From the NCBI GenBank assembly GCA_945889445.1, contig CAMDBX010000002.1:2041-66040 (forward strand): 64,000 bases of DNA, written 5' to 3'. Shown here one piece after another: positions 1 through 64,000 of the stretch. Below the pieces are notes generated by a model. The model did no database searches. It was not told the DNA's origin and saw nothing but the letters and a program-made list of their open reading frames with translations. Source of the DNA: Rhizobium sp. Q54 (GTDB taxonomy: Bacteria; Pseudomonadota; Alphaproteobacteria; Rhizobiales; Aestuariivirgaceae). A program made the position numbers and the translations under genes. Within the stretch, counting starts at the first letter, position 1, and every line of letters starts with the position of its first letter.

Positions 1-684
1 ATCGCCGAAGATTTCCGACGGCGTACCCTCTTCGTGGACGACACCCTCGAACAGGAAGCACACCTTGGAGGCAACTTCGCGAGCGAAACCCATCTCATGG
101 GTGGCAAGCAGCATGGTCATGCCCTGCCCCGCCAGATCGCGCACGATGTTCAGCACCTCGGACACCAGTTCCGGGTCGAGTGCCGAGGTGATCTCGTCGA
201 GCAGCATCACCTTCGGCTCCATGGCGAGAGCCCGCACGATGGCAACGCGCTGTTGCTGGCCGCCGGACAGCCGGTCGGGATATTCCAACGCCTTGGCTTC
301 GAGGCCGATGCGCTTCAGCAGCGCCATGGCCTTCGCTTCAGCCTCGGCGCGGTCCACCTTCAGCACCTTGAGTGGGGCAAGCGTCACGTTCTCCAGCACG
401 CTCATGTGCGGGAACAGGTTGAAGCTCTGGAACACGATGCCCACATTGCGCCGCAGGGTGTTGACGTCGACACCGGGGCCGGACACGCGATCATTCATCA
501 GCCGGATCTCGCCGCCCTGGATCTTTTCGAGGCCGTTGATGCAGCGGAGCAGCGTGGACTTGCCGCAGCCCGACGCCCCGATGAGGCAAACGACCTGGTG
601 CTCGTTCACCGACAGGTTCACGCCGCGCAGTACCTTGACGGGACCGAATTCCTTCTCGACGTTGACGATCTCGAGGAAGGACAT
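1..684 (-). CDS. Polar amino-acid ABC transporter ATP-binding protein (C-terminus beyond window start)
   Basis: Reverse-strand frame from ATG at 684-682 reads [22 protein letters not shown]... It carries Walker [13 protein letters not shown] signature LSGGQQQR and Walker B MLLDE. The frame stays open to position 1, so it is absent from the ORF track. Confidence 0.9.
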
Positions 685-687
685 GGT

Positions 688-1842
688 TCAGCCCCCTGCC
701 CGCATGCGGGCATTGTCACGCTCGATCATCTTGTCGACGAAGCGGGCCTGCGGAATGGTGATGATCACGAAGAGGATTGCCACCACGGTGACGGCAGAAA
801 GATTGAACGCATTGGCCGCGATGATGCGCGACTGGTTGAAGGCATCGATGACGCCAACCACCTGCACAAGGGCGGTATCCTTCTGCAGTCCGATGAAATC
901 ATTGAGCAGCGGCGCGATGATCCGGCGTACCGCCTGGGGCACGACCACATAACGCATGGTCTGCATGTAGGAGAGACCAAGCGAGCGAGCGGCCGAAACC
1001 TGGCTCCAGTGGATCGACTCGATGCCCGAACGGTACACTTCGGCAACATAGGCGCCATAGGTCAATGTGAGCGCCAGAATGCACCACCAGATCACGGGAA
1101 TGCGGGTGAGCGAGCGCTGCTCCGCCACCGTCATGGAGGACATGTCAACGAACAGGCCCACGACGTGCGGCACGATCATTTCCGGCAGGCCCGAGGTCGG
1201 GATGCCAAAGCCGATCAGGTAAAGCGTCACGACTGCGGGGAGGCCCCGGAAGATGTCGCAATAGAGAATGGCGAGCGCGCGGATCGGCTGGCCGGCCTTG
1301 CCGGGCATCAGGCGCGCCAGCGCCACGATCAGACCCCAGACCAGCACCAGAACTTCCGCGACGACGAAGATGAAGATATTCGTCAGGATGAACTGCTTGG
1401 TGACCAGCCACCACTTCTGCTGCATCAAAGGCAGGTAGAAGAATGTCTTGCCCACCGCCACGTCGTTCATCATCACGAAGACGGAGAAGCCAAGGGCAAT
1501 CAACACGAAAGCGCCCCAGCCGAAGGTCACCCAGCCGTTCTCGCGCGAGGCGGCGGTCTGGATGCGCGCCTCGACAATGTCGCCGCTCGCGAGGGCCGTC
1601 GCGGCCTTGCGCGATTCTCCGAAAGACCGGATCGCCGGAATGAACAGCAGCGCAGTGATGGCAATGACCAGCCAGAAGATCACCTGCCAGATACCGCTCA
1701 TCACGCCCAGAACTTCGAGCGACGCACGCACCAGATGGGTGGCACCATAGGCCGCAAGTGTGCACAGGGCGGCGAACAGCAGCGCGACGGTCGCGAGACC
1801 GTCGGCGCGCTGCGGCAGCGGGGGAGGTGCGTGATTTATCAC
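688..1842 (-). CDS. Amino-acid ABC transporter permease
   Basis: 384-aa hydrophobic multi-TM ORF. The C-terminal half has the His/Glu/Gln/Arg/opine-type permease region (ARSLGLSYMQTMRYVVVPQAVRRIIAPLLNDFIGLQKDTAL). Its stop lies 3 nt before the ATPase start. Confidence 0.85.
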   Translation of the reverse strand: MINHAPPPLPQRADGLATVALLFAALCTLAAYGATHLVRASLEVLGVMSGIWQVIFWLVIAITALLFIPAIRSFGESRKAATALASGDIVEARIQTAASRENGWVTFGWGAFVLIALGFSVFVMMNDVAVGKTFFYLPLMQQKWWLVTKQFILTNIFIFVVAEVLVLVWGLIVALARLMPGKAGQPIRALAILYCDIFRGLPAVVTLYLIGFGIPTSGLPEMIVPHVVGLFVDMSSMTVAEQRSLTRIPVIWWCILALTLTYGAYVAEVYRSGIESIHWSQVSAARSLGLSYMQTMRYVVVPQAVRRIIAPLLNDFIGLQKDTALVQVVGVIDAFNQSRIIAANAFNLSAVTVVAILFVIITIPQARFVDKMIERDNARMRAGG

Positions 1843-1889
1843 TTGGATGGGAATGCCCCCGCCACCCTCAGGCAGCGGGGGCAGTGACC

Positions 1890-2732
1890 TCAGTGGTTGA
1901 AATACGGAACGGCGGCCGGGTCCCTGCCCCAGGCGGCGGCAAGGTACTTGGCACCCAGCTTCGCGATCGTGCCGTCATCGATCATCGACTGCATGATCTT
2001 GTCGATCGTCGCGTTGTTGGCGTTGCCCTTCGGATAGATGGCACCATAGGATTCACCGGTCTTGTACTGGCCGACAACGTCCACCTTGTCCGGGTTGGCA
2101 ACAACCTCGGCGAGCACGATCGAGGTGTCGGTCACCGCGACGTCCACCTGCCCGGCGCGCAATGCTGCGAACATGTCACCCTGGTCCGGATAGACCTGAA
2201 CGTCGGTGATGCCGAGTTTGTCCTGCACGAAAGCGGCACCGGTGGTTGCCTGCTGCACGCCGATCTTAGCGGACTTGATCGTCTTCTCGTCGACGGGCGC
2301 ATCCTTGCGTACCAACACGCCGATATCGGAGCTGAAATAGGGCACCGAGAAGTCATGGATCTTCTTGCGCTCGTCAGTGATCGAGATTTGCGACATGGCG
2401 AGGTCGAAGTCGGCAGTCTGGCCAGCGATCAGCGCATCCCAGCCGACGTTCACAACTTCGAGCTTGTCATAACCTGCACGCCAGGCGATCTCGGCAGCCA
2501 TGCAGTATTCCATGCCATCCTTGATGGCTTCGGGCGTATCGCCGTTCCACCAGATTGGGGCGGGCAGGGAGACTTCAACGGTGAGTTGTCCGGCCTTGGC
2601 AGGACTGGCGATGGCGATCGATCCCTTCTCGCCCATCACTTCGCAATTGCCGATCATGTTGGCGGCAGACGCCGGCAAGCTGAAGGCCAGCATTGCCGCG
2701 GCCGCGAGAAGCACGCGCTTCGAAATGGTCAT
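1890..2732 (-). CDS. Amino-acid ABC transporter periplasmic substrate-binding protein
   Basis: 280-aa ORF with signal peptide MTISKRVLLAAAAMLAFSLPASA. Size and composition fit a family-3 solute-binding protein. It is the first gene of an SBP-permease-ATPase string. Confidence 0.8.
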   Translation of the reverse strand: MTISKRVLLAAAAMLAFSLPASAANMIGNCEVMGEKGSIAIASPAKAGQLTVEVSLPAPIWWNGDTPEAIKDGMEYCMAAEIAWRAGYDKLEVVNVGWDALIAGQTADFDLAMSQISITDERKKIHDFSVPYFSSDIGVLVRKDAPVDEKTIKSAKIGVQQATTGAAFVQDKLGITDVQVYPDQGDMFAALRAGQVDVAVTDTSIVLAEVVANPDKVDVVGQYKTGESYGAIYPKGNANNATIDKIMQSMIDDGTIAKLGAKYLAAAWGRDPAAVPYFNH

Positions 2733-2886
2733 GTCTTGTTTGCTCCCTGTGGTTTGTTATTGCGCTGAATAGAATGGAAAAAGCTGCGGAGGGCAATGAG
2801 CATGACTGCTGAGAAAGATTAATGCAAGACAGCATCCCCAAATTGCAGTAAAGCCCCGCGGCCCCACCTCGAAACCAGATCCGGAC

Positions 2887-4164
2887 ATGCAGGCAATCGG
2901 CATCGATTTCGGCACGACCAACACCGTGCTCGCCTACCCCATGGGAAGCGAAGTGCGGGTGCAGTCGTTTCTGCGGGAGCATGCGGCGCATGAGGCGCTC
3001 CGGACCACCCTTTCATTCAGGCGCAACCCCGTGGCGGGCGGCAAACCATTGGCCGACGCTGGCCCATGGGCCATACAGGACTACATTGAGGCACCGGAGG
3101 ACACGCGCTTCCTGCAGTCATTCAAGTCATTCGCTGCCAGCGCTTCATTCACTGACACAGCGGTGTTTACCAGCCGCTACCGCTTCGAAGATCTGATGGC
3201 GATCTACCTCGGCAAGGTGCAGGATCATGCCAGGCTCGAACACTTCCCGAAACGCCTTGCCATCGGGCGGCCCGTCACCTTCGCGGGCCAGACCCCGGAC
3301 GACGCGCTGGCGCAGCGGCGCTATGCGGCGGCTCTCGACGCACTCGGCTTCGAGAAGGTCAGCTATGTGCTCGAGCCGGTGGCCGCTGCCTATTTCTATG
3401 CCCAGCGCCTGACGCGTGACGCCGTGATCCTCGTCGCGGACCTCGGCGGCGGCACCAGCGACTTCTCGGTGCTGCGCTTCCGCAGGCTGCGCGGTCGCGC
3501 CACGGCCGAAGCCCTCGCACACACCGGCATCGGCATCGCGGGTGACAATTTCGATTACCGCATCATTGATCACGTGGTGTCGCCCCGGCTGGGCAAGAAT
3601 GCCACCTACATGAGTTGGGGCAAGGAACTCGCCGTACCCAGGCATTACTTCGCCAGCTTCTCGCGCTGGAACGAACTCTGCCTCATGAGGCGGCCTGACG
3701 TGCTGCGTGAGTTGCGAGAACTGGCGCGCACCAGTTCATCGGGAGATGCCCTGCTCAGTCTCGTCGACCTGATCGAGGGCGGCGTCAGCTACGAGCTCTA
3801 TCGCGCGGTATCGCATGCCAAGGCGGCATTGACGGATCACGACTCGGTGCCTTTCCGGTTCAAGCTTTCGGGTGTCGACATCGCCGGCAAGATCAGCCGC
3901 AAGAATTTCGAACGCTGGATCGCGCCAGACCTTGAGAGGATCGGCGCCACGGCGGATGAGGCACTCACCAAGGCCGGTCTGGCAGCGAAGGACATCGACC
4001 GTGTCTTCCTCACCGGCGGCACCTCTTTCGTTCCCGCCGTGCGCCGGCTATTCGAGCAGCGCTTCCCGAAGGAAAAGATCGACTCTGGCGAGCAATTGCT
4101 CTCCATCGCCAAGGGCCTCGCCCTCATTGCCGGCTCCGATGAGATGGAGGCGTGGGCTGCATGA
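2887..4164 (+). CDS. Hsp70-family ATPase, YegD-like (no substrate-binding lid domain)
   Basis: 425 aa. N-terminal actin-fold phosphate-1 motif GIDFGTTNTVLAY, later ADLGGGTSDFSV and VFLTGGTSFVPAV. Its length matches the truncated YegD-type rather than DnaK. Confidence 0.8.
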   Translation: MQAIGIDFGTTNTVLAYPMGSEVRVQSFLREHAAHEALRTTLSFRRNPVAGGKPLADAGPWAIQDYIEAPEDTRFLQSFKSFAASASFTDTAVFTSRYRFEDLMAIYLGKVQDHARLEHFPKRLAIGRPVTFAGQTPDDALAQRRYAAALDALGFEKVSYVLEPVAAAYFYAQRLTRDAVILVADLGGGTSDFSVLRFRRLRGRATAEALAHTGIGIAGDNFDYRIIDHVVSPRLGKNATYMSWGKELAVPRHYFASFSRWNELCLMRRPDVLRELRELARTSSSGDALLSLVDLIEGGVSYELYRAVSHAKAALTDHDSVPFRFKLSGVDIAGKISRKNFERWIAPDLERIGATADEALTKAGLAAKDIDRVFLTGGTSFVPAVRRLFEQRFPKEKIDSGEQLLSIAKGLALIAGSDEMEAWAA

Positions 4165-4889
4165 ACATCGCTGTCAGCGCCTTCTACAAGTTCGTCAGCC
4201 TGCCTCATTTCACAGCGCTTCGTCCCGTGCTGCTCGACGCGGCGCGACAGCGAAGCATTCGCGGCACCATCTTGCTTGCGCCAGAAGGCATCAACGGCAC
4301 GATCGCCGGGGCACCGGACGACCTCGCAGCGATGATGGATCTTATCCGATCCATGCCGGACTTCGCCAACCTCGACAGCAAGCAGTCGCATGCGCAGGAC
4401 ATGCCCTTCAAGCACATGAAGGTGCGACTGAAGAAGGAGATCGTCACCATGGGCGTTGCAAGGCTGGACCCGGCGCGCGTCGTCGGCACCTATGTGGCAC
4501 CGCAGGAGTGGAACGCACTTATCTCCGACCCCGAGGTTCTGGTGATCGACACGCGCAACAGCTTCGAATTTGCCGCCGGAACTTTCCGCAATGCGGTAGA
4601 CCCCGGCACGCGGAGCTTCGGCGAGTTCCCGGCCTATGTGGCACGGGAACTCCCGGAATACAGGAACCGGAAAATCGCCATGTTTTGCACTGGCGGCATC
4701 CGCTGCGAGAAGGCGACCAGCTATCTCCGCGATCAGGGTTTCGAGAACGTGTTTCACCTCAAGGGCGGCATCCTCAAGTATCTCGAAGTGATACCGCCGA
4801 ACCAGAGCCTGTGGCAGGGCTCGTGCTTCGTGTTCGACGAACGCGAGGGTTTGGGCCACGGACTGGACATCAACAGGCCCGCGGACTGA
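4161..4889 (+). CDS. trhO: Rhodanese-domain tRNA uridine(34) hydroxylase (UPF0176/YceA family)
   Basis: The ATG at 4161 overlaps the upstream stop (ATGA). Sequence MNIAVSAFYKF...APEGINGT...MFCTGGIRCEKAT shows the rhodanese active-site Cys loop typical of TrhO. Confidence 0.8.
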   Translation: MNIAVSAFYKFVSLPHFTALRPVLLDAARQRSIRGTILLAPEGINGTIAGAPDDLAAMMDLIRSMPDFANLDSKQSHAQDMPFKHMKVRLKKEIVTMGVARLDPARVVGTYVAPQEWNALISDPEVLVIDTRNSFEFAAGTFRNAVDPGTRSFGEFPAYVARELPEYRNRKIAMFCTGGIRCEKATSYLRDQGFENVFHLKGGILKYLEVIPPNQSLWQGSCFVFDEREGLGHGLDINRPAD

Positions 4890-7640
4890 TCAACCCGTCC
4901 AGCCCAGTCCCGCCGCGACACAGTTCATGGTCATCAGCAGCGGCATCATCAGTGTCTCGTTGCCGCCGCCGCTGCGCCGCGTCTCCTTCAGCAATTGCAC
5001 CTGCCAGCGGTTGGCCTGGTCAACCATCGGGCGCACCCGCTCGAAGCGGCGCTGCAAGCCTTCGAAGCGCTCGCACAGTCGCGTCTCGCCGGTGAGTTCG
5101 AGAATGGTGCGCGCCGTACGGCTATGCTCATGGCGGATCAATGCGAACAGGCGCTCCGCCGAGGTGCGGTCGGTCACCAGCTCGGCATATTGCTCGGCCA
5201 CGTTCATGTCGGCGAGGTAGAGCGACTTCTCGACCTCATCCACCGCGAGCCGGAAGCCGCGCGACTTGGTGAACATGTCACGCAGCAGCCGCATGCCATC
5301 ACCACCGCGCGGAACGAGGAAGTCGTCGAAGGCGTAGCCCAGCCCGTACCAGCCGGTCAGCAGGTGGCGGTTCTGGCTCCAGGCGAAGACCCACGGAATG
5401 GCGCGAAGGTCGCCAATGCCCTTTGCCCCGAAACGGCGGGCAGGCCGGGAGCCGAGCTTGAGGTTCGCAAGTTCCTCCACCGGCGAAGCCTGGTGGAAAT
5501 AGTCGAGCAGTCCCTTGTCCTCCGCGAGCTTTCGATAATGCCGGAAGGACGCCTGGGCGATCCATTCAACCGCTTTCTGGTGCTCGGGGTTCACCTTGAG
5601 TTCGGGCTCGTCGATGGACTTCAGCGTATGCACAAAGACCGATGCCGCAAGAATCTCAAGATTGTGCTGCGCCGTGCCGCGATTGGCGAACTTGGACGAA
5701 ACAACCTCACCCTGCTCCGTCACACGCATGCGGCCGTCTATGGTGCCCGCGGGCTGGGCGGCTATCGCCCGGCCGGTGGGCGCGCCCCCCCGGCTCACCG
5801 AGCCGCCGCGGCCGTGGAAGTAGCTGATCGAGACGCCGGCATCGCGGCCGATTCGGATAAGACGCCGCTGGGCCTCGAAAAGCTCGAAGCTGGCGCAGAA
5901 GAAACCGCCATCCTTGTTCGAGTCAGAATAGCCAAGCATCACTTCCTGGCGGCCACCATGCGCGGCAACAGAGGTCTTCACCACCGGATGCGCCAGAAGC
6001 TCGGTCATGATGGCAGGCGCCGCGCGCAGGTCATCGATGGTTTCGAACAGCGGCACCGCGCGAATGCGGCAAACCTCGCGCGCCGTCTCGTCGGCAAAGA
6101 GGCCGCTGAACTTGGCGAGGAGGTAGAGGCCGAGAACGTCCGCCGCACTCTGTGTCATCGACAGGATGAAAGCGGCGATGGCTTGCGGATCTGGCCCGTC
6201 GATCGTGTCGCGGATGAGTTCGAGAAGTCCAAGCAACTCGCGCGCCTCGTCGGAGACCCCGCGGAACTGCGGCAGGAAGCCGAGCGGCTTGGCAAGTTCC
6301 GCTTCGATCCAGGCCTGCCACGATGCACTGCCGGTCTCAGGGCCCTCTCCCGGCTCCAGCGGGTTCAGCTTGCGCCAGATTTCCTTGAGCACACGGTTGA
6401 TGACGGTGGTGTTCTGGCGGATATCGAGGCTCACAGAACGGAAGCCAAAGGTCTCCACCTCCCAGCGCACCGGGCGCACCAGGGTGGCGGCGATGGATAC
6501 GGATTGCATCTGCGCCAGCGCCTCTTCGGCCGCATGAAGCTCGGAGATCAAATCGCCAGTGTCGAGCGGCTGGAAACCCGCCCCCCTGGGTTCGGTTGAG
6601 AAGGTCTTCGCAAGGCGAACCTTGAGGGCGGTGAAGAAGCGCCGGAACGGCTCATGAGCGTTGCGACTGCCGATTGCCTCGGCATCGCCGGATAGCTCCA
6701 CCTGCGTCTGCACCCGGTCGAGAAAGCTCTGCGGGAAGGAGATTTCCTGCGACGAGAGCGATGCGAGCTGGGCGAGATCGTTGAGCCGCTGCTCGAGCCG
6801 CGCCACGATAGCGTTGCGGTTCTCCTGCAGCGCATAGCGCGTCACGTCCACAGTGACGAAGGGATTGCCGTCGCGGTCGCCGCCAATCCAAGAGGAGTAG
6901 CGCAGGGGCGGGCGCACGCGGTGGGGTGTTTCGGGGTAATGGCGCTGGAGGGCCGCTTCCAGCAGATCGCAGAGGCTCACGGTGCGATCGAACAGTGTCT
7001 CGCGGAAAAAGTGCAATCCCCAATGGATCTCCTGCTCCACCGTCGGCTTCTCCAGGCGGATTTCGCCGGTGAGCCACAAGAGGTCGATCTCGTTGCGCAA
7101 GAGCTTGAGGAGTTGGACACGCTCGCGCGGCGTCCAGCGCGGGCTCTCGAGCTCGTACAGCTTCAGGTAGATGCGGCGATGGATTTCCAGCACGGTGACG
7201 CGCTTGGCCTCTGTCGGGTGCGCGGTGATGGTGGGCTGCACGTCGATCGTGTCGAGGGCAGACTGTACGTCCTCTGGCGAGACGTTGGCAGCCGCGACCG
7301 TGGCGAAGGCATGCGAGAACGAGCCCGGTACGTGATCCGACCCGCTGCGCGTTTCCATCTGGCGGCGGTTGCGCATCGCCGCGTTTTCTTCGGCGATATT
7401 GAGCAACTGCAGCCACATGCCGATCACCTGAAGCGCAGGTTCGATCAACTCGGGGGAAAGGGAAGGGGCGTTGGCCGGTTCGTCAATGATTGCAAGCACG
7501 CGCGGCTCGCGGACGCGGATGACCTGGCGCAACAGGTCGCGCAGCATCATGGTGATCTCGTCCAGATAGGCGTGGTCGACCGGCCCGGTGCTGGCCGCCC
7601 TCGCGAAAGCAACGTTCGACACCTGATGTACGCTCCTCAT
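4890..7640 (-). CDS. ppc: Phosphoenolpyruvate carboxylase
   Basis: 916-aa ORF with PEPC signatures QPTITAHPTEAKR, GYSDSNKDGG and FHGRGGSVSRGG, and C-terminal ...NCVAAGLGWTG. Confidence 0.95.
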   Translation of the reverse strand: MRSVHQVSNVAFARAASTGPVDHAYLDEITMMLRDLLRQVIRVREPRVLAIIDEPANAPSLSPELIEPALQVIGMWLQLLNIAEENAAMRNRRQMETRSGSDHVPGSFSHAFATVAAANVSPEDVQSALDTIDVQPTITAHPTEAKRVTVLEIHRRIYLKLYELESPRWTPRERVQLLKLLRNEIDLLWLTGEIRLEKPTVEQEIHWGLHFFRETLFDRTVSLCDLLEAALQRHYPETPHRVRPPLRYSSWIGGDRDGNPFVTVDVTRYALQENRNAIVARLEQRLNDLAQLASLSSQEISFPQSFLDRVQTQVELSGDAEAIGSRNAHEPFRRFFTALKVRLAKTFSTEPRGAGFQPLDTGDLISELHAAEEALAQMQSVSIAATLVRPVRWEVETFGFRSVSLDIRQNTTVINRVLKEIWRKLNPLEPGEGPETGSASWQAWIEAELAKPLGFLPQFRGVSDEARELLGLLELIRDTIDGPDPQAIAAFILSMTQSAADVLGLYLLAKFSGLFADETAREVCRIRAVPLFETIDDLRAAPAIMTELLAHPVVKTSVAAHGGRQEVMLGYSDSNKDGGFFCASFELFEAQRRLIRIGRDAGVSISYFHGRGGSVSRGGAPTGRAIAAQPAGTIDGRMRVTEQGEVVSSKFANRGTAQHNLEILAASVFVHTLKSIDEPELKVNPEHQKAVEWIAQASFRHYRKLAEDKGLLDYFHQASPVEELANLKLGSRPARRFGAKGIGDLRAIPWVFAWSQNRHLLTGWYGLGYAFDDFLVPRGGDGMRLLRDMFTKSRGFRLAVDEVEKSLYLADMNVAEQYAELVTDRTSAERLFALIRHEHSRTARTILELTGETRLCERFEGLQRRFERVRPMVDQANRWQVQLLKETRRSGGGNETLMMPLLMTMNCVAAGLGWTG

Positions 7641-7743
7641 TTCCCCTCAAGAGTTGTGCGGTGCAGCACGAAAAGAGTCAATGGTGATCGCCGGTCCTGG
7701 CCATAGGTGACATCGGCAGTCTGTGCCGCTACAAGGCCGCACC

Positions 7744-9582
7744 ATGCTCCACATCAACAACCTGACCTACAGAATCGGCGGCCGCCTGCTGCTTGAAGAC
7801 GCCTCTGTCGCCGTGCCGGAAGGTCACAAGGTGGGCATCGTGGGTCGCAACGGGGTCGGCAAGTCCACCCTGTTCCGGCTGATTTTGGGCGAAATCCCCA
7901 TGGAAGGCGGGTCAGTCACGCTGCCGCGAAACGCCCGGATCGGCACCGTGGCGCAGGAGGCCCCAGGAGGCCCCGAAAGCCTGCTTGAGACGGTCATGGC
8001 TGGTGATACGGAGCTTTCTGCCCTCCACGCTGAAGCAGAGACCGCAACGGACCCCCACCGCATCGCAGAGATACAGATCCGATTGGCCGACATTGACGCC
8101 CACAGTGCCGAGGCGCGCGCCGCAGTGTTGCTCACCGGACTGGGCTTCACCGAAGAGCAGCAGCAGGGGCCCTGCTCGGCTCTGTCGGGCGGCTGGCGCA
8201 TGCGCGTGGCGCTGGCGGCTGCCTTGTTCGCCAAGCCCGACGTGCTGCTCCTCGACGAGCCCACCAACTACCTCGACCTCGAGGGGGCAATCTGGCTCAA
8301 GAGCTTCATCCGCGACTATCCGCACACCATCGTGCTGATCAGCCATGACCGCGACCTCCTGAACGAGGCGGTGAGCTACATCCTCCACCTCGAGCGCGGC
8401 AAGCTCACCCTCTACCAGGGCAACTACGACAGCTTCGAACGTCAGCGGCGCGAGAAGCAGGCCCTCACCGTCAAGCTGAAAAAAAAGCAGGAGGACCAGC
8501 GCGAGCACATGATGGCTTTCGTCGAGCGCTTCCGTTACAAGGCCTCCAAGGCGCGTCAGGCACAAAGCCGGCTCAAGGCGCTCTCGAAGCTGGAGCCCAT
8601 CGCGGAACTCGTCGAGAACCACGTGGCGCCATTCTTCTTCCCCAACCCCGAGAAGGCCATCGCACCTCCCCTCGTGAAGTGGGACAAGGTCAGCGTCGGC
8701 TATGCCGAGAACAAGCCGGTGCTGCGCAACATCACGCTACGGCTTGATCCGGAAGACCGCATCGCGCTGCTCGGCTCCAACGGCAATGGCAAGTCGACCT
8801 TCGCCAAGCTGCTGTGCGGCAAGCTCAACGCCATGGCCGGTGAGATGAAGGCGCCAGCTCGCCTTACGGTCGGCTACTTTGCCCAGCACCAACTCGACGA
8901 GGTGTCGCCCGACAGGACGCCATATTCCTACTTTGCCGAGCTGATGCCGGACCAGCCGGAAGCGAAGCGCCGCGCCAAGTTGGGCGCTTATGGATTCGGC
9001 GCACAGTTGGCGGATTCGCGCTGCGAAACGTTGTCCGGTGGAGAGAAGGCGCGGCTGCTCTTCGCGCTGGCTGCCTTCCATGCGCCGCACATCCTGGTGC
9101 TCGACGAACCGACGAACCATCTGGACGTCGACAGCCGCGAGGCGCTGATCATGGCGATCAACGATTACGAAGGGGCCGTCATCCTCATCAGCCATGACCG
9201 GCACATCATCGAAACCTGCGTCGACGAACTCTGGCTGGTCCATGATGGCACGGTGACACGCTTCGACGGAGACATGGACGACTACACCCGCCTCGTACTC
9301 GAACGCTCACGGCAAAACCGCCGCGCAGGCCGCGCCGCGAAAACCGTGCAGCCTGAACAGCGCCCTGCGGCAAAGCCAGTGGCAGCGCCCAAGGCCACCG
9401 ACAAGCTCGACCGCAAGATGGATGAACTCCGCGGCAAGATCGACATTCTCGACAAGGCGCTGTCAGACCCACAGATCTTTGCCAGGGAACCGAAGAAGGC
9501 GGCAGACTTCGGCAAGCTTCGCGCCAAGCTCGCGGCGGAACTCGAAGACTTCGAGAACCAGTGGCTCGAGGCGCAGATCTGA
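7744..9582 (+). CDS. ABC-F family ATPase (two ABC cassettes, no TM domain)
   Basis: Two Walker A sites (GRNGVGKST, GSNGNGKST), two signature motifs (LSGGWRMR, LSGGEKAR), an inter-domain linker and a charged C-terminal tail. I prefer the ATG at 7744 over the GTG at 7723. Confidence 0.9.
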   Translation: MLHINNLTYRIGGRLLLEDASVAVPEGHKVGIVGRNGVGKSTLFRLILGEIPMEGGSVTLPRNARIGTVAQEAPGGPESLLETVMAGDTELSALHAEAETATDPHRIAEIQIRLADIDAHSAEARAAVLLTGLGFTEEQQQGPCSALSGGWRMRVALAAALFAKPDVLLLDEPTNYLDLEGAIWLKSFIRDYPHTIVLISHDRDLLNEAVSYILHLERGKLTLYQGNYDSFERQRREKQALTVKLKKKQEDQREHMMAFVERFRYKASKARQAQSRLKALSKLEPIAELVENHVAPFFFPNPEKAIAPPLVKWDKVSVGYAENKPVLRNITLRLDPEDRIALLGSNGNGKSTFAKLLCGKLNAMAGEMKAPARLTVGYFAQHQLDEVSPDRTPYSYFAELMPDQPEAKRRAKLGAYGFGAQLADSRCETLSGGEKARLLFALAAFHAPHILVLDEPTNHLDVDSREALIMAINDYEGAVILISHDRHIIETCVDELWLVHDGTVTRFDGDMDDYTRLVLERSRQNRRAGRAAKTVQPEQRPAAKPVAAPKATDKLDRKMDELRGKIDILDKALSDPQIFAREPKKAADFGKLRAKLAAELEDFENQWLEAQI

Positions 9583-9586
9583 CGGG

Positions 9587-10045
9587 CTACTTGCCCGCCG
9601 CGCGGTTCTGCCAGCGGCCCTGCTCGTCCTGCTGCCAGTAGCTGACTTCGTGTCCCGCCGCCTTGAAGCGCTTCCAGCCCTCACGCGCTGCTTCCACGGC
9701 CTGCTGATCGTTGCCGTCGAACATGATGACGGCGCGGGTCAGGCCGCCGATCTCGCCCACCGCCGCGCCATCGACATAGAACCGGATGTTTGCGTTGTTG
9801 GGGTTGTCGTCCTCGCCCGTCAGCCAGACCGGCTGCAGATCCGGGAAACCATCGGCCTTGGTGCCATGCGGCAGGAAGCTGTCGTCGTCAAAGCACCATA
9901 ACTGGGTAGAGAGGGCTTCTGCTCTTTCCTCCGTTCCGGCCTGAACCACCACCCGCCAACCGCGCTCAAGGCTCATGCCCAGCAGTTTCGGCAGCACGGC
10001 GTCCAGCGGTTGGCGTTCCAGGTGATAGAAGAAAACCGGCGTCAT
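9587..10045 (-). CDS. holC: DNA polymerase III chi subunit
   Basis: MTPVFFYHLERQPLDAVLPKLLGMSLERGWRVVVQ...LWCFDDDSFLPHG matches the alphaproteobacterial HolC pattern. An alternative ATG lies at 10054. Confidence 0.85.
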   Translation of the reverse strand: MTPVFFYHLERQPLDAVLPKLLGMSLERGWRVVVQAGTEERAEALSTQLWCFDDDSFLPHGTKADGFPDLQPVWLTGEDDNPNNANIRFYVDGAAVGEIGGLTRAVIMFDGNDQQAVEAAREGWKRFKAAGHEVSYWQQDEQGRWQNRAAGK

Positions 10046-10284
10046 CGGCCCCATTGAGCAACGCTCTCGCTCCTGGTCAAGCCCGCATCGGCTGCTTGCC
10101 AGGAGGCCATGCTGGCAATTCTACCATATTGCAGCTTCCAGCGTCTCCGGAGAATTCTGCAACCAGACGCAACACAACCGATTCGGAAGCAGCGGAGATT
10201 AATGTGAGACGGACTGAACGTGACGAGCGGCCTCTTCCCCTCTCCGATGCCCCAACGACTTCAAGCATTTACTGTCTTACCGCG

Positions 10285-10485
10285 ATGGTGGCGGACGAGG
10301 CCTCGCAGGCCGGCTTCCGTGACTTTGCCAAGGCGATCGAGGCCGCCCTCGGCGGATTTCTGGCTGCCTTGCCCCCTGATCAGCAGGAAAACGCCCTGCG
10401 ATTATCTTATGAAATCGCTTTAGGCTGCGGGGATGATGGCGAGGAACCTGCCCCGCCCCGCCTTCGTCTGGTCTATTCGCGCTAG
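10285..10485 (+). CDS. Possible small hypothetical protein (66 aa)
   Basis: Only the 3' third of the 143-aa track ORF (10054-10485) has GC-rich third codon positions like neighbouring genes (MVADEASQAGFRDFAKAIEAALGG...). No recognisable family and no clear SD. Confidence 0.25.
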   Translation: MVADEASQAGFRDFAKAIEAALGGFLAALPPDQQENALRLSYEIALGCGDDGEEPAPPRLRLVYSR

Positions 10486-12004
10486 AAGTCGGTTTTTTCG
10501 CCGCCCTCGCTGATCCGGCGGGCCACGAAGGCGTCGATCTGTTCGAGGGCTGCGGGGTCCAGCCAGGGTTCGCGATATTCACCCAATGCCTGCTTCCACA
10601 GAGCATTGGCTTTTTTCTCGGCAGTGGGCGATCCGGCTGCCTGCCAGCTCTGGAATTTGCGCCAATCCGAGATCAGCGGCTGGTAAAAGGCTGTCGAATA
10701 GCGCTCGAGTGTTTGCTGCGCGCCGAAGAAATGGCCACCCGGCCCCACCTCCATCATGGCATCGAACGCCATCTCGGCGTCATCCACCACCACGGGCTTG
10801 AGGAATTCCTGCATCATCTGCAGCAGGTCAACGTCAAGGGCGAACTTCTCGTAGGAGGCGACGAGGCCGCCCTCCAGCCAGCCTGCCGCATGCTGGATGA
10901 TGTTGCCGCCACCCATGATGGCGCCCCACAGCGAGAACACCGTCTCTTAGCCGCCTGCGCATCCACGCTGTTGGCAGCATTGGTGCTGGAGGTACGGTAG
11001 GGCAACTTGTAGCGCCGCGCCAGTTGCCCACCGATGACGCAGGCCTTCATGTATTCCGGCGTACCGAAGGCGGGCGCTCCTGACTTCATGTCGACGTTGG
11101 ATGTGAAGCCGCCATAGACAAAGGGTGCGCCAGGCCTGACGAGCTGCGACAGGGCGAGCCCCGCCAGCGCCTCGGCATTCTGTTCCACCATGCCACCCGC
11201 GATCGACACGGGCGCCATGGCGCCGAGCAGCGTGAAGGGCGTTACCACCACAATCTGGTTCAGCCGCGCCATCTCGATGATGCCCATCGCCATCGGCATG
11301 TCGAGCTTCAGCGGCGAATTGGTGTTGATCACCGTATAGACGGAGGGCTCGGCCAGCAGCTGCTCATGGCTGATGCCGCGCGCCAGCCTGACGATCTCGA
11401 CGCCGTCGAACAGACGGGCCCGGCCCGTCGCATACACAAAGGAAACCTTGTCCGAATACACCATCTTGTTGCGCGTGATGTGCAGGTGCCGCACCGAGGC
11501 ATGAACGTCAAGCGCATCGACGGATGCACCGCCCGCCGTGTGCACGGTGTTGAAGAACTGCGAAAGCTTCACGAAGTTGCCCGCATCCTCGAGCGTGCCG
11601 GGGCGCCGACCCCTGTCGAGGTCTGAGCAGTTGGGCGGGCCGCCCACCGGCGCGAAGGCGATCCAGTTGCCACCCACCCGAATGTTGTGGGCCGGGTTGC
11701 GCGCATGGAAGGTGAACTGGGCGGGTGGCGTCTTCAGCGCCTGCTCGGCGATGTCGCGTCCAATCCGGACGCGGTCGCCATCGACCAGCGCTCCAGCCTT
11801 CTGCAAGATGTCGCGGGCCTCGGGCAGCAGCACATCCATGCCGATCACCTCGAGAACCTTCATCGACTGGCGATGGATGGCCTCGATCTGGTCGTCGGAC
11901 AGGATGCGCGTAGGCTCCAGCGTGTGCTGGGGCTGCTTCCAAGGCAATTGCTGGATCGGGGTGTGCGCGGCGTCGGCCCGGCGGCCACGACGCTGGACGT
12001 TCAC
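10482..12004 (-). pseudogene. MttB-superfamily (COG5598) methyltransferase paralog, disrupted by a 1-nt frameshift near 10945
   Basis: Track ORFs 10814-12274 (N-part) and 10482-10940 (C-part) are colinear with the intact paralog at 13842-15404. The GTG start at 12004 overlaps the psuG stop (GTGA). Restoring one G in AAG-AG gives ...DAQAAKETVFSLWG..., compared with ...DAQAAYESVFSLWG... in the paralog. Confidence 0.85.
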
Positions 12005-12921
12005 GTAGCGCGACCGGCGAAGGCGACGGCAATGGCCGCTGCAATCTTCGCATTGTGTTTGACGAGGGCGATGTTGGCCGCAAGAGATCGGCCAGCCGTC
12101 ACGCCCGCGATCTCGGCCAGCAGGAAAGGGGTTGTCTCCTTGCCCATGATGCCATGCGCTTCCGCCTTCTTCACTGCGGCCTTGATGACCGGCGCGATTT
12201 CGGCAGCCGGAATCTCCGCTTCCGACGGAATGGGGTTGGCGACGACCACGCCGCCCTTCAGCCCCATCGCCCACTTGGCACGCATCACATCCGCCACCTC
12301 TGCGGGCGTGGCGCAGCTCATCGGCACCGCATGGCCGCTCTCCCGTGAGTAGAAGGCTGGAAATTCCGTCGTGCCCAGGCCAATCACCGGCACGCCCAGC
12401 GTCTCCAGCGTTTCGAGTGTGAGTGCGAGGTCGAGGATGGCCTTGGCGCCCGCCGTCACCACGGCCACGTCGCTCGCCGCGAATTCCATCATGTCGGCGG
12501 AGATATCGAAAGTCTTCTCTGCACCCCTGTGCACGCCACCGATTCCGCCGGTGGCAAAGACATGGATACCCGCCATCGCCGCGATGCGCATGGTGGAGGC
12601 AACCGTCGTCGCCCCGTCCAGCTTCTGCGCCACGATGAAGGGAAGGTCACGCACCGACACCTTGGCAATGGAACGGCCTTCGCGCCCGAAACGGTCCAAC
12701 TCCTCCGCCGTAAGCCCCACCTTCAGCACGCCGCCGATGATGGCGATGGTGGCGGGCACCCCACCGCCTTCGCGCACGATGTCTTCCACCGCGCGGGCCG
12801 TCTCCACGTTCTGCGGGTAGGGCATGCCATGCGCGATAATGGTCGATTCGAGCGCCACCACGGGGCGCACCTCATCGAGGGCGCGGCGGACCTCAGGCGT
12901 GAAGGACAAGGGATAGGCCAC
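12001..12921 (-). CDS. psuG: Pseudouridine-5'-phosphate glycosidase
   Basis: 306 aa. Motifs shared with E. coli YeiN as I recall it: VVALESTIIAHGMPYPQN, ATIAIIGG, GATTVASTM, FATGGIGGVHRGAE and TFDISADM. The GTG start lies 9 nt after the psuK stop, with GGAG between. Confidence 0.9.
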   Translation of the reverse strand: MAYPLSFTPEVRRALDEVRPVVALESTIIAHGMPYPQNVETARAVEDIVREGGGVPATIAIIGGVLKVGLTAEELDRFGREGRSIAKVSVRDLPFIVAQKLDGATTVASTMRIAAMAGIHVFATGGIGGVHRGAEKTFDISADMMEFAASDVAVVTAGAKAILDLALTLETLETLGVPVIGLGTTEFPAFYSRESGHAVPMSCATPAEVADVMRAKWAMGLKGGVVVANPIPSEAEIPAAEIAPVIKAAVKKAEAHGIMGKETTPFLLAEIAGVTAGRSLAANIALVKHNAKIAAAIAVAFAGRAT

Positions 12922-12930
12922 GTCGACTCC

Positions 12931-13842
12931 TCAGATGAACCCCGCAAGTTCAAGCAGACTATCACGGCTGAGGCCGGATGCCACCGACTGCGAGGAGGAC
13001 AGCTTGATCGCGGCGGCACATTGCCCGAGCTGAATGGATTGCGCGAGGCTTCTTCCATCGAGCAATCCGCAGACGAGACCGGCCACGGCTGCATCGCCCG
13101 CCCCTGTCACGTCGGCGATGGCGGGCACCCGCACCGGATCGATTGACATCACGTTCGCCCCGTCGGAGGCCAGCGCGCCCGCGCTGCCACGGTGTAGCAC
13201 GACATTGGCGAAGCCAAGCGCGTGAAGCCCGGCCAGTGCCACCACCCCGTCACCGCCTACAAGTGCCGCAAGCTGCTGTGCATTGGGGGTGATGGCGAAG
13301 ACAGGTGCCGCACGCGCAAAGGCAAGCAGCTTCTGCGCCTTCGGCACCGACACGGGCTCGATCAGCAGCCTGACGTTCCGTTCCGCCGAGAACCGGCAAA
13401 GCCAGGCAAGGCACGCCTGTGACAGGTTGCAGTCCGCCACCAGCATGTCGACCTCGGAAAAACTCTCCGCATGCAACGCAAGCTGTGCGGGCGTCAGCGT
13501 CTCCATGGCGCGCATGTCGTTGACGGCGCTGACCAGTTCGCCCGTTGCATCGAGGATCGCGAGATAGGAACCCGTGGGCTCGCTGACCGTGAGGGCCATC
13601 GAAAGATCGACCGCCGCATCGGCGCAGGCCCGCCGCAGCAGCTGCCCATTCGCATCATCGCCCAGCGCGGTGACGAGCGACACGGATATGCCGAGATAGG
13701 CCAGGTTCTCGGCAATGTTGCGGCCAACGCCACCCGCCGAGACTGTTACCTCGCCCGGGTTCGATATGGCGGCCACGAAGGATCCGCGCGCACGGCCCTT
13801 GATGTCGACGTTGGCACCGCCAATGACGATGACGCGCGGCAT
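12931..13842 (-). CDS. psuK: Pseudouridine kinase (PfkB/ribokinase family)
   Basis: The ATG at 13842 shares one base with the upstream MttB stop (TGATG). VIVIGGANVDIKG, GGVGRNIAENLAYLG, VNDMRAM and DVTGAGDA are colinear with E. coli YeiC as I recall it. The longer track ORF (to 14007) is an upstream extension inside the MttB gene. Confidence 0.85.
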   Translation of the reverse strand: MPRVIVIGGANVDIKGRARGSFVAAISNPGEVTVSAGGVGRNIAENLAYLGISVSLVTALGDDANGQLLRRACADAAVDLSMALTVSEPTGSYLAILDATGELVSAVNDMRAMETLTPAQLALHAESFSEVDMLVADCNLSQACLAWLCRFSAERNVRLLIEPVSVPKAQKLLAFARAAPVFAITPNAQQLAALVGGDGVVALAGLHALGFANVVLHRGSAGALASDGANVMSIDPVRVPAIADVTGAGDAAVAGLVCGLLDGRSLAQSIQLGQCAAAIKLSSSQSVASGLSRDSLLELAGFI

Positions 13843-15404
13843 CAGAAGTCGGTGGGCGCACCACCCTCGGCCTTGCGCTTCTCGACGAAGGCGTTGAGTT
13901 CGTCCCTGATCGCGGGATCGATGGCGGGCTCCTGATAATCCGCCAGCGCCTGCTTCCACACTGCATTGGCCTTCTGCCACGCCTCGGGCTTGCCCGCCGC
14001 GAGCCATTGCTGGTTGTTGCGCCAGTCGGAGACGATGGGCGAATAAAAGGCATTGGTATAGCGCGCCAGCGTGTGCTGCGCGCCGAAGAAGTGGCCGCCG
14101 GGGCCGACCTCGCGGATCGCCTCGACACCCAGCGCATCCTCGGTCGTTTCCAGCGGCTGCATGAACTCGCTCACCATCTGGATCAGGTCGCAGTCGAGAA
14201 TGAACTTCTCGAAGCTCGCAACGAGGCCACCTTCAAGCCAGCCTGCGCCATGCATGATCAGATTGCCGCCACCCATGGTGAGGCCCCACAGCGAAAACAC
14301 GCTCTCATATGCGGCCTGCGCATCCATGGTGTTGGCAGCACAGGTGTTCGACGTGCGGAACGGAACCCTGTAGCGCCGCGCCAACTGGCCGCCGACCACT
14401 GTGGCCTTCATGTATTCCGGCGTACCGAAGGCGGGTGCCCCCGATTTCATGTCGACGTTGGAGGTGAAGCCGCCATAGATCACCGGCGCACCCTTGCGCA
14501 CGAGCTGCGTGAAGGCGATGCCGGCAAGCGCCTCGGCGTTCTGCTCCACCAATGCACCCGCCATCGTGACAGGCGCCATGGCGCCCGCCAGCGTGAAGGG
14601 CGTGACGCAGACGATCTGGTTCCGCGATGACATCTCGAGAATGCCCTGCAGCATCGGCGTGTCGAGCTTCAACGGCGAGTTGGTGTTGATGATCGTGAAC
14701 AGAGATGGTTCCCGCTCCAGCTGCTCCTGGCTGATGCCGCGGCCGATGCGGGCGATCTCGATGCCGTCGCGGATACGCTCGCGGCCCAGTGAATAGGCGT
14801 GGAACGGCTTGTCCGTCAGCAGCACCATGTCGCGCAGTGCTTCGAGGTGGCGGATCGAGGCATGGATGTCGATTGGCTCCACCGGATATCCGGAAAGGAA
14901 CCCGATGCAGTTGAAATACTGGCCGAGCCTCAGGAAGTTCTTGTAGTCGTGATAGTTTCCGGTGCGGCGGCCACCGTCCATGTCAGAGGCGTTTGGCGGG
15001 CTCGCCACAGTGCCGAAGGTGATGGAATTGCCGCCTATGCGCTGGTCATTGTCCGGGTTGCGCGCGTGGAAGTTGAATTCAGAGGGTGCGCTGGAGATCA
15101 GTTCCTCGATCATCGCCGGGTCGAAGCGGACACGTTCGCCATCGACGCTCGCGCCCGCCTTTTTCAGCATGTCGCGCGCTTCAGGCAGCGTGAAATCCAT
15201 ACCGATTTCCGACAGAACCTTCAGCGAAGCGTGGTGGATCGCTTCAAGCTCATCGGAAGAGACGATCTCCATCGCCGGGAACAGCCGTTTCAGCTTGCGG
15301 CGCGGTAGCTGCGGAACGGGATTGCGCCCGCCGGCGCTCCCACCGCGGCGTCCGCCGCCCTCGCGGCGCGGTTTGCGGGTGCTATCGGATTCGATGTTCG
15401 TCAC
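13842..15404 (-). CDS. MttB-superfamily (non-pyrrolysine) methyltransferase, paralog 2
   Basis: 520-aa uninterrupted ORF, so no in-frame TAG. Family blocks: INTNSPLKLD, GGFTSNVDMKSGAPAFGTPEYMKA, DAQAAYES and GPGGHFFGAQHT. The GTG start lies 3 nt after the LysR stop. Confidence 0.9.
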   Translation of the reverse strand: MTNIESDSTRKPRREGGGRRGGSAGGRNPVPQLPRRKLKRLFPAMEIVSSDELEAIHHASLKVLSEIGMDFTLPEARDMLKKAGASVDGERVRFDPAMIEELISSAPSEFNFHARNPDNDQRIGGNSITFGTVASPPNASDMDGGRRTGNYHDYKNFLRLGQYFNCIGFLSGYPVEPIDIHASIRHLEALRDMVLLTDKPFHAYSLGRERIRDGIEIARIGRGISQEQLEREPSLFTIINTNSPLKLDTPMLQGILEMSSRNQIVCVTPFTLAGAMAPVTMAGALVEQNAEALAGIAFTQLVRKGAPVIYGGFTSNVDMKSGAPAFGTPEYMKATVVGGQLARRYRVPFRTSNTCAANTMDAQAAYESVFSLWGLTMGGGNLIMHGAGWLEGGLVASFEKFILDCDLIQMVSEFMQPLETTEDALGVEAIREVGPGGHFFGAQHTLARYTNAFYSPIVSDWRNNQQWLAAGKPEAWQKANAVWKQALADYQEPAIDPAIRDELNAFVEKRKAEGGAPTDF

Positions 15405-15407
15405 GGC

Positions 15408-16334
15408 TTACTTTCCTTTTTCGCGATAGGCTTCAAGCGCCGGGTCGGCAGCGATCTGCTTCACCAGCCAATCCTCGAAGCGCTTGATCTTGGGTTTCAT
15501 CCGATGCTCGGCATTGCAGGCGAAAAGCCAGTTGTGCCGGTGCTGAACCTTCAGGTCGAAGGGCTGAACCAGCCGCCCCGCCTTGATTTCCTCCGTGGCG
15601 AAGGGGCCGATGGTCATGGCCACGCCCCGCCCCTCGATTGCCGCTTCCTGCGCCAGGATGTAACTGTCGAAGGCCAGACGGTCCGAGAGCTTGATGCCGT
15701 CGACACCTGCTTCTTCGAGCCACAGGTGCCAGTCCTCCTCCGCCGTATAGACATAGAGCAGCTTGTGCTTCTTCAGGTCCTCTGGCGTCTTCAGCGCGTT
15801 GGGGCCCTTCAGCAGTTCCGGCGAGCAGATGGGCGTCAGCAACGACTTGAAAAGCGTGCGGTAGTAATGATCCGGCGTCCGGTTGCGGGCGAGGATCAGC
15901 CCGACGTCCACATTCTTCTCGTCGAAGTCCCAGTCGAAATAGGAGGTCGAGAGCCTGACCTTCATATCGGGGTAGCGCTTCTCGAAGTCATGCAGCCGGG
16001 GAATCAGCCACTTGAGCGCCACCGTCACATAAACCTGCAGGGTGAGTTCGTTGTCGGACGCCGAGGGCTTCAGCGCGCGGGTCTGCGCCTCGATCATGTC
16101 GAAGGCCTCGCGCACCGGCGGGAAATAGGTGTGGCCGGCCTGGGTCAGTTCGGCGCGCCGCGCATCGCGCCGGAACAATTGCACACCGAGGCGCTGCTCC
16201 AGCGACTTCACCTGGTGGCTCACCGCCGAGCGGGTAATGCCCAGTTCGCTGGCGGCAAGGCGAAAACTGCCCAGCCGGGCCGCCGCCTCGAAGGCGGTCA
16301 GTGCACGTAAAGGGGGCAGGTCGCGTCTGGCCAA
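15408..16334 (-). CDS. LysR-family transcriptional regulator (GcvA/AmpR-like)
   Basis: 308 aa. N-terminal wHTH LRALTAFEAAARLGSFRLAASELGITRSAVSHQVKSLE followed by a LysR substrate-binding domain. TTG start at 16334. Confidence 0.9.
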   Translation of the reverse strand: MARRDLPPLRALTAFEAAARLGSFRLAASELGITRSAVSHQVKSLEQRLGVQLFRRDARRAELTQAGHTYFPPVREAFDMIEAQTRALKPSASDNELTLQVYVTVALKWLIPRLHDFEKRYPDMKVRLSTSYFDWDFDEKNVDVGLILARNRTPDHYYRTLFKSLLTPICSPELLKGPNALKTPEDLKKHKLLYVYTAEEDWHLWLEEAGVDGIKLSDRLAFDSYILAQEAAIEGRGVAMTIGPFATEEIKAGRLVQPFDLKVQHRHNWLFACNAEHRMKPKIKRFEDWLVKQIAADPALEAYREKGK

Positions 16335-16516
16335 GATTCCTCACCACTGGTCTGGAGACCCCTTGTATCACCATGGAATTCAGGGCGTTAGGGGCCAAGG
16401 GGTGGAAAACCGCCTGTCTAATGGTGAAAAAAACTGACGCTACCTGGAAAAAGATAGGCCATTGAATCTCCACATCGAACCGGTGGATATAGGACCCAGA
16501 TCAGGAGTCTAAATCC

Positions 16517-18094
16517 ATGAGTGCTGTCGAAGACCTTTCCCGCCGCCGCGGTGGCCGCGAAGCCCGCAAGGCGATGCGTTCGCGCCCCATTCCCATGGCG
16601 GATGCCGCCGTGCGCCCCGGCATGGAGGGCGGCCAGTACAAGCCGCTCACCGACCACGAGATGCAGCGCATCCACGAGACCGCCCTCAAGCTGCTTGAAA
16701 CCGTAGGCCTCGCCCAGGCCATCCCGACCTGCGTCGACGCGATGACGGCGAAGGGCTGCTGGATCAACGAGCACGGCCGGTTGTGCATCCCGCGCGCCCT
16801 CGTCGAGGATACGCTGGCATCCTGCGCCCGCAACTTCGTGCTGCACGCGCGGGACCCCAAGCATGACATGCAGCCCTCGGGCAACAAGGTCTATTTCGGC
16901 ACCGCCGGTGCGGCCGTCCACATCGTCGAGCCGGAAACCCGCAGCTACCGCGAATCGCTGCTCGTCGATCTCTATGACGCGGGCCGCATCGTCGACAATT
17001 GCGAGCACATCCACTTCTACCAGCGCCCGGTCACGGCGCGTGACATGATCACCGGCCACGACCTCGACATCAACACCATGTACGCCTGCCTCGCCGGCAC
17101 CGAAAAGCACGTCGGCACCTCCATGGTCGAGCCGGGCCATGTGGATGAATGCCTGCAGATCCTGCACGTGCTTGCGGGTGGCGAAGACAAGTGGCGCGAG
17201 CGCCCCTTCGTGTCGCAGTCCAACTGCTTCGTCGTGCCGCCCATGAAGTTCGCCGAAGACGCCTGCCGCTGCCTTGAAGTCGCTGCCCGCGGCGGCATGC
17301 CGGTGCTGCTGCTGTCGGCCGCACAGGCCGGAGCGACATCGCCCGCAGCCCTTGCCGGCACCATCGTGCAGGCCGTATCGGAGTGCCTCGCCGGCCTCGT
17401 CTACATCAATTGCATCGTCCCCGGCGCCATCGCCATCTGGGGCCCGTGGCCGTTCGTGTCAGACCTTCGCACGGGGGCCATGTCGGGTGGTTCGGGCGAG
17501 CAGGCGCTCATCACATCGGGCTGCGCCCAGATGGGCCATTACTACAATCTCACCGTCGGCTCCGCCGCCGGCATGTGCGACTCGAAGCTCCCCGACATGC
17601 AGGCGGGCTACGAGAAGGGCGTCACCGCCGGCATCTCGGCGATGACCGGCATCAACATGCTCTACGAGTCCGCCGGCATGCACGCATCGCTGCTGGGCTT
17701 CTGCCTCGAGAGCCTGCTGATCGACAACGACATGCTGGGCTCCATCAACCGCAACGTCCGCGGCATCGAGGTCAATGAGGATACGCTCTCCCTCGAAGTC
17801 ATCGCCAATGTCTGCATCGAAGGCCCCGGCCACTACCTCGGCAACGAGCAGACGCTGGCGCTGATGCAGAAGGACTATGTCTACCCCTCCGTCTCCAACC
17901 GCATGAGCCCCAAGGAATGGAACGAGGCCGGCAAGCCCGACATCGTCGAGCGCGCGGCGGCACGGAAGCGCGAGATCCTGTCCACCTATTACCCGGACTA
18001 TATCCCGCGCCACATCGACGAGCAGATCCGCGCCAAACACGACATCAAGCTGCCGCGCAGCGTGATGGAACCGGGCGACCCGCGCTGGGCGTAA
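16517..18094 (+). CDS. MttB-superfamily (non-pyrrolysine) methyltransferase, paralog 3 (divergent)
   Basis: 525-aa uninterrupted ORF. GGMPVLLLSAAQAGATSP, DSKLPDMQAGYEKG and LLIDNDMLG are colinear with Methanosarcina MttB as I recall it. Met occupies the position that I align with pyrrolysine. Confidence 0.9.
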   Translation: MSAVEDLSRRRGGREARKAMRSRPIPMADAAVRPGMEGGQYKPLTDHEMQRIHETALKLLETVGLAQAIPTCVDAMTAKGCWINEHGRLCIPRALVEDTLASCARNFVLHARDPKHDMQPSGNKVYFGTAGAAVHIVEPETRSYRESLLVDLYDAGRIVDNCEHIHFYQRPVTARDMITGHDLDINTMYACLAGTEKHVGTSMVEPGHVDECLQILHVLAGGEDKWRERPFVSQSNCFVVPPMKFAEDACRCLEVAARGGMPVLLLSAAQAGATSPAALAGTIVQAVSECLAGLVYINCIVPGAIAIWGPWPFVSDLRTGAMSGGSGEQALITSGCAQMGHYYNLTVGSAAGMCDSKLPDMQAGYEKGVTAGISAMTGINMLYESAGMHASLLGFCLESLLIDNDMLGSINRNVRGIEVNEDTLSLEVIANVCIEGPGHYLGNEQTLALMQKDYVYPSVSNRMSPKEWNEAGKPDIVERAAARKREILSTYYPDYIPRHIDEQIRAKHDIKLPRSVMEPGDPRWA

Positions 18095-18095
18095 G

Positions 18096-18755
18096 GTGGA
18101 ACACCCGATCCTGACAGCGATCCGCCGGGTGGGCTTCTCCCCGCTCGGCTGGTTCGCACCGAAGCCTGATGACCGGGCGCCGCAAGGCGCCCGTTTCGTC
18201 ATCCTGATCGGCAATGCCGGGCCTGCCATGTTCCGCCGCTTCGCCGCCGAGCGCGACCCGTCCACCGATACCATGGACGCCTGGACCCGCGACGTGGTCA
18301 CCCTCCTCGCGCGAGACCTCGAGGCGCAAGCCGTCTACCCCTTCGACATGAACCCGCCATGGCCCTTCCTCACCTGGGCCAGGCGCGGAGGTGCGGGCCA
18401 CGTCTCTCCCCTGGGCCTCAACATCCACCCGACTTACGGCCTGTGGCACGCCTATCGCGCCGCCCTGCTCTTCCCCGTCGAGTTCGACATTCCTGTTCAG
18501 CCCCCCGGGCCCCACCCCTGCGAATCCTGCGCAACAAAGCCATGCCTCACCGCATGTCCGGTCGGGGCTTTCGACGGCGTCTCCTATGACGTTCCGGCCT
18601 GCGCAGCACATCTGGCAAAACCAGCCGGCAATGACTGCATGCGCGGCGGATGCCTTGCGCGCCATGCCTGCCCCGTGGGACAAGGCTTTGCCTATGCCCC
18701 GGCACAGGCGGAGTTCCACATGTGGGCCTTCCTCACGGCCCGCCAGAAGGCTTGA
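18096..18755 (+). CDS. Fe-S cluster protein (two Cys clusters; ferredoxin-like, QueG/RdhA-type C-terminal motif)
   Basis: 219 aa. The GTG start lies 1 nt after the mttB3 stop. It has CESCATKPCLTACP (CxxCxxxCxxxCP) plus CMRGGCLARHACP. The exact family cannot be assigned by eye. Confidence 0.6.
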   Translation: MEHPILTAIRRVGFSPLGWFAPKPDDRAPQGARFVILIGNAGPAMFRRFAAERDPSTDTMDAWTRDVVTLLARDLEAQAVYPFDMNPPWPFLTWARRGGAGHVSPLGLNIHPTYGLWHAYRAALLFPVEFDIPVQPPGPHPCESCATKPCLTACPVGAFDGVSYDVPACAAHLAKPAGNDCMRGGCLARHACPVGQGFAYAPAQAEFHMWAFLTARQKA

Positions 18756-18759
18756 AACG

Positions 18760-19665
18760 ATGTATGACCTGATCCGGCAGAAGCTCGCCAGGGGCGAACC
18801 CATCATCCTCGATGGCGGCACCGGCACCGACATCCAGCGCCGCGGCGTGCCGATGAGCAATTCGACCTGGTGCGCGGAGGCCAACCTCACCCACCCGGAT
18901 GTGGTGCGCGACGTACACGCCGACTACATCAAGGCGGGTGCGGACATCATCATCGCCAACACCTTCGCCACATCGGCACTTCTCTTCAATGCGCTCGACC
19001 GAGACGACGAACTGCTGGCCATCGACAAGTCTGCGGTGAAGATCGCCAGGGACGCCGCCAAGGGCCATAATGTTGCGGTTGCGGGCTCCATGTCCACCAT
19101 GCGCCCCGTCGTTGCCGGAAGCGACCGTACCTCGAAGCAGCGTGAATGGCCGGAGGACGAGGCCCGCGTCCTGTTCAAGAGCAAGGCGGACAACCTCGCC
19201 GCAGCGGGCGTCGACCTCATCATGATGGAGATGATGCGCGATACGGATTATTCCGTCTGGGCAACCGAAGCCGCACAGGCAACGGGCCGTTCCGTCTGGA
19301 TCGGCATCTCCGTCGAACGCCATGACGGCAAGCTCACCGGATTCGGCCGCGAGGACCAGGACTTCAACACCGTGGCGCGCGTGCTCTCAGCACTCAATCC
19401 TGACGTGATCTCGATCATGCACACCTCGCCCAACGACACGGACGAAGCGATCGACATCCTGCGGAAATACTGGAAAGGCCCGGTCGGCGCCTACCCCGAG
19501 AGCGGCTATTTCAAGATGCCGGACTGGACTTTCGTCGACATCATACCGCCGGATGAATTGGTGGAACGCTCCAGGGCCTGGAAGAAGAAGGGCGTCACTG
19601 CCTTTGGCGGCTGCTGCGGCCTCGGGCCGGAGCATATCACCGCACTCCACAAGGCTTTCACATGA
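18760..19665 (+). CDS. Homocysteine S-methyltransferase domain protein (MetH N-terminal/BHMT/MmuM fold)
   Basis: The ATG at 18760 lies 4 nt after the previous stop. 301 aa with ILDGGTGTDIQRRG, ADIIIANTFATS and C-terminal FGGCCGLGPEHI (zinc-ligand Cys pair). The track ORF start at 18391 is an out-of-context extension. Confidence 0.85.
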   Translation: MYDLIRQKLARGEPIILDGGTGTDIQRRGVPMSNSTWCAEANLTHPDVVRDVHADYIKAGADIIIANTFATSALLFNALDRDDELLAIDKSAVKIARDAAKGHNVAVAGSMSTMRPVVAGSDRTSKQREWPEDEARVLFKSKADNLAAAGVDLIMMEMMRDTDYSVWATEAAQATGRSVWIGISVERHDGKLTGFGREDQDFNTVARVLSALNPDVISIMHTSPNDTDEAIDILRKYWKGPVGAYPESGYFKMPDWTFVDIIPPDELVERSRAWKKKGVTAFGGCCGLGPEHITALHKAFT

Positions 19666-20045
19666 AAACCGGATCCTGCCTTTGCGGCGCTGTCAGCTTC
19701 GAAGTCCGCGGCGACCTCCGCCCGGTGCTTGCCTGCCACTGCATCCAGTGCCGCAAGCAGACCGGCAACTACATGTCCGCCACGGCCTGCGCCGACAGCG
19801 AATTGGCATTCACGAAGCAGGACGGCCTCACGTGGTTCCGCTCCAGCGACATCGCCCAGCGCGGCTTCTGCAAGGCGTGCGGTTCGGTGCTGTTCTGGAA
19901 GCGTGACGGAAGCGACTCAACATCGATCTGCGCCGGTGCCATCGATGGCGCGACGGACACCTATCTCGAAGGCCACATCTATTGCGAGAGTGCTGGTGAC
20001 TACTACGCCATCAGCGGCGGTGCCTATCGCAAGGACGAATGGTAG
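19662..20045 (+). CDS. GFA-family (glutathione-dependent formaldehyde-activating / CENP-V-like) zinc protein
   Basis: 127 aa, with an ATGA overlap on the upstream gene. Cys pattern CLCGAV...CHCIQCRK...CKACGS is typical of the GFA fold. Confidence 0.8.
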   Translation: MKTGSCLCGAVSFEVRGDLRPVLACHCIQCRKQTGNYMSATACADSELAFTKQDGLTWFRSSDIAQRGFCKACGSVLFWKRDGSDSTSICAGAIDGATDTYLEGHIYCESAGDYYAISGGAYRKDEW

Positions 20046-20140
20046 GGGATTCATCTGTATTCTACGTTTCAAGTGCCCGAGACGGAGCCCCTGCCTTCGC
20101 CAGGGTGACGCCACCAAAGAGGATTTTCTTGGGTGGCGCC

Positions 20141-20776
20141 TCAGGCGCGCGCCTTCAGGTCGCGCTCCAGCTCGCCATAGCCGGTGTAGCGATACTCATA
20201 GGCAAGACCCAGGCGCTTGGCCGCCGCCATCGCCTTCTTGGCCAGTTCCTCGTTGCGCGTCTGCGCCAGGAACACGATCTTGGTATAGTTCCCGAAATAG
20301 AGCGGCAGCAGCTCCGGGTGCCGATCCATCCCCAGCCCCTCCCAGATCAGCTTGTCGAAGTGCCGCGCCAGATAGTCGGTGAGGAAGAAGCCTGTCACAT
20401 CCTCCTCCGCCGTGCTGGCGAAGGTCTCCTGACTGGAGAAGAACGCATAGCAATGCGGGCCTTCGAGGCGCTCGATCCCCTCCTCCGCCAGCAGCTTGTC
20501 GATGTCACCACCGGTGCCGCAATCGCCATAGAGCACGAAGATCGACTGGTAGCGGGGCTTGGCTTCCCTGATTTTCTCGCGCAGGGCCGGCACGATCTTG
20601 TCGGGCGTGTTGTGCCACTTGGCAGGCAGGCACTGCAGGTCGAAGGCCGTCCAGCGGTTGCGCTCGATCAGATCCACGATCTCGCGGCCCAAAGCACCGC
20701 AGGCCAGGAGAAGAACCTTCCCCTGGCCTGGCTTGAACTCGAATTCGTCAGATGGCTTGAGATTGACAAGGGTCAT
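20141..20776 (-). CDS. DUF1638-like protein
   Basis: 211 aa. VLLLACGALGREI...LPAKWHNTPDKI...VLYGDCGTGG...GPHCYAFF matches my recollection of the DUF1638 pattern (..AC..L..E...LH..P..L...YG.CG...). It starts 15 nt after the corrinoid-protein stop, preceded by a GGGAGG SD. Confidence 0.65.
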   Translation of the reverse strand: MTLVNLKPSDEFEFKPGQGKVLLLACGALGREIVDLIERNRWTAFDLQCLPAKWHNTPDKIVPALREKIREAKPRYQSIFVLYGDCGTGGDIDKLLAEEGIERLEGPHCYAFFSSQETFASTAEEDVTGFFLTDYLARHFDKLIWEGLGMDRHPELLPLYFGNYTKIVFLAQTRNEELAKKAMAAAKRLGLAYEYRYTGYGELERDLKARA

Positions 20777-20791
20777 GAAGACCCTCCCAAA

Positions 20792-21493
<702 letters not shown>

Positions 21494-21513
21494 CAGCTGT
21501 CTCCGGAGGACAA

Positions 21514-21526
21514 ATCTTTGAAAGAT
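21514..21526. promoter_or_regulatory. Inverted repeat ATCTTT-g-AAAGAT in the corrinoid-gene leader
   Basis: Perfect 6-bp arms, AT-rich in a GC-rich spacer, 21 nt upstream of the corrinoid-protein ATG (minus strand). Confidence 0.3.
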
Positions 21527-21654
21527 CACAATAGGCCCGGGCGCGAAACGCCTTTCGCCAGCGGGCGACCTCCCCATGCCGGAAAGCGACGGTTGAGGCA
21601 AGCGGAAAGCCCGGTTAATGGTTGCTTCCCCTTGTTTGAACCGGATTTTTCACC

Positions 21655-22899
21655 ATGACCGCCGCCCTCGACGTCGCCGCCATCCGCGCCCAGTTCCCCG
21701 CCCTTGTGCTCAAGGACGGCGGCCGCGACCGAATCTACTTCGACAACCCGGCCGGAACCCAGGTGCCGCAACGGGTGATCGACCGCACGGTGGACTGCCT
21801 GGCCAACCGCAATGCCAACCTGGGCGGCTATTTCACCACCACGGTGGAGGCGGGCGAACTGGTGGACCTCGCCCATCAGGCCTGTGCGGATTTCTACAAT
21901 GCCGCGAGCATGAACGAGATCGTGTTCGGCCAGAACATGACCAGCCTGACGCTCCACATGTCACGCTGCCTTGGCAAGAAGCTGAAGCGCGGTGACGAGA
22001 TCGTGCTCTCCCGCATGGACCATGACGCCAATGTCGCCCCATGGCTGCTGCTGGCTGACGACCTCGGACTCATCGTGCGCTGGATCGACTTCGACACCGA
22101 GACCTACGAGTTCCCCGATGATGCGCTCACCAAGGTTCTGAGCGACAAGACGAGGATTCTCGCCATGGGCATGGCCTCGAACTGCACCGGCACGGTGAAC
22201 GACACCAAACGTTTCGCAGCAGAAGCGAAGAAGGCCGGAGCCATCGTCTATCTCGATGCCGTCCAATATGCGCCCCACTATGCCATCGACGTCCAGGACC
22301 TCGGCGCCGATTTCGTCGTCTCCTCAGCCTACAAATGGTTCGGCCCGCATCAGGGCATCCTGTGGGGCCGCGAGGCACTGCTGAAGGACACGTTCGGCTA
22401 CAAGGTCCGCCCTGCCGGCGAGGAGCTGCCGCACAAGTTCGAGACCGGTACGCTGTCTCACGAAGGCATGGCCGGCACGCTGGGTGCCATCGAATATCTC
22501 GAGCAGTTCGGCGCAGGCGAGACGCGGGCAAAGCGCATTGCCTCCGCGTGGAACAATCTTGCCGACTATGAGCACAAGATCACGCTGAAGCTGATCGAAG
22601 GGCTGAAAACCTTCAAGGGCCTGACGATCCGCGGCATCACCTCGGCCAATGCCATGCACCGTCGCGTGCCCACCGTCTCCTTCACGCTGGAAGGGCATCA
22701 TCCGGAAACTCTTGCCAAGGCCTTCGCCAAGGACAGCATCTTCGTCTGGTCCGGGCACAATTACGCCATTGAACCCGTGGGCCGCATGGGACTGATGGAC
22801 AAGGGCGGCGTGCTGCGCGTCGGCCTTGCGCACTATAACACTGAGGACGAGGTGGACGCCCTGCTCTCCTCACTCACCCGTCAGATCAGGAGCGCCTGA
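21655..22899 (+). CDS. Class-V PLP aminotransferase, cysteine-desulfurase-like
   Basis: 414 aa. LDVAAIRAQFPAL...IYFDNPAGTQVP at the N-terminus and SSAYKWFGPHQG (PLP lysine region). Confidence 0.85.
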   Translation: MTAALDVAAIRAQFPALVLKDGGRDRIYFDNPAGTQVPQRVIDRTVDCLANRNANLGGYFTTTVEAGELVDLAHQACADFYNAASMNEIVFGQNMTSLTLHMSRCLGKKLKRGDEIVLSRMDHDANVAPWLLLADDLGLIVRWIDFDTETYEFPDDALTKVLSDKTRILAMGMASNCTGTVNDTKRFAAEAKKAGAIVYLDAVQYAPHYAIDVQDLGADFVVSSAYKWFGPHQGILWGREALLKDTFGYKVRPAGEELPHKFETGTLSHEGMAGTLGAIEYLEQFGAGETRAKRIASAWNNLADYEHKITLKLIEGLKTFKGLTIRGITSANAMHRRVPTVSFTLEGHHPETLAKAFAKDSIFVWSGHNYAIEPVGRMGLMDKGGVLRVGLAHYNTEDEVDALLSSLTRQIRSA

Positions 22900-22902
22900 A
22901 CC

Positions 22903-23832
22903 ATGGCCTACAAACTCGCCATCATCGGCCTCGGCAAGATTGCCCAGGACCAGCACCTGCCGGTCGTCGCCAAGAACAGCGACTTCGAACTCGCCGCCGT
23001 CGTCTCCTCGCGCGAGGGCTACCGCGACGTGCCGCATTTCAAGACGCCCGCCGAACTGTTCCTCAGTGGCCTGAAGCTTGATGCCGTGACGCTCTGCATG
23101 CCGCCGGAGCCACGCTTCGCCATCGCGCGCGATGCGCTGGACGCGGGCCTCCACGTCCTGATGGAAAAGCCCCCGACGCCGACAGTGGGCGAGCTTGATG
23201 CCATCACCGCACATGCGGAGAAGGCGGGCCGCATCCTCTTCACCACCTGGCACTCGCAATACAACAAGGCGGTGAACGAGGCGCAGCGGTTGCTCGCGGG
23301 CAAACGCGTCACTCGCCTGCATGTCAGCTGGAAGGAGGACGTGCGTCACTGGCACCCTGGCCAGGAATGGATATGGGAACCGGGCGGTTTCGGCGTCTTC
23401 GATCCCGGCATCAACGCGTTCTCCATCGTCACCAAGATACTGCCGCAACCGGTCTGCGTGAAATCGGTCATGCTGGAAACGCCCCGCAACAAGGCGACGC
23501 CCATTGCCGCGCAGATCACCTTCAAGCCGTCATGGGATGGCCAGGCCGAACTCACCGCCGACCTCGACTGGCGGCAGACCGGCGAGCAGAGCTGGAACAT
23601 CGACGTCGAAACCGCTGACGGGCTGCAGCTGGCGCTGCGCCGGGGCGGCACGGAACTCTATGTCGGCGGCAAACTCACCACCTCATCGCCGCCCGAAGAA
23701 TACGAGGACATCTACGTGCATTTCGCGGAGTTGCTGCGCACGGGCCGCTCGCATGTGGACGCCGCGCCGCTACAGCTCGTGTCCGATTGCTTCTTGATGG
23801 GGCGGAGAACCGAAACGGAACCGTTCCTCTGA
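22903..23832 (+). CDS. Gfo/Idh/MocA-family NAD(P)-dependent oxidoreductase
   Basis: 309 aa. N-terminal Rossmann KLAIIGLGKIAQDQHLP and the EKP motif (VLMEKPPT). It starts 3 nt after the upstream stop. Confidence 0.85.
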   Translation: MAYKLAIIGLGKIAQDQHLPVVAKNSDFELAAVVSSREGYRDVPHFKTPAELFLSGLKLDAVTLCMPPEPRFAIARDALDAGLHVLMEKPPTPTVGELDAITAHAEKAGRILFTTWHSQYNKAVNEAQRLLAGKRVTRLHVSWKEDVRHWHPGQEWIWEPGGFGVFDPGINAFSIVTKILPQPVCVKSVMLETPRNKATPIAAQITFKPSWDGQAELTADLDWRQTGEQSWNIDVETADGLQLALRRGGTELYVGGKLTTSSPPEEYEDIYVHFAELLRTGRSHVDAAPLQLVSDCFLMGRRTETEPFL

Positions 23833-25294
23833 GGCGCTTGAGCGTCTCATCAGGGGTGCCTCCGGCATTGACGCGCAGCCAGTCGAGGTTGCCGAGGACA
23901 TAGCCGAGCTGCTTGCGGACAACATCCGCGGTGGCGTCGGACGCATCGTCCCGTCGCGCCGCAATTCGGGCGCTTAGGGCTTCGGGCGATGCCTCGAGCC
24001 AGACGCCGGCAAACTGCGCCTTGCTGCGGCGGGCCAGCTCGACAGCGGCGTTTCGCTCGCCTCCCTCCGCGAAGACGGCATCCAGCACGACGGAGTGGCC
24101 GGCCGCCAACGCCCGCTCGGCGCGGGCAAGGCAGGCGGCATAGACCTCGAAGGATGCCTGGCGGGTATAACTTTCGGGCGGCAGGCGGTCGGTTTCTGCA
24201 ACACCTGCGAGGATCTTCCGCTCGATGTCGCTGCGAACATGGATAGCGCCCGGTGCAGCGCCGAAATGGGGAGCAATGCCCGCGGCGGCCGTTGACTTGC
24301 CCGCGCCCGAGAGGCCGCCGATGCAGAGCAGCATGGGTGGTGGTACCTTCAGATAGTCGATGGTGGCGCGAAACCAGTCGAGCGCCTGGCCGCGCTCTTT
24401 CATCGAGTTCTTGAGTGCCAGCTCATGCGCGAGATCGGCGGTGACGAGAGCGCGCACGCCGGCACGGGTGGCGAGAAAGAGCGGCAGCGCGGCGAGGCCC
24501 GAGAGATCTTCCTCGGCGCGGCGCAGGTCGAGGTAACGGTTGAGCACCGCATTGGCGACGCCCCTCTCGCCATTGCTCCACAGGTCCATCAGCAGGAATG
24601 CGAGGTCGTAGAGCACGTCGATGGTGGCGATCTTCTCGCTGAACTCGATGGCATCGAAGAGCCTTGGTTCGCCCTGCTCCACGATGATGTTGCCGCAGTG
24701 CATGTCGCCGTGGCAGCGGCGGACCAGCCCGCGCTCGCCGCGTTCCGTCAGCAGGTGACGGCGGGAACCGAGAGCCGACTCATAGAGAGCGTGAAATTCA
24801 AGCGTGTCGGCGGGGCGGAAGATGTCGGGCGAATCGATGAAGGCCCTGGACAACTGCGCACCGAGGCCGGACATGATGTCGGCGCCCTTCACATCGCGTC
24901 GCGAGGCAAGGGCATGGGATCGGGCGGCCATAACAGCAAGCTTCCCCGAGAGCCCCGGACCAATCTCGCCATGCGACATGATCCAGGCGAGAAGCGCAGA
25001 GCCAGCAAAGCGACGCATCACCAGAACGGGCTCGCCCAGCACCTCGTCCACACGGAGGTAGAGGTCCGGCGTGAAGAGGCGGTTGATCTCGAGCTCGGCC
25101 TGCAGCGACTCCCGGCGCTTCCCGAGGCTCGAGAAGTCGAGATAGGGAAGCTTGACGTCCTTTTTTACCTTGAACGCGCGGTCACTGACAAGGAACACAT
25201 GCGCAGCGTGCGTCTCGATGTGCTCCACCGCCTCTCCGGGAAAGCCCCAGGTCTCGCCTTTCAGGAACGCTGATGTGAACATGGATCGGAACAT
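23675..25294 (-). CDS. Bifunctional APH-like phosphotransferase / P-loop kinase protein
   Basis: 539 aa. APH/choline-kinase catalytic region RCHGDMHCGNII...DAIEF, then P-loop GGLSGAGKST. The last ~50 codons form an Arg-rich tail that overlaps the convergent gene. Confidence 0.75.
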   Translation of the reverse strand: MFRSMFTSAFLKGETWGFPGEAVEHIETHAAHVFLVSDRAFKVKKDVKLPYLDFSSLGKRRESLQAELEINRLFTPDLYLRVDEVLGEPVLVMRRFAGSALLAWIMSHGEIGPGLSGKLAVMAARSHALASRRDVKGADIMSGLGAQLSRAFIDSPDIFRPADTLEFHALYESALGSRRHLLTERGERGLVRRCHGDMHCGNIIVEQGEPRLFDAIEFSEKIATIDVLYDLAFLLMDLWSNGERGVANAVLNRYLDLRRAEEDLSGLAALPLFLATRAGVRALVTADLAHELALKNSMKERGQALDWFRATIDYLKVPPPMLLCIGGLSGAGKSTAAAGIAPHFGAAPGAIHVRSDIERKILAGVAETDRLPPESYTRQASFEVYAACLARAERALAAGHSVVLDAVFAEGGERNAAVELARRSKAQFAGVWLEASPEALSARIAARRDDASDATADVVRKQLGYVLGNLDWLRVNAGGTPDETLKRLRGTVPFRFSAPSRSNRTRAVAARRPHASGPCAATPRNARRCPRILRAAMRW

Positions 25295-25327
25295 AGGGTC
25301 GGGACCGGCGCGGCGCCTTGACCGGCA

Positions 25328-26092
25328 TCAAGTTCCACCGTCGTCCAGCAATTGCCTGACGATGTCCCGATGGCGGTTCAGGAAGTTCCGGGTGATGGCG
25401 AAATGCTCGGTATCCTCGTAGGCCACCCGCTCCAGCCCATGTGCACCCAGCCGGTAGATCCAGGCATCGGGATAGGCCATCAGGATGGGCGAATGGGTGG
25501 CAATGATGAACTGGCTTTCCGCCGCCACGAGATCATGCATACGCACCAGCATGGCCATCTGCCGCGTGGGCGAGAGTGCGGCCTCGGGCTCGTCGAAGAT
25601 GTAAAGTCCCTTACCTCCCAACCGGTTCTCCAGAAGGGCGAGGAAGGATTCGCCGTGAGATTGATTGTGAAGAGGTCTGCCACCGTACGACTCGATTATC
25701 TTGCGTCGCCCCGGCTCTCGATCAAGGGCGTCGATATTGGTTGCGACATTGAAGTAGCTTTCCGCACGCAGAAAGAACCCGTCTTGCGCCCGCCGAGGGC
25801 TCTTGACGAGACGCAGTGCGCTGTGGAGAGGCGAGTGAGAGTCGAACGTGCCGAAACGGAAATTCTTCGAACCGCCCTCTGCGTTGAAGCCCCAGGCAAC
25901 GGCAAGTGCTTCAATCAAGGTCGACTTGCCTGAGCCGTTTTCACCGACGATGAAAGTGACCTTCGGATGGAAATCGATCTTGTTCAGGCCTGCGATGGCG
26001 GGGAGCGCATAGGGATAGGCAGACCTGCCTGCAACGCGATCCCACAGCAGCTCGGCAGTCAGCAGATAATGCCGCGCCTCGAACGCCTGCAT
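25328..26092 (-). CDS. AAA/ABC-like ATPase (stand-alone)
   Basis: 254 aa. Walker A GENGSGKST, signature-like SHGESF, Walker B LYIFDEPEAALS and H-loop IATHSP. No TM or partner gene is evident. Confidence 0.75.
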   Translation of the reverse strand: MQAFEARHYLLTAELLWDRVAGRSAYPYALPAIAGLNKIDFHPKVTFIVGENGSGKSTLIEALAVAWGFNAEGGSKNFRFGTFDSHSPLHSALRLVKSPRRAQDGFFLRAESYFNVATNIDALDREPGRRKIIESYGGRPLHNQSHGESFLALLENRLGGKGLYIFDEPEAALSPTRQMAMLVRMHDLVAAESQFIIATHSPILMAYPDAWIYRLGAHGLERVAYEDTEHFAITRNFLNRHRDIVRQLLDDGGT

Positions 26093-26142
26093 GATGCGAG
26101 AATGCCGCGCACGCTCCCATCAGGCAAGTTGTTTTACCTAGA

Positions 26143-27159
26143 TCAATTCCCGCGGCGGCGTTCGCGGCGGGCGGCGCCAGCTGCGGCGGCGTCGTGGCCC
26201 TTGGCCAGTTCGGACACCGGACCAAGCTTCGTCTCGATGAGTTCCAGCGACGGGCGGGTGCCCTTCGTGTAGGTCTCGAGCGACTTGCGCATGGAGGCCA
26301 GGTGCTCCGGGCTGGTGCCGCAGCAGCCGCCGATGATCTTGGCGCCTGCATCGAGCGCGATGCGGGCATAGTCTGCCATCAGCTCAGGCGTGCCGGTGTA
26401 GTGGATGTGGCCATCGACATATTGCGGGATGCCGCAATTGCCCTTGGCGACCACGGCCGCGTCTGGCCGGGCTTCCGAGATCCCGAGCACTGTGGCGATC
26501 AGCTCCGAGGCGCCGACGCCGCAATTGGCGCCGATGGCAACGGGCTGGGTGGCAAGCGCTGCCGTGATGGCGCCGAAGGCCTTGGGCGTGATGCCCATCA
26601 TGGTGCGGCCGTTGGTGTCGAAGCTCATGGTGGTGACGATCGGCAGGCTCGCCCTGGCGCAGCCCTCGACGGCGGCCTTGAGTTCCTCCTCGGACGACAT
26701 GGTCTCGATCCAGATCACATCGACGCCGCCTTCCTTCAAGGCCAGCGCCTGCTCGGCGAAGGCCTTGACGGCCTCGTCATGCGACATGGCACCGACCGGC
26801 TCCATGATCTCGCCGGTGGGACCGACGGAGCCGCCGACATAGACCGGGCGGCCTGCCGCATCGGCCTCGGCGCGGGCGTTCTTCGCCGCGGCAATGTTGA
26901 TCTCCCGGACCTGGTCCTGCGCGTTGTGCAGCTTCAGCCGGTGGCGGTTGCCGCCGAATGAGTTGGTGAGCACGATATCCGCCCCCGCCTCGATGAAGCG
27001 GCGGTGCAGCGAGCGCACCCGCTCGGGGTGGTCGAAGTTCCACATTTCCGGGGCGTCGCCCGATTCGAGGCCCATCTGGAAATAATTCGTTCCGGTGGCG
27101 CCATCGGCCAGCAGCCAGGGACGCGTGGCGAGCGCTTCGGTGAAGGACGGGCTGGTCAT
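26143..27159 (-). CDS. Betaine-homocysteine S-methyltransferase (B12-independent, pfam02574 fold)
   Basis: 338 aa. LLADGATGTNYF, ADIVLTNSFGGN and IIGGCCGTSPEHL (Zn Cys pair). A GGAGG SD precedes the ATG at 27159. It resembles the rhizobial Bmt type. Confidence 0.85.
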   Translation of the reverse strand: MTSPSFTEALATRPWLLADGATGTNYFQMGLESGDAPEMWNFDHPERVRSLHRRFIEAGADIVLTNSFGGNRHRLKLHNAQDQVREINIAAAKNARAEADAAGRPVYVGGSVGPTGEIMEPVGAMSHDEAVKAFAEQALALKEGGVDVIWIETMSSEEELKAAVEGCARASLPIVTTMSFDTNGRTMMGITPKAFGAITAALATQPVAIGANCGVGASELIATVLGISEARPDAAVVAKGNCGIPQYVDGHIHYTGTPELMADYARIALDAGAKIIGGCCGTSPEHLASMRKSLETYTKGTRPSLELIETKLGPVSELAKGHDAAAAGAARRERRRGN

Positions 27160-27177
27160 GTGAACCTCCGGGACAGA

Positions 27178-27201
27178 CGATATAAAGACTTCTTTATATC
27201 G
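27178..27201. promoter_or_regulatory. AT-rich perfect palindrome CGATATAAAGA-ct-TCTTTATATCG upstream of the BHMT gene
   Basis: 11-bp arms and a 2-nt spacer. It fills most of the 42-nt spacer between the MBL stop (27202) and the BHMT ATG (27159). It is strikingly AT-rich for this genome. I read it as a candidate dimeric-regulator operator. Confidence 0.4.
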
Positions 27202-28023
27202 TTATCCGGGCTCTTGCCAAGAAAGAAACGCGGCATCCGAGAGAAGAAGGCTCATCCGGTCGTTCACCGGCCACTGGGCGGGGCGTTCGCCGGAGGCTTT
27301 CAGGCTGCGGAGGCTGACGGCAAGGTCTGCGACGTCCTGGCGGGCAAGTCGCGGCGCACGGTGCAGGCGCTGGGCATCCGGCTTGCCATGGGCGGAGAGG
27401 ATGGTGGTTGCCTCGGCGAGCTGAGGCAGCAGGGCCTCGGCCGCGTCGAGATAGGACTTGAGGTCCGAATTGGCGATCTGGGCATAGAGCTTGCCGGGGT
27501 AGACGAAGTCCGCCGCGAACAGGATCCCGTTGTCCCGGTCATGCAGCGAGATCGAATCGGGCGAGTGGCCAGGCGTATGGAGAAGCCGAAGGCGGCGGCC
27601 GCCAAGGTCGATCTCGGAGCCAATGGGAAGCCAGCTGGCGGGCTTCACCGGGGTCCATGTCATGCCCTCCCAATAGCCGACGTAGAGATCGTCGGTGGGC
27701 ATCAGCCAGCCATCCTGCATGCAGGCGCGGAGCACGGTAAGATCGGGGAGCGCGATGTTGCCGAAACCGCTGAGCCCGCCCGTATGGTCATAATGCATGT
27801 GCGAGGGCAATGCCGTGACGGGCAGCGTGGTGAGACTGCGTACGGCCTTCGAAATGTCACGCACGCCGGGGCCGGTGTCCAGCATCAGCGCGCGGCGCGT
27901 GCCGAGGATCAGGTAGTTCCAGTTGATCTGGTGGAAGCGCGGCTCGCCAATGGCGATGACGCCGGGGGCCACCTCCTCCACCGCGAACCAGTCATCGAGC
28001 CAGATGACGCCTTCGCACAGCAT
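27202..28023 (-). CDS. MBL-fold metallo-hydrolase
   Basis: The ATG at 28023 shares a base with the upstream stop (TGATG). 273 aa with HMHYDHTGG (HxHxDH) and later LLHTPGHS. The track ORF start at 28287 is an extension into the upstream gene. Confidence 0.8.
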   Translation of the reverse strand: MLCEGVIWLDDWFAVEEVAPGVIAIGEPRFHQINWNYLILGTRRALMLDTGPGVRDISKAVRSLTTLPVTALPSHMHYDHTGGLSGFGNIALPDLTVLRACMQDGWLMPTDDLYVGYWEGMTWTPVKPASWLPIGSEIDLGGRRLRLLHTPGHSPDSISLHDRDNGILFAADFVYPGKLYAQIANSDLKSYLDAAEALLPQLAEATTILSAHGKPDAQRLHRAPRLARQDVADLAVSLRSLKASGERPAQWPVNDRMSLLLSDAAFLSWQEPG

Positions 28024-28952
28024 CAGGCGGCCTGCGCGCCATAGAACAGCGAGGACACGTGCTGGGCCTCGGCGAAGAACAGCCAGCGCTGCACCACGGC
28101 GGCAAACAGCGCCAGCGCCATGGCGAGCAGTGCCGCGACGGGCACGGCGAGCGCCGACAGCATGAGAAGAATGGCGAGGACGAGGGCCACGATCACCAGC
28201 CGCCTGAGCTGTGCGGCGTGCTTGCGCGCCACCACATAGCCCATTTCCTTCTGGATGTAGTTGGGGGCCGAATGCGGCTGTTCCCACTGGCTGACGGTGC
28301 CGAGGCGGCCAAGGCCTGTGGCATCGCCCATGGTCAGGTCACGCGGGGCGGCATCGATGCTGCGCCAGTAGAGAAGCACAATGATGCCGGCGAGCGCCAT
28401 AAGCACAGAGGAGAAATAGACGAGGAAGGCGGGAAAGTTGCCGAACACCGCGGTGATGGCGGCGAGGATCACCGCACCCGTGGCGAGCGCGAAGCTGATG
28501 TAGACCCAGACCGTCCACGGATTGTGCCAGGAGCGGATGGTCTTGAGGGTCGAATAGATCTTGGCGGTGCACAGCACGGTGATCATGGCCATGACCGCGG
28601 TGACGACGGCGAGCGGCGCGATGAGGGCCGGAGCGGCAATGAGGCCCGACCACACGGCGCCGAACACCACGGCGGGAAGATAGGTGATGACCGCCGCCAC
28701 GCCCTCGCGCGACAGCCAGGAAGAGCGCCACTGCGAGAAGGCCCGCCAGGCGCGCTCCGGATGGCCGAGATGGAAGGTCGATGACAACAAGCCGATGGTG
28801 ATGAGGCCCAGTGCCACCACCATCGCCGTGAGTCCGAATGCCAGCGACGAAGCCTCGCCATGGCTGATGCCGACGAGGCTCAGCAGCGCCAGAAGGCCGT
28901 AGCCGGCACCGGATGCCGTCGTGAACAGGATGACGGAATAGGCGGGATGCAT
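28023..28952 (-). CDS. Molybdoenzyme membrane-anchor subunit (DmsC/SoeC-like)
   Basis: 309 aa, about 8 hydrophobic helices (MHPAYSVILFTTASGAGYGLLALLSLVG...). It starts 3 nt after the Fe-S subunit stop. Confidence 0.75.
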   Translation of the reverse strand: MHPAYSVILFTTASGAGYGLLALLSLVGISHGEASSLAFGLTAMVVALGLITIGLLSSTFHLGHPERAWRAFSQWRSSWLSREGVAAVITYLPAVVFGAVWSGLIAAPALIAPLAVVTAVMAMITVLCTAKIYSTLKTIRSWHNPWTVWVYISFALATGAVILAAITAVFGNFPAFLVYFSSVLMALAGIIVLLYWRSIDAAPRDLTMGDATGLGRLGTVSQWEQPHSAPNYIQKEMGYVVARKHAAQLRRLVIVALVLAILLMLSALAVPVAALLAMALALFAAVVQRWLFFAEAQHVSSLFYGAQAA

Positions 28953-28955
28953 GGT

Positions 28956-29753
28956 CTAGCCTTCGAGCTTTCCGGAATGGTCGGGTTCATTGGCGCGGGC
29001 GGATGCCTTCCTCGGCGAGAGCACCTTGTCCGCCCACTGGAACAGGCGGTCGAAGGCGGAGCCGTCCGGCCGGGGCAGCGCTTCGGCGCGGGTGTTGGTG
29101 GCATCGCGGCGGGCGCGGGGCGGAAGGTATTTGTTGACGGGCTTGTAGCCCATCTCCGGCAGCAGATCATACCCGCCGCGCTCGGCGACGAGCTGCGAGA
29201 CCTTCGAGGTCTCATCGCCGAGATCGCCGAAGTGGCGGGCCCCGGTGGGGCAGGCCTTGACGCAGGCCGGCTGGCGGTCCTCCGGCTCGAAATTCTCGTT
29301 GTAGATGCGATCGACGCAGAGCGTGCATTTCTTCATGACGCCCTGGCTCTGGTCATATTCGCGCGCGCCATAGGGGCAAGCCCATGAACACAGCTTGCAG
29401 CCGATGCAGGTTTCGGGGTTCACCAGCACGATGCCGTCCTCGGCGCGCTTGTAACTCGCACCCGTTGGGCAGACGGTGACGCAGGCCGGTTCCTCGCAGT
29501 GCAGGCACGAGCGCGGGAAGTTGACGATGCGCGACTGCGCCTGGCCCTCCTCCATCACCTCGTAGCCATGCACGCGGTTGAGCCACACGCCCGAAGGATC
29601 GGAACCGTAGGGGTTCGTGTCGGTCAGGGGGCCTGAATACCCTTGCGTGTTCCACTCCTTGCAGGAGGTGGTGCAGGCCTGGCAGCCGACGCAGGTATCG
29701 AGGTCGATGACGAGGCCAAGCTTCTTGGCGGAGGGAGGCGGAAGCGATGTCAT
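28956..29753 (-). CDS. Four-cluster 4Fe-4S electron-transfer subunit (DmsB/PsrB/SoeB-like)
   Basis: The ATG at 29753 overlaps the catalytic-subunit stop (ATGA). Cys groups: CVGCQACTTSC, CLHCEEPACVTVCP, CIGCKLCSWACP and CTLC...CVKACP. Confidence 0.85.
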   Translation of the reverse strand: MTSLPPPSAKKLGLVIDLDTCVGCQACTTSCKEWNTQGYSGPLTDTNPYGSDPSGVWLNRVHGYEVMEEGQAQSRIVNFPRSCLHCEEPACVTVCPTGASYKRAEDGIVLVNPETCIGCKLCSWACPYGAREYDQSQGVMKKCTLCVDRIYNENFEPEDRQPACVKACPTGARHFGDLGDETSKVSQLVAERGGYDLLPEMGYKPVNKYLPPRARRDATNTRAEALPRPDGSAFDRLFQWADKVLSPRKASARANEPDHSGKLEG

Positions 29754-32557
29754 TCTACCCTCTCGAGCGGCTTCAGCGTGGCAAATTGCGGCGCACTGAC
29801 ATCCGACTGGTCGGAGGCCTTCTCGACGCGAACGCGGAGGTCGTACCATGCAGCTTGGCCTGTGACGGGATCGCTGTTCGAATAGCGATAACCGCCTTCA
29901 CGCTCAGGCAGTAGTTCCGAGATCAGGTGATTGAGCAGGAAGCCCTGCTTCGATTCATCCGATCCGGGCTTCAGGCCCCATGCGCCGGAGCGCTTGCCGA
30001 TGGCGTTCCACGTCCACACGGTTTCGGGGTTTACGCCATCCATCAGCCTGGCCTGGGCCTTGATCTTGCCGTGGTGCGAGGTGACCGTCACCCAGTCGCC
30101 ATCCGCCACCTTGAGCTTCACCGCCATCTCGCGCGCCATGTAGAGCCAGTTGCGCGACATGATCTGGCGGAGCCAGGCATTCTGCGAACCCCAGGAGTGA
30201 TACATGGCCATCGGCCGCTGGGTGACGGCATGCATGGGGAATTCCGTTTCCGACACCATCTCGCCCTCGAAGGGCGGATACCAGAAGGGGATGGGGTCGA
30301 AGTAATCCGCGATGCGCTTGCGATGTTGCTCAGGTGCCACGACCTTGCCGTGGCCGCGCGCCGACAGGCGGAACTTCTGCAGCGGCTCGCAATAGAGCTG
30401 GTGGATGACGGGCTCGGGCTTGCCGATGAAGCCGAAGAAGGTGGCCCAGTCGAGATAGGCCCAGTTCACATGGCGATAGTACTTCATGTGATCGGGAAGC
30501 TCGTAGAACCAGTGGCAGCCATTGTCGATGTAGCGCTGCAGTTGCTCCGGATTGGGCGTGCCGCGCCCCTGCGCGCGGCCGTTGGGCCCGCGGAACCCGG
30601 CCAGCGGGCCGATGCCGGGTGCGCGCTCATGGTTGACGATGTAGTCCGGGTAGCCGCCGGGATAGCGGGCCGAGCCATCGGTGCGCGTCATGCCCGGAAG
30701 GCCGATGCGCGTGCCAAGGTCGAGCAGCACGGTCTGGAAGGGGCGCACGTCACGCTCGGGCTCGACCACCGGCTGGCGGATCGAATCCGCCGGGCCGTCA
30801 GCCTCCGAAATCGGGCGATCGAGAAGCGAGATGCAATCCCAGCGCTCGAGATAGGTGGTGTCGGGCAGGATGAGGTCGGCGTAATGCACCATCTCGGAGG
30901 CATAGGCATCCGAATAGATGATCTTCGGGATGGTGTAGCTGCCGTCCGGCTCCTTCTGCGTGAGATACTTGATGGTATCCGGCACGTTCATCGCCGAGTT
31001 CCAGCTCATGTTGGCCATGTACATGAACAGGACGTCGATGCCGTAGGGGTCCTTCTTCGCGGCATTGGTGATGACCATGTGCATCATGCCATGGGCAGCG
31101 AGTGGCGCATCCCAGCTGTAAGCCTTGTCGAGGCGCTGCGGGGTTCCCTCCGCGTCGACCAGCAGGTCTTCGGGCGAGGTGACGAAGCCCAGCGGCGGGC
31201 CGGGGAGCGGCGTGTTGGGCTTCACCTGGCCGGGCTTGCCGGCCGGCTTCACGCCGGGCGGCGGCGGCTTGGGGAATGGCGGCTTGTAGCGGAAGCCGCC
31301 CGGCACATCGATGGTGCCGAGCAGGATCTGCAGGAGGTGGATGGTGCGGCAGGTCTGGAAGCCGTTGGCATGCGCCGAGATGCCGCGCATGGCGTGCATG
31401 GAGACGGGGCGCCCCACCATCTTTTCATGGTAGCGGCCGAGATGGTCCGTCCACGGAACGTCGAGCGCGATCTCCTCCTCGAAGGCGGTGCGGGCCAGTT
31501 CGGCGGCGATGCGCCGGATGGTCTCCACGGGAACACCGCAACGCTCGGAGACATTCTCGGCCGACCATTCGGCATCGATGAAGCGTTCGGCAATCAGCGT
31601 GAAGGCGGTGACGACGCGGCGGCCGTCCGGCATCTTGAAGCGGCCCATGAGCTTCGGCGCGGCATCGGGCGACAGGGCGGGCATGGGCGAATTCGAGTGG
31701 CTGTCCCAGACGAGGGCCGAATTCTGCGCGTTGCGGACGAAGAGGCCGTCATCGGCGCCACCCTCGTTCTCGATGATGAGCCACGGCGAGTTGGTGTAGC
31801 GGAGCAGGTATTCGCCATCGATCTTCTGGGCGGTGAGAAGCTCATGGATCAGCGCGCCGACGAACAGGCCGTCCGTGCCGGGGCGGATACCGATCCATTC
31901 GTCTGCGATGGCCGAATAGCCGGTGCGGATCGGATTGATCGAGACGATCTTGGCGCCCCTGGCCTTGAGCTGGCCCAGCGCCTTCTTGATGGGATTGGAG
32001 CCATGATCCTCGGCCACGCCGAACAGCATGAAATACTTGGTGTGTTTCCAGTCCGGTTCGCCGAACTCCCAGAAGGAGCCGCCGAAGGTGTAGAGGCCCG
32101 CCGCCGCCATGTTGACGGAGCAGAAGCCGCCATGGGCTGCATAGTTGGGGGTGCCGAACTGGGTGGCCCACCAGCCGGTGAGGCCCTGGCTCTGGTCGCG
32201 GCCGGTGAAGAAGGCCAGCTTCTTCGGGTCTTTGGCGCGAACCTCGGAGAGCCATCCGGCGGCGAGGCCCAGCGCCTCGTCCCACTCGATCTCCTTGAAC
32301 TCGCCCGAGCCGCGCTCGCCGACCCGCAACAGCGGCTTCGACAGGCGGCCCGGCGAATAATGCTGCATGATGCCGGCAGCACCCTTGCCGCAGATGACGC
32401 CCTTGTTGACCGGGTGATCCGGGTTGCCGTCGATATAGGTGACGCGGCCATCCTTCATCTGTACCCGGATGCCGCAGCGGCAGGCGCACATGTAGCAGGT
32501 GGTGGTCTTCACCTCGTCCCAGTTCTTCGGAGAGGTGTTTACGACGGGTTCGGTCAT
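29750..32557 (-). CDS. Molybdopterin (bis-MGD) oxidoreductase catalytic subunit, no Tat signal (SoeA-like)
   Basis: 935 aa from the ATG at 32557 (MTEPVVNTSPKNWDEVKTTTCYMCACRCG...). The N-terminal CxxCxxxC...C 4Fe-4S motif starts about 20 residues in. There is no twin-arginine leader or hydrophobic h-region. Confidence 0.85.
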   Translation of the reverse strand: MTEPVVNTSPKNWDEVKTTTCYMCACRCGIRVQMKDGRVTYIDGNPDHPVNKGVICGKGAAGIMQHYSPGRLSKPLLRVGERGSGEFKEIEWDEALGLAAGWLSEVRAKDPKKLAFFTGRDQSQGLTGWWATQFGTPNYAAHGGFCSVNMAAAGLYTFGGSFWEFGEPDWKHTKYFMLFGVAEDHGSNPIKKALGQLKARGAKIVSINPIRTGYSAIADEWIGIRPGTDGLFVGALIHELLTAQKIDGEYLLRYTNSPWLIIENEGGADDGLFVRNAQNSALVWDSHSNSPMPALSPDAAPKLMGRFKMPDGRRVVTAFTLIAERFIDAEWSAENVSERCGVPVETIRRIAAELARTAFEEEIALDVPWTDHLGRYHEKMVGRPVSMHAMRGISAHANGFQTCRTIHLLQILLGTIDVPGGFRYKPPFPKPPPPGVKPAGKPGQVKPNTPLPGPPLGFVTSPEDLLVDAEGTPQRLDKAYSWDAPLAAHGMMHMVITNAAKKDPYGIDVLFMYMANMSWNSAMNVPDTIKYLTQKEPDGSYTIPKIIYSDAYASEMVHYADLILPDTTYLERWDCISLLDRPISEADGPADSIRQPVVEPERDVRPFQTVLLDLGTRIGLPGMTRTDGSARYPGGYPDYIVNHERAPGIGPLAGFRGPNGRAQGRGTPNPEQLQRYIDNGCHWFYELPDHMKYYRHVNWAYLDWATFFGFIGKPEPVIHQLYCEPLQKFRLSARGHGKVVAPEQHRKRIADYFDPIPFWYPPFEGEMVSETEFPMHAVTQRPMAMYHSWGSQNAWLRQIMSRNWLYMAREMAVKLKVADGDWVTVTSHHGKIKAQARLMDGVNPETVWTWNAIGKRSGAWGLKPGSDESKQGFLLNHLISELLPEREGGYRYSNSDPVTGQAAWYDLRVRVEKASDQSDVSAPQFATLKPLERVE

Positions 32558-32605
32558 GCGCTTCCGGCCTAGGGGGTCCAATCTTTTCTACTCTACCGGC
32601 TCTCT

Positions 32606-32624
32606 TGGACCTATGATAGGTCCA
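32606..32624. promoter_or_regulatory. Perfect inverted repeat TGGACCTAT-g-ATAGGTCCA (candidate MocR/TauR-type operator)
   Basis: It sits in the 90-nt divergent spacer between the Mo-enzyme gene and the MocR gene. Additional half-site-like hexamers are GGTCCA (32575-32580) and GGACCA (32641-32646). Confidence 0.45.
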
Positions 32625-32647
32625 GACAGAGCGTTCACAGGGACCAA

Positions 32648-34111
32648 ATGCGCGACTGGCTCGTCCATATCCGGCGGAACGAACACGCCAGCCTCCAGAC
32701 CCAGATCCGCGAGGCGCTGGTCTCCGCCATCCTCGACGGGCAGCTTGCCCGTGAAGAGCCGATTCCGTCCACCCGCAAGATGGCCAAGAGCCTCGGGGTT
32801 TCCCGCAATACGGTGGTGCTCGCCTATCAGGGGCTTCTCGACGACGGCTACCTCATGGCCCGCGAGAGATCCGGCTACTACGTGGCCGAGAAGGCAATCG
32901 AGGGGGCCGTGACGCCGAAGCAGCCGCTGAAGCATGCGGCACCGGGCACCGGCATCGACTGGTCGCGGCGCCTCACCATGCAGCCGACCGACCAGGCCAA
33001 TGTCTCGAAGCCGCTGGACTGGCAGTCCTACCCCTACCCCTTCATCTATGGCCAGGTGGACCACACGCTGTTCCCGCTTGCCGAATGGCGTGACTGTGCC
33101 CGGCAGGCGCTGGGCAAGAAGTGGCTGGGCTCGTGGACCAACGACACCTGGGCCCATGACGACCCGCTGCTGGTGGAGCAGATTCGCCGCCGCATCCTGC
33201 CGCGCCGCGGCATCATGGCGAATGACGACGAGATCCTGGTGACGCTGGGCGCCCAGAACGCGCTCTACCTTCTCACCACGCTGCTGGCGGGACGCGACAC
33301 GCGGGTGGGCATGGAAGACCCCGGCTACCCGGACGTGCGCAACATCTTCAACCTCAGCACGCCGCATGTTTCGCTTCTGCACGTGGACGAGAAGGGCCTC
33401 GTGCCATCCGACGCCTTCGATGCCTGCGACCTCGTCTTCACCACGCCCAGCCACCAGTTCCCGACGACGGTGACGATGCCGCTGGAGCGCCGCATGGAAC
33501 TGCTCAAGCGCGCCGCGAAGCATGACGTGGTCATCATCGAGGACGACTACGAATTCGAGACGAATTACGTGAACGAGCCCTGCCCGGCGCTCAAGTCGCT
33601 CGATGATGACGGGCGTGTGATCTACGTGGGCTCGCTGTCGAAGACGCTGTTCCCGGGCCTGCGCCTCGGCTTCCTGGTGGCGCCGAAGAACATCGTGGCG
33701 GAAGCCCGCGCGCTCAGGCGCCTGATGGTGCGGCATGCACCCAACAACAACCAGCGCACGGCGGCGCTGTTCCTGTCGCTCGGCCACCACGACACGCTGA
33801 TCCGCCGGTTGCACCGCGCCTATCGCACGCGCTGGGAAATCATGGGTGAGGCCCTGAAGCAGCATCTGCCGGATGCGAGCCGCGTGCCGAGCTTCGGCGG
33901 CACGAGCTTCTGGGTGAAGGGCCCGGACGGGCTCGACAGTGATGAGCTCGGAAAGGCCGCGGCGGCCAAGGGCGTGCTGATTGAGCCCGGCCACATCACA
34001 TTCGGTGCGCCGGATGCGCCGCGCAATTTCTATCGCCTCGCCTTTTCCTCGATCGCCGAGCAGAAGATCGAGCCCGGCATCCGCATCCTGTCAGACCTCG
34101 TGCGGCGCTGA
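32648..34111 (+). CDS. MocR-subfamily GntR regulator (wHTH + aminotransferase-like PLP domain)
   Basis: 487 aa. GntR HTH PSTRKMAKSLGVSRNTVVLAYQGLLDDGYL, then a fold-type-I domain with VGSLSKTLFPGLRLGF (PLP lysine). Confidence 0.9.
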   Translation: MRDWLVHIRRNEHASLQTQIREALVSAILDGQLAREEPIPSTRKMAKSLGVSRNTVVLAYQGLLDDGYLMARERSGYYVAEKAIEGAVTPKQPLKHAAPGTGIDWSRRLTMQPTDQANVSKPLDWQSYPYPFIYGQVDHTLFPLAEWRDCARQALGKKWLGSWTNDTWAHDDPLLVEQIRRRILPRRGIMANDDEILVTLGAQNALYLLTTLLAGRDTRVGMEDPGYPDVRNIFNLSTPHVSLLHVDEKGLVPSDAFDACDLVFTTPSHQFPTTVTMPLERRMELLKRAAKHDVVIIEDDYEFETNYVNEPCPALKSLDDDGRVIYVGSLSKTLFPGLRLGFLVAPKNIVAEARALRRLMVRHAPNNNQRTAALFLSLGHHDTLIRRLHRAYRTRWEIMGEALKQHLPDASRVPSFGGTSFWVKGPDGLDSDELGKAAAAKGVLIEPGHITFGAPDAPRNFYRLAFSSIAEQKIEPGIRILSDLVRR

Positions 34112-34115
34112 GCCC

Positions 34116-35051
34116 ATGAAACTTGCAACCGACAACCGGGCGATGGCGATGTTCTGCGTGCTTGCAGGCGTAGGCCTCGCGTCCGCTCAGGACGCGGTCG
34201 TCAAGTACATGTCGTCAGGCTATCCGGCCTATGAGACGCTGCTCTTTCGTTGCATAGGCTCGCTGCCGGTGATCGCCTTCGTGCTGTGGCGCGAGGGGCG
34301 CGGCTGGTCGATTGCCACGCCGCTGTGGCGGCGGGTGTGCCTGCGAGGACTGATCCTCGCCGCAGCCTATCTGTGCTTCGTGCTGGCGATCGCGGCCATT
34401 CCCATTGCCAATGCGGTCGCGATCTATTTCACCATGCCGTTCTTCGTGGCGGGGCTCGCAGGGCCGATGCTGCATGAGCGGGTGCGGTTGCACCGCTGGC
34501 TGGCGATCATTGCGGGCTTCATCGGTGTTCTCATCATGGTGCGGCCGGGTGCTGGCGTGTTCGAGCCGGCTTCGCTGCTGGCGCTGGGCTCAGCGCTGGG
34601 CTACGCCGTGGGCCAGATGCTGGGCCGCCCGCTGTCCCAGAGAGTAACGCCCATCGTCATCGCGACGTGGCAGAACTTCATTTACGCTGGCTTGGCACTC
34701 AGCCTCGGCATTGTGTTCAACACCTTCGACTTCGGAACCTTCACGCATCCGAGCCTCGTGTTCCTGTCGCGTCCTCCAGTGTGGCCGTCGGCTTTCGATG
34801 CCATGCTGCTGTTTGGACACGGCATCTTTGCAGGGACCGCGATGATCCTGTTCATCAATGCCTACCGTTTGGCGGAAACGAACTTCGTGGCTCCCTTCGA
34901 GTATTCGGCGATGATCTGGGCCGTGTTCTACGGGATCGTGCTGTTCGGCGATTTCCCGGATTTCTTCACGTGGGTCGGCGTCGCAATCGTGGTGGTGGCG
35001 GGCATCCTGATGATCCTGCGCGACCGCGCGCTGGATCGATCCCTCACCTAG
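34116..35051 (+). CDS. DMT-superfamily (EamA-type) transporter
   Basis: The ATG at 34116 lies 4 nt after the MocR stop. 311 aa, about 10 TM helices in two repeats. Confidence 0.85.
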   Translation: MKLATDNRAMAMFCVLAGVGLASAQDAVVKYMSSGYPAYETLLFRCIGSLPVIAFVLWREGRGWSIATPLWRRVCLRGLILAAAYLCFVLAIAAIPIANAVAIYFTMPFFVAGLAGPMLHERVRLHRWLAIIAGFIGVLIMVRPGAGVFEPASLLALGSALGYAVGQMLGRPLSQRVTPIVIATWQNFIYAGLALSLGIVFNTFDFGTFTHPSLVFLSRPPVWPSAFDAMLLFGHGIFAGTAMILFINAYRLAETNFVAPFEYSAMIWAVFYGIVLFGDFPDFFTWVGVAIVVVAGILMILRDRALDRSLT

Positions 35052-35794
35052 AGGCCAAACCGAGTCGACAGCCGCCCCGCCAGCGACCGCGGCGGGAAGG
35101 GCATTTCAGCATCCACGCCGCGCCTCGTCCAGATCGTTGCATACATGTGCATGAAGGGCGACGGCGGCGGGTCACGCTCCTCGAGGAAATAGCCGGGCAC
35201 GTTCCACCACGCCACGGGGTCAACAACCTCAGGCGGCAGGATGTCGATCTCCTCGGCAGGCTCGCGCAGCATGAGGCTGGACATCATATGGGGGCCAACG
35301 TTTTCCCAGTTGCGATCCTCCGGATTGAGCGTGGCAACGCGATCCACCGCGCGGTGCCAGAGATCGCCCGCACGAGGTGAAGGATTGGCCATGAAGCTGT
35401 TGGTGACCTGGGTGAGGCTCTCGCCCGTTGCGGTCGGCTCGGCATGGCGGAAGGGGCGGCGCTTCTCCGAGGCGATCAGTGGGCGCGCCTCGATCTTCGG
35501 ATCGGGGTCGAGGGCCACGATGTCGAGATCGGCCCAGATGCCGCCCTGCTCGGACAGCACGCGGTAGCGGAACAGGCTGGTGAGATAGGCCATGTTGGAC
35601 GCGTCGCCCTGCGGCATGGGCAGCAGCGAGGACGCATCCTGCACGTTTTTGAATTCGGCGCGCAGGTGATCGGGATCGTAGCTCCAGAGGGTCACGCGGT
35701 AGCCTTGGGCGATGAAGCTGGCGAGGCTCAGGCGGGCGAGGCGCGAGAGTTCGCCTGAAACCCAGAGCATGTGGACGGGAAGTTTCTTCAACAT
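35048..35794 (-). CDS. Glycosyltransferase with DXD sugar-binding region (GT32-like)
   Basis: 248 aa. LTSLFRYRVLSEQGGIWADLDIVAL resembles the Gly_transf_sug (DXD) motif. Confidence 0.6.
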   Translation of the reverse strand: MLKKLPVHMLWVSGELSRLARLSLASFIAQGYRVTLWSYDPDHLRAEFKNVQDASSLLPMPQGDASNMAYLTSLFRYRVLSEQGGIWADLDIVALDPDPKIEARPLIASEKRRPFRHAEPTATGESLTQVTNSFMANPSPRAGDLWHRAVDRVATLNPEDRNWENVGPHMMSSLMLREPAEEIDILPPEVVDPVAWWNVPGYFLEERDPPPSPFMHMYATIWTRRGVDAEMPFPPRSLAGRLSTRFGL

Positions 35795-35802
35795 CGAGGA
35801 CC

Positions 35803-36270
35803 TCAGATCGGATAGCCCGCCCAGCCCTTCACCGTGCGGAGCGCCAACGAGGACTGGATGCGTTGCACGCCGGGAAGGCGCGAGATTCGCGAGCGGTGAA
35901 TGCGCTCATAGTCGGTCGCATCGGTTGCGGCAACGCGCAGCAGATAGTCGAACTGGCCGCTCATCAGATGGCACTCGAGAATTTCCGGCACGCGCTGCAC
36001 CGCCTTCTCGAACTTCTCGAAGGCCTCCTCCGTCTGGGCAGAGAGCGAGACCTCGACGAAGAACTCGTTGGCAAGCCCCAGCGCCGCGCGGTCAAGGTTG
36101 GCGGTGTAACCCTGGATGACGCCCGCCTCCTCGAGGAGCTTGACCCGCCTGTGGCAGGAGGAGGCCGAAAGGCCGGCCTTCTGCGCCAGATCGGCGATCG
36201 GGCGCTGGGCGTTCTTCTGCAGCTCCGACAGGATGATCTTGTCGGTCTTGTCGAGTTCCTGGGATTTCAT
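35803..36270 (-). CDS. Lrp/AsnC-family transcriptional regulator (ald regulator type)
   Basis: 155 aa. LDKTDKIILSELQKNAQRPIADLAQKAGLSASSCHRRVKLLEEAGVI HTH followed by an RAM domain. It is divergent from ald. Confidence 0.9.
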   Translation of the reverse strand: MKSQELDKTDKIILSELQKNAQRPIADLAQKAGLSASSCHRRVKLLEEAGVIQGYTANLDRAALGLANEFFVEVSLSAQTEEAFEKFEKAVQRVPEILECHLMSGQFDYLLRVAATDATDYERIHRSRISRLPGVQRIQSSLALRTVKGWAGYPI

Positions 36271-36392
36271 TCGAAATTTCTATCACATCTTCGAACTGAA
36301 TTTCAATGCTGCGCTGCTCCAGACGCCTCTTCGGAAAATCATTTCAAGCCGGATTTGGTAGGTTGCGCCCACCATTGAGGGAGGAATTTTCA

Positions 36393-37508
36393 ATGCTCAT
36401 CGGCGTTCCGAAGGAAATCAAGAATCACGAATATCGCGTGGGCATGACGCCCACCTCGGTGAAGGAAGCCGTGCGCCACGGCCATGAGGTGTGGGTGCAG
36501 GCCAATGCCGGTTCCGGCATCGGTGCAACCGACGCCGACTACACCGCTGCCGGCGCCAAGATCATCGCCACCGCGGCAGAGATCTTCGGCAAGGCCGACA
36601 TGATCGTGAAGGTGAAGGAACCGCAGGCCGCCGAGCGCAAGATGCTGCGCCCCGGGCAGATCCTTTACACCTACCTGCACCTAGCGCCCGATCCGGAGCA
36701 GACCAAGGACCTGGTCGCCTCAGGTGCCGTTTGCATCGCCTACGAAACCGTCACCTCGGCGCGCGGCGGCCTGCCGCTGCTGGCCCCGATGAGCCAGGTC
36801 GCGGGCCGCATGTCGGTCCAGTCCGGCGCGCATTGCCTAGAGAAGGCGCAGGGCGGCCTTGGCGTGCTGCTGGGCGGCGTTCCCGGCGTGGCGCCGGGCA
36901 AGGTGGTGATCCTCGGTGGCGGCGTGGTCGGCACCAATGCCGCCGTGGTGGCGCTGGGCATGGGCGCTGACGTGACCATTCTCGAGAAGAACACCGACCG
37001 CATGGAAGAACTGGTCGCCCGCTTCGGCACGGCGATCAAGACGATCTATTCCACGCAGGGTGCGGTGGAAGACGAATGCGCCGCGGCCGACCTCGTGATC
37101 GGCGGCGTGCTGATCCCCGGCGCTGCGGCCCCGAAGCTCGTCACCAAGGCGATGCTGAAGGAGTGGAAGCCGGGCTCGGTGCTCGTCGACGTCGCCATCG
37201 ATCAGGGCGGCTGTGCCGAAACCTCCAAGGCCACCACCCATGCCGAGCCGACCTATGTGGTCGATGGCGTGATCCACTATTGCGTGGCCAACATGCCGGG
37301 CGGCGTTGCCCGCACCTCGACCTATGCGCTCAACAACGTGACGCTTCCCTTCGCCCTGGCCATTGCCAACAAGGGCTGGAAGAAGGCGCTGCTGGACGAC
37401 GCCCACCTGCGCAACGGCCTCAACGTGGCCGATGGCAAGGTGACCTACAAGGCGGTGGCCGACGACCTCGGTTACGCCTACGTGCCGGCGGAAAAGCTGC
37501 TGGCCTGA
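36393..37508 (+). CDS. ald: Alanine dehydrogenase
   Basis: [20 protein letters not shown]..., NAD motif [24 protein letters not shown] precedes the ATG at 36393. Confidence 0.95.
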
Positions 37509-37534
37509 GCCTGGCTCACGATCTGAACGACGAG

Positions 37535-37565
37535 ACGCCCGGTGCAAGCCGGGCGTTTTGTTTTC
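37535..37565 (+). terminator. Rho-independent terminator of ald
   Basis: Stem ACGCCCGG/CCGGGCGT (8 bp) with a 6-nt loop, followed by TTTGTTTTC. Confidence 0.75.
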
Positions 37566-37580
37566 TCGCCTCCCGCTGCC

Positions 37581-37767
37581 GTCACCCCAGCGAAAGCTGG
37601 GGCCCAGCTTCGGGTCTGCAAGGACACCCTATAAAAGCGACCAGAAAGTCCTTGGAGGCCATTTCTTGTGTTTAGGCTAGTAGGGTAGCCTGAGAAATTC
37701 CTGCCAAAAACAATCGTTACAACTTCTCTAAAATCCAAAGCTGGGCACCAGCTTTCGCTGGGGAGAC
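37581..37767. repeat. MITE/RIME-like element: ~30-bp imperfect terminal inverted repeats around a 127-bp AT-richer core
   Basis: 37585-37610 CCCCAGCGAAAGCTGGGGCCCAGCTT is the reverse complement of 37738-37763 AAGCTGGGCACCAGCTTTCGCTGGGG with 1 mismatch. The arms extend to about 30 nt with 2 mismatches. Each arm holds its own hairpin (CCCCAGC-gaaa-GCTGGGG). Confidence 0.5.
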
Positions 37768-37807
37768 GAAGTCGCTGGGGCGCGCGCCCTGCCCATCACC
37801 TCACCTT

Positions 37808-37873
37808 GCGCGGACTTGATCCGCGCATCCCCTTTGGCCTCGGCAAAAAGGACCCCCGGGTCGAGCCCGGGGG
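37808..37873. repeat. GC-rich palindromic hairpin units (REP-like)
   Basis: GCGCGGA-cttga-TCCGCGC at 37808-37826 and CCCCCGGG-tcgag-CCCGGGGG at 37853-37873. The translated shadow (..GLDPGV..IKSAQGEV) resembles those of common alphaproteobacterial intergenic repeats. Confidence 0.4.
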
Positions 37874-37916
37874 AGGTGAACTCTGGAATTGCGGACGCTT
37901 CAACGACCCCCGAAAC

Positions 37917-37944
37917 GCAAAAAGCCAGCCCCGAGGCTGGCTTC
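37917..37944 (-). terminator. Rho-independent terminator of rpmF
   Basis: On the minus strand: AAGCCAGCC-tcgg-GGCTGGCTT followed by TTTGCG. It sits 26 nt downstream of the rpmF stop. Confidence 0.7.
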
Positions 37945-37969
37945 AAAGCGTCAGCGGTGACGGAAGGGC

Positions 37970-38155
37970 TTAGCCTTCGGCCTTCACCGTGAGAACCTGA
38001 CGGCCCTTGTAGAGGCCGGTCTTCAGGTCGATGTGGTGGGGGCGGCGAAGCTCGCCCGACTTCTTGTCCTCGACCCAGGTCACGGTCTGCTCATGGTGGC
38101 CCGAACGGCGCATGCCGATACGGCTCTTGGACATCTTCTTGCGTGGAACGGCCAT
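37970..38155 (-). CDS. rpmF: 50S ribosomal protein L32
   Basis: [20 protein letters not shown]...[23 protein letters not shown] is the canonical L32 sequence. ATG at 38155. Confidence 0.95.
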
Positions 38156-38223
38156 TTGAAACTCCATAGGAAAAGGCGCCGGGAACGGCCCACGCCCTTC
38201 AGTTGGGGGCCTAATAACCCAGA

Positions 38224-39039
38224 CTAGCGCTCAAGGCAAGTCAGATAGGGGCCCATGCCAGCCATGCGGATGAGAATCCGGTTGGCGACGCCGCGCACCC
38301 CCTTGGACGGCTTGCCGGCATTGCGCTTGATCGGGTTCGGCAGCACCGCCGCCAACAGGGCTGCTTCCTTTTTCGTGAGCTTTTTCGCAGGCTTACGGAA
38401 ATGATGCTGGGCTGCAGCCTCGGCTCCGTAAACCCCCGGTGCCCACTCGACGATGTTGAGGTAGATTTCGATCATCCGGCGTTTGGACCAGATCAGGTCC
38501 ATCCACAGGGCGAGCGGCATCTCGATCAGCTTGCGGATGGCAAAGCGACCGTCCCACAGGAACAGATTCTTGGCCGTCTGCATGGGAATCGTCGAGGCGC
38601 CGCGGACCGGCGCCTCGTCCTTGTCCATGGCGTCCTCGATCACCCCCTGGAACTCGATCCAGTCGACGCCGCTGTGCTCGCAGAAGCGGGCATCCTCGGA
38701 GGAGATGACGGCGCGGGGAAGCGCGGGAGACATGTCATCCAGGCTCACCCATTGCTTGTCGATGCCGTTGCCCGACAAGGCCCGCAGAAGCATGATGTTG
38801 GAAAAGGGCGGCGGCACCACGGCATAGACCAGCGTCATGACGATGGGCCAGGCAACCAGGAAGCCCAGCACATAGACGCCCCAGCGCAGCCAGCGGTTCT
38901 TCGGGAGACGACTTTTCAGGGACCGGCGCATGGGTGGAGGTGGCTCAGGCTCGGCATCGTCCGACGGGGCGCCCTCCGCTTCCACGGTGTGGAGCGGTTC
39001 CGCTGTCTGAACGGCTGCTGGTTGAGTTTCTTCGGCCAT
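38224..39039 (-). CDS. mtgA: Monofunctional biosynthetic peptidoglycan transglycosylase
   Basis: GT51 motifs: [45 protein letters not shown] and [18 protein letters not shown]-terminal TM anchor. ATG at 39039. Confidence 0.9.
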
Positions 39040-39078
39040 GACCCTAATCAGAAGCGGCCTTAGCACAGGAATTTCGCC

Positions 39079-39957
39079 TTGTCCTTCCAGGATGCCCTCG
39101 CCCGCTGCGCCACCGAAACCGATGCCCTGCTCGACCGGTTGCTGCCCATCGACGCCTTCCCTGCCCCGCGGGTGACCGAGGCCATGCGCTATTCAGCGCT
39201 TGGCCAGGGCAAGCGGCTGAGGCCCTTCCTGGTGGTCGAATCGGCAGCTCTGTTCGGCGTGCCGCGCGATCGGGCACTCCGGACGGGTGCGGCACTGGAA
39301 TGCGTACACTGCTATTCGCTGGTGCATGACGACCTGCCCGCCATGGACGACGACGACCTGCGCCGCGGCAAGCCCACCGCCCACAAGGCCTTCGACGAGG
39401 CGACCGCCATCCTCGCCGGGGACGCCCTGCTGACCTATGCCTTCGAGATCCTGGCCGATGAGGCCACCCACCCCGATGCAGCCATCCGCATGGCTCTCGT
39501 GTCGAAACTCGCCAAGGCCGCAGGCGTTGCCGGCATGGTGGGCGGCCAGATGCTGGACATCGAGGCCGAGACGCAGAATGCCGCGGAGCTCGCGCACATC
39601 GGGCTTATCCAGTCACTGAAGACGGGCGCGCTGTTCCGCTATGCCTGCGAAGCGGGCGCGATCCTGGGACAGGCCGACCCCGCCCCACTCATCCGCTATG
39701 CCCAGAAAATCGGCCTCGCCTTCCAGATCGCTGATGACATTCTCGACGTCGAGTCGACGCCCGAGGCTCTGGGCAAGGCGACGCAGAAGGACAAGGCCAT
39801 GGGCAAGGCCACCTTCGTGGACCTGCTGGGAATGGACGAGGCCAAGAGGCGGGCGGCAGAGCTGGTGGACGAGGCGGTGGAGAGTTTGGCTGGCTACGGC
39901 AACAAGGCCCGCGTGCTGAACGAAGCGGCGCGGTTCATCGTGGAGAGACGGAAGTAG
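39079..39957 (+). CDS. ispA: (2E,6E)-farnesyl diphosphate synthase / polyprenyl synthetase
   Basis: 292 aa. First DDxxD region LVHDDLPAMDDDDLRRGKPT and second FQIADDILD. TTG start. Confidence 0.85.
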   Translation: MSFQDALARCATETDALLDRLLPIDAFPAPRVTEAMRYSALGQGKRLRPFLVVESAALFGVPRDRALRTGAALECVHCYSLVHDDLPAMDDDDLRRGKPTAHKAFDEATAILAGDALLTYAFEILADEATHPDAAIRMALVSKLAKAAGVAGMVGGQMLDIEAETQNAAELAHIGLIQSLKTGALFRYACEAGAILGQADPAPLIRYAQKIGLAFQIADDILDVESTPEALGKATQKDKAMGKATFVDLLGMDEAKRRAAELVDEAVESLAGYGNKARVLNEAARFIVERRK

Positions 39958-39962
39958 CACGG

Positions 39963-39992
39963 CGTCTTCTCCCGCTTCCGCGGGAGAAGACG
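39963..39992. terminator. Strong GC hairpin between convergent ispA and ispG
   Basis: 13-bp perfect stem CGTCTTCTCCCGC/GCGGGAGAAGACG with loop TTCC. No U-tract on either side, so its terminator function is uncertain. Confidence 0.5.
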
Positions 39993-39993
39993 T

Positions 39994-41220
39994 CTAGTGA
40001 CCCCAGCGGCCCTTCACATAGTCTTCAACGATCGCCTGGAACTGCTGCGAGATGTCTTCGCCGCGCAGCGTCATGGCCTTCTTGCCGTCGATGAAGATCG
40101 GAGCTGCAGGCAATTCGCCCGTGCCGGGGAGCGAGATGCCGATGTCGGCGTGCTTTGACTCGCCGGGGCCGTTGACGATGCATCCCATGACGGCAAGCGA
40201 CAGCGTCTCGAAGCCCGGATAGTCGCGCTGCCAGTCGGGCATGCGGTTGCGGACGTAGGACTGAATGTCCTGCGCCAGTTCCTGGAAGGTAGTGGAGGTG
40301 GTGCGGCCGCAGCCGGGGCAGGCAATGACCATCGGTGCGAAGCTGCGGATGCCCATTGTCTGCAGGATTTCCTGTGCCACGATCACCTCTCGGCTACGGT
40401 CACCGCCGGGCTCCGGCGTGAGCGAGATGCGGATCGTATCGCCAATGCCTTCCTGCAACAGCACGCCGAGTGCGGCCGTCGAGGCGACGATGCCCTTGGA
40501 GCCCATGCCGGCCTCGGTGAGGCCCAGATGCAGTGCGAAGTCGCAGCGTGATGCGAGGGAGCGATAGACAGCGATCAGGTCCTGCACCTCGGAGCACTTG
40601 GCTGAGATCAGGATCTTGTCCTTCGCGAGACCCAGTTCCACCGCGCGCGCCGCGGACATGAGGCCGGACTGCACAACCGCCTCGTGCATCACCTCGCGCA
40701 CGTCCATCGGCTCGGCGGACTTGGCGTTCTGGTCCATGAGTTCGGTCAGCAGCGCATTGTCGAGCGAGCCCCAGTTGACGCCGATGCGCACCGGGCGGTC
40801 AAACTTCATCGCCGTCTCGACCATCATCGAGAAGTTGCGGTCCTTCTTCTCCCTGAAGCCGACATTGCCGGGGTTGATGCGGTATTTGGCCAGCGCCTCG
40901 GCACAGGCCGGGTGGTCGTTCAGCAGGGTGTGGCCATTATAGTGGAAGTCGCCGACGAGCGGCACGTTGACGCCCATGCGGTCCAACATATCGCGGATGT
41001 GGGGGACGGCCTTGGCGGACTCCTCACGGTCGACCGTGATGCGCACCAACTCCGAGCCGGCGCGGGCGAGTGCCGCAGTCTGCTGGGCGGTGCCCTCGGC
41101 ATCGGCCGTGTCGGTGTTGGTCATGGACTGGACGACGATGGGGGCAGCGCCGCCCACCGTGATGTGGCCCACCTTGACGGGGATGGATTTGCGGCGGTTC
41201 TTGATCGCGGAATAGCTCAT
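39994..41220 (-). CDS. ispG: 4-hydroxy-3-methylbut-2-en-1-yl diphosphate synthase
   Basis: 408 aa. [25 protein letters not shown] and the CPGCGRTTS cluster motif. Confidence 0.95.
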
Positions 41221-41225
41221 GGGTG

Positions 41226-42026
41226 TTAACTGGCCTGTGGACGAAGCAAGGTCAAGACGAAGAGCAGGCCCGCCGAAAGGACGATGGCCGGCCCGGTGAT
41301 CGCATTGGCGAATGCGGAGAGTGCGAGCCCCATCACCACCGCCACGCAGGCGATGGCGGCCGAGACCAGCGCCATGGCCTCCGGGCTGTTGGTCAGGCGG
41401 CGGGCGGCGGCGGCGGGAATCACCAGAAGTGCGGTGATCAGCAGCAGGCCGACGATCTTCATCGAGATCGCCGTCATCAGCGCGATCAGCAGCACGAAGC
41501 CCAGTTCGACGCGCCTGACCTTGATGCCCTCCGCCTGGGCCAGCTCCTCATGCACCGACATGGCGATCAGGTCGCGCCACAGGAAGCCGAGGATCAGCAG
41601 CACGGCCGCACCACCCACCCAGACGACGGAGACATCCTTCCAGCTGACCGTGAGGATGTCTCCGAAGAGGAGGTCCATATGGTCGCCGGCGGAGCCGGTG
41701 ACAAAGCCCACGGTAACGATGCCGAGCGCCAGCGAGGTGTGCGACAGGATGCCAAGCAACGTGTCGGTGGCCAGTATGCGCTGGCTCTTCATCAGCATCA
41801 GCAGCAGGGCCACGGCCACGCCGGAAGCCACCGCACCGAGCGTGAGACTGAAGCCAAGCAGCAGGCCGAGGCCGACGCCGAAGAGCCCTGAGTGCGCCAG
41901 CGTCTCGCCGAAATAGGCCATGCGGCGCCACACGATGAAGCAGCCGACGGGGCCCGCCACCGACGCAATTGCGAGGCCCGCGAGAAGGGCGCGCTGGAAG
42001 AAGGGCTGGGTGAGGATATCAAGCAC
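41226..42026 (-). CDS. znuB: Zinc ABC transporter permease
   Basis: 266-aa ABC-3 family membrane protein, directly downstream of znuC and zur. Confidence 0.85.
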
Positions 42027-42031
42027 AGGCG

Positions 42032-42802
42032 TCAGTGCCGGTGATCGTGGTTGTGATGGTCATGGCCGCAATCATGGCTTTCATGGTCGTGATCATGGTG
42101 GTGGGTGTAGGCGGCGATCATGCGCGCCGCAGAAGGTCCGAAGAGCTTGGCGAACTCCGGGTCCTGCTGCACCTTGGTGGGGCCGCCCTCGCAGCACACA
42201 TGGCCATTCAGGCAGACGACGTGGTCGCTCTCCGCCATCACCATGTGCAGGTCATGGCTGACCATGAGGATGCCGCAGCCATGGCGCTTGCGGACATCGG
42301 AAATCAACTCGTACATGCGCGCCTCGCCGAGGAAGTCGACGGCCTGCACCGGCTCGTCAAGAACCAGCAGTTCGGGCTTGCGCAGCAGCGCGCGGGCCAG
42401 CAATGCGCGTTGCAGCTCGCCGCCGGAGAGCCTTGCAACATTGGCGTCCTTCAGGTGCGAAATGCCGGTCTCGGCCAGCGCCTCGTCGATCTCGCTCTCG
42501 GTGGGCTTCAATGTCAGCGACAGCAGGCGGCGCACGTCCAGCGGAACATTGGAGGTGAGCGGGAAGCGTTGCGGCACATAGCCGATGCGCAGGGACTTGG
42601 AACGAATGATCTCGCCCGAGGTGAGCGGCTGCAGGCCCAGAAGGCAGCGCACGAGCGTCGACTTGCCCGCACCATTGGGTCCGATCACCGTGACGATCTC
42701 GTTGGGGCGCACGTCGAGGTTCACCTTGTCCAGGATGGTGCGGCCGCCGATGGTGAGCGTTGCGTCTCGCGCGCTGAGGATGGCATTGGTCACTTTCAGC
42801 AT
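42032..42802 (-). CDS. znuC: Zinc ABC transporter ATP-binding protein with His/Asp-rich C-terminal tail
   Basis: The ATG at 42802 shares a base with the zur stop (TGATG). Walker A GPNGAGKST and signature LSGGELQR. The tail reads YTHHHDHDHESHDCGHDHHNHDHRH. Confidence 0.85.
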   Translation of the reverse strand: MLKVTNAILSARDATLTIGGRTILDKVNLDVRPNEIVTVIGPNGAGKSTLVRCLLGLQPLTSGEIIRSKSLRIGYVPQRFPLTSNVPLDVRRLLSLTLKPTESEIDEALAETGISHLKDANVARLSGGELQRALLARALLRKPELLVLDEPVQAVDFLGEARMYELISDVRKRHGCGILMVSHDLHMVMAESDHVVCLNGHVCCEGGPTKVQQDPEFAKLFGPSAARMIAAYTHHHDHDHESHDCGHDHHNHDHRH

Positions 42803-43275
42803 CAGGCAATCTCCCCGCAGGCGGCACACAGGCCGGTGAGTTCCACGACGCTGCGATGCACGGCGAAGCCCTGCGACTTGGCGGCGGATTGCAGCGCCTC
42901 GAACATCTCCGGCGCATCGAGTTCGGCGACAAGGCCGCATTTCTCGCAGACCAGCATGGCGGCGGGCTTCCCCTCATGCGGGTGGGTGCAGGCGATGAAG
43001 GCGTTTCGGCTCTCGATCTTGTGGACGAGGCCATGTGCCTCGAGGAAATCCAGCGCGCGGTAGACGGTGATCGGTGCTGGCCGGGGCCCATGGCCCGCCA
43101 TGCGCTCGATGATGTCATAGGCCCCCACCGCCGAGTGGCTTTCCGCCACGCAGTTCAGCACGTCACGGCGCTGGCCGGTGAGGCGAGAGCCCCTCCGCTC
43201 GCAGGTGCGCTCGGCACGCGCCAGAAGTTCCGCGGTGCAATTCTCATGGTCGTGGTGTGGCACGGGGAATGACAT
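42802..43275 (-). CDS. zur: Fur-family zinc uptake regulator
   Basis: 157 aa from the ATG at 43275 (MSFPVPHHDHENC...). Fur-fold HTH and CxxC pairs (CEKCG, CAACG). It heads the znuCB string. Confidence 0.85.
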   Translation of the reverse strand: MSFPVPHHDHENCTAELLARAERTCERRGSRLTGQRRDVLNCVAESHSAVGAYDIIERMAGHGPRPAPITVYRALDFLEAHGLVHKIESRNAFIACTHPHEGKPAAMLVCEKCGLVAELDAPEMFEALQSAAKSQGFAVHRSVVELTGLCAACGEIA

Positions 43276-43277
43276 GA

Positions 43278-43294
43278 ACGTTATAATATAACAT
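43278..43294. promoter_or_regulatory. Candidate Zur box (palindrome GTTATA-a-TATAAC) containing a TATAAT hexamer
   Basis: AACGTTATAATATAACA with a perfect 6-bp-arm core at 43280-43292. It matches the GTTAT..ATAAC-type alphaproteobacterial Zur core as I recall it. It sits 2 nt from the zur ATG and 57 nt from the cupin ATG. Confidence 0.55.
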
Positions 43295-43351
43295 GCTTGC
43301 GGCAAGTTCCAGTTCCATCCACCATGGTTTTGCAATTTCAGGAGTGCAGCC

Positions 43352-43645
43352 ATGACCGACCACACCCACGGAACCGCAAAGGCCACGGTTTTCATCGAGA
43401 ATGACCGGGTGATCGTCACCGAATACCGCTTTGCCCCCGGCGCCAACACCGGCTGGCACAAGCATGGCCACGACTATGTGGTGGTGCCGCTGATGGACGG
43501 GAAGGTGCGCCTCGAGACCCCCACCGGGCCCGCCCATGCCGAGATGAAGGCAGGTGTTCCCTATTTCCGCCACGCCGGGGTCGAGCATGACGTGATCAAC
43601 GCCAACGACACCGAATATGCCTTCATCGAAATCGAGTTGAAGTGA
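43352..43645 (+). CDS. Small cupin-domain protein
   Basis: 97 aa. GWHKHGHDYVVVPL and HAGVEHDVIN fit the two cupin motifs. An AGGAG SD is present. Confidence 0.75.
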   Translation: MTDHTHGTAKATVFIENDRVIVTEYRFAPGANTGWHKHGHDYVVVPLMDGKVRLETPTGPAHAEMKAGVPYFRHAGVEHDVINANDTEYAFIEIELK

Positions 43646-44730
43646 AGTTCCTGGTTCTCAATGCGGGCTCGTCCTCACTCAAGTTCGCGGTTTTCAACGG
43701 CGAACTGAAGATGCTGCTGAAGGGGCAGGTTTCCGGCATCGGCTCGAAGCCGCGCCTCGATGTGGAGGGCCATCCCGGCCACGAGGTGCCGTACGTGACG
43801 AGCCCCAGCGAGGGCCTGCTGGTCGCTGCCGAGTGGCTGGCGGACAATGGCCATGAGCCTGCGCAGTTCAACGGCATCGGGCACCGCATTGTGCATGGCG
43901 GCACGCAATATGTGAATCCGGTCGCCGTCAACGACCAGATCCAGAAGGATCTGGACGCGATGCGACAGCTGGCGCCGCTGCACCTGCCCTTCGGGCTGGG
44001 GGTTCTGCGCGAGATGCGGCGCGTGGCACCGGAGGTGCCGAACATCGCCTGCTTCGACACCGCCTTTCACGCCACGCAGCCGGAGCTCGCCACCAGGCTC
44101 CCGATCCCGCGCCGCTATTTCGATAAGGGCTACCGGCGCTATGGGTTCCACGGGCTCAACTACCAGCACGTGGTGGAGGCGCTGCCGCATGTCTCCGGCA
44201 AGCCGCTGCCGCGGCGGCTGCTTGCGGCACATCTGGGTTCGGGCGCCTCGATGTGCGCGATCTTCGATGGCAAGAGTGTAGCTACCACAATGGTCTTCTC
44301 GACAGCGGACGGCCTTGTGATGGGCACGCGCACCGGCTCGATCGACCCCGGCGTTCTGGTCGCTCTCATGCGCGACGAACACATGGACCTCGAGCAACTC
44401 GAGGACCTCCTGTATCGCAAGAGCGGGCTGCTCGGCCTTTCCGGCATATCGCCGGACATGCGCGTGCTGCTGGCCAGCGACCGCACCGAGGCGAGCGAGG
44501 CGGTGGACTACTACTGCTATTCCGCCGCGCGCCATGCGGCTTCACTGGTACCGGCCTTGGGCGGTGTTGATGCCATGGTATTCACCGGCGGCGTGGGCGA
44601 GAATGCCGGTGCCGTGCGGGCCCGCATCATGGGCCACCTCAAGTGGCTGGGGATCGGGCCGGAGAATGTCTATGTCGTTCCCGCCAACGAGGAACTGACC
44701 ATCGCGCGCGGCGTCAAGGAACTGGTCTAG
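43642..44730 (+). CDS. ackA: Acetate/propionate-family kinase
   Basis: The GTG at 43642 overlaps the cupin stop (GTGA). [23 protein letters not shown] and [13 protein letters not shown] are present. At 362 aa it is shorter than typical AckA. Confidence 0.85.
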
Positions 44731-45629
44731 CTCATCGCCAGCAGCAGCGAGCCAGTGGCGACGATGTCATCCACCGTTGCACCACGCGACAGGTCCGACA
44801 CTGGCCTGGCGAACCCCTGCAGCACAGGGCCCATGGCCTGCGCGCCCGCCAGATACTGCGTGAGCTTGTAGGCGATGTTGCCGGCATCGAGGTCCGGGAA
44901 GACGAGCACATTCGCGCGACCCGCCACTTCGCCGGGTTCCTTCAGCTTCTTCGCCGCAACCGCAGGCGACAGCGCCGCATCGCCCTGCAACTCGCCGTCG
45001 ATCTTGAGGTGTGGCGACTTCGCACGGGCGATGCGCAGCGCCTCGATCACCTTGTCGGCATCCGGATGGCTGCCGCTGCCCTTGGTGGAGAAGGATAGCA
45101 GCGCCACGCGCGGTTCCTCGCCAAGAAAGAGCGCTGCACTTGCCGCCGACGCGATGGCGATGTCGGCGAGTTCGGCCGCATTCGGCTGGATGTTGACGCC
45201 GCAGTCGGCGAAGACCAGCCGCCGGTCCGGCCATTGCATGAGGAAGAAGCTCGATGGCGTTTCGATTCCCACCGCCGGGCCGATCGTCATCAGCGCCGCC
45301 TCGATGACGCGCGCCGTGGGGTTGGCAGCACCCGCCAGCATGGCATTGGCCTCGCCGGCAGCAACGGCAGCACCGGCACGGTAAAGCGGCTTCTTGAGGA
45401 GCCGCATCGCCATGGCCTCGGACATCTTCTCGCGCCGGGACTGCACAAGGGCGACATGCGCCACTGTCGCAGCCGGCACATCGTCAGGGCCGAAGACAAT
45501 GGCCTCGGCGAGGCCTTCGCGGCGAAAGCGCTCGGCAGCGGCCCTGATCCGCTCGTCATCGCCCTCTGGCATCACAAGTTTCAGACCTCTGCCCTTGATT
45601 TTGGCCTTGGCTTCGTCAATCACGCTCAT
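44727..45629 (-). CDS. Phosphate acetyl/butyryl-transferase (short, catalytic-domain-only Pta type)
   Basis: 300 aa. [21 protein letters not shown] and [14 protein letters not shown] are typical of the PTA_PTB domain. Confidence 0.8.
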
Positions 45630-45656
45630 CGGAACTCTCTTTTTCAGAAGGCGGCC

Positions 45657-46796
45657 ATGTCAGCAGAAGAAAAGATCGAAATCCACCGTGGCCTGAAGGG
45701 CGTCTATTTCGAGCGCTCCGGCACCACCTTCATCGACGGCAAGGCCGGGGAACTGCGTTACCGCGGTTATTCGATCCACGACCTCGCCCAGCATTCAAGC
45801 TTCGAGGAGACCGCCTACCTGCTGCTCAACGGCGAACTGCCGACGGCAGCCCAGCTTGTCGCCTTCGACGCCAAGCTGAAGGCGGCACGCAGGCTGCCCG
45901 GGGAGATCCTCTCGCTCATCGAGACGGTAAAACAATCGCACCCGATGGACGTGCTGCGCACCGCCGTCTCGGCGCTCGCCGGCTTCGAGCCCGACACCTA
46001 CGACAATTCCGTGGAGGCAACGCGCGACAAGGGCATCCGCCTCGCCTCGCAGGTGCCGATGATCGTGGCGGCGCATCAGGCGATCCGCAATGGCAGGCCC
46101 GTGCCGCTGCCCGACATGGCGCTGTCGCATGCCGCGAACTTCCTGTGGATGATCACCGGTCGCAAGCCATCTCCGCAAGGCGCGCAGCTGATGGACCGCG
46201 ACCTGATCCTGCATGCCGAGCACGGCAGCAACGCCTCCTCCTTCACCGCACGCGTGGTGATCGGCACCGAGGCCACGCTGCATGCGGCAATGACGTCGGC
46301 CATCGCAGCACTTTCCGGCCCGGCCCATGGCGGCGCAGCGGAGGACGTGATGCGCATGGCACAGGAGATCGGCGAGCCGGAACGGGCCGCCGCCTACGTC
46401 AAGGCGAAGCGCGCAGCGGGCGAGGCGGTCACGGGCTTCGGCCACCGCGTCTACCGCACCGAAGACCCGCGCGCCCGGCACATGCGCGATGGCGTGGAAA
46501 CACTGTCGCGCGAGATGGGCGAGCCCAAGTGGTTCGCCATCCTCCAGGCCGTGGTGGACGCCATGAAGTCCTATGCCCGCTTTGGCGTGAATGTGAACGT
46601 CGACTTCTACTCGGGTGCCATCTATTACCTGAACGGGATCCCGCCTGACCTGTTCGTGCCCATCTTTGCCGTGGGACGCGTGCCCGGCTGGACGGTGCAG
46701 TGCATCGAGCAGCTGCAGAACAACATACTCATCCGTCCACTGACGCTCTATGACGGCCCCTCAGCCCGCGATTACCTGCCCATTTCGCAACGCTGA
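45657..46796 (+). CDS. Citrate-synthase-family protein (short citrate/2-methylcitrate synthase type)
   Basis: ATG at 45657. 379 aa with [46 protein letters not shown] and [14 protein letters not shown]. Confidence 0.85.
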
Positions 46797-47065
46797 GGGG
46801 CGCAGCTCCACATTCTCGCCCATCCAAGGCCACATTCCACCGGCACGGTTCAAACCGCGCACGGGTCGTTGCAGCGTGAAGACACACAGTGACCGCCCGC
46901 AACAGGAACCGGCAGGGGATGGGACGTGCCAGCAGCATCTTGCTCACGCTGGGCGAGCCTGTATCGCATTCATGCCCCCGCCTTGACGCTGATTTCGACG
47001 TGCCGTGACGGGCTGAGGCCGCGCGCTTCAAGCCACTACACGATCACTCTTCGGGAGCATGACAG

Positions 47066-48418
47066 ATGACGCACGACAAAACCTCATCCGAGCCGGTGGA
47101 ACTGCACGAGGAGCCTTCAGCTACCGCTGAGACCGCCGCGGTGCCGCACACTCCTGCCCACAAGGCGGCGCCCCGCGCCCCTCTACGCCGAGCGGCCCCT
47201 GTCCAGCCGGCGGCGCCGCTGCTGCAGCCCTCATGGGTGTTGAGTGCATCCGGAGAGCAGCTCACACGCGAAGAGCTTCTCGCGCGCTACCGCAGACAGC
47301 GCGCGTTGCCCGAGGACCCTTTCGAGACCGAGCCCGCTTCGGAGCTGCCCCACGGCGAGCCGGACACCATCAGGACCGAGCAGCATGGCACGCGCTTAAG
47401 AGACCGCGCGCGTGCGCCCGCCCCATCGCCACGCCCGAACCCGCGCGCTTTCAGCGCAACGCAGACCTTCGCCATTGCCGCAGCCACGGCGCTGGTGGCG
47501 GGCGGCAGCGCCGGGGTGCTGAGCGCACGCCTCGTAACCCCGCAAGCGACAGTCCCTGCTGCTGCCGACGCTGCCGCCTTCGATGCAACACCAGTTTCGC
47601 CCGCAACCCAGTTGCAGATGGCGGAACCCAACGCGGCGCGCGACACGATCATCGAGAAGAAGCCAGTGTCCACCGCTACGCTGCAGGTGGAGGATGTAAC
47701 GGGCGAAACCAACAGCTTCATCCCGCTGGCCCTGCATGCCGGGCCGGCGGGTCTGGAGACTGACATGCTGCTCAAGATCCAGGGCCTGCCCGAGGGCGCC
47801 TACCTCACCTCCGGCCATCGCCAGGACGACCAGATCTGGACACTTTCACTGGCTGAGATGAAGGGCGTGAAACTTGTGGTGCCACGCGCGGATGATCCGC
47901 AGATCGGCCTCGCCATCGCAGCCTTTGAACCGCGAAGCGGCGAATTGGCCGCGCCGGTGAAGACGATGACCGTGGCGTTGAAGGACGTGGTCGTCGAACC
48001 GGCTTCGGCACCACACCCGGACTTGAGCCTGCCGCCACCTGACGGCATCGATTCCACCATGCCCGGGGCGAGTGGCGCAGGCCAGCCGGCGTCGCTTCCG
48101 CCACCCTTCAGCAACAAGTTGGCGCTGGCGGGTCCTGAGTCGGTCGAGACGCTAAACCTGATCAACGGTGCAGACGCGCTGCTCAGCGGTGGCGACGTGG
48201 CCGCCGCCCGCCGCAGCTATGAGCGGGCCTGGGGCAAAGACGGCTCCGCCGCGGCCGCCTATGGCCTGGCACGGAGCTATGATCCTCTGGTGCTGCCCAC
48301 CCTGCCCGCCACCAATGCAACACCGGACAAGGGCCAGGCGATGCAGTGGTACAAGCGCGCAGCCGCGGCGGGCCATGCGGATGCCGCAAAGGCCATCACC
48401 CGGCTGCAGGTGAACTGA
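47066..48418 (+). CDS. Membrane-anchored hypothetical protein with C-terminal Sel1/TPR-like repeats
   Basis: 450 aa. Pro/Ala-rich N-terminus, one TM (FAIAAATALVAGGSAGVLSA), and C-terminal AAAYGLARSYD...QAMQWYKRAAAAGHADA (Sel1-like). Confidence 0.6.
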   Translation: MTHDKTSSEPVELHEEPSATAETAAVPHTPAHKAAPRAPLRRAAPVQPAAPLLQPSWVLSASGEQLTREELLARYRRQRALPEDPFETEPASELPHGEPDTIRTEQHGTRLRDRARAPAPSPRPNPRAFSATQTFAIAAATALVAGGSAGVLSARLVTPQATVPAAADAAAFDATPVSPATQLQMAEPNAARDTIIEKKPVSTATLQVEDVTGETNSFIPLALHAGPAGLETDMLLKIQGLPEGAYLTSGHRQDDQIWTLSLAEMKGVKLVVPRADDPQIGLAIAAFEPRSGELAAPVKTMTVALKDVVVEPASAPHPDLSLPPPDGIDSTMPGASGAGQPASLPPPFSNKLALAGPESVETLNLINGADALLSGGDVAAARRSYERAWGKDGSAAAAYGLARSYDPLVLPTLPATNATPDKGQAMQWYKRAAAAGHADAAKAITRLQVN

Positions 48419-50032
48419 TCAGCTGGCGGGCCTGCCGCCAAGCGCGGCATCGAGCTTGCGGTCACGGCCATAGATGTCCGGCCGGAACTCGATGCTGCCA
48501 CCATCACCCTCGAAGGCGGTGGCATAGATGAGGTGGACCGGAATGTTCTCCGGAAGCCTCACGCGCGTGGTCTTGCCGCTGGCGAAGGCAGCGTCGATCT
48601 TCTGCTTCGACCATCCGGCGATGTCGCCCACCAGGTGATAGGCGAGGTCCATCGGCCGCGACAGGCGGATGCAGCCATGGCTGAAGGCCCGCGTGGTTGC
48701 GAGAAACTTGTCCTTGGACGGCGTGTCGTGCAGATAGATGTTGTAGGGGTTGGGCAGCATGAACTTCACCTTGCCCAGCGCATTCTTGGGACCCGGCTTC
48801 TGGCGGAAAGTGAAGGGGAATTTGCCCTTGCCATAGGCGTTCCAGTTGATGCCGCCCCATGAGGTGAGCTTGCCGTTCATGAACACTTCGAAGTCGGACG
48901 AATAGGCGGACGGATTGCGCCGCAGCTTCGGCAGCATCTCGCTGGTGGCGATTGAATAGGGCACGGTCCAGGTCGGATTGATCTCGACATACTCCAGCTC
49001 GTCCGAGAATTCCGGGGTCTGGTTGGCGACGGCGCCCACCACCACGTCCATGCGGTCGACGATGTCATGGTTCTGGACTTCGCTGAGTTCGAAGGAGGCC
49101 AGGTTCACCATGTAATGGTGATCGCCGAGGTTTTCCGGCATCCAGCGCCAACGCTCCATATTGAGCATGACCTGCCGTGCACGGTCCGCCGGCGGCACGT
49201 TGAGCGCGAGAATGGTCTGCTTGCCGACCACTCCCTTGGATTCGAGGCCGTTGCGCAGCTGAAAGCTCCTGACTGCCAACACGGTGGCGGAGTCATAGAC
49301 CTCACCTTCGTCGTCACCGCCGGGATGATCGCCCGTCAGCATCAGACGTTCGCGAATTTCGGGGATGCGGGGGTCGCTGGCGCCGGGCTGAATGTTGTCG
49401 CCCATCGCGATGGCGTCCCAGTCCACCGTTTCGCCCATGGCACGGTAGAGCGACAGCATCTTCTTCAGCGCCTGATAATGCGAATTCTGCGACTCAAAGG
49501 AGTCGAGGAAGTCGTCGGGCTCCGGTTGCGCGGCAAAACCGGTCATGATCGCCAGCACGTCCACGGTCTTGCGATTGCGGAAGTTCTTGGGATCGACCTT
49601 TTGTGGCGTCAGGCGGCCGATCTTCAGGTCAGTTGCATAGTTCACATAGAATGCCGTGAAGAAGAGCTCGGCCAGCGCCGCGCTCTCGGCGTCCGCAGGA
49701 TCGATGGTATCACGCAGTTCGATCAGCGCATCGAGCGGATAGTCGGCGGGATTGAGACCGTCATCCGCGGCATCGGCAAGCCGCTGCAGGAAGGGCGTAA
49801 TGCGGCCGGTTCCCACCCAGTAGACGGGGGCCTGGTCGCGAATGTAGTGCGCGATGAGCGCCAGGCGGATGCGCTCCAGCGGCAGCGGCAGACGCTCGGG
49901 CGCGTTCAGCACATCGGCGATCGCACTGCCCACCGCCGCCGCGGGCGGCACGGCAGGGGCGGCGCTGGCGGCGGCGGCAAGACCTGCCCACAGGAAAATC
50001 GCAAGGAGAAGTCTCGTCGCCGTCTGCATCAC
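48419..50032 (-). CDS. L,D-transpeptidase (YcbB-like, with PG-binding domain)
   Basis: 537 aa. Signal peptide MMQTATRLLLAIFLWAGLAAAASA, a PG-binding segment (VLAVRSFQLRNGL), and YkuD catalytic motif FSHGCIRLSRP. Confidence 0.85.
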   Translation of the reverse strand: MMQTATRLLLAIFLWAGLAAAASAAPAVPPAAAVGSAIADVLNAPERLPLPLERIRLALIAHYIRDQAPVYWVGTGRITPFLQRLADAADDGLNPADYPLDALIELRDTIDPADAESAALAELFFTAFYVNYATDLKIGRLTPQKVDPKNFRNRKTVDVLAIMTGFAAQPEPDDFLDSFESQNSHYQALKKMLSLYRAMGETVDWDAIAMGDNIQPGASDPRIPEIRERLMLTGDHPGGDDEGEVYDSATVLAVRSFQLRNGLESKGVVGKQTILALNVPPADRARQVMLNMERWRWMPENLGDHHYMVNLASFELSEVQNHDIVDRMDVVVGAVANQTPEFSDELEYVEINPTWTVPYSIATSEMLPKLRRNPSAYSSDFEVFMNGKLTSWGGINWNAYGKGKFPFTFRQKPGPKNALGKVKFMLPNPYNIYLHDTPSKDKFLATTRAFSHGCIRLSRPMDLAYHLVGDIAGWSKQKIDAAFASGKTTRVRLPENIPVHLIYATAFEGDGGSIEFRPDIYGRDRKLDAALGGRPAS

Positions 50033-50041
50033 TTGTCAGCC

Positions 50042-51391
50042 TCACACGTTCAGGAGCAGGTATTCGCGTTCCCAGGAACTGATCACGCGGCGGTAATTCT
50101 GCATCTCCTCGTACTTCACGTCATTGTAGGCTTCGCAGAACTTTTCGCCCAACACCTGCTTAAGCGCCTTGGTATAGTTCAGCTTGTCGAGGCTTTCATC
50201 GAGGCTGATCGGCAGGGTGTGGGCATAGCGATAGGCCGAACCAGTGACGGGTTCCGACGGCTTGATGCGCTCGATCATGCCGAGGTAGCCGCAGGCCAGC
50301 GATGCCGCGAAAGCGAGATAAGGGTTCGCATCAGCACCCGGTACGCGGTTCTCGACGCGGGTGTTGCTGGCATCCGATGACGGGACGCGCAGTGACACGG
50401 TGCGATTGTCGACCGCCCAGTGAACATTGGTCGGCGCATCGGAATCCGGCACGAGGCGGCGGTAGGAGTTGACGTTGGGTGCGCACAGTGAGAGTGCTGC
50501 CGCAAGATAACGCTGCAGCCCGCCAATGTGGTTCAGGAACAGCTTCGACTGCGCGCCATCCTTGCTGGCGAAGATGTTCTTGCCGGTCTTCATGTCCATC
50601 ACCGACTGGTGGATGTGCATGGAGGAACCGGGCTCGTTCTCATGCGGCTTGGCCATGAAGGTGGCATACATGTCGTGCTTCAGTGCGGCCTGGCGCACCG
50701 TACGCTTGAACAGGAACACCTGGTCGGCCAGCTCCAGCGGGTCGCCGTGGTTGAAGTTGATCTCGAGCTGCGCCGGACCGCTTTCATGGCTCAGCGTGTC
50801 GACGTCGAGCTCCTGCGCTTCGCAATAATCATAAATGTCCTCGACGATCGGATCGAAGTCATTGGCGGCGTCGATGCCATAGGCCTGGCCACCCGGCTCC
50901 TTGCGCCCGGAACGGCCGACGGCGGCATCGAGCGGATAGTCGGGATCGATGTTCTTCTTGACCAGATAGAATTCGAGCTCGGGCGCGATGACCGGCCGCC
51001 AGCCCTTTTCCTTGTAGGCCTGCAGCACGCGCTTCAGCACATGGCGCGGCGAAATCTCCACCGGCCTGTCATCGAGGTGGAAGGCGTCGCAGATCACCTG
51101 TGCCGTCGGCTCCTGGTACCATGGCACGAAGCGGATCGTGTCCGGGTCGGGCTTCATGTAGATGTCGATCGCGCTGTCGCTCACTGCGCGGGTGTCCTGC
51201 GTGTAGCGGCCATTGATTGTGAGTGTGAAGACTTCCTCCGGAATGCGCAGCCCGCGCGAGCGGTTGCCGGAGAGAAACTTCTTGGGCGGAAGAATTTTGC
51301 CGCGCGCGGTGCCGTTCATGTCTGCAACGAGGCATTCGACCTCGCTGATCTTGTGTTCGTGCAGCCATTCCTCAAATCGCGATTGGGTCAT
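50042..51391 (-). CDS. Glutamine-synthetase-family gamma-glutamyl-amine ligase (PuuA-like)
   Basis: 449 aa from the ATG at 51391. GS catalytic-domain blocks are present (PELEFYL, HESGPAQLEINF, MAKPHENEPGSSMHIHQS, NVNSYRRL). Confidence 0.85.
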   Translation of the reverse strand: MTQSRFEEWLHEHKISEVECLVADMNGTARGKILPPKKFLSGNRSRGLRIPEEVFTLTINGRYTQDTRAVSDSAIDIYMKPDPDTIRFVPWYQEPTAQVICDAFHLDDRPVEISPRHVLKRVLQAYKEKGWRPVIAPELEFYLVKKNIDPDYPLDAAVGRSGRKEPGGQAYGIDAANDFDPIVEDIYDYCEAQELDVDTLSHESGPAQLEINFNHGDPLELADQVFLFKRTVRQAALKHDMYATFMAKPHENEPGSSMHIHQSVMDMKTGKNIFASKDGAQSKLFLNHIGGLQRYLAAALSLCAPNVNSYRRLVPDSDAPTNVHWAVDNRTVSLRVPSSDASNTRVENRVPGADANPYLAFAASLACGYLGMIERIKPSEPVTGSAYRYAHTLPISLDESLDKLNYTKALKQVLGEKFCEAYNDVKYEEMQNYRRVISSWEREYLLLNV

Positions 51392-51474
51392 GATATTCCA
51401 AGTATTGTTGTCGCGGCCCAATGTAGCGCGGAAGCTTGACCAAACAAAAGGGGGACCGCTAAACCCTTTTCACC

Positions 51475-52752
51475 ATGTCAAAATCCATCTTTGCGCCCAG
51501 CTATTATCAGGCCACGGCCACCCCTTCCCCAGCCCACCTGCCGCTCTCGGGCGAGATTTCCGCCGATGTGTGCATCGTGGGTGCGGGCTACACCGGGCTT
51601 TCGGCGGCCGTGGAGCTGGCCGAGGCTGGCCACAGGGTGGTGGTACTGGAATCCGAGACGGTGGGCCACGGCGCATCTGGCCGCAATGGCGGGCAGATCT
51701 GCACAGGCTTTTCCTCAGGGCAAGACAAGATCGCAGCACAGCTGGGCAAGGAGGATGCGCGCAAGTGTTTCGCAATCGCGCAGGAGTCAAAGCGGCTGCT
51801 GGTGGACCGAATCAGTCGTTACAAGATCGACTGCGACCTGCGCTGGGGCTACCTGCACGTCCTCCCGAAACCCAACCGCATGGACGGGCTGAAGGAATGG
51901 AAGGACGAGTGGGATGCGCTCGGCTACACCGACACGCAGATCATCGACAAGGCAGGGCTCGAACAAAAGCTCGGCACGCGCCACTACCATGGCGCCCTGC
52001 GCGAGGGCGGCGCTGGGCACTTCCACCCGCTCAACTATTGCCTCGGCCTTGCCCGCGCGGCAACGGAAGCGGGCGCGGTGATCCATGAGCATTTCCCGGC
52101 CATCGAGGTGGATACCGGTTCGAAGCCCTTCGTGCGCACGGCGCGCGGCAAGGTGAACGCACGCTTCGTGATCATCGCCTGCAATGCCTATCTCGGCCGA
52201 CTGGTGCCGAAGCTCTATGGCAAGGTCCTGCCGGTGACGAGCTACATCATCGCCACGGAACCCCTGGGCGAAAACCGGGCGCGCGCGATGATCCGCGACG
52301 GCGAGGCAGTGGCTGACACTAACTTCATCGTCGACTATTTCCGACTGACGCCCGACACGCGCATGCTGTTCGGCGGCCGCGCCAGCTACACCACCATGGA
52401 GCCGGCGCACCTTGCGCCGGACATGAAGAAGAGCATGGTGAAAATCTTTCCGCAGCTGCGCGATGCGAAAATCGACTTTGCCTGGGGCGGCTACATCGCC
52501 ATCACCCAAAATCGCATTCCGGATTGCGGTCGTCTGAGCCCCACCGCCTACTATGCCCACGGCTATTCCGGCCAGGGCGTGGCACTCGCCGGCATGTACG
52601 GCAAGCTGATGGCCGAGGCGGTGCGCGGCACGGCCGAGCGCTTCGACCTGCTGTCGCGTGTCCGACACTTCCCCTTCCCTGGCGGTCCGGTGCGTGTGCC
52701 ACTGCTCGCCGCCGCCATGCTGTACTACCGATTGAAGGATGCCCTGAGCTGA
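51475..52752 (+). CDS. FAD-dependent oxidoreductase (gamma-glutamylamine oxidase PuuB-like, DAO family)
   Basis: 425 aa. The dinucleotide-binding motif is DVCIVGAGYTGLSAAVELAEAG, followed by GASGRNGG. Confidence 0.85.
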   Translation: MSKSIFAPSYYQATATPSPAHLPLSGEISADVCIVGAGYTGLSAAVELAEAGHRVVVLESETVGHGASGRNGGQICTGFSSGQDKIAAQLGKEDARKCFAIAQESKRLLVDRISRYKIDCDLRWGYLHVLPKPNRMDGLKEWKDEWDALGYTDTQIIDKAGLEQKLGTRHYHGALREGGAGHFHPLNYCLGLARAATEAGAVIHEHFPAIEVDTGSKPFVRTARGKVNARFVIIACNAYLGRLVPKLYGKVLPVTSYIIATEPLGENRARAMIRDGEAVADTNFIVDYFRLTPDTRMLFGGRASYTTMEPAHLAPDMKKSMVKIFPQLRDAKIDFAWGGYIAITQNRIPDCGRLSPTAYYAHGYSGQGVALAGMYGKLMAEAVRGTAERFDLLSRVRHFPFPGGPVRVPLLAAAMLYYRLKDALS

Positions 52753-53870
52753 TGAGCAAGCTGTTCTCCCCCGCCACCTATCGCGGCATGACACTGAAGA
52801 ACCGGGTGATCGTGGCACCCATGTGCCAGTATTCGGCACAGCATGGCTTCGCCAATGACTGGCACCTCGTGCACCTCGGCCGTTTTGCGCTGGGCGGCTT
52901 CAGCCTCGTCATCGTTGAAGCAGCGGGGGTCACGCCTGAGGGCCGCATCTCCTATGGCTGTCTCGGCCTGTGGGAGGATGCCCAGATCGCGCCGCTGACG
53001 CGCATCGTGGACTTCCTCCACAAGAACGGCGCGAAGGCTGGCATTCAGCTGGCCCATGCCGGCCGCAAGGCGAATTCACCAATTCCGTGGCGCGGCGGTT
53101 TCAACGAGACGGACGCGGAGAAGCGGGACCTGGGCTTCGAGGCCTGGACATCGGTGGCACCCTCAGCCGAGCGGCACAGCGCCTCATACCCCGTGCCCGA
53201 GGCGCTCGACGAGGCGGGCCTTGCCCGCGTGCGCGAAGGCTTCGTGGCCGCTGCGAAGCGGGCCGATGCGGCGGGCTTCGACATGATCGAAGTTCACTCC
53301 GCGCACGGCTATCTGCTGAACCAGTTCCTGTCGCCGATTGCCAACAAGCGCAGCGATCAGTATGGCGGCAGCTTTGGCAACCGCATGCGTTTTCCCCTTG
53401 AGGTGGCGCGTGCCGTGCGTGACGCATGGCCCAAGGACAAACCAGCCTTCGTGCGCATCTCCGTCACCGATTGGATCGAAGGTGGCGTGACGGTTGCAGA
53501 CAGCATCGCTTACGCCCGGGAACTGAAGGCCATCGGCTATGACGTCGTGCATTGCTCGTCCAGCGGCTTCGATGGCGCGAAAATTCCAGTGGGCCCGCTG
53601 TATCAGGTGCCGCTGGCCGAAGCGGTGCGGAAGGGGGCCGACGTGCCCACCGCCGCCGTGGGCCTCATCACCACGGCGCAGGAAGCCGAGCAGATTCTCG
53701 AAAAGGGAGAAGCCGACCTGATCGCGCTGGCCCGCCAGGCGCTGGACGACCCCAACTGGCCTCTCCACGCGATGCGAGAACTGATCGCCGGAGACACATA
53801 CGGAAATTGGCCGCTGCAGGCGGGCTACGCCGTGCGCAACAAGGACCGGGCGTTGGGCACCACCCGCTAA
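52752..53870 (+). CDS. Old-yellow-enzyme family NADH:flavin oxidoreductase (YqjM/NamA type)
   Basis: The ATG at 52752 shares a base with the upstream stop (TGATG). MSKLFSPATYRGMTLKNRVIVAPMCQYS, IQLAHAGRKA and EVHSAHGYLLNQFLSP are present. Confidence 0.85.
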   Translation: MSKLFSPATYRGMTLKNRVIVAPMCQYSAQHGFANDWHLVHLGRFALGGFSLVIVEAAGVTPEGRISYGCLGLWEDAQIAPLTRIVDFLHKNGAKAGIQLAHAGRKANSPIPWRGGFNETDAEKRDLGFEAWTSVAPSAERHSASYPVPEALDEAGLARVREGFVAAAKRADAAGFDMIEVHSAHGYLLNQFLSPIANKRSDQYGGSFGNRMRFPLEVARAVRDAWPKDKPAFVRISVTDWIEGGVTVADSIAYARELKAIGYDVVHCSSSGFDGAKIPVGPLYQVPLAEAVRKGADVPTAAVGLITTAQEAEQILEKGEADLIALARQALDDPNWPLHAMRELIAGDTYGNWPLQAGYAVRNKDRALGTTR

Positions 53871-53874
53871 AGTC

Positions 53875-54870
53875 CTATTCGGCGACGGGCGCGGCGCGCG
53901 CGCCCTTCTGCCAGGCCTTGAGGCAAAGATATTCCATGATGAGGGACGAGGCGGCCAGCGAGGTGATGTCGGCGTGGTCGTATGGGGGTGACACCTCCAC
54001 CACATCCATCGCCACGAAGTTGATGTCCGTCAGCTTGCGGATGATAGCGGCCGCCTGGTGATAGCTGAGGCCACCGGGGATCGGCGTGCCCGTGCCGGGA
54101 GCAACGGAAGGGTCGAGGCAGTCGATGTCGAAGGTGAGGTAGGTATTGTTGCTGCCAACCACCTTGCGGATGATGTCGGCCAGCTGCGCTGACGTCGACT
54201 CATGCACCTCGTCGGCATAGACGATCTTGAAGCCATAAGTGCGCTCGCCGGCGAACACAGTGCGGATGCCGATCTGCACCGACTTCTTGGGATCGATCAG
54301 GCCTTCCTTCACCGCGTAGCCAAACATGGTGCCGTGGTCGATACGGCCGCCGTCGTCCGGTTCCACGTCGCGGTGCGCATCGAAGTGGATGAGCGACAGG
54401 GGGCCGTGCTTCTTCGCGTGTGCCCTGAGCAGCGGATAGGTGACGTAGTGGTCGCCACCCAGCGAGATCATCTCGGCACCCGATGAAATGATCTCGGTGG
54501 CATGGTCCTCGAGGCGCTGCGGGAAGTTCTCCTTGCGGCCCCAGTCGAAGAAGCAGTCGCCGTAGTCGACGACGGCCAGCGTGTCGAAAGGATCGAAGCT
54601 CCACGGCCAGAACGGCCCCCAGGCATTCTCGGCCGAAGCCTTGCGGATACCCTCAGGGCCCATGCGCGTGCCAGAGCGGTGCGACACCGCCTGGTCGAAG
54701 GGAATGCCGGTGACAGCGATGTCCACGCCCTTGAGATCGCGTGAATACTTGCGGCGCATGAAGGAGAGTGCGCCGGCATAGGTTGGCTCCCACTGCGTGC
54801 CCTTCAGGCTTTCGCGGCGAAAGGCGCTGTCGCCCGGAAACGGGCCGTTGGGATTCATTTCGAGCGACAT
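53875..54870 (-). CDS. Ureohydrolase (agmatinase / guanidino-acid hydrolase family)
   Basis: 331 aa. The Mn-ligand blocks are SLGGDHYVTYP, IHFDAHRD and TFDIDCLDPS. Confidence 0.85.
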   Translation of the reverse strand: MSLEMNPNGPFPGDSAFRRESLKGTQWEPTYAGALSFMRRKYSRDLKGVDIAVTGIPFDQAVSHRSGTRMGPEGIRKASAENAWGPFWPWSFDPFDTLAVVDYGDCFFDWGRKENFPQRLEDHATEIISSGAEMISLGGDHYVTYPLLRAHAKKHGPLSLIHFDAHRDVEPDDGGRIDHGTMFGYAVKEGLIDPKKSVQIGIRTVFAGERTYGFKIVYADEVHESTSAQLADIIRKVVGSNNTYLTFDIDCLDPSVAPGTGTPIPGGLSYHQAAAIIRKLTDINFVAMDVVEVSPPYDHADITSLAASSLIMEYLCLKAWQKGARAAPVAE

Positions 54871-54875
54871 CAGCG

Positions 54876-55958
54876 CTACTCCGTAAGGACGATGGAATCT
54901 TCGGGTGCCCAGTATACCCAGATGCTCTGTCCGCGCTCAACGCCGGAACCACCGAGTCTCGTATCGTTCTGGACGTTCACAGACAGGTTGAGCCCGTCCG
55001 CCGCTTCGATGACGACGTGGCTCGTATCGCCGTAATAGGCAACGTCGCGCACCTTGCCCTGAACGCGGATGGCGGCGGTGGGCTCCGAACTGGCAATCTT
55101 GAGTTTCTCAGGCCGCACGGCCACGGAAACCTGCGCACCGACGAGGTTGTCGCTGACGAGTTCCATGCGGCCCACGCCCTTCAACTCGCAATCGACCTTG
55201 CGGCCGATCTGCCGATGCACGCGCGCCTCGATCAGGTTCACCTTGCCGATGAAGTCCGCGACGAAACGGGTCTTCGGTTGTTCATAGAGCTCGGCGGGGG
55301 TGGCCACCTGCTGCACGGCGCCACGGTCCATGACGGCGATGCGGCTGGCCATGGAGAGCGCTTCGTCCTGGTCATGGGTGACGATGATGAAGGTGATGCC
55401 CACGGTTTCCTGAAGTCGGGTGAGCTCCATGCGCATGTCGTCGCGCAGCTTGGCATCAAGGGCCGAGAGCGGCTCGTCGAGCAGCAGTACCTTGGGGCGC
55501 TTGACCAGGGCGCGGGCGAGTGCTACGCGCTGGCGCTGGCCACCCGACATCTGGTCGGGCTTGCGGGTGGCAAGTGCGGTGAGCTTCACCATCTCCAGCG
55601 CCTCGCCGACGCGGCGCCTGATCTCGTCTGATGCAACGCCCGTGACCTTCAGGCCGTAGCCGACATTCTGCTCCACTGTCATGTGCGGGAACACCGCATA
55701 GGACTGGAACACCATGTTGGTGGGCCGCTTGTTGGGCGGCGTGTAGGCCATGTCCTCGCCGCCGATGATGATCTGGCCGCCGGTCGGCGTCTCGAGGCCG
55801 GAGATCATGCGCAGAAGCGTGGTCTTGCCGCAGCCCGAAGGACCGAGAAGGGCGAAGAACTCGTTCTGTTCAATGTCGATCGAGACATTGTCGACGGCTG
55901 TAACGCCACCCGGGAAAGCCTTGGTGACGTTGCGAATGGAGACGATGGTATCTGACAT
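54876..55958 (-). CDS. Polyamine-type ABC transporter ATP-binding protein (PotA/PotG-like)
   Basis: Walker A GPSGCGKTT, MSGGQRQR, LLLDEPLSALD, and a C-terminal TOBE-like domain. ATG at 55958. The track used the TTG at 55967. Confidence 0.9.
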   Translation of the reverse strand: MSDTIVSIRNVTKAFPGGVTAVDNVSIDIEQNEFFALLGPSGCGKTTLLRMISGLETPTGGQIIIGGEDMAYTPPNKRPTNMVFQSYAVFPHMTVEQNVGYGLKVTGVASDEIRRRVGEALEMVKLTALATRKPDQMSGGQRQRVALARALVKRPKVLLLDEPLSALDAKLRDDMRMELTRLQETVGITFIIVTHDQDEALSMASRIAVMDRGAVQQVATPAELYEQPKTRFVADFIGKVNLIEARVHRQIGRKVDCELKGVGRMELVSDNLVGAQVSVAVRPEKLKIASSEPTAAIRVQGKVRDVAYYGDTSHVVIEAADGLNLSVNVQNDTRLGGSGVERGQSIWVYWAPEDSIVLTE

Positions 55959-55963
55959 CTTGT

Positions 55964-56812
55964 TCAAACCTTGTCCGCCTTGGGCGGCGCCTGGAGCTTC
56001 ATTGCGAGAACGGTGGCGATCACCGTGATGACGATGAGGACGGTGGACGCCGCATTGATCTCGGGCGAGACGCCGCGGCGAACCAGCGAGTAAACCTTCA
56101 CGGGGAATGTCACCGTTTCCGGCCCCGAGGTGAAGAAGGTGATGACGAAATCGTCAAGCGACAGCGTGAAGGCCAGAAGCGCTCCGGCGATGAGGCCCGG
56201 CTTCATGTAGGGCACGATGATCGACCAGAAGGTCTGCCACTCGCTGGCGCCGAGGTCCTTCGAGGCTTCCTCCAGCTGGCGGTTGAATCCGACCAGGCGC
56301 GACCGCACGACGACAGCCACGAAGGGGAAACAGAAGGTGACATGGGCGAAGATGATGTTGCCAAGGTTCAGCGGCCACGGGAGAGCGACGAAGAGCCCCA
56401 TCATGCCTGAGTTGACGAAGAACAGCAGCAGCGCCACGCCCATGCAGATTTCAGGGATGACGATAGGAAGCGCCATGAAGCCCTCATAGGCGCCCTTGAA
56501 GGGAAATCGGAAGCGCCACATCAGCAGCGCCGTCAGCGCGCCGAGCACGGTGGCGAAGACCGTTGCAATGAGCGCAATCACCAGCGAGTTGGTCAGCGCC
56601 TCGATGAGTGAGGCGTTGTTCCAGGCCTTGGTATAGTTGTCGAGCGTGAAGCCGCGCCACACCACGCCGCGCTTGTCGGTGTTGAAGGAGAAGGCGACGA
56701 GCGTGATGATCGGCGCATAGAGCACGAAGAAGATGGCGGCAAACAGCACCTTGAGCCAGGTGCGGCTGCCATAGTCGAGGGGCCCCTGCCCCGGTTTCAG
56801 CTGGGCGGCCAT
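55964..56812 (-). CDS. ABC transporter permease (PotC/PotI-like)
   Basis: 282 aa, 6 TM, with EAA-type loop (EEASKDLGASEWQTFWSIIVPYMKPG). It overlaps the upstream permease by 1 nt. Confidence 0.85.
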   Translation of the reverse strand: MAAQLKPGQGPLDYGSRTWLKVLFAAIFFVLYAPIITLVAFSFNTDKRGVVWRGFTLDNYTKAWNNASLIEALTNSLVIALIATVFATVLGALTALLMWRFRFPFKGAYEGFMALPIVIPEICMGVALLLFFVNSGMMGLFVALPWPLNLGNIIFAHVTFCFPFVAVVVRSRLVGFNRQLEEASKDLGASEWQTFWSIIVPYMKPGLIAGALLAFTLSLDDFVITFFTSGPETVTFPVKVYSLVRRGVSPEINAASTVLIVITVIATVLAMKLQAPPKADKV

Positions 56813-57684
56813 CAGACGTCCACTCCCTTGGATCGCAGGGTAAACAGGTAGCGGAGCGCGAGCGCACCGAAGGTGGCATACATCAGAAGGAAGGACAGTG
56901 CCGCACCGAAGGGCCAGTCATTTGCCGCCTTGAACTGGCGCTCGATGACGTTGCCGATCATCAGCGCGTTGGCGCCACCCAGCAGGTCCGGGGTCAGGAA
57001 GGATCCGAGGCACGGAATGAAAACGAGGATGATGCCGGAGATGATGCCGGGCATGGTCAGCGGCACGGTGACACGCATGAACGTCTGGAACTGCGAGCCG
57101 CCAAGGTCGAGGCTGGCCTCGAGGTAGGATTTGTCCAGCCTTTCAATGGTGGCGTAGAGCGGCAGCACCATGAAGGGCATGTAGACATAGACCAGCCCGA
57201 AGATGACCGCGAAGTTGTTGTAGAGCATCTCGAAGGGGCCAAAGCCCACCCAGCCCAGGATCTTGTTCACATAACCTTGGGTGCGGAACACCGCGATCAG
57301 CGCATAGGTGCGGATCAGCAGGTTGATCCAGAACGGCAGCACCACCAGCAGCAGCAGCAAGGGCTTCCACTTGTCCTTGGCAAAGCAGATGCCGAAGGCG
57401 ATGGGATAGGCAAAGAGCAGGCAGAGCGCGGTGGCCAGTGCGCTGATCCACACCGACTTCCACATGATGCCAAGGTACAGCGGATCGAAGGCACGGATGT
57501 AGTTGGTGATGCCGGTCAGGTAGTCATAGCCGGTGATCGACACCTCGCCGTCGACCATGGCCTTGTCGCTGAACGACATGATGAAGAGAAAGCCGAGCGG
57601 GATGATGAAGAAGGCCAGAAGCCACAGTGAAGGCGGTAAGCCCAGTGTCCAGAAGACCCGGGGGTTCTGTTTCCAGTTCTCCAA
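56812..57684 (-). CDS. ABC transporter permease (PotB/PotH-like)
   Basis: 290 aa, 6 TM, with loop LEASLDLGGSQFQTFMRVTVPLTMPG. Confidence 0.85.
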   Translation of the reverse strand: MENWKQNPRVFWTLGLPPSLWLLAFFIIPLGFLFIMSFSDKAMVDGEVSITGYDYLTGITNYIRAFDPLYLGIMWKSVWISALATALCLLFAYPIAFGICFAKDKWKPLLLLLVVLPFWINLLIRTYALIAVFRTQGYVNKILGWVGFGPFEMLYNNFAVIFGLVYVYMPFMVLPLYATIERLDKSYLEASLDLGGSQFQTFMRVTVPLTMPGIISGIILVFIPCLGSFLTPDLLGGANALMIGNVIERQFKAANDWPFGAALSFLLMYATFGALALRYLFTLRSKGVDV

Positions 57685-57753
57685 GATGCGTTCACTCCCC
57701 CTGCGTCGTTTTCTTTGAAGCTACCCCAGCACGGCACGGCACGGCAACCCCGG

Positions 57754-60072
57754 CTATAGCCGGGACAGCGCCCTGTCGATGGCTGCAACCGCGAAATCGG
57801 CATCGGCGCGGCTGAACACGATGGGCGGCCTGATCTTCAGCACGTTGCCGGATTTCCCCTCACCGCCAACAAGCGCACCCTCGTCGCGGATCAGGTTCAG
57901 CAACCGGTGCATCACGTCACCCGCCGGCTGCTTGCTGGCGCGATCGTGCACCAGTTCCACGCCCGTGGCGAGCCCGACGCCGCGCACGTCACCAATCAGC
58001 GCATGTCTCGACATGAGCCCCGAAAGGCCGTTGCGGAAGTGCGCCCCAACGTCACGCGCATTCTCCAGAAGGTTTTCGTCCCGGATGACGTCCAGAACCG
58101 CCATGCCGGCCGCCCCGGCGACGTTGTTGCCGCCAAAGGTGGAGAAGAACGGACCGAGTTGAAGGAAATGTGACAGGATCTCGGGCCTGGTGATGACCAC
58201 GCCCAGCGGATAACCATTGCCCGCCGGCTTGCCGATGGTGATGAAGTCCGGCACCACGCCATGATGGCGATGCCCCCAGAAGGATGGGCCCATGCGGCCG
58301 AAGCCGGACTGCACCTCGTCGGCGATGAACAGGCCGCCTGCCTTGTGCACCCGCGCAACGATGCCCTGCAGGTAGCCGGCAGGCGCGTCAAGGATGCCGT
58401 TGGTCATGAAGGCGGAATCAACCATCATCGCGGCAACGCCGAGGCCCTTCTCCTGCAGGTCGCCGATCAGCGGATCGGCAAGGGCCGCATAGCGCGCGCC
58501 CGCGTCATTGTCCTGCGGGCCATAGGGGCCGCGATAGACATCTGGCGCGGGCAGCAGGCGGATGTGCGGGGCCTTCCAGTGCGCGGGCGCATTCGACGGC
58601 GAAAAGGCGTCAATCGACTCGCTCACGCCATGATAGGCGAATTCCATCGCAAGCCCGCCGGAATGGCCGGTGAAGGCCTTGGCCATGCGCCATGCAAGGT
58701 CGTTCGCCTCGCTGCCGGAATTGACGAAGGTCACCGAGGTGAGGCCCTCGGAAGCCAGCTCCGCCAGCCGTTCGGCATATTCGATCGACTGGTCTGTGAT
58801 GTAGCGCGTGTTGGTGCTGAGCGTGCGCGCCTGCCGCGCGATGGCCTCCGCCACGTAAGGGTGCGCGTGGCCCACATGCGGCACGTTGTTGTAGCAGTCG
58901 AGATAGCGCTTGCCGTCGGAGGCAGTGAGCCACACGCCCTCGCCCTTCACGATGTGCAGCGGCGGGTCGTAGAAGACATAGAGCTTCTCGCCCATCACCT
59001 TGCGGCGCCGTGTGATGGCTTCTGCGGCAGTTTCCGCGTGCTGCGGAGGAATGCTGGTGAAAGCGGCGGCGCGGCGGATCAGGGCGCGCAGCCTGTCGTG
59101 CCCGATCCGACGCATCTCGCGGATCATCGGCATGCTGCGGCTGTTGAAGGCCTGGAAATAGTCCTGCGAAGCAATGCCGTTCGAGGCCTTCAGCGCGTCG
59201 ATGAGCGGGGTCATCAGCAGGCGAATGTCGATGAGGTCGATCAATGCATCGGCCTCGGCCTCCTCCAGCGGCGTCACGCTGCGGTAGCCGCGTACCAATT
59301 CGAAGATGGTGTCGGGAACATCCGCCGCGGGCGTCAGGAAATCGCCCGTCGCATTGGCGAGATCGAGAATCAGGGGGCCGTGCACCATGTCGCCGAAGTC
59401 GATGATGCCGGTCACCTTGCGCGCGGCGTCGACAAGCACGTTGTGGGGATGAACGTCGCCGTGGATGACTTGGGCGCGCATGCGGCGGAGTGCCGGCACG
59501 GTGACCGTCTCGTGGCGCGCCAGAATCTCCGTGGCAAGCGCGCGGTCGCCTTCCGGAAGGTTGCCGATCTCGCTGGCCAGCCGCAGCACGTGGCGCGTGT
59601 CCCAGACCAGATCACGTTCAGCCGGCGCGCCGTTGACGAAACCGCGCAGCGCCACGCCGAGGCGGGCCAGTAGCTTTCCGAGATCGAACAGGCCGTCGCG
59701 CCCCAGCGTGTCGCCGCCCAGGACGTGACCTTCGAGCCATGACAGCACCATGACCGGGTAATGCTGGCCATCATGCGTGATGCGCGCCAGCGGCTCGCCG
59801 TTGCGCGTGCGGATGAGGCGCGGCACGGGCAGTGCGGGGTCGGCCTCGGCAATATGCTCAAGGGCTGTGGCCTGGCACTGCAGGATGGCATCACCCTCGG
59901 CCGGATGGCACACCTTGAACGTGGCGCTCACGCCGCCCGCGCCCAGGACCCGGTAATTCTGGTCGCGTTCGCCCTCGAGTGGCGACCACACGCCGGAAAG
60001 ACCATAGCTCCGCTCGGCGAAGGCCTGAAGCGCATCAAGCGGCAGGGCGGGCGGTCTCAGCGTGTTGAGCAT
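57754..60072 (-). CDS. Fusion protein: APH-family (hydroxylysine/amino-alcohol kinase-like) domain + AGXT2L-type class-III PLP phospho-lyase domain
   Basis: 772 aa from the ATG at 60072 (GGAG SD 5 nt upstream). The kinase region has VIHGDVHPHNVLV...IIDFGD. The C-terminal class-III fold has FIADEVQSGFGRMG and the PLP-lysine block TIGKPAGNGYPLG, which is the GKPxGNGxP type seen in phospho-lyases. Confidence 0.8.
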   Translation of the reverse strand: MLNTLRPPALPLDALQAFAERSYGLSGVWSPLEGERDQNYRVLGAGGVSATFKVCHPAEGDAILQCQATALEHIAEADPALPVPRLIRTRNGEPLARITHDGQHYPVMVLSWLEGHVLGGDTLGRDGLFDLGKLLARLGVALRGFVNGAPAERDLVWDTRHVLRLASEIGNLPEGDRALATEILARHETVTVPALRRMRAQVIHGDVHPHNVLVDAARKVTGIIDFGDMVHGPLILDLANATGDFLTPAADVPDTIFELVRGYRSVTPLEEAEADALIDLIDIRLLMTPLIDALKASNGIASQDYFQAFNSRSMPMIREMRRIGHDRLRALIRRAAAFTSIPPQHAETAAEAITRRRKVMGEKLYVFYDPPLHIVKGEGVWLTASDGKRYLDCYNNVPHVGHAHPYVAEAIARQARTLSTNTRYITDQSIEYAERLAELASEGLTSVTFVNSGSEANDLAWRMAKAFTGHSGGLAMEFAYHGVSESIDAFSPSNAPAHWKAPHIRLLPAPDVYRGPYGPQDNDAGARYAALADPLIGDLQEKGLGVAAMMVDSAFMTNGILDAPAGYLQGIVARVHKAGGLFIADEVQSGFGRMGPSFWGHRHHGVVPDFITIGKPAGNGYPLGVVITRPEILSHFLQLGPFFSTFGGNNVAGAAGMAVLDVIRDENLLENARDVGAHFRNGLSGLMSRHALIGDVRGVGLATGVELVHDRASKQPAGDVMHRLLNLIRDEGALVGGEGKSGNVLKIRPPIVFSRADADFAVAAIDRALSRL

Positions 60073-60085
60073 GGCGCTCCAGATG

Positions 60086-60124
60086 TTCAAACGAAACGGG
60101 GCGGCCCCTTGCGGTGGCCGCCCC
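60086..60124 (-). terminator. Intra-operon hairpin/attenuator after the binding-protein gene
   Basis: Minus strand: GGGGCGGCC-accgcaagg-GGCCGCCCC followed by GTTTCGTTTG. It lies between the SBP stop (60137) and the fusion-gene start (60072). Confidence 0.5.
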
Positions 60125-60136
60125 ATGTCATAGCGC

Positions 60137-61216
60137 TTACGACGCGCGGATGCGCGTCCAGATTTCGTCGCGTTGCTTGATGGCCTCTTCGCCGAGATAG
60201 AGGTTCGGCTCGCACTTGGCCAGCACATCGGCTGGCGGGAAGATCACCGGGCTGTCCTTGTATTCAGCCGGCATCAGCTCCTTGGCTGCCTTGTTGGTGG
60301 TGGCATACTGGATGGTCTCGGCGATGCCGGCACCTTCCTTGGCGTCGAGGATGAAGTTCAGGAACGCCATGGCGTTCTCCGGGTGCGGAGCACCCTTCGG
60401 AATGGCCAGCGTGTCCTGCCAGACGAGCGAACCTTCCTTCGGCACGATGTATGCGAGGTCTTCGTCCTCGGTCATCACCTGCTTGATGTCGCCGTTCCAC
60501 TCCTGGCACAGCTTCACTTCGCCCGAGGCGAGAAGATCCTGGCCGTTGTCGGGCGCGAAGACCTTGATGTTCTTCTTCTGCTTGATCAACAGATCCTCAA
60601 CCTTCTTGAGCTCGTCCGCATTGGTCGAGTTCCACGAGAAGCCGAGATACTTGAGGCCGGCACCGAGAACGTTGGACTGGTCGCCCAGGAGCGAGATGGC
60701 GCCCGCATACTCATCCGAGTCCAGCAGCACCTTCCAGCTGTCGGGCGTGGCGCTGACGGCCGACTTGCGGAAGCCGATGCCCACCGTGCCCCACATGTAG
60801 GGGATCGAGTACTTGCGGCCCGGGTCGAAGGTTGCGTCCTGGAACAGCGGGTCGATGTTGGCCATGTTCGGGATCTTCGAATGGTCGAGCGGAATCACCA
60901 TGTCGGCCTTGATCATGCGCTCGAGATAGTCGTTGGTCGGCACGATCACGTCATAACCGGGGTTGCCGCCCTTGAGCTTGGCGAAAAGCTCGTCGTTGTC
61001 GGCATAGAGATCCATCTTCACTTCGATGCCGGTGGCGTCGGTGAATTCTGCGAGCGTGTTCTCGCCGATGTAGGTGTCCCAGTTGTAGAAGTTCAGCTTC
61101 TTCTCTTCTTCTGCCATCGAAAAGCGCGGCATGAAGGTGAGGCCCGCGAACAGCGCGCCGGTACCCTTGAGGACCGAGCGGCGGTTGGGACGGAACCTAG
61201 GACGGAAAGTCGACAT
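60137..61216 (-). CDS. Polyamine/amine ABC transporter periplasmic binding protein (PotD/PotF-like)
   Basis: 359 aa from the ATG at 61216 (AAGGA SD). Twin-arginine-like leader MSTFRPRFRPNRRSVLKGTGALFAGLTFMPRFSMA, followed by the PotD/F-type fold. Confidence 0.85.
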   Translation of the reverse strand: MSTFRPRFRPNRRSVLKGTGALFAGLTFMPRFSMAEEEKKLNFYNWDTYIGENTLAEFTDATGIEVKMDLYADNDELFAKLKGGNPGYDVIVPTNDYLERMIKADMVIPLDHSKIPNMANIDPLFQDATFDPGRKYSIPYMWGTVGIGFRKSAVSATPDSWKVLLDSDEYAGAISLLGDQSNVLGAGLKYLGFSWNSTNADELKKVEDLLIKQKKNIKVFAPDNGQDLLASGEVKLCQEWNGDIKQVMTEDEDLAYIVPKEGSLVWQDTLAIPKGAPHPENAMAFLNFILDAKEGAGIAETIQYATTNKAAKELMPAEYKDSPVIFPPADVLAKCEPNLYLGEEAIKQRDEIWTRIRAS

Positions 61217-61350
61217 TCTCTCAATTCCTTTCACAAGTTCTGCACCGATCAATTTTGACCGCCGGCGCATAAGGCGGCCTCAAACTGGGAGGGGTTTTTA
61301 GGCCAGCCCCGCCCCCCGGCCAATAGGAAACTACTTAAGCTTTTGTAATC

Positions 61351-62736
61351 TCAAACGACTTCAGACTTTACCCGGGCGTAAGTCGCATCCAATGCCAGCC
61401 GTGCGAGGCGCACCAGCTCATCGATCTCCTTGCGGGTGATGACCAGGGGCGGCGCCAGCACCATGGTATCCCAGCAGGCACGCATGATGAGCCCATTCTT
61501 GAAGCAGTTGTCGCGGCACATCGTTCCCACGCGACCCGGGCTGGCGAAGCGGCTGCGCCTGGCCTTGTCGTTGGACAGTTCGATGGCGCCGATGAGGCCC
61601 ATCGACCGCGTCTCGCCGACGATCGGGTGGTCGCGCAGCGAGGCCAGCGCCTCGGCAAAATAGGGGCCGATCTCGCGGGTGTGCTCGACCAGCTTTTCCT
61701 GCTCGATGATCTCGATGTTCTTGAGCGCCACGGCGCAGGCCACCGGGTGGCCGGCATAGGTCATGCCATGGTAGAATTCGCCGCCCAGTTCGAAGAAGTC
61801 CTTGACCAGGTGGTCGGCAAAGGCAACCGCACCGATCGGCAGGTAGCCGGATGACAGGCCCTTGGCCATCGGCACGATGTCGGGCTCGAAGCCCATGGTC
61901 TCGAAGCCCCACCAGTTGCCGGTGCGCCCAAATCCGCAGATCACCTCGTCGGAAATGATCAGGATACCGTACTTGCGGCAGATCCTCTGCACCTCCGGCC
62001 AGTAGGTGGACGGCGGGATGAGCACGCCGCCCGCCCCCTGGATCGGCTCGCCGATGAAGGCGGCCACATTGTCGGGCCCGACTTCGAGGATCTTCGTTTC
62101 CAGCGCCGCGGCGGCCTCGAGGCCGAATTCCTCCGGCGTCTTGTCGCCGCCGAAATCGAACCAGTGCGGCTGCTGGATGTGGTGGAAGCCCGGGAACTCG
62201 GTGCCGACCTGGTCATGCATGCCCTGGAAGCCGCCGAGATTGGCCGCCACCATGGTGGAGCCATGATAGCCGCGGGTGCGGGCGATGAAGTGCTGGCGAT
62301 AGGGCTTGCCCTTCAGCTTCCAGTAATGGCGCACGAAGCGCACGATGGTGTCGTTGGATTCCGAGCCGGAGTTGGTGAAGAAGATGTGCTTGAAGCGCTC
62401 CGGCATCACCGACGAGATCTTGGCGGCAAGTTCGGTCGTCGGCACCGTCGTCGTCTTGAAGAAGGTATTGTAGTAGGGCAGGTCAAGCATCTGCTTGTAG
62501 GCCGCCTCGGCCAGTTCCTTGCGGCCATAGCCCACGTTCACGCACCACAGGCCGGACATGCCGTCCAGGAGCTTGTGGCCGTTACCATCCCAGATCCAGA
62601 TGCCGTCGGCCTGGGTCATGACCCGCGGGCCACCCTCGGCATGGAACGACTTGTGGTCGGTGAAGGGGTGGAAATGATGCGCGATGTCGTTGCGCACGAC
62701 TTCGGCGATATCGATGTTCTTGTTCAGAACGTTCAT
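61351..62736 (-). CDS. Class-III omega-aminotransferase (putrescine/beta-alanine-pyruvate aminotransferase-like)
   Basis: 461 aa from the ATG at 62736 (GGAGAG SD). HFHPFTDHK, SGSESNDT, ISDEVICGFGRTG and VPMAKGLSSGYLPIG are present. Confidence 0.9.
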   Translation of the reverse strand: MNVLNKNIDIAEVVRNDIAHHFHPFTDHKSFHAEGGPRVMTQADGIWIWDGNGHKLLDGMSGLWCVNVGYGRKELAEAAYKQMLDLPYYNTFFKTTTVPTTELAAKISSVMPERFKHIFFTNSGSESNDTIVRFVRHYWKLKGKPYRQHFIARTRGYHGSTMVAANLGGFQGMHDQVGTEFPGFHHIQQPHWFDFGGDKTPEEFGLEAAAALETKILEVGPDNVAAFIGEPIQGAGGVLIPPSTYWPEVQRICRKYGILIISDEVICGFGRTGNWWGFETMGFEPDIVPMAKGLSSGYLPIGAVAFADHLVKDFFELGGEFYHGMTYAGHPVACAVALKNIEIIEQEKLVEHTREIGPYFAEALASLRDHPIVGETRSMGLIGAIELSNDKARRSRFASPGRVGTMCRDNCFKNGLIMRACWDTMVLAPPLVITRKEIDELVRLARLALDATYARVKSEVV

Positions 62737-63104
62737 GGCACTCTCCAAACTGCAAACGGAAACAACCCGCGCCGACAACGGCGGGGCACACGATCAGACT
62801 GAAGACGGGATGCTTACGGCTTGAATACGATGCGCGCGCAATGAAGCATGACCTCATCATACGCGGTCTTTGACCAGATGGGCAAAATTGCCCCGGATAT
62901 GGTCGCGTGGAAACACATGGCGCGCTTATGGCATTTCCCGCGCGGCTTCGCAAGAAACACGCTTTATTTGCTTTTTGGCGACTGCCGCCGCGCACAAGCC
63001 TGAAGCAGCTAAGCTAAAATCTGGGCAGCATAATTTGGATTGGCATGTTTTTCTTGCGCTGCCCGTTTTTCTGCCACCATACTGCGATGCAACAAGGGCG
63101 ACGG

Positions 63105-64000
63105 ATGACGGTGGTATTCAACGAGATGGATGGCGGCGGGGGTACTCCCCGTGAGCCCTATGCTCAGGTGGCAGACTGGCTCAAGACACTGTCCCGCGCC
63201 GATGTCGACCGCGCATTGAGGGAGGCGGAAGCGATCTTCCGCCGCCAGGGCATCACCTTCGCCGTCTATGGCGACGACGAGGCGGCCGAACGCCTCATCC
63301 CCTTCGACATCATCCCGCGCGTGTTCGCCGCTGCCGAGTGGCGCAAGCTGTCGGCCGGCATCGAGCAGCGCGTGCGGGCGCTGAACGCCTTCATCCACGA
63401 CCTTTATCACCGCCAGGACATCCTGCGCGCGGGCAAGATCCCGCATGAGTTCATCATCCAGAACGAGGCCTTCGTGCCGGAGATGGTGGGGGTGATGCCG
63501 GCCCGCGGCATCTATGCCCACATCATCGGCATCGACATCGTGCGCGTGGCGGCCAACGAGTTCTACGTGCTGGAAGACAATTGCCGCACGCCATCGGGTG
63601 TCTCCTACATGCTCGAGGACCGGGAGGCGATGATGTATCTCTTCCCCGAACTCTTCGCCCAACAGCGCGTGGCGCCCGTCGAGAACTACCCCGCCATGCT
63701 GCGCCAGACGCTGGAGAGCGTGGCGCCTGCCGGCTGCAACGGCGAACCCACCGTCGTCATCCTGACACCGGGCATCCACAACTCGGCCTTCTTCGAGCAC
63801 GCCTTCCTGGCGGACGAAATGGGCGTCGAGCTTTGCGAGGGCGGCGACCTGTTCGTTGATGGCGGCTATCTCTACATGCGCACCACCCAGGCGCCGAAGC
63901 GGGTGGACGTCGTCTACCGCCGGATTGACGACGCCTACCTCGATCCCCTCACCTTCCGGCATGACTCCGCGATCGGCGTTCCCGGCATCTTTGACGTTTA
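63105..64000 (+). CDS. Circularly permuted type-2 ATP-grasp family protein (N-terminal part; continues beyond window)
   Basis: The plus-strand frame from the ATG at 63105 reads MTVVFNEMDGGGGTPREPYAQVADWL...ITFAVYGDDEAAERLIPFDIIPRV...LEDNCRTPSGVSYMLEDREAM... It stays open to the window end. The minus-strand track ORF 63009-63962 is its shadow. An in-frame ATG at 63087 is an alternative start. Confidence 0.8.
   Translation, partial: MTVVFNEMDGGGGTPREPYAQVADWLKTLSRADVDRALREAEAIFRRQGITFAVYGDDEAAERLIPFDIIPRVFAAAEWRKLSAGIEQRVRALNAFIHDLYHRQDILRAGKIPHEFIIQNEAFVPEMVGVMPARGIYAHIIGIDIVRVAANEFYVLEDNCRTPSGVSYMLEDREAMMYLFPELFAQQRVAPVENYPAMLRQTLESVAPAGCNGEPTVVILTPGIHNSAFFEHAFLADEMGVELCEGGDLFVDGGYLYMRTTQAPKRVDVVYRRIDDAYLDPLTFRHDSAIGVPGIFDV

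Follow-up and report, generated by a model that had tools for sequence, protein, structure and literature searches.

A gene pair for the use of pseudouridine, psuK-psuG, lies between two mttB methyltransferase genes in the stretch of DNA analyzed here (64 kb, hereafter the window), and our preferred explanation, to which we assign a probability of roughly 0.6, is that the pair is a passenger cassette that was inserted once and is transcribed along with the genes of a betaine methyltransferase operon, with no pathway joining the two. The features of the operon are as follows.

15408..16334, minus strand: lysR, gene no. 1 of the operon, GcvA-subfamily LysR-type regulator (PF00126 and PF03466 matches)
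13842..15404, minus strand: mttB2, 520 aa, PF06253 (2e-199), no in-frame stop codons
12931..13842, minus strand: psuK, 303 aa, PfkB (4e-40), start overlapping the mttB2 stop
12001..12921, minus strand: psuG, 306 aa, PF04227 (2.7e-126)
10951..12004, minus strand: 5' part of mttB1, frame intact to the lesion, PF06253 profile positions 5-374
10947..10950, minus strand: mttB1 lesion at the Tyr codon of the motif DAQAAYE, 1 nt deleted and TAT>TAA
10482..10946, minus strand: 3' part of mttB1, one frame off relative to the 5' part

The initial annotation had placed lysR, mttB2, psuK and psuG in this minus-strand order and at these coordinates, and both the order and its four junctions were borne out by the sequence. 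The regulator, with HTH_1 and LysR_substrate domains and 302.9 bits against the NCBIfam GcvA-subfamily model (cut-off, 288), ends 3 nt ahead of the mttB2 start (TAA-gcc-GTG); at loci L093 and L094 the lysR stop and the mttB2 start overlap by 4 nt. The mttB2/psuK junction is a 1-nt overlap (TGATG), psuK and psuG are separated by a 9-nt gap with a GGAG (TGA-ggagtcgac-GTG), and the GTG start of mttB1 overlaps the psuG stop by 4 nt (GTGA). These genes, with or without mttB1, form a single tightly packed unit, which we infer is most likely co-transcribed. The reading of mttB1 as a single gene from 12004 to 10482 had to be given up, as its frame is broken by a 1-nt deletion and a TAA stop. The span measures 1523 nt, a length not divisible by 3, the frame opened at 12004 meets a stop at 10814, and the ORF at 10940-10482, comprising 152 C-terminal mttB1 codons in another frame, matches PF06253 profile positions 355-500. 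At the lesion site the window reads GCGGCTAAGAG, compared to GCGGCCTATGAG in contigs L081 and L082; a C has dropped out at about 10950/10949, and positions 10949-10947 read TAA in place of TAT. Since L081 and L082, which match the window over mttB1 with 99.5% and 99.0% identity, respectively, encode an unbroken MttB1 of 507 aa, either mttB1 has become a pseudogene in the window or the assembly has a local consensus error there.

In an alignment with E. coli YeiN, PsuG was found to keep E31, K93, H137, D145, D149, K166 and N289, which we take to be the catalytic residues. The identity between PsuG and YeiN (4GIJ) is 59% (2e-103), and the top PDB match of PsuK is E. coli PsuK (7VKP, 2.5e-46). 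The pseudouridine-contact residues of the E. coli kinase (PMC9247573), N14, D16, S30, G41, N45, Y97, M114, N143, V166, S167 and K170, are identical at 11 of 11 positions in PsuK, which scores 167 bits against the NCBI curated equivalog model, under the cut-off of 540. Residue conservation suggests that both are orthodox enzymes, PsuK converting pseudouridine to its phosphorylated form and PsuG converting pseudouridine 5'-phosphate to uracil and ribose 5-phosphate. The two families and the kinase-then-glycosidase order are those of E. coli psuK-psuG (yeiC-yeiN); in contrast to E. coli, the pair sits behind lysR with an MttB gene on either side and has no promoter space of its own, and no nucleoside transporter gene was seen beside it in the window.

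Judged by the types of its parts, the island around the operon is a split cobalamin-dependent system for methyl transfer, of MtgB/C/E type, and it includes the following features.

16421..16440, strand not assigned: candidate site for LysR binding, located in the divergent lysR/mttB3 promoter region (182 nt), TCACC at 16427-16423
16517..18094, plus strand: mttB3, 525 aa, divergently transcribed distant MttB paralog (PF06253, 3e-105)
18096..18755, plus strand: Cys-rich conserved protein of cluster c8, 219 aa, called as a gene in L081
18760..19665, plus strand: homocysteine S-methyltransferase-domain protein, MtgE-like, 301 aa (PF02574)
20141..20776, minus strand: DUF1638 protein (PF07796, 2e-27)
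20792..21601, minus strand: MtgC-like corrinoid (B12-binding) protein (PF02310 and PF02607)
26143..27159, minus strand: second homocysteine methyltransferase, BHMT type (NCBIfam betaine--homocysteine S-methyltransferase, 515 bits; cut-off, 338)

When the lysR/mttB3 intergenic regions of 14 related loci were aligned, TCACC was unvarying and a GGTGA-N7-TCACC palindrome was present in most of them, its left arm being degenerate in the window; this conserved palindrome may represent a LysR box. The mttB3 gene adjoins lysR in nearly all island loci. The c8 protein, found in at least 19 related loci, had no Pfam match and only faint similarity to MMACHC/QueG. The 301-aa model of the MtgE-like protein rests on the L081 gene calls and NCBIfam, and its role is assigned following PMC12478193, in which the DUF1638 family is tied to corrinoid reactivation. 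The top NCBIfam model for the corrinoid protein is the glycine betaine-specific MtgC_2 (204 bits, under the cut-off of 370), and this protein is likely the methyl acceptor for the MttB enzymes. The split cobalamin-dependent glycine betaine methyltransferase/methionine synthase MtgBCDE of Ruegeria pomeroyi and Sinorhizobium meliloti (PMC12478193) has the same part types, namely PF06253, a separate B12-binding corrinoid protein, DUF1638 and homocysteine-binding modules; the likeness is one of part types, and the window island has three MttB paralogs. Loci related to the window also have a RACo/RamA-like activase and a pterin-binding methyltransferase, and neither a pterin-binding (MtgD) nor a RACo gene was found in the 64-kb window. 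A psuK-psuG insertion, a feature of the window operon, is described for no MtgBCDE locus.

The close paralogy of MttB1 and MttB2 and the remoteness of MttB3, both noted earlier by eye, were measured as 58.6% and as 22-23% identity, respectively. MttB2 matched 4YYC (3e-118) and the glycine betaine methyltransferase 9YCE (8e-99) in the PDB, and both MttB2 and MttB1 are assigned by sequence to the non-pyrrolysine MttB family, of which all characterized members have quaternary amines as substrates (PMC13080624). Compared to MtgB of D. hafniense (2QNE/9YCE; 8e-99 to 3e-99 for MttB2; PMC13080624), which is of the same fold family, the carboxylate-binding R312 and H348 are kept in both MttB2 (Arg350 and His385) and MttB1, and this pair is absent from MttB3. 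The aromatic residues of the glycine-betaine site, however, are replaced in MttB2 and MttB1, Y97 by Ala or Gly and F356 by Gly, so that glycine betaine is no more than a likely substrate; W389 of the GWLEGG motif, which precedes the F356 position by four residues, may substitute for the lost aromatic. At six positions (ARHWGY) MttB2 is the same as all but one of the compared MttB homologs of the distant loci L064-L080. A DAO+GCV_T (dimethylglycine-dehydrogenase-like) gene comes after the homolog at seven of these loci, in three of them together with a SoxB-like gene. Overall, MttB2 is a probable betaine:corrinoid methyltransferase.

A count of genomes had been proposed as a check on the arrangement, with uniqueness to this strain as the outcome that would speak against it. 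In our survey, which covered MttB2-anchored loci and a few plasmid records, psuK and/or psuG lay directly behind mttB2 in 46 species-level genomes of Aestuariivirga and related Hyphomicrobiales, and 17 island loci had no psuKG. Because 46 genomes repeat it, the mttB2-psu adjacency is not peculiar to this strain and exceeds chance. The bacteria that carry psu genes in the mttB operon are a freshwater and soil group. In a neighbor-joining tree of a single protein, MttB2, all psuKG-positive loci fell inside one clade; basal lineages have mttB2 with an mttB1 ortholog nearby and no psuKG (spacing of 91 nt in L060, ~0.8 kb in L058 and ~5 kb in L059), and the remoter homologs used as outgroups have neither psuKG nor mttB1. 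This distribution suggests that the mttB2-mttB1 tandem came first, that the psu genes entered it in one event and that mttB1, psuK or both psu genes were later lost on repeated occasions, a history that we infer from the loci compared. With psuKG confined to a single clade above basal tandems that lack it, the proposal of the initial annotation that psuKG had simply landed in a tandem mttB duplication is the one favored. The same slot holds other cargo, an aldo-keto reductase gene in L012 and L015, an HxlR and a flavodoxin-like gene in L025 and five genes in L059, and palindromic repeats occur in it at several loci. Outside the clade, psuK was directly upstream of psuG at five of six psuG loci, with no MttB within 7-8 kb of any of the six. 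Among plasmid-collection records from outside the clade, those with the nearest relatives of PsuG were non-alphaproteobacterial (60-63%, compared to 50-53% for Rhizobiaceae). In other Alphaproteobacteria, on Rhizobium johnstonii pRL12 and the Terrarubrum and Paroceanicella plasmids, psuK and psuG are likewise adjacent on one strand, but their PsuG is only ~51-55% identical to that of the window and their neighbors are an ABC transporter, a 2OG-oxygenase, an enoyl-CoA hydratase, a nucleoside hydrolase or an MFS transporter, with no MttB.

The linkage of mttB2, psuK and psuG endures down to 71% identity in MttB2 and 41% in PsuK, a range over which flanking synteny (holC, an ABC-F gene, ppc) decays. 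Such a pattern is usually read as selection for linkage and counts against a passenger, as does the retention of psuG between mttB2 and mttB1 in L027 and L031, where psuK is gone. Under adaptive co-regulation, betaines and pseudouridine would reach the cell at the same time, released for instance by algae and bacteria that lyse or exude, and one LysR-controlled operon, held as a single transcript by selection, would scavenge methyl groups, pyrimidine and ribose while each enzyme kept its canonical substrate. We regard this as possible though rather unlikely. It fits the persistence of the operon in 46 species despite the decay outside it, the conserved palindrome in the shared promoter region and the close packing, as tblastn in most loci puts the psuK match within ~21 nt of where that of mttB2 ends and mttB2 and psuK share 1 nt in the window; furthermore, at most of the loci whose downstream sequence was long enough, psuK and psuG gave near-full-length single tblastn alignments, consistent with intact genes. 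However, the linkage has one evolutionary origin and therefore no independent replication, losses of psuKG, of psuK alone or of mttB1 have recurred with the remainder retained, highly structured repeats inserted between mttB2 and psuK have broken the coupling in several lineages, and psuG loci elsewhere have no MttB neighbor.

A true pathway, in which MttB2 and/or MttB1 would N-demethylate a methylated RNA-turnover product that PsuK and PsuG then degrade, appears improbable. Its candidate substrates, m1- or m3-pseudouridine or a cationic methyl-nucleoside, correspond to the two other proposals of the initial annotation, a methylated pseudouridine and a ribosyl compound with a methylammonium group. 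The conserved adjacency and the missing aromatic pair would agree with it, m1-pseudouridine fits the E. coli PsuK pocket and can be bound (PMC9247573), and a literature search on the MttB-pseudouridine question gave no paper addressing the link. Yet both proposals are left unsupported because the catalytic and contact residues of E. coli PsuG and PsuK are all kept, including those of PsuK touching N1, N3 and O4 of pseudouridine, because MttB2 and MttB1 have the carboxylate-binding Arg/His pair of MtgB, because the six-position signature of MttB2 is that of homologs linked to dimethylglycine-dehydrogenase-like and SoxB-like genes, and because 17 island loci do without psuKG; the greater age of the mttB2/mttB1 pair and the quaternary amines used by the characterized family members also stand against a joint pathway. 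An assembly artefact or chimera of metagenome-derived sequence, suggested by the two-change mttB1 lesion that near-identical contigs lack, has a negligible probability and is already refuted as the cause of the gene order, which recurs in nine independently assembled contigs with 100% identical MttB2 and in dozens of genomes from different studies.

According to the passenger explanation, psuK-psuG would be a portable pair that entered once, into the slot separating two mttB paralogs that by then stood in tandem; the recipient would be the ancestor of one clade of Aestuariivirga-like Hyphomicrobiales, and the pair would since have been inherited with the operon, mttB1 being lost repeatedly and, in the window, disrupted. 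MttB2, and MttB1 where intact, would demethylate a carboxylated quaternary amine, of which glycine betaine is the likeliest, and hand the methyl group to the neighboring MtgC-like corrinoid protein, from which it would go on to homocysteine or folate. The methyltransferase and psu chemistries would have no intermediate in common, and their sole link would be co-expression from the promoter region under the GcvA-like LysR; as the arrangement is conserved, such a regulatory link is possible.

The initial annotation had placed lysR, mttB2, psuK, psuG and mttB1, in that order, on the minus strand from 16334 to 10482. Reading the sequence directly bore out this order and all four junctions, namely TAA-gcc-GTG between lysR and mttB2, TGATG, in which mttB2 and psuK overlap by 1 nt, TGA-ggagtcgac-GTG between psuK and psuG, and GTGA, in which psuG and mttB1 overlap by 4 nt. 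The gene families assigned there (LysR, MttB, PsuK and PsuG) likewise hold in Pfam and NCBIfam profile matches. The genes with their best matches, and the region upstream, are as follows.

16335-16516: divergent intergenic region between lysR and mttB3, 182 nt, with TCACC at 16427-16423
16334-15408, minus strand: lysR, LysR-type regulator, above the GcvA-subfamily cut-off
15404-13842, minus strand: mttB2, PF06253 match at 2e-199
13842-12931, minus strand: psuK, PfkB match at 4e-40, top NCBIfam model a pseudouridine kinase
12921-12001, minus strand: psuG, PF04227 match at about 3e-126

The operon genes share one strand and are separated by overlaps or by spacers of at most 9 nt, the spacing of an operon. 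No minus-strand terminator-like site was found within 10482-16334 in a promoter and terminator scan. The same scan returned no internal promoter for psuK-psuG, although it is uninformative for alphaproteobacterial promoters. Since the five genes are too tightly packed for internal promoters and no terminator-like site interrupts them, their transcription most likely starts in the 182-nt region that they have in common with mttB3. When the lysR/mttB3 intergenic region was aligned across 14 loci, the TCACC half-site was invariant in 14/14, and most of them carried the palindrome GGTGA-N7-TCACC, the left arm of which is degenerate in the window; this palindrome is plausibly the LysR box. An Rfam scan of the whole window gave no riboswitch.

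Both psu products resemble the E. coli pseudouridine pair closely. PsuG contains a full-length domain, covering profile positions 1-291 of 291 of PF04227 (2.7e-126), and aligns with E. coli YeiN (4GIJ) over 297 residues without gaps at 59% identity (2e-103). Its residues E25, K87, H131, D139, D143, K160 and N283 align with YeiN E31, K93, H137, D145, D149, K166 and N289; of the latter, we take Lys166, Glu31, Lys93 and the metal-binding Asp to be the catalytic or functional residues of the published YeiN mechanism. We infer that PsuG would cleave pseudouridine 5'-phosphate to uracil and ribose 5-phosphate. PsuK has the PfkB fold (PF00294), and its top PDB match is E. coli PsuK (7VKP, 2.5e-46), above the ribokinases. 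In the E. coli enzyme, pseudouridine is contacted by N14, D16, S30, G41, N45, Y97, M114, N143, V166, S167 and K170, with Asn143 binding N3 and O4 of pseudouridine and Ser30 facing N1 (PMC9247573). In the alignment with 7VKP all 11 of these residues are identical in PsuK, the equivalents of Asn143 and Ser30 included (N11, D13, S27, G38, N42, Y93, the M of NDM, the N of DCN, and the V, S and K of PVSxxK), and nothing in the sequence points to an altered substrate. Among all NCBIfam models PsuK scores best against NF007355, at 167 bits for a cut-off of 540; in our judgement this equivalog model is narrow and lies near the enterobacterial protein.

The MttB proteins were compared with each other and with characterized relatives. 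MttB2 and MttB1, judged by eye to be about 60% identical, are 58.6% identical, and each shares 22-23% identity with MttB3, from which they had rightly been called distant. MttB2 spans positions 3-500 of 500 of PF06253 in an uninterrupted reading frame with no in-frame UAG, which places it in the non-pyrrolysine branch, and its Thr354 aligns with the pyrrolysine of 7XCL, a solved trimethylamine methyltransferase. Glycine betaine is bound in D. hafniense MtgB by Y97, R312, H348 and F356 (PMC13080624). The carboxylate-binding pair R312/H348 is kept as R350 and H385 in MttB2 and as R and H in MttB1. The cation-pi pair is absent, with Y97 replaced by Ala134 in MttB2 and by Gly in MttB1, and F356 replaced by Gly; a Trp precedes the F356 position by four residues. 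As this aromatic pair is not kept, MttB2 and MttB1 were not filed as D. hafniense-type MtgB. Distant homologs at 65-71% identity to MttB2 come from loci L064-L080 of our survey of MttB2 relatives (labelled Rhizobiaceae, Burkholderiales and others), and all but one of those compared share the six-position signature of MttB2. A dimethylglycine-dehydrogenase-like (DAO+GCV_T) gene directly follows the MttB homolog in seven of L064-L080, and three of these also carry a SoxB-like gene; together these genes form a compact candidate cluster for the demethylation of glycine betaine, dimethylglycine and sarcosine. L066 11586-15297 is an example of such an MttB2-like and DAO+GCV_T locus (66-71% identical across the seven). 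Because the Arg/His pair is conserved and homologs are linked to dimethylglycine-dehydrogenase-like genes, we assign MttB2 a putative betaine methyltransferase role, and we infer that its substrate would be a betaine with a carboxylate group, glycine betaine being the most likely candidate. MttB3 has Gly and Glu in place of the MtgB Arg/His pair, and scores 373 bits against the true trimethylamine methyltransferase model versus 313 bits for MttB2. Its methyl donor probably differs from that of MttB2 and MttB1 and is possibly non-carboxylated. The only match of the Rfam scan, to PYLIS_3, the model for the mttB pyrrolysine insertion sequence, at 17574-17672 on the plus strand within mttB3 (45 bits, gathering score 38) was rejected as recoding, because the UAG of the model aligns to UGU (Cys) and the mttB3 frame is uninterrupted; we attribute it to conservation of the coding sequence 3' of the position once occupied by pyrrolysine.

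The remaining operon gene, mttB1, is present at 12004-10482 as annotated, but it is not the intact single gene described, since its span of 1523 nt is not divisible by 3. Translation from 12004 would end at a stop codon at 10814, the final 152 codons (10940-10482) sit in another frame, and owing to this lesion MttB1 matches PF06253 in two pieces. Over mttB1, the window is matched at 99.5% and 99.0% identity by two independent metagenome contigs, L081 and L082, with MttB2 100% identical in both, and each encodes an intact 507-aa MttB1. At the lesion site they have GCGGCCTATGAG and the window has GCGGCTAAGAG, so that the lesion at 10950-10947 amounts to one lost C together with TAT>TAA. A programmed frameshift or pyrrolysine-like recoding was rejected, as the near-identical contigs read through this site with Tyr. 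Because the frame is broken while these contigs are intact, we regard mttB1 in this assembly as either a pseudogene of very recent origin or an error in the local consensus. In another locus, L022 (11845-13344), mttB1 was recovered as four tblastn fragments and psuG was matched from residue 84 onward only, which points to decay or to an error-prone assembly of long reads.

On the other side of lysR, the region contains further genes of cobalamin-dependent methyl transfer.

16517-18094, plus strand: mttB3, divergent from lysR
18096-18755, plus strand: Cys-rich 219-aa protein (cluster c8), no Pfam family, motif CESCEAKPCLSACP
18760-19665, plus strand: homocysteine S-methyltransferase-domain protein, 301 aa, PF02574
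19662-20045, plus strand: GFA-family gene, Pfam GFA domain
20141-20776, convergent to the mttB3 group: DUF1638 protein, PF07796
20792-21601, convergent to the mttB3 group: B12-binding corrinoid protein, PF02310 and PF02607
26143-27159: BHMT-type homocysteine methyltransferase

In aerobic Alphaproteobacteria, the MttB-family protein MtgB methylates a separate corrinoid protein, MtgC, which donates the methyl to tetrahydrofolate through MtgD or to homocysteine through MtgE, while reactivation falls to DUF1638 and RamA-type proteins (Mausz et al., PMC12478193). The window has the same set of part types, the PF02310 plus PF02607, PF07796 and PF02574 genes all lying within 6 kb near the MttB genes, as in an MtgBCDE-type island; in contrast to the published system, neither a pterin-binding MtgD nor a RamA/RACo activase was found in the 64-kb window by tblastn. 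A RACo/RamA-like activase and a pterin-binding methyltransferase lie near the operon in several related loci, and their counterparts may therefore be elsewhere in this genome. The parts belong to known families, and we interpret the island as a further MtgB/C/E-type split methyltransferase. Two open reading frames were discarded: a 539-aa frame at 20039-21658 (plus strand), which is antisense to the DUF1638 and corrinoid protein genes, and a 424-aa frame at 18391-19665 (plus strand), in which the 301-aa homocysteine methyltransferase gene is extended too far, into c8. The c8 protein, whose gene separates mttB3 from that of the homocysteine methyltransferase in at least 19 related loci and which is faintly similar to MMACHC/CblC and to the epoxyqueuosine reductase QueG, may be a cobalamin-processing Fe-S protein. 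The GFA-family gene is 21 codons shorter than in L081, a stop replacing Gln outside the GFA domain.

The distribution of the arrangement was surveyed from MttB2, using one genome per GTDB species. The survey gave at least 578 matches, of which 80 loci were listed, with MttB2 relatives 65-96% identical, and the counts rest on tblastn of the window proteins onto these 80 loci. A GC3-based ORF caller, which missed genes including psuG of the window and picked antisense frames, was used only to flag conserved neighbours. The initial annotation had named uniqueness to this strain as a finding that would speak against its proposals, and had suggested a count of genomes with psuK and psuG beside MttB genes. 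The arrangement recurs: psuK and/or psuG immediately follow mttB2 in the same orientation in 46 of the 80 species-level loci listed, whose labels are Aestuariivirga, Aestuariivirgaceae, Hyphomicrobiales and a few others. In most of the 46 the psuK match begins no more than about 21 nt from the end of the mttB2 match, and lysR with a divergent mttB3 is found in almost all of those whose contig reaches upstream. The third partner is less constant, with mttB1 following psuG in 12/46 loci (fragmented in one) and absent from at least 24 that have sequence enough to judge. Two loci have mttB2-psuG-mttB1 with psuK missing (L027, L031), four have mttB1 directly after mttB2 (L005, L007, L023, L060), and 17 island loci among the 80 have no psu genes; nor do the distant MttB2 homologs listed that have no lysR or mttB3 neighbours. 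Look-ups from the PsuG side (proteins 83-86% identical) arrive at the same operon, and when the region was compared with plasmids by megablast, only one weak match was obtained, inside mttB2 (Shinella). In the cultured relative Aestuariivirga litoralis, orthologs of MttB2 and PsuG, 92% and 90% identical, are encoded on a single 666-kb contig.

On a neighbour-joining tree of MttB2 orthologs, a distance-based tree of one protein rooted with MttB1, all psuK-psuG-positive loci fall inside one large clade. Among the lineages below it, L058, L059 and L060 carry mttB2 with an mttB1 ortholog nearby (68-70% identical to MttB1 and 59-64% to MttB2) and no psuK-psuG, and others have neither. The simplest history would be an old mttB2/mttB1 tandem, a single insertion of psuK-psuG between the paralogs and subsequent repeated losses, of mttB1 repeatedly, of psuK occasionally and of both psu genes several times; the broken mttB1 of the window is consistent with such repeated decay. 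Other cargo is also found between the paralogs, namely an aldo-keto reductase in L012 and L015, an HxlR gene and a flavodoxin-like gene where psuK would stand in L025, and five genes in L059. Palindromes of 130-175 nt, with predicted energies of -75 to -111 kcal/mol, separate mttB2 and psuK in L038 (11449-11624), L041 (7670-7820), L044 (2609-2739) and L055 (5162-5298), and look like REP/MITE-type repeats inserted in the operon. The PsuG homolog search returned only in-clade proteins at least 83% identical, and contexts outside the clade were taken from tblastn against a plasmid collection and from six regions. In this small sample of six records psuK again stands directly upstream of psuG in five, the neighbours are unrelated, and no MttB gene lies within 7-8 kb of psuG in Paroceanicella, Terrarubrum, Rhizobium johnstonii, Deinococcus, Acetoanaerobium or Gemmatirosa. 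Among the plasmid-collection records, PsuG is 60-63% identical to non-alphaproteobacterial proteins versus 50-53% to those of Rhizobiaceae; this closer match is compatible with acquisition by transfer.

Three explanations were weighed for psuK-psuG between mttB paralogs. We favor, at a probability of roughly 0.6, that the pair is a passenger of a putative betaine-methyltransferase operon with no pathway link to it. In such a scheme the GcvA-like regulator would switch on both divergent operons, MttB2 would take a methyl group from a betaine and load it onto the corrinoid protein, and this methyl would pass to homocysteine or folate; PsuK and PsuG, translated from the same message, would convert pseudouridine to uracil and ribose 5-phosphate, and the two chemistries would have no common intermediate. 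What speaks most for the rival readings is that the mttB2-psuK-psuG linkage persists down to 71% identity in MttB2 and 41% in PsuK, although synteny with holC, an ABC-F gene and ppc has been lost. Such persistence could mean that co-expression is itself adaptive, allowing the cell to scavenge together substances that other cells release, and we consider this a possible but distinctly less probable explanation than the passenger origin. We consider it very unlikely that an MttB-family cobalamin enzyme removes the methyl group of a nucleoside or nucleobase released in RNA turnover (a methyl-pseudouridine or a cationic methyl-nucleoside, for instance) and that the product is channelled through PsuK and PsuG; our literature search found no published link between MttB or trimethylamine methyltransferases and pseudouridine catabolism (psuG/psuK).

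On present evidence, the mttB-psuK-psuG arrangement, hitherto undescribed, is an operon layout specific to one clade, not a new system. The known range of split MtgB/C/E cobalamin methyltransferase islands now extends to Aestuariivirga-like Hyphomicrobiales of fresh water and soil that carry three MttB paralogs. Were the nucleoside explanation true, the MttB family would gain a substrate class beyond the quaternary-amine osmolytes, and methylated nucleosides from RNA a recycling route in modified-RNA salvage. If instead psuK-psuG is a passenger, a neighbourhood that is conserved across some 46 species and in which stop and start codons overlap can stem from one insertion, and such conserved linkage would say little about common biochemistry, a caution for annotation by guilt of association.
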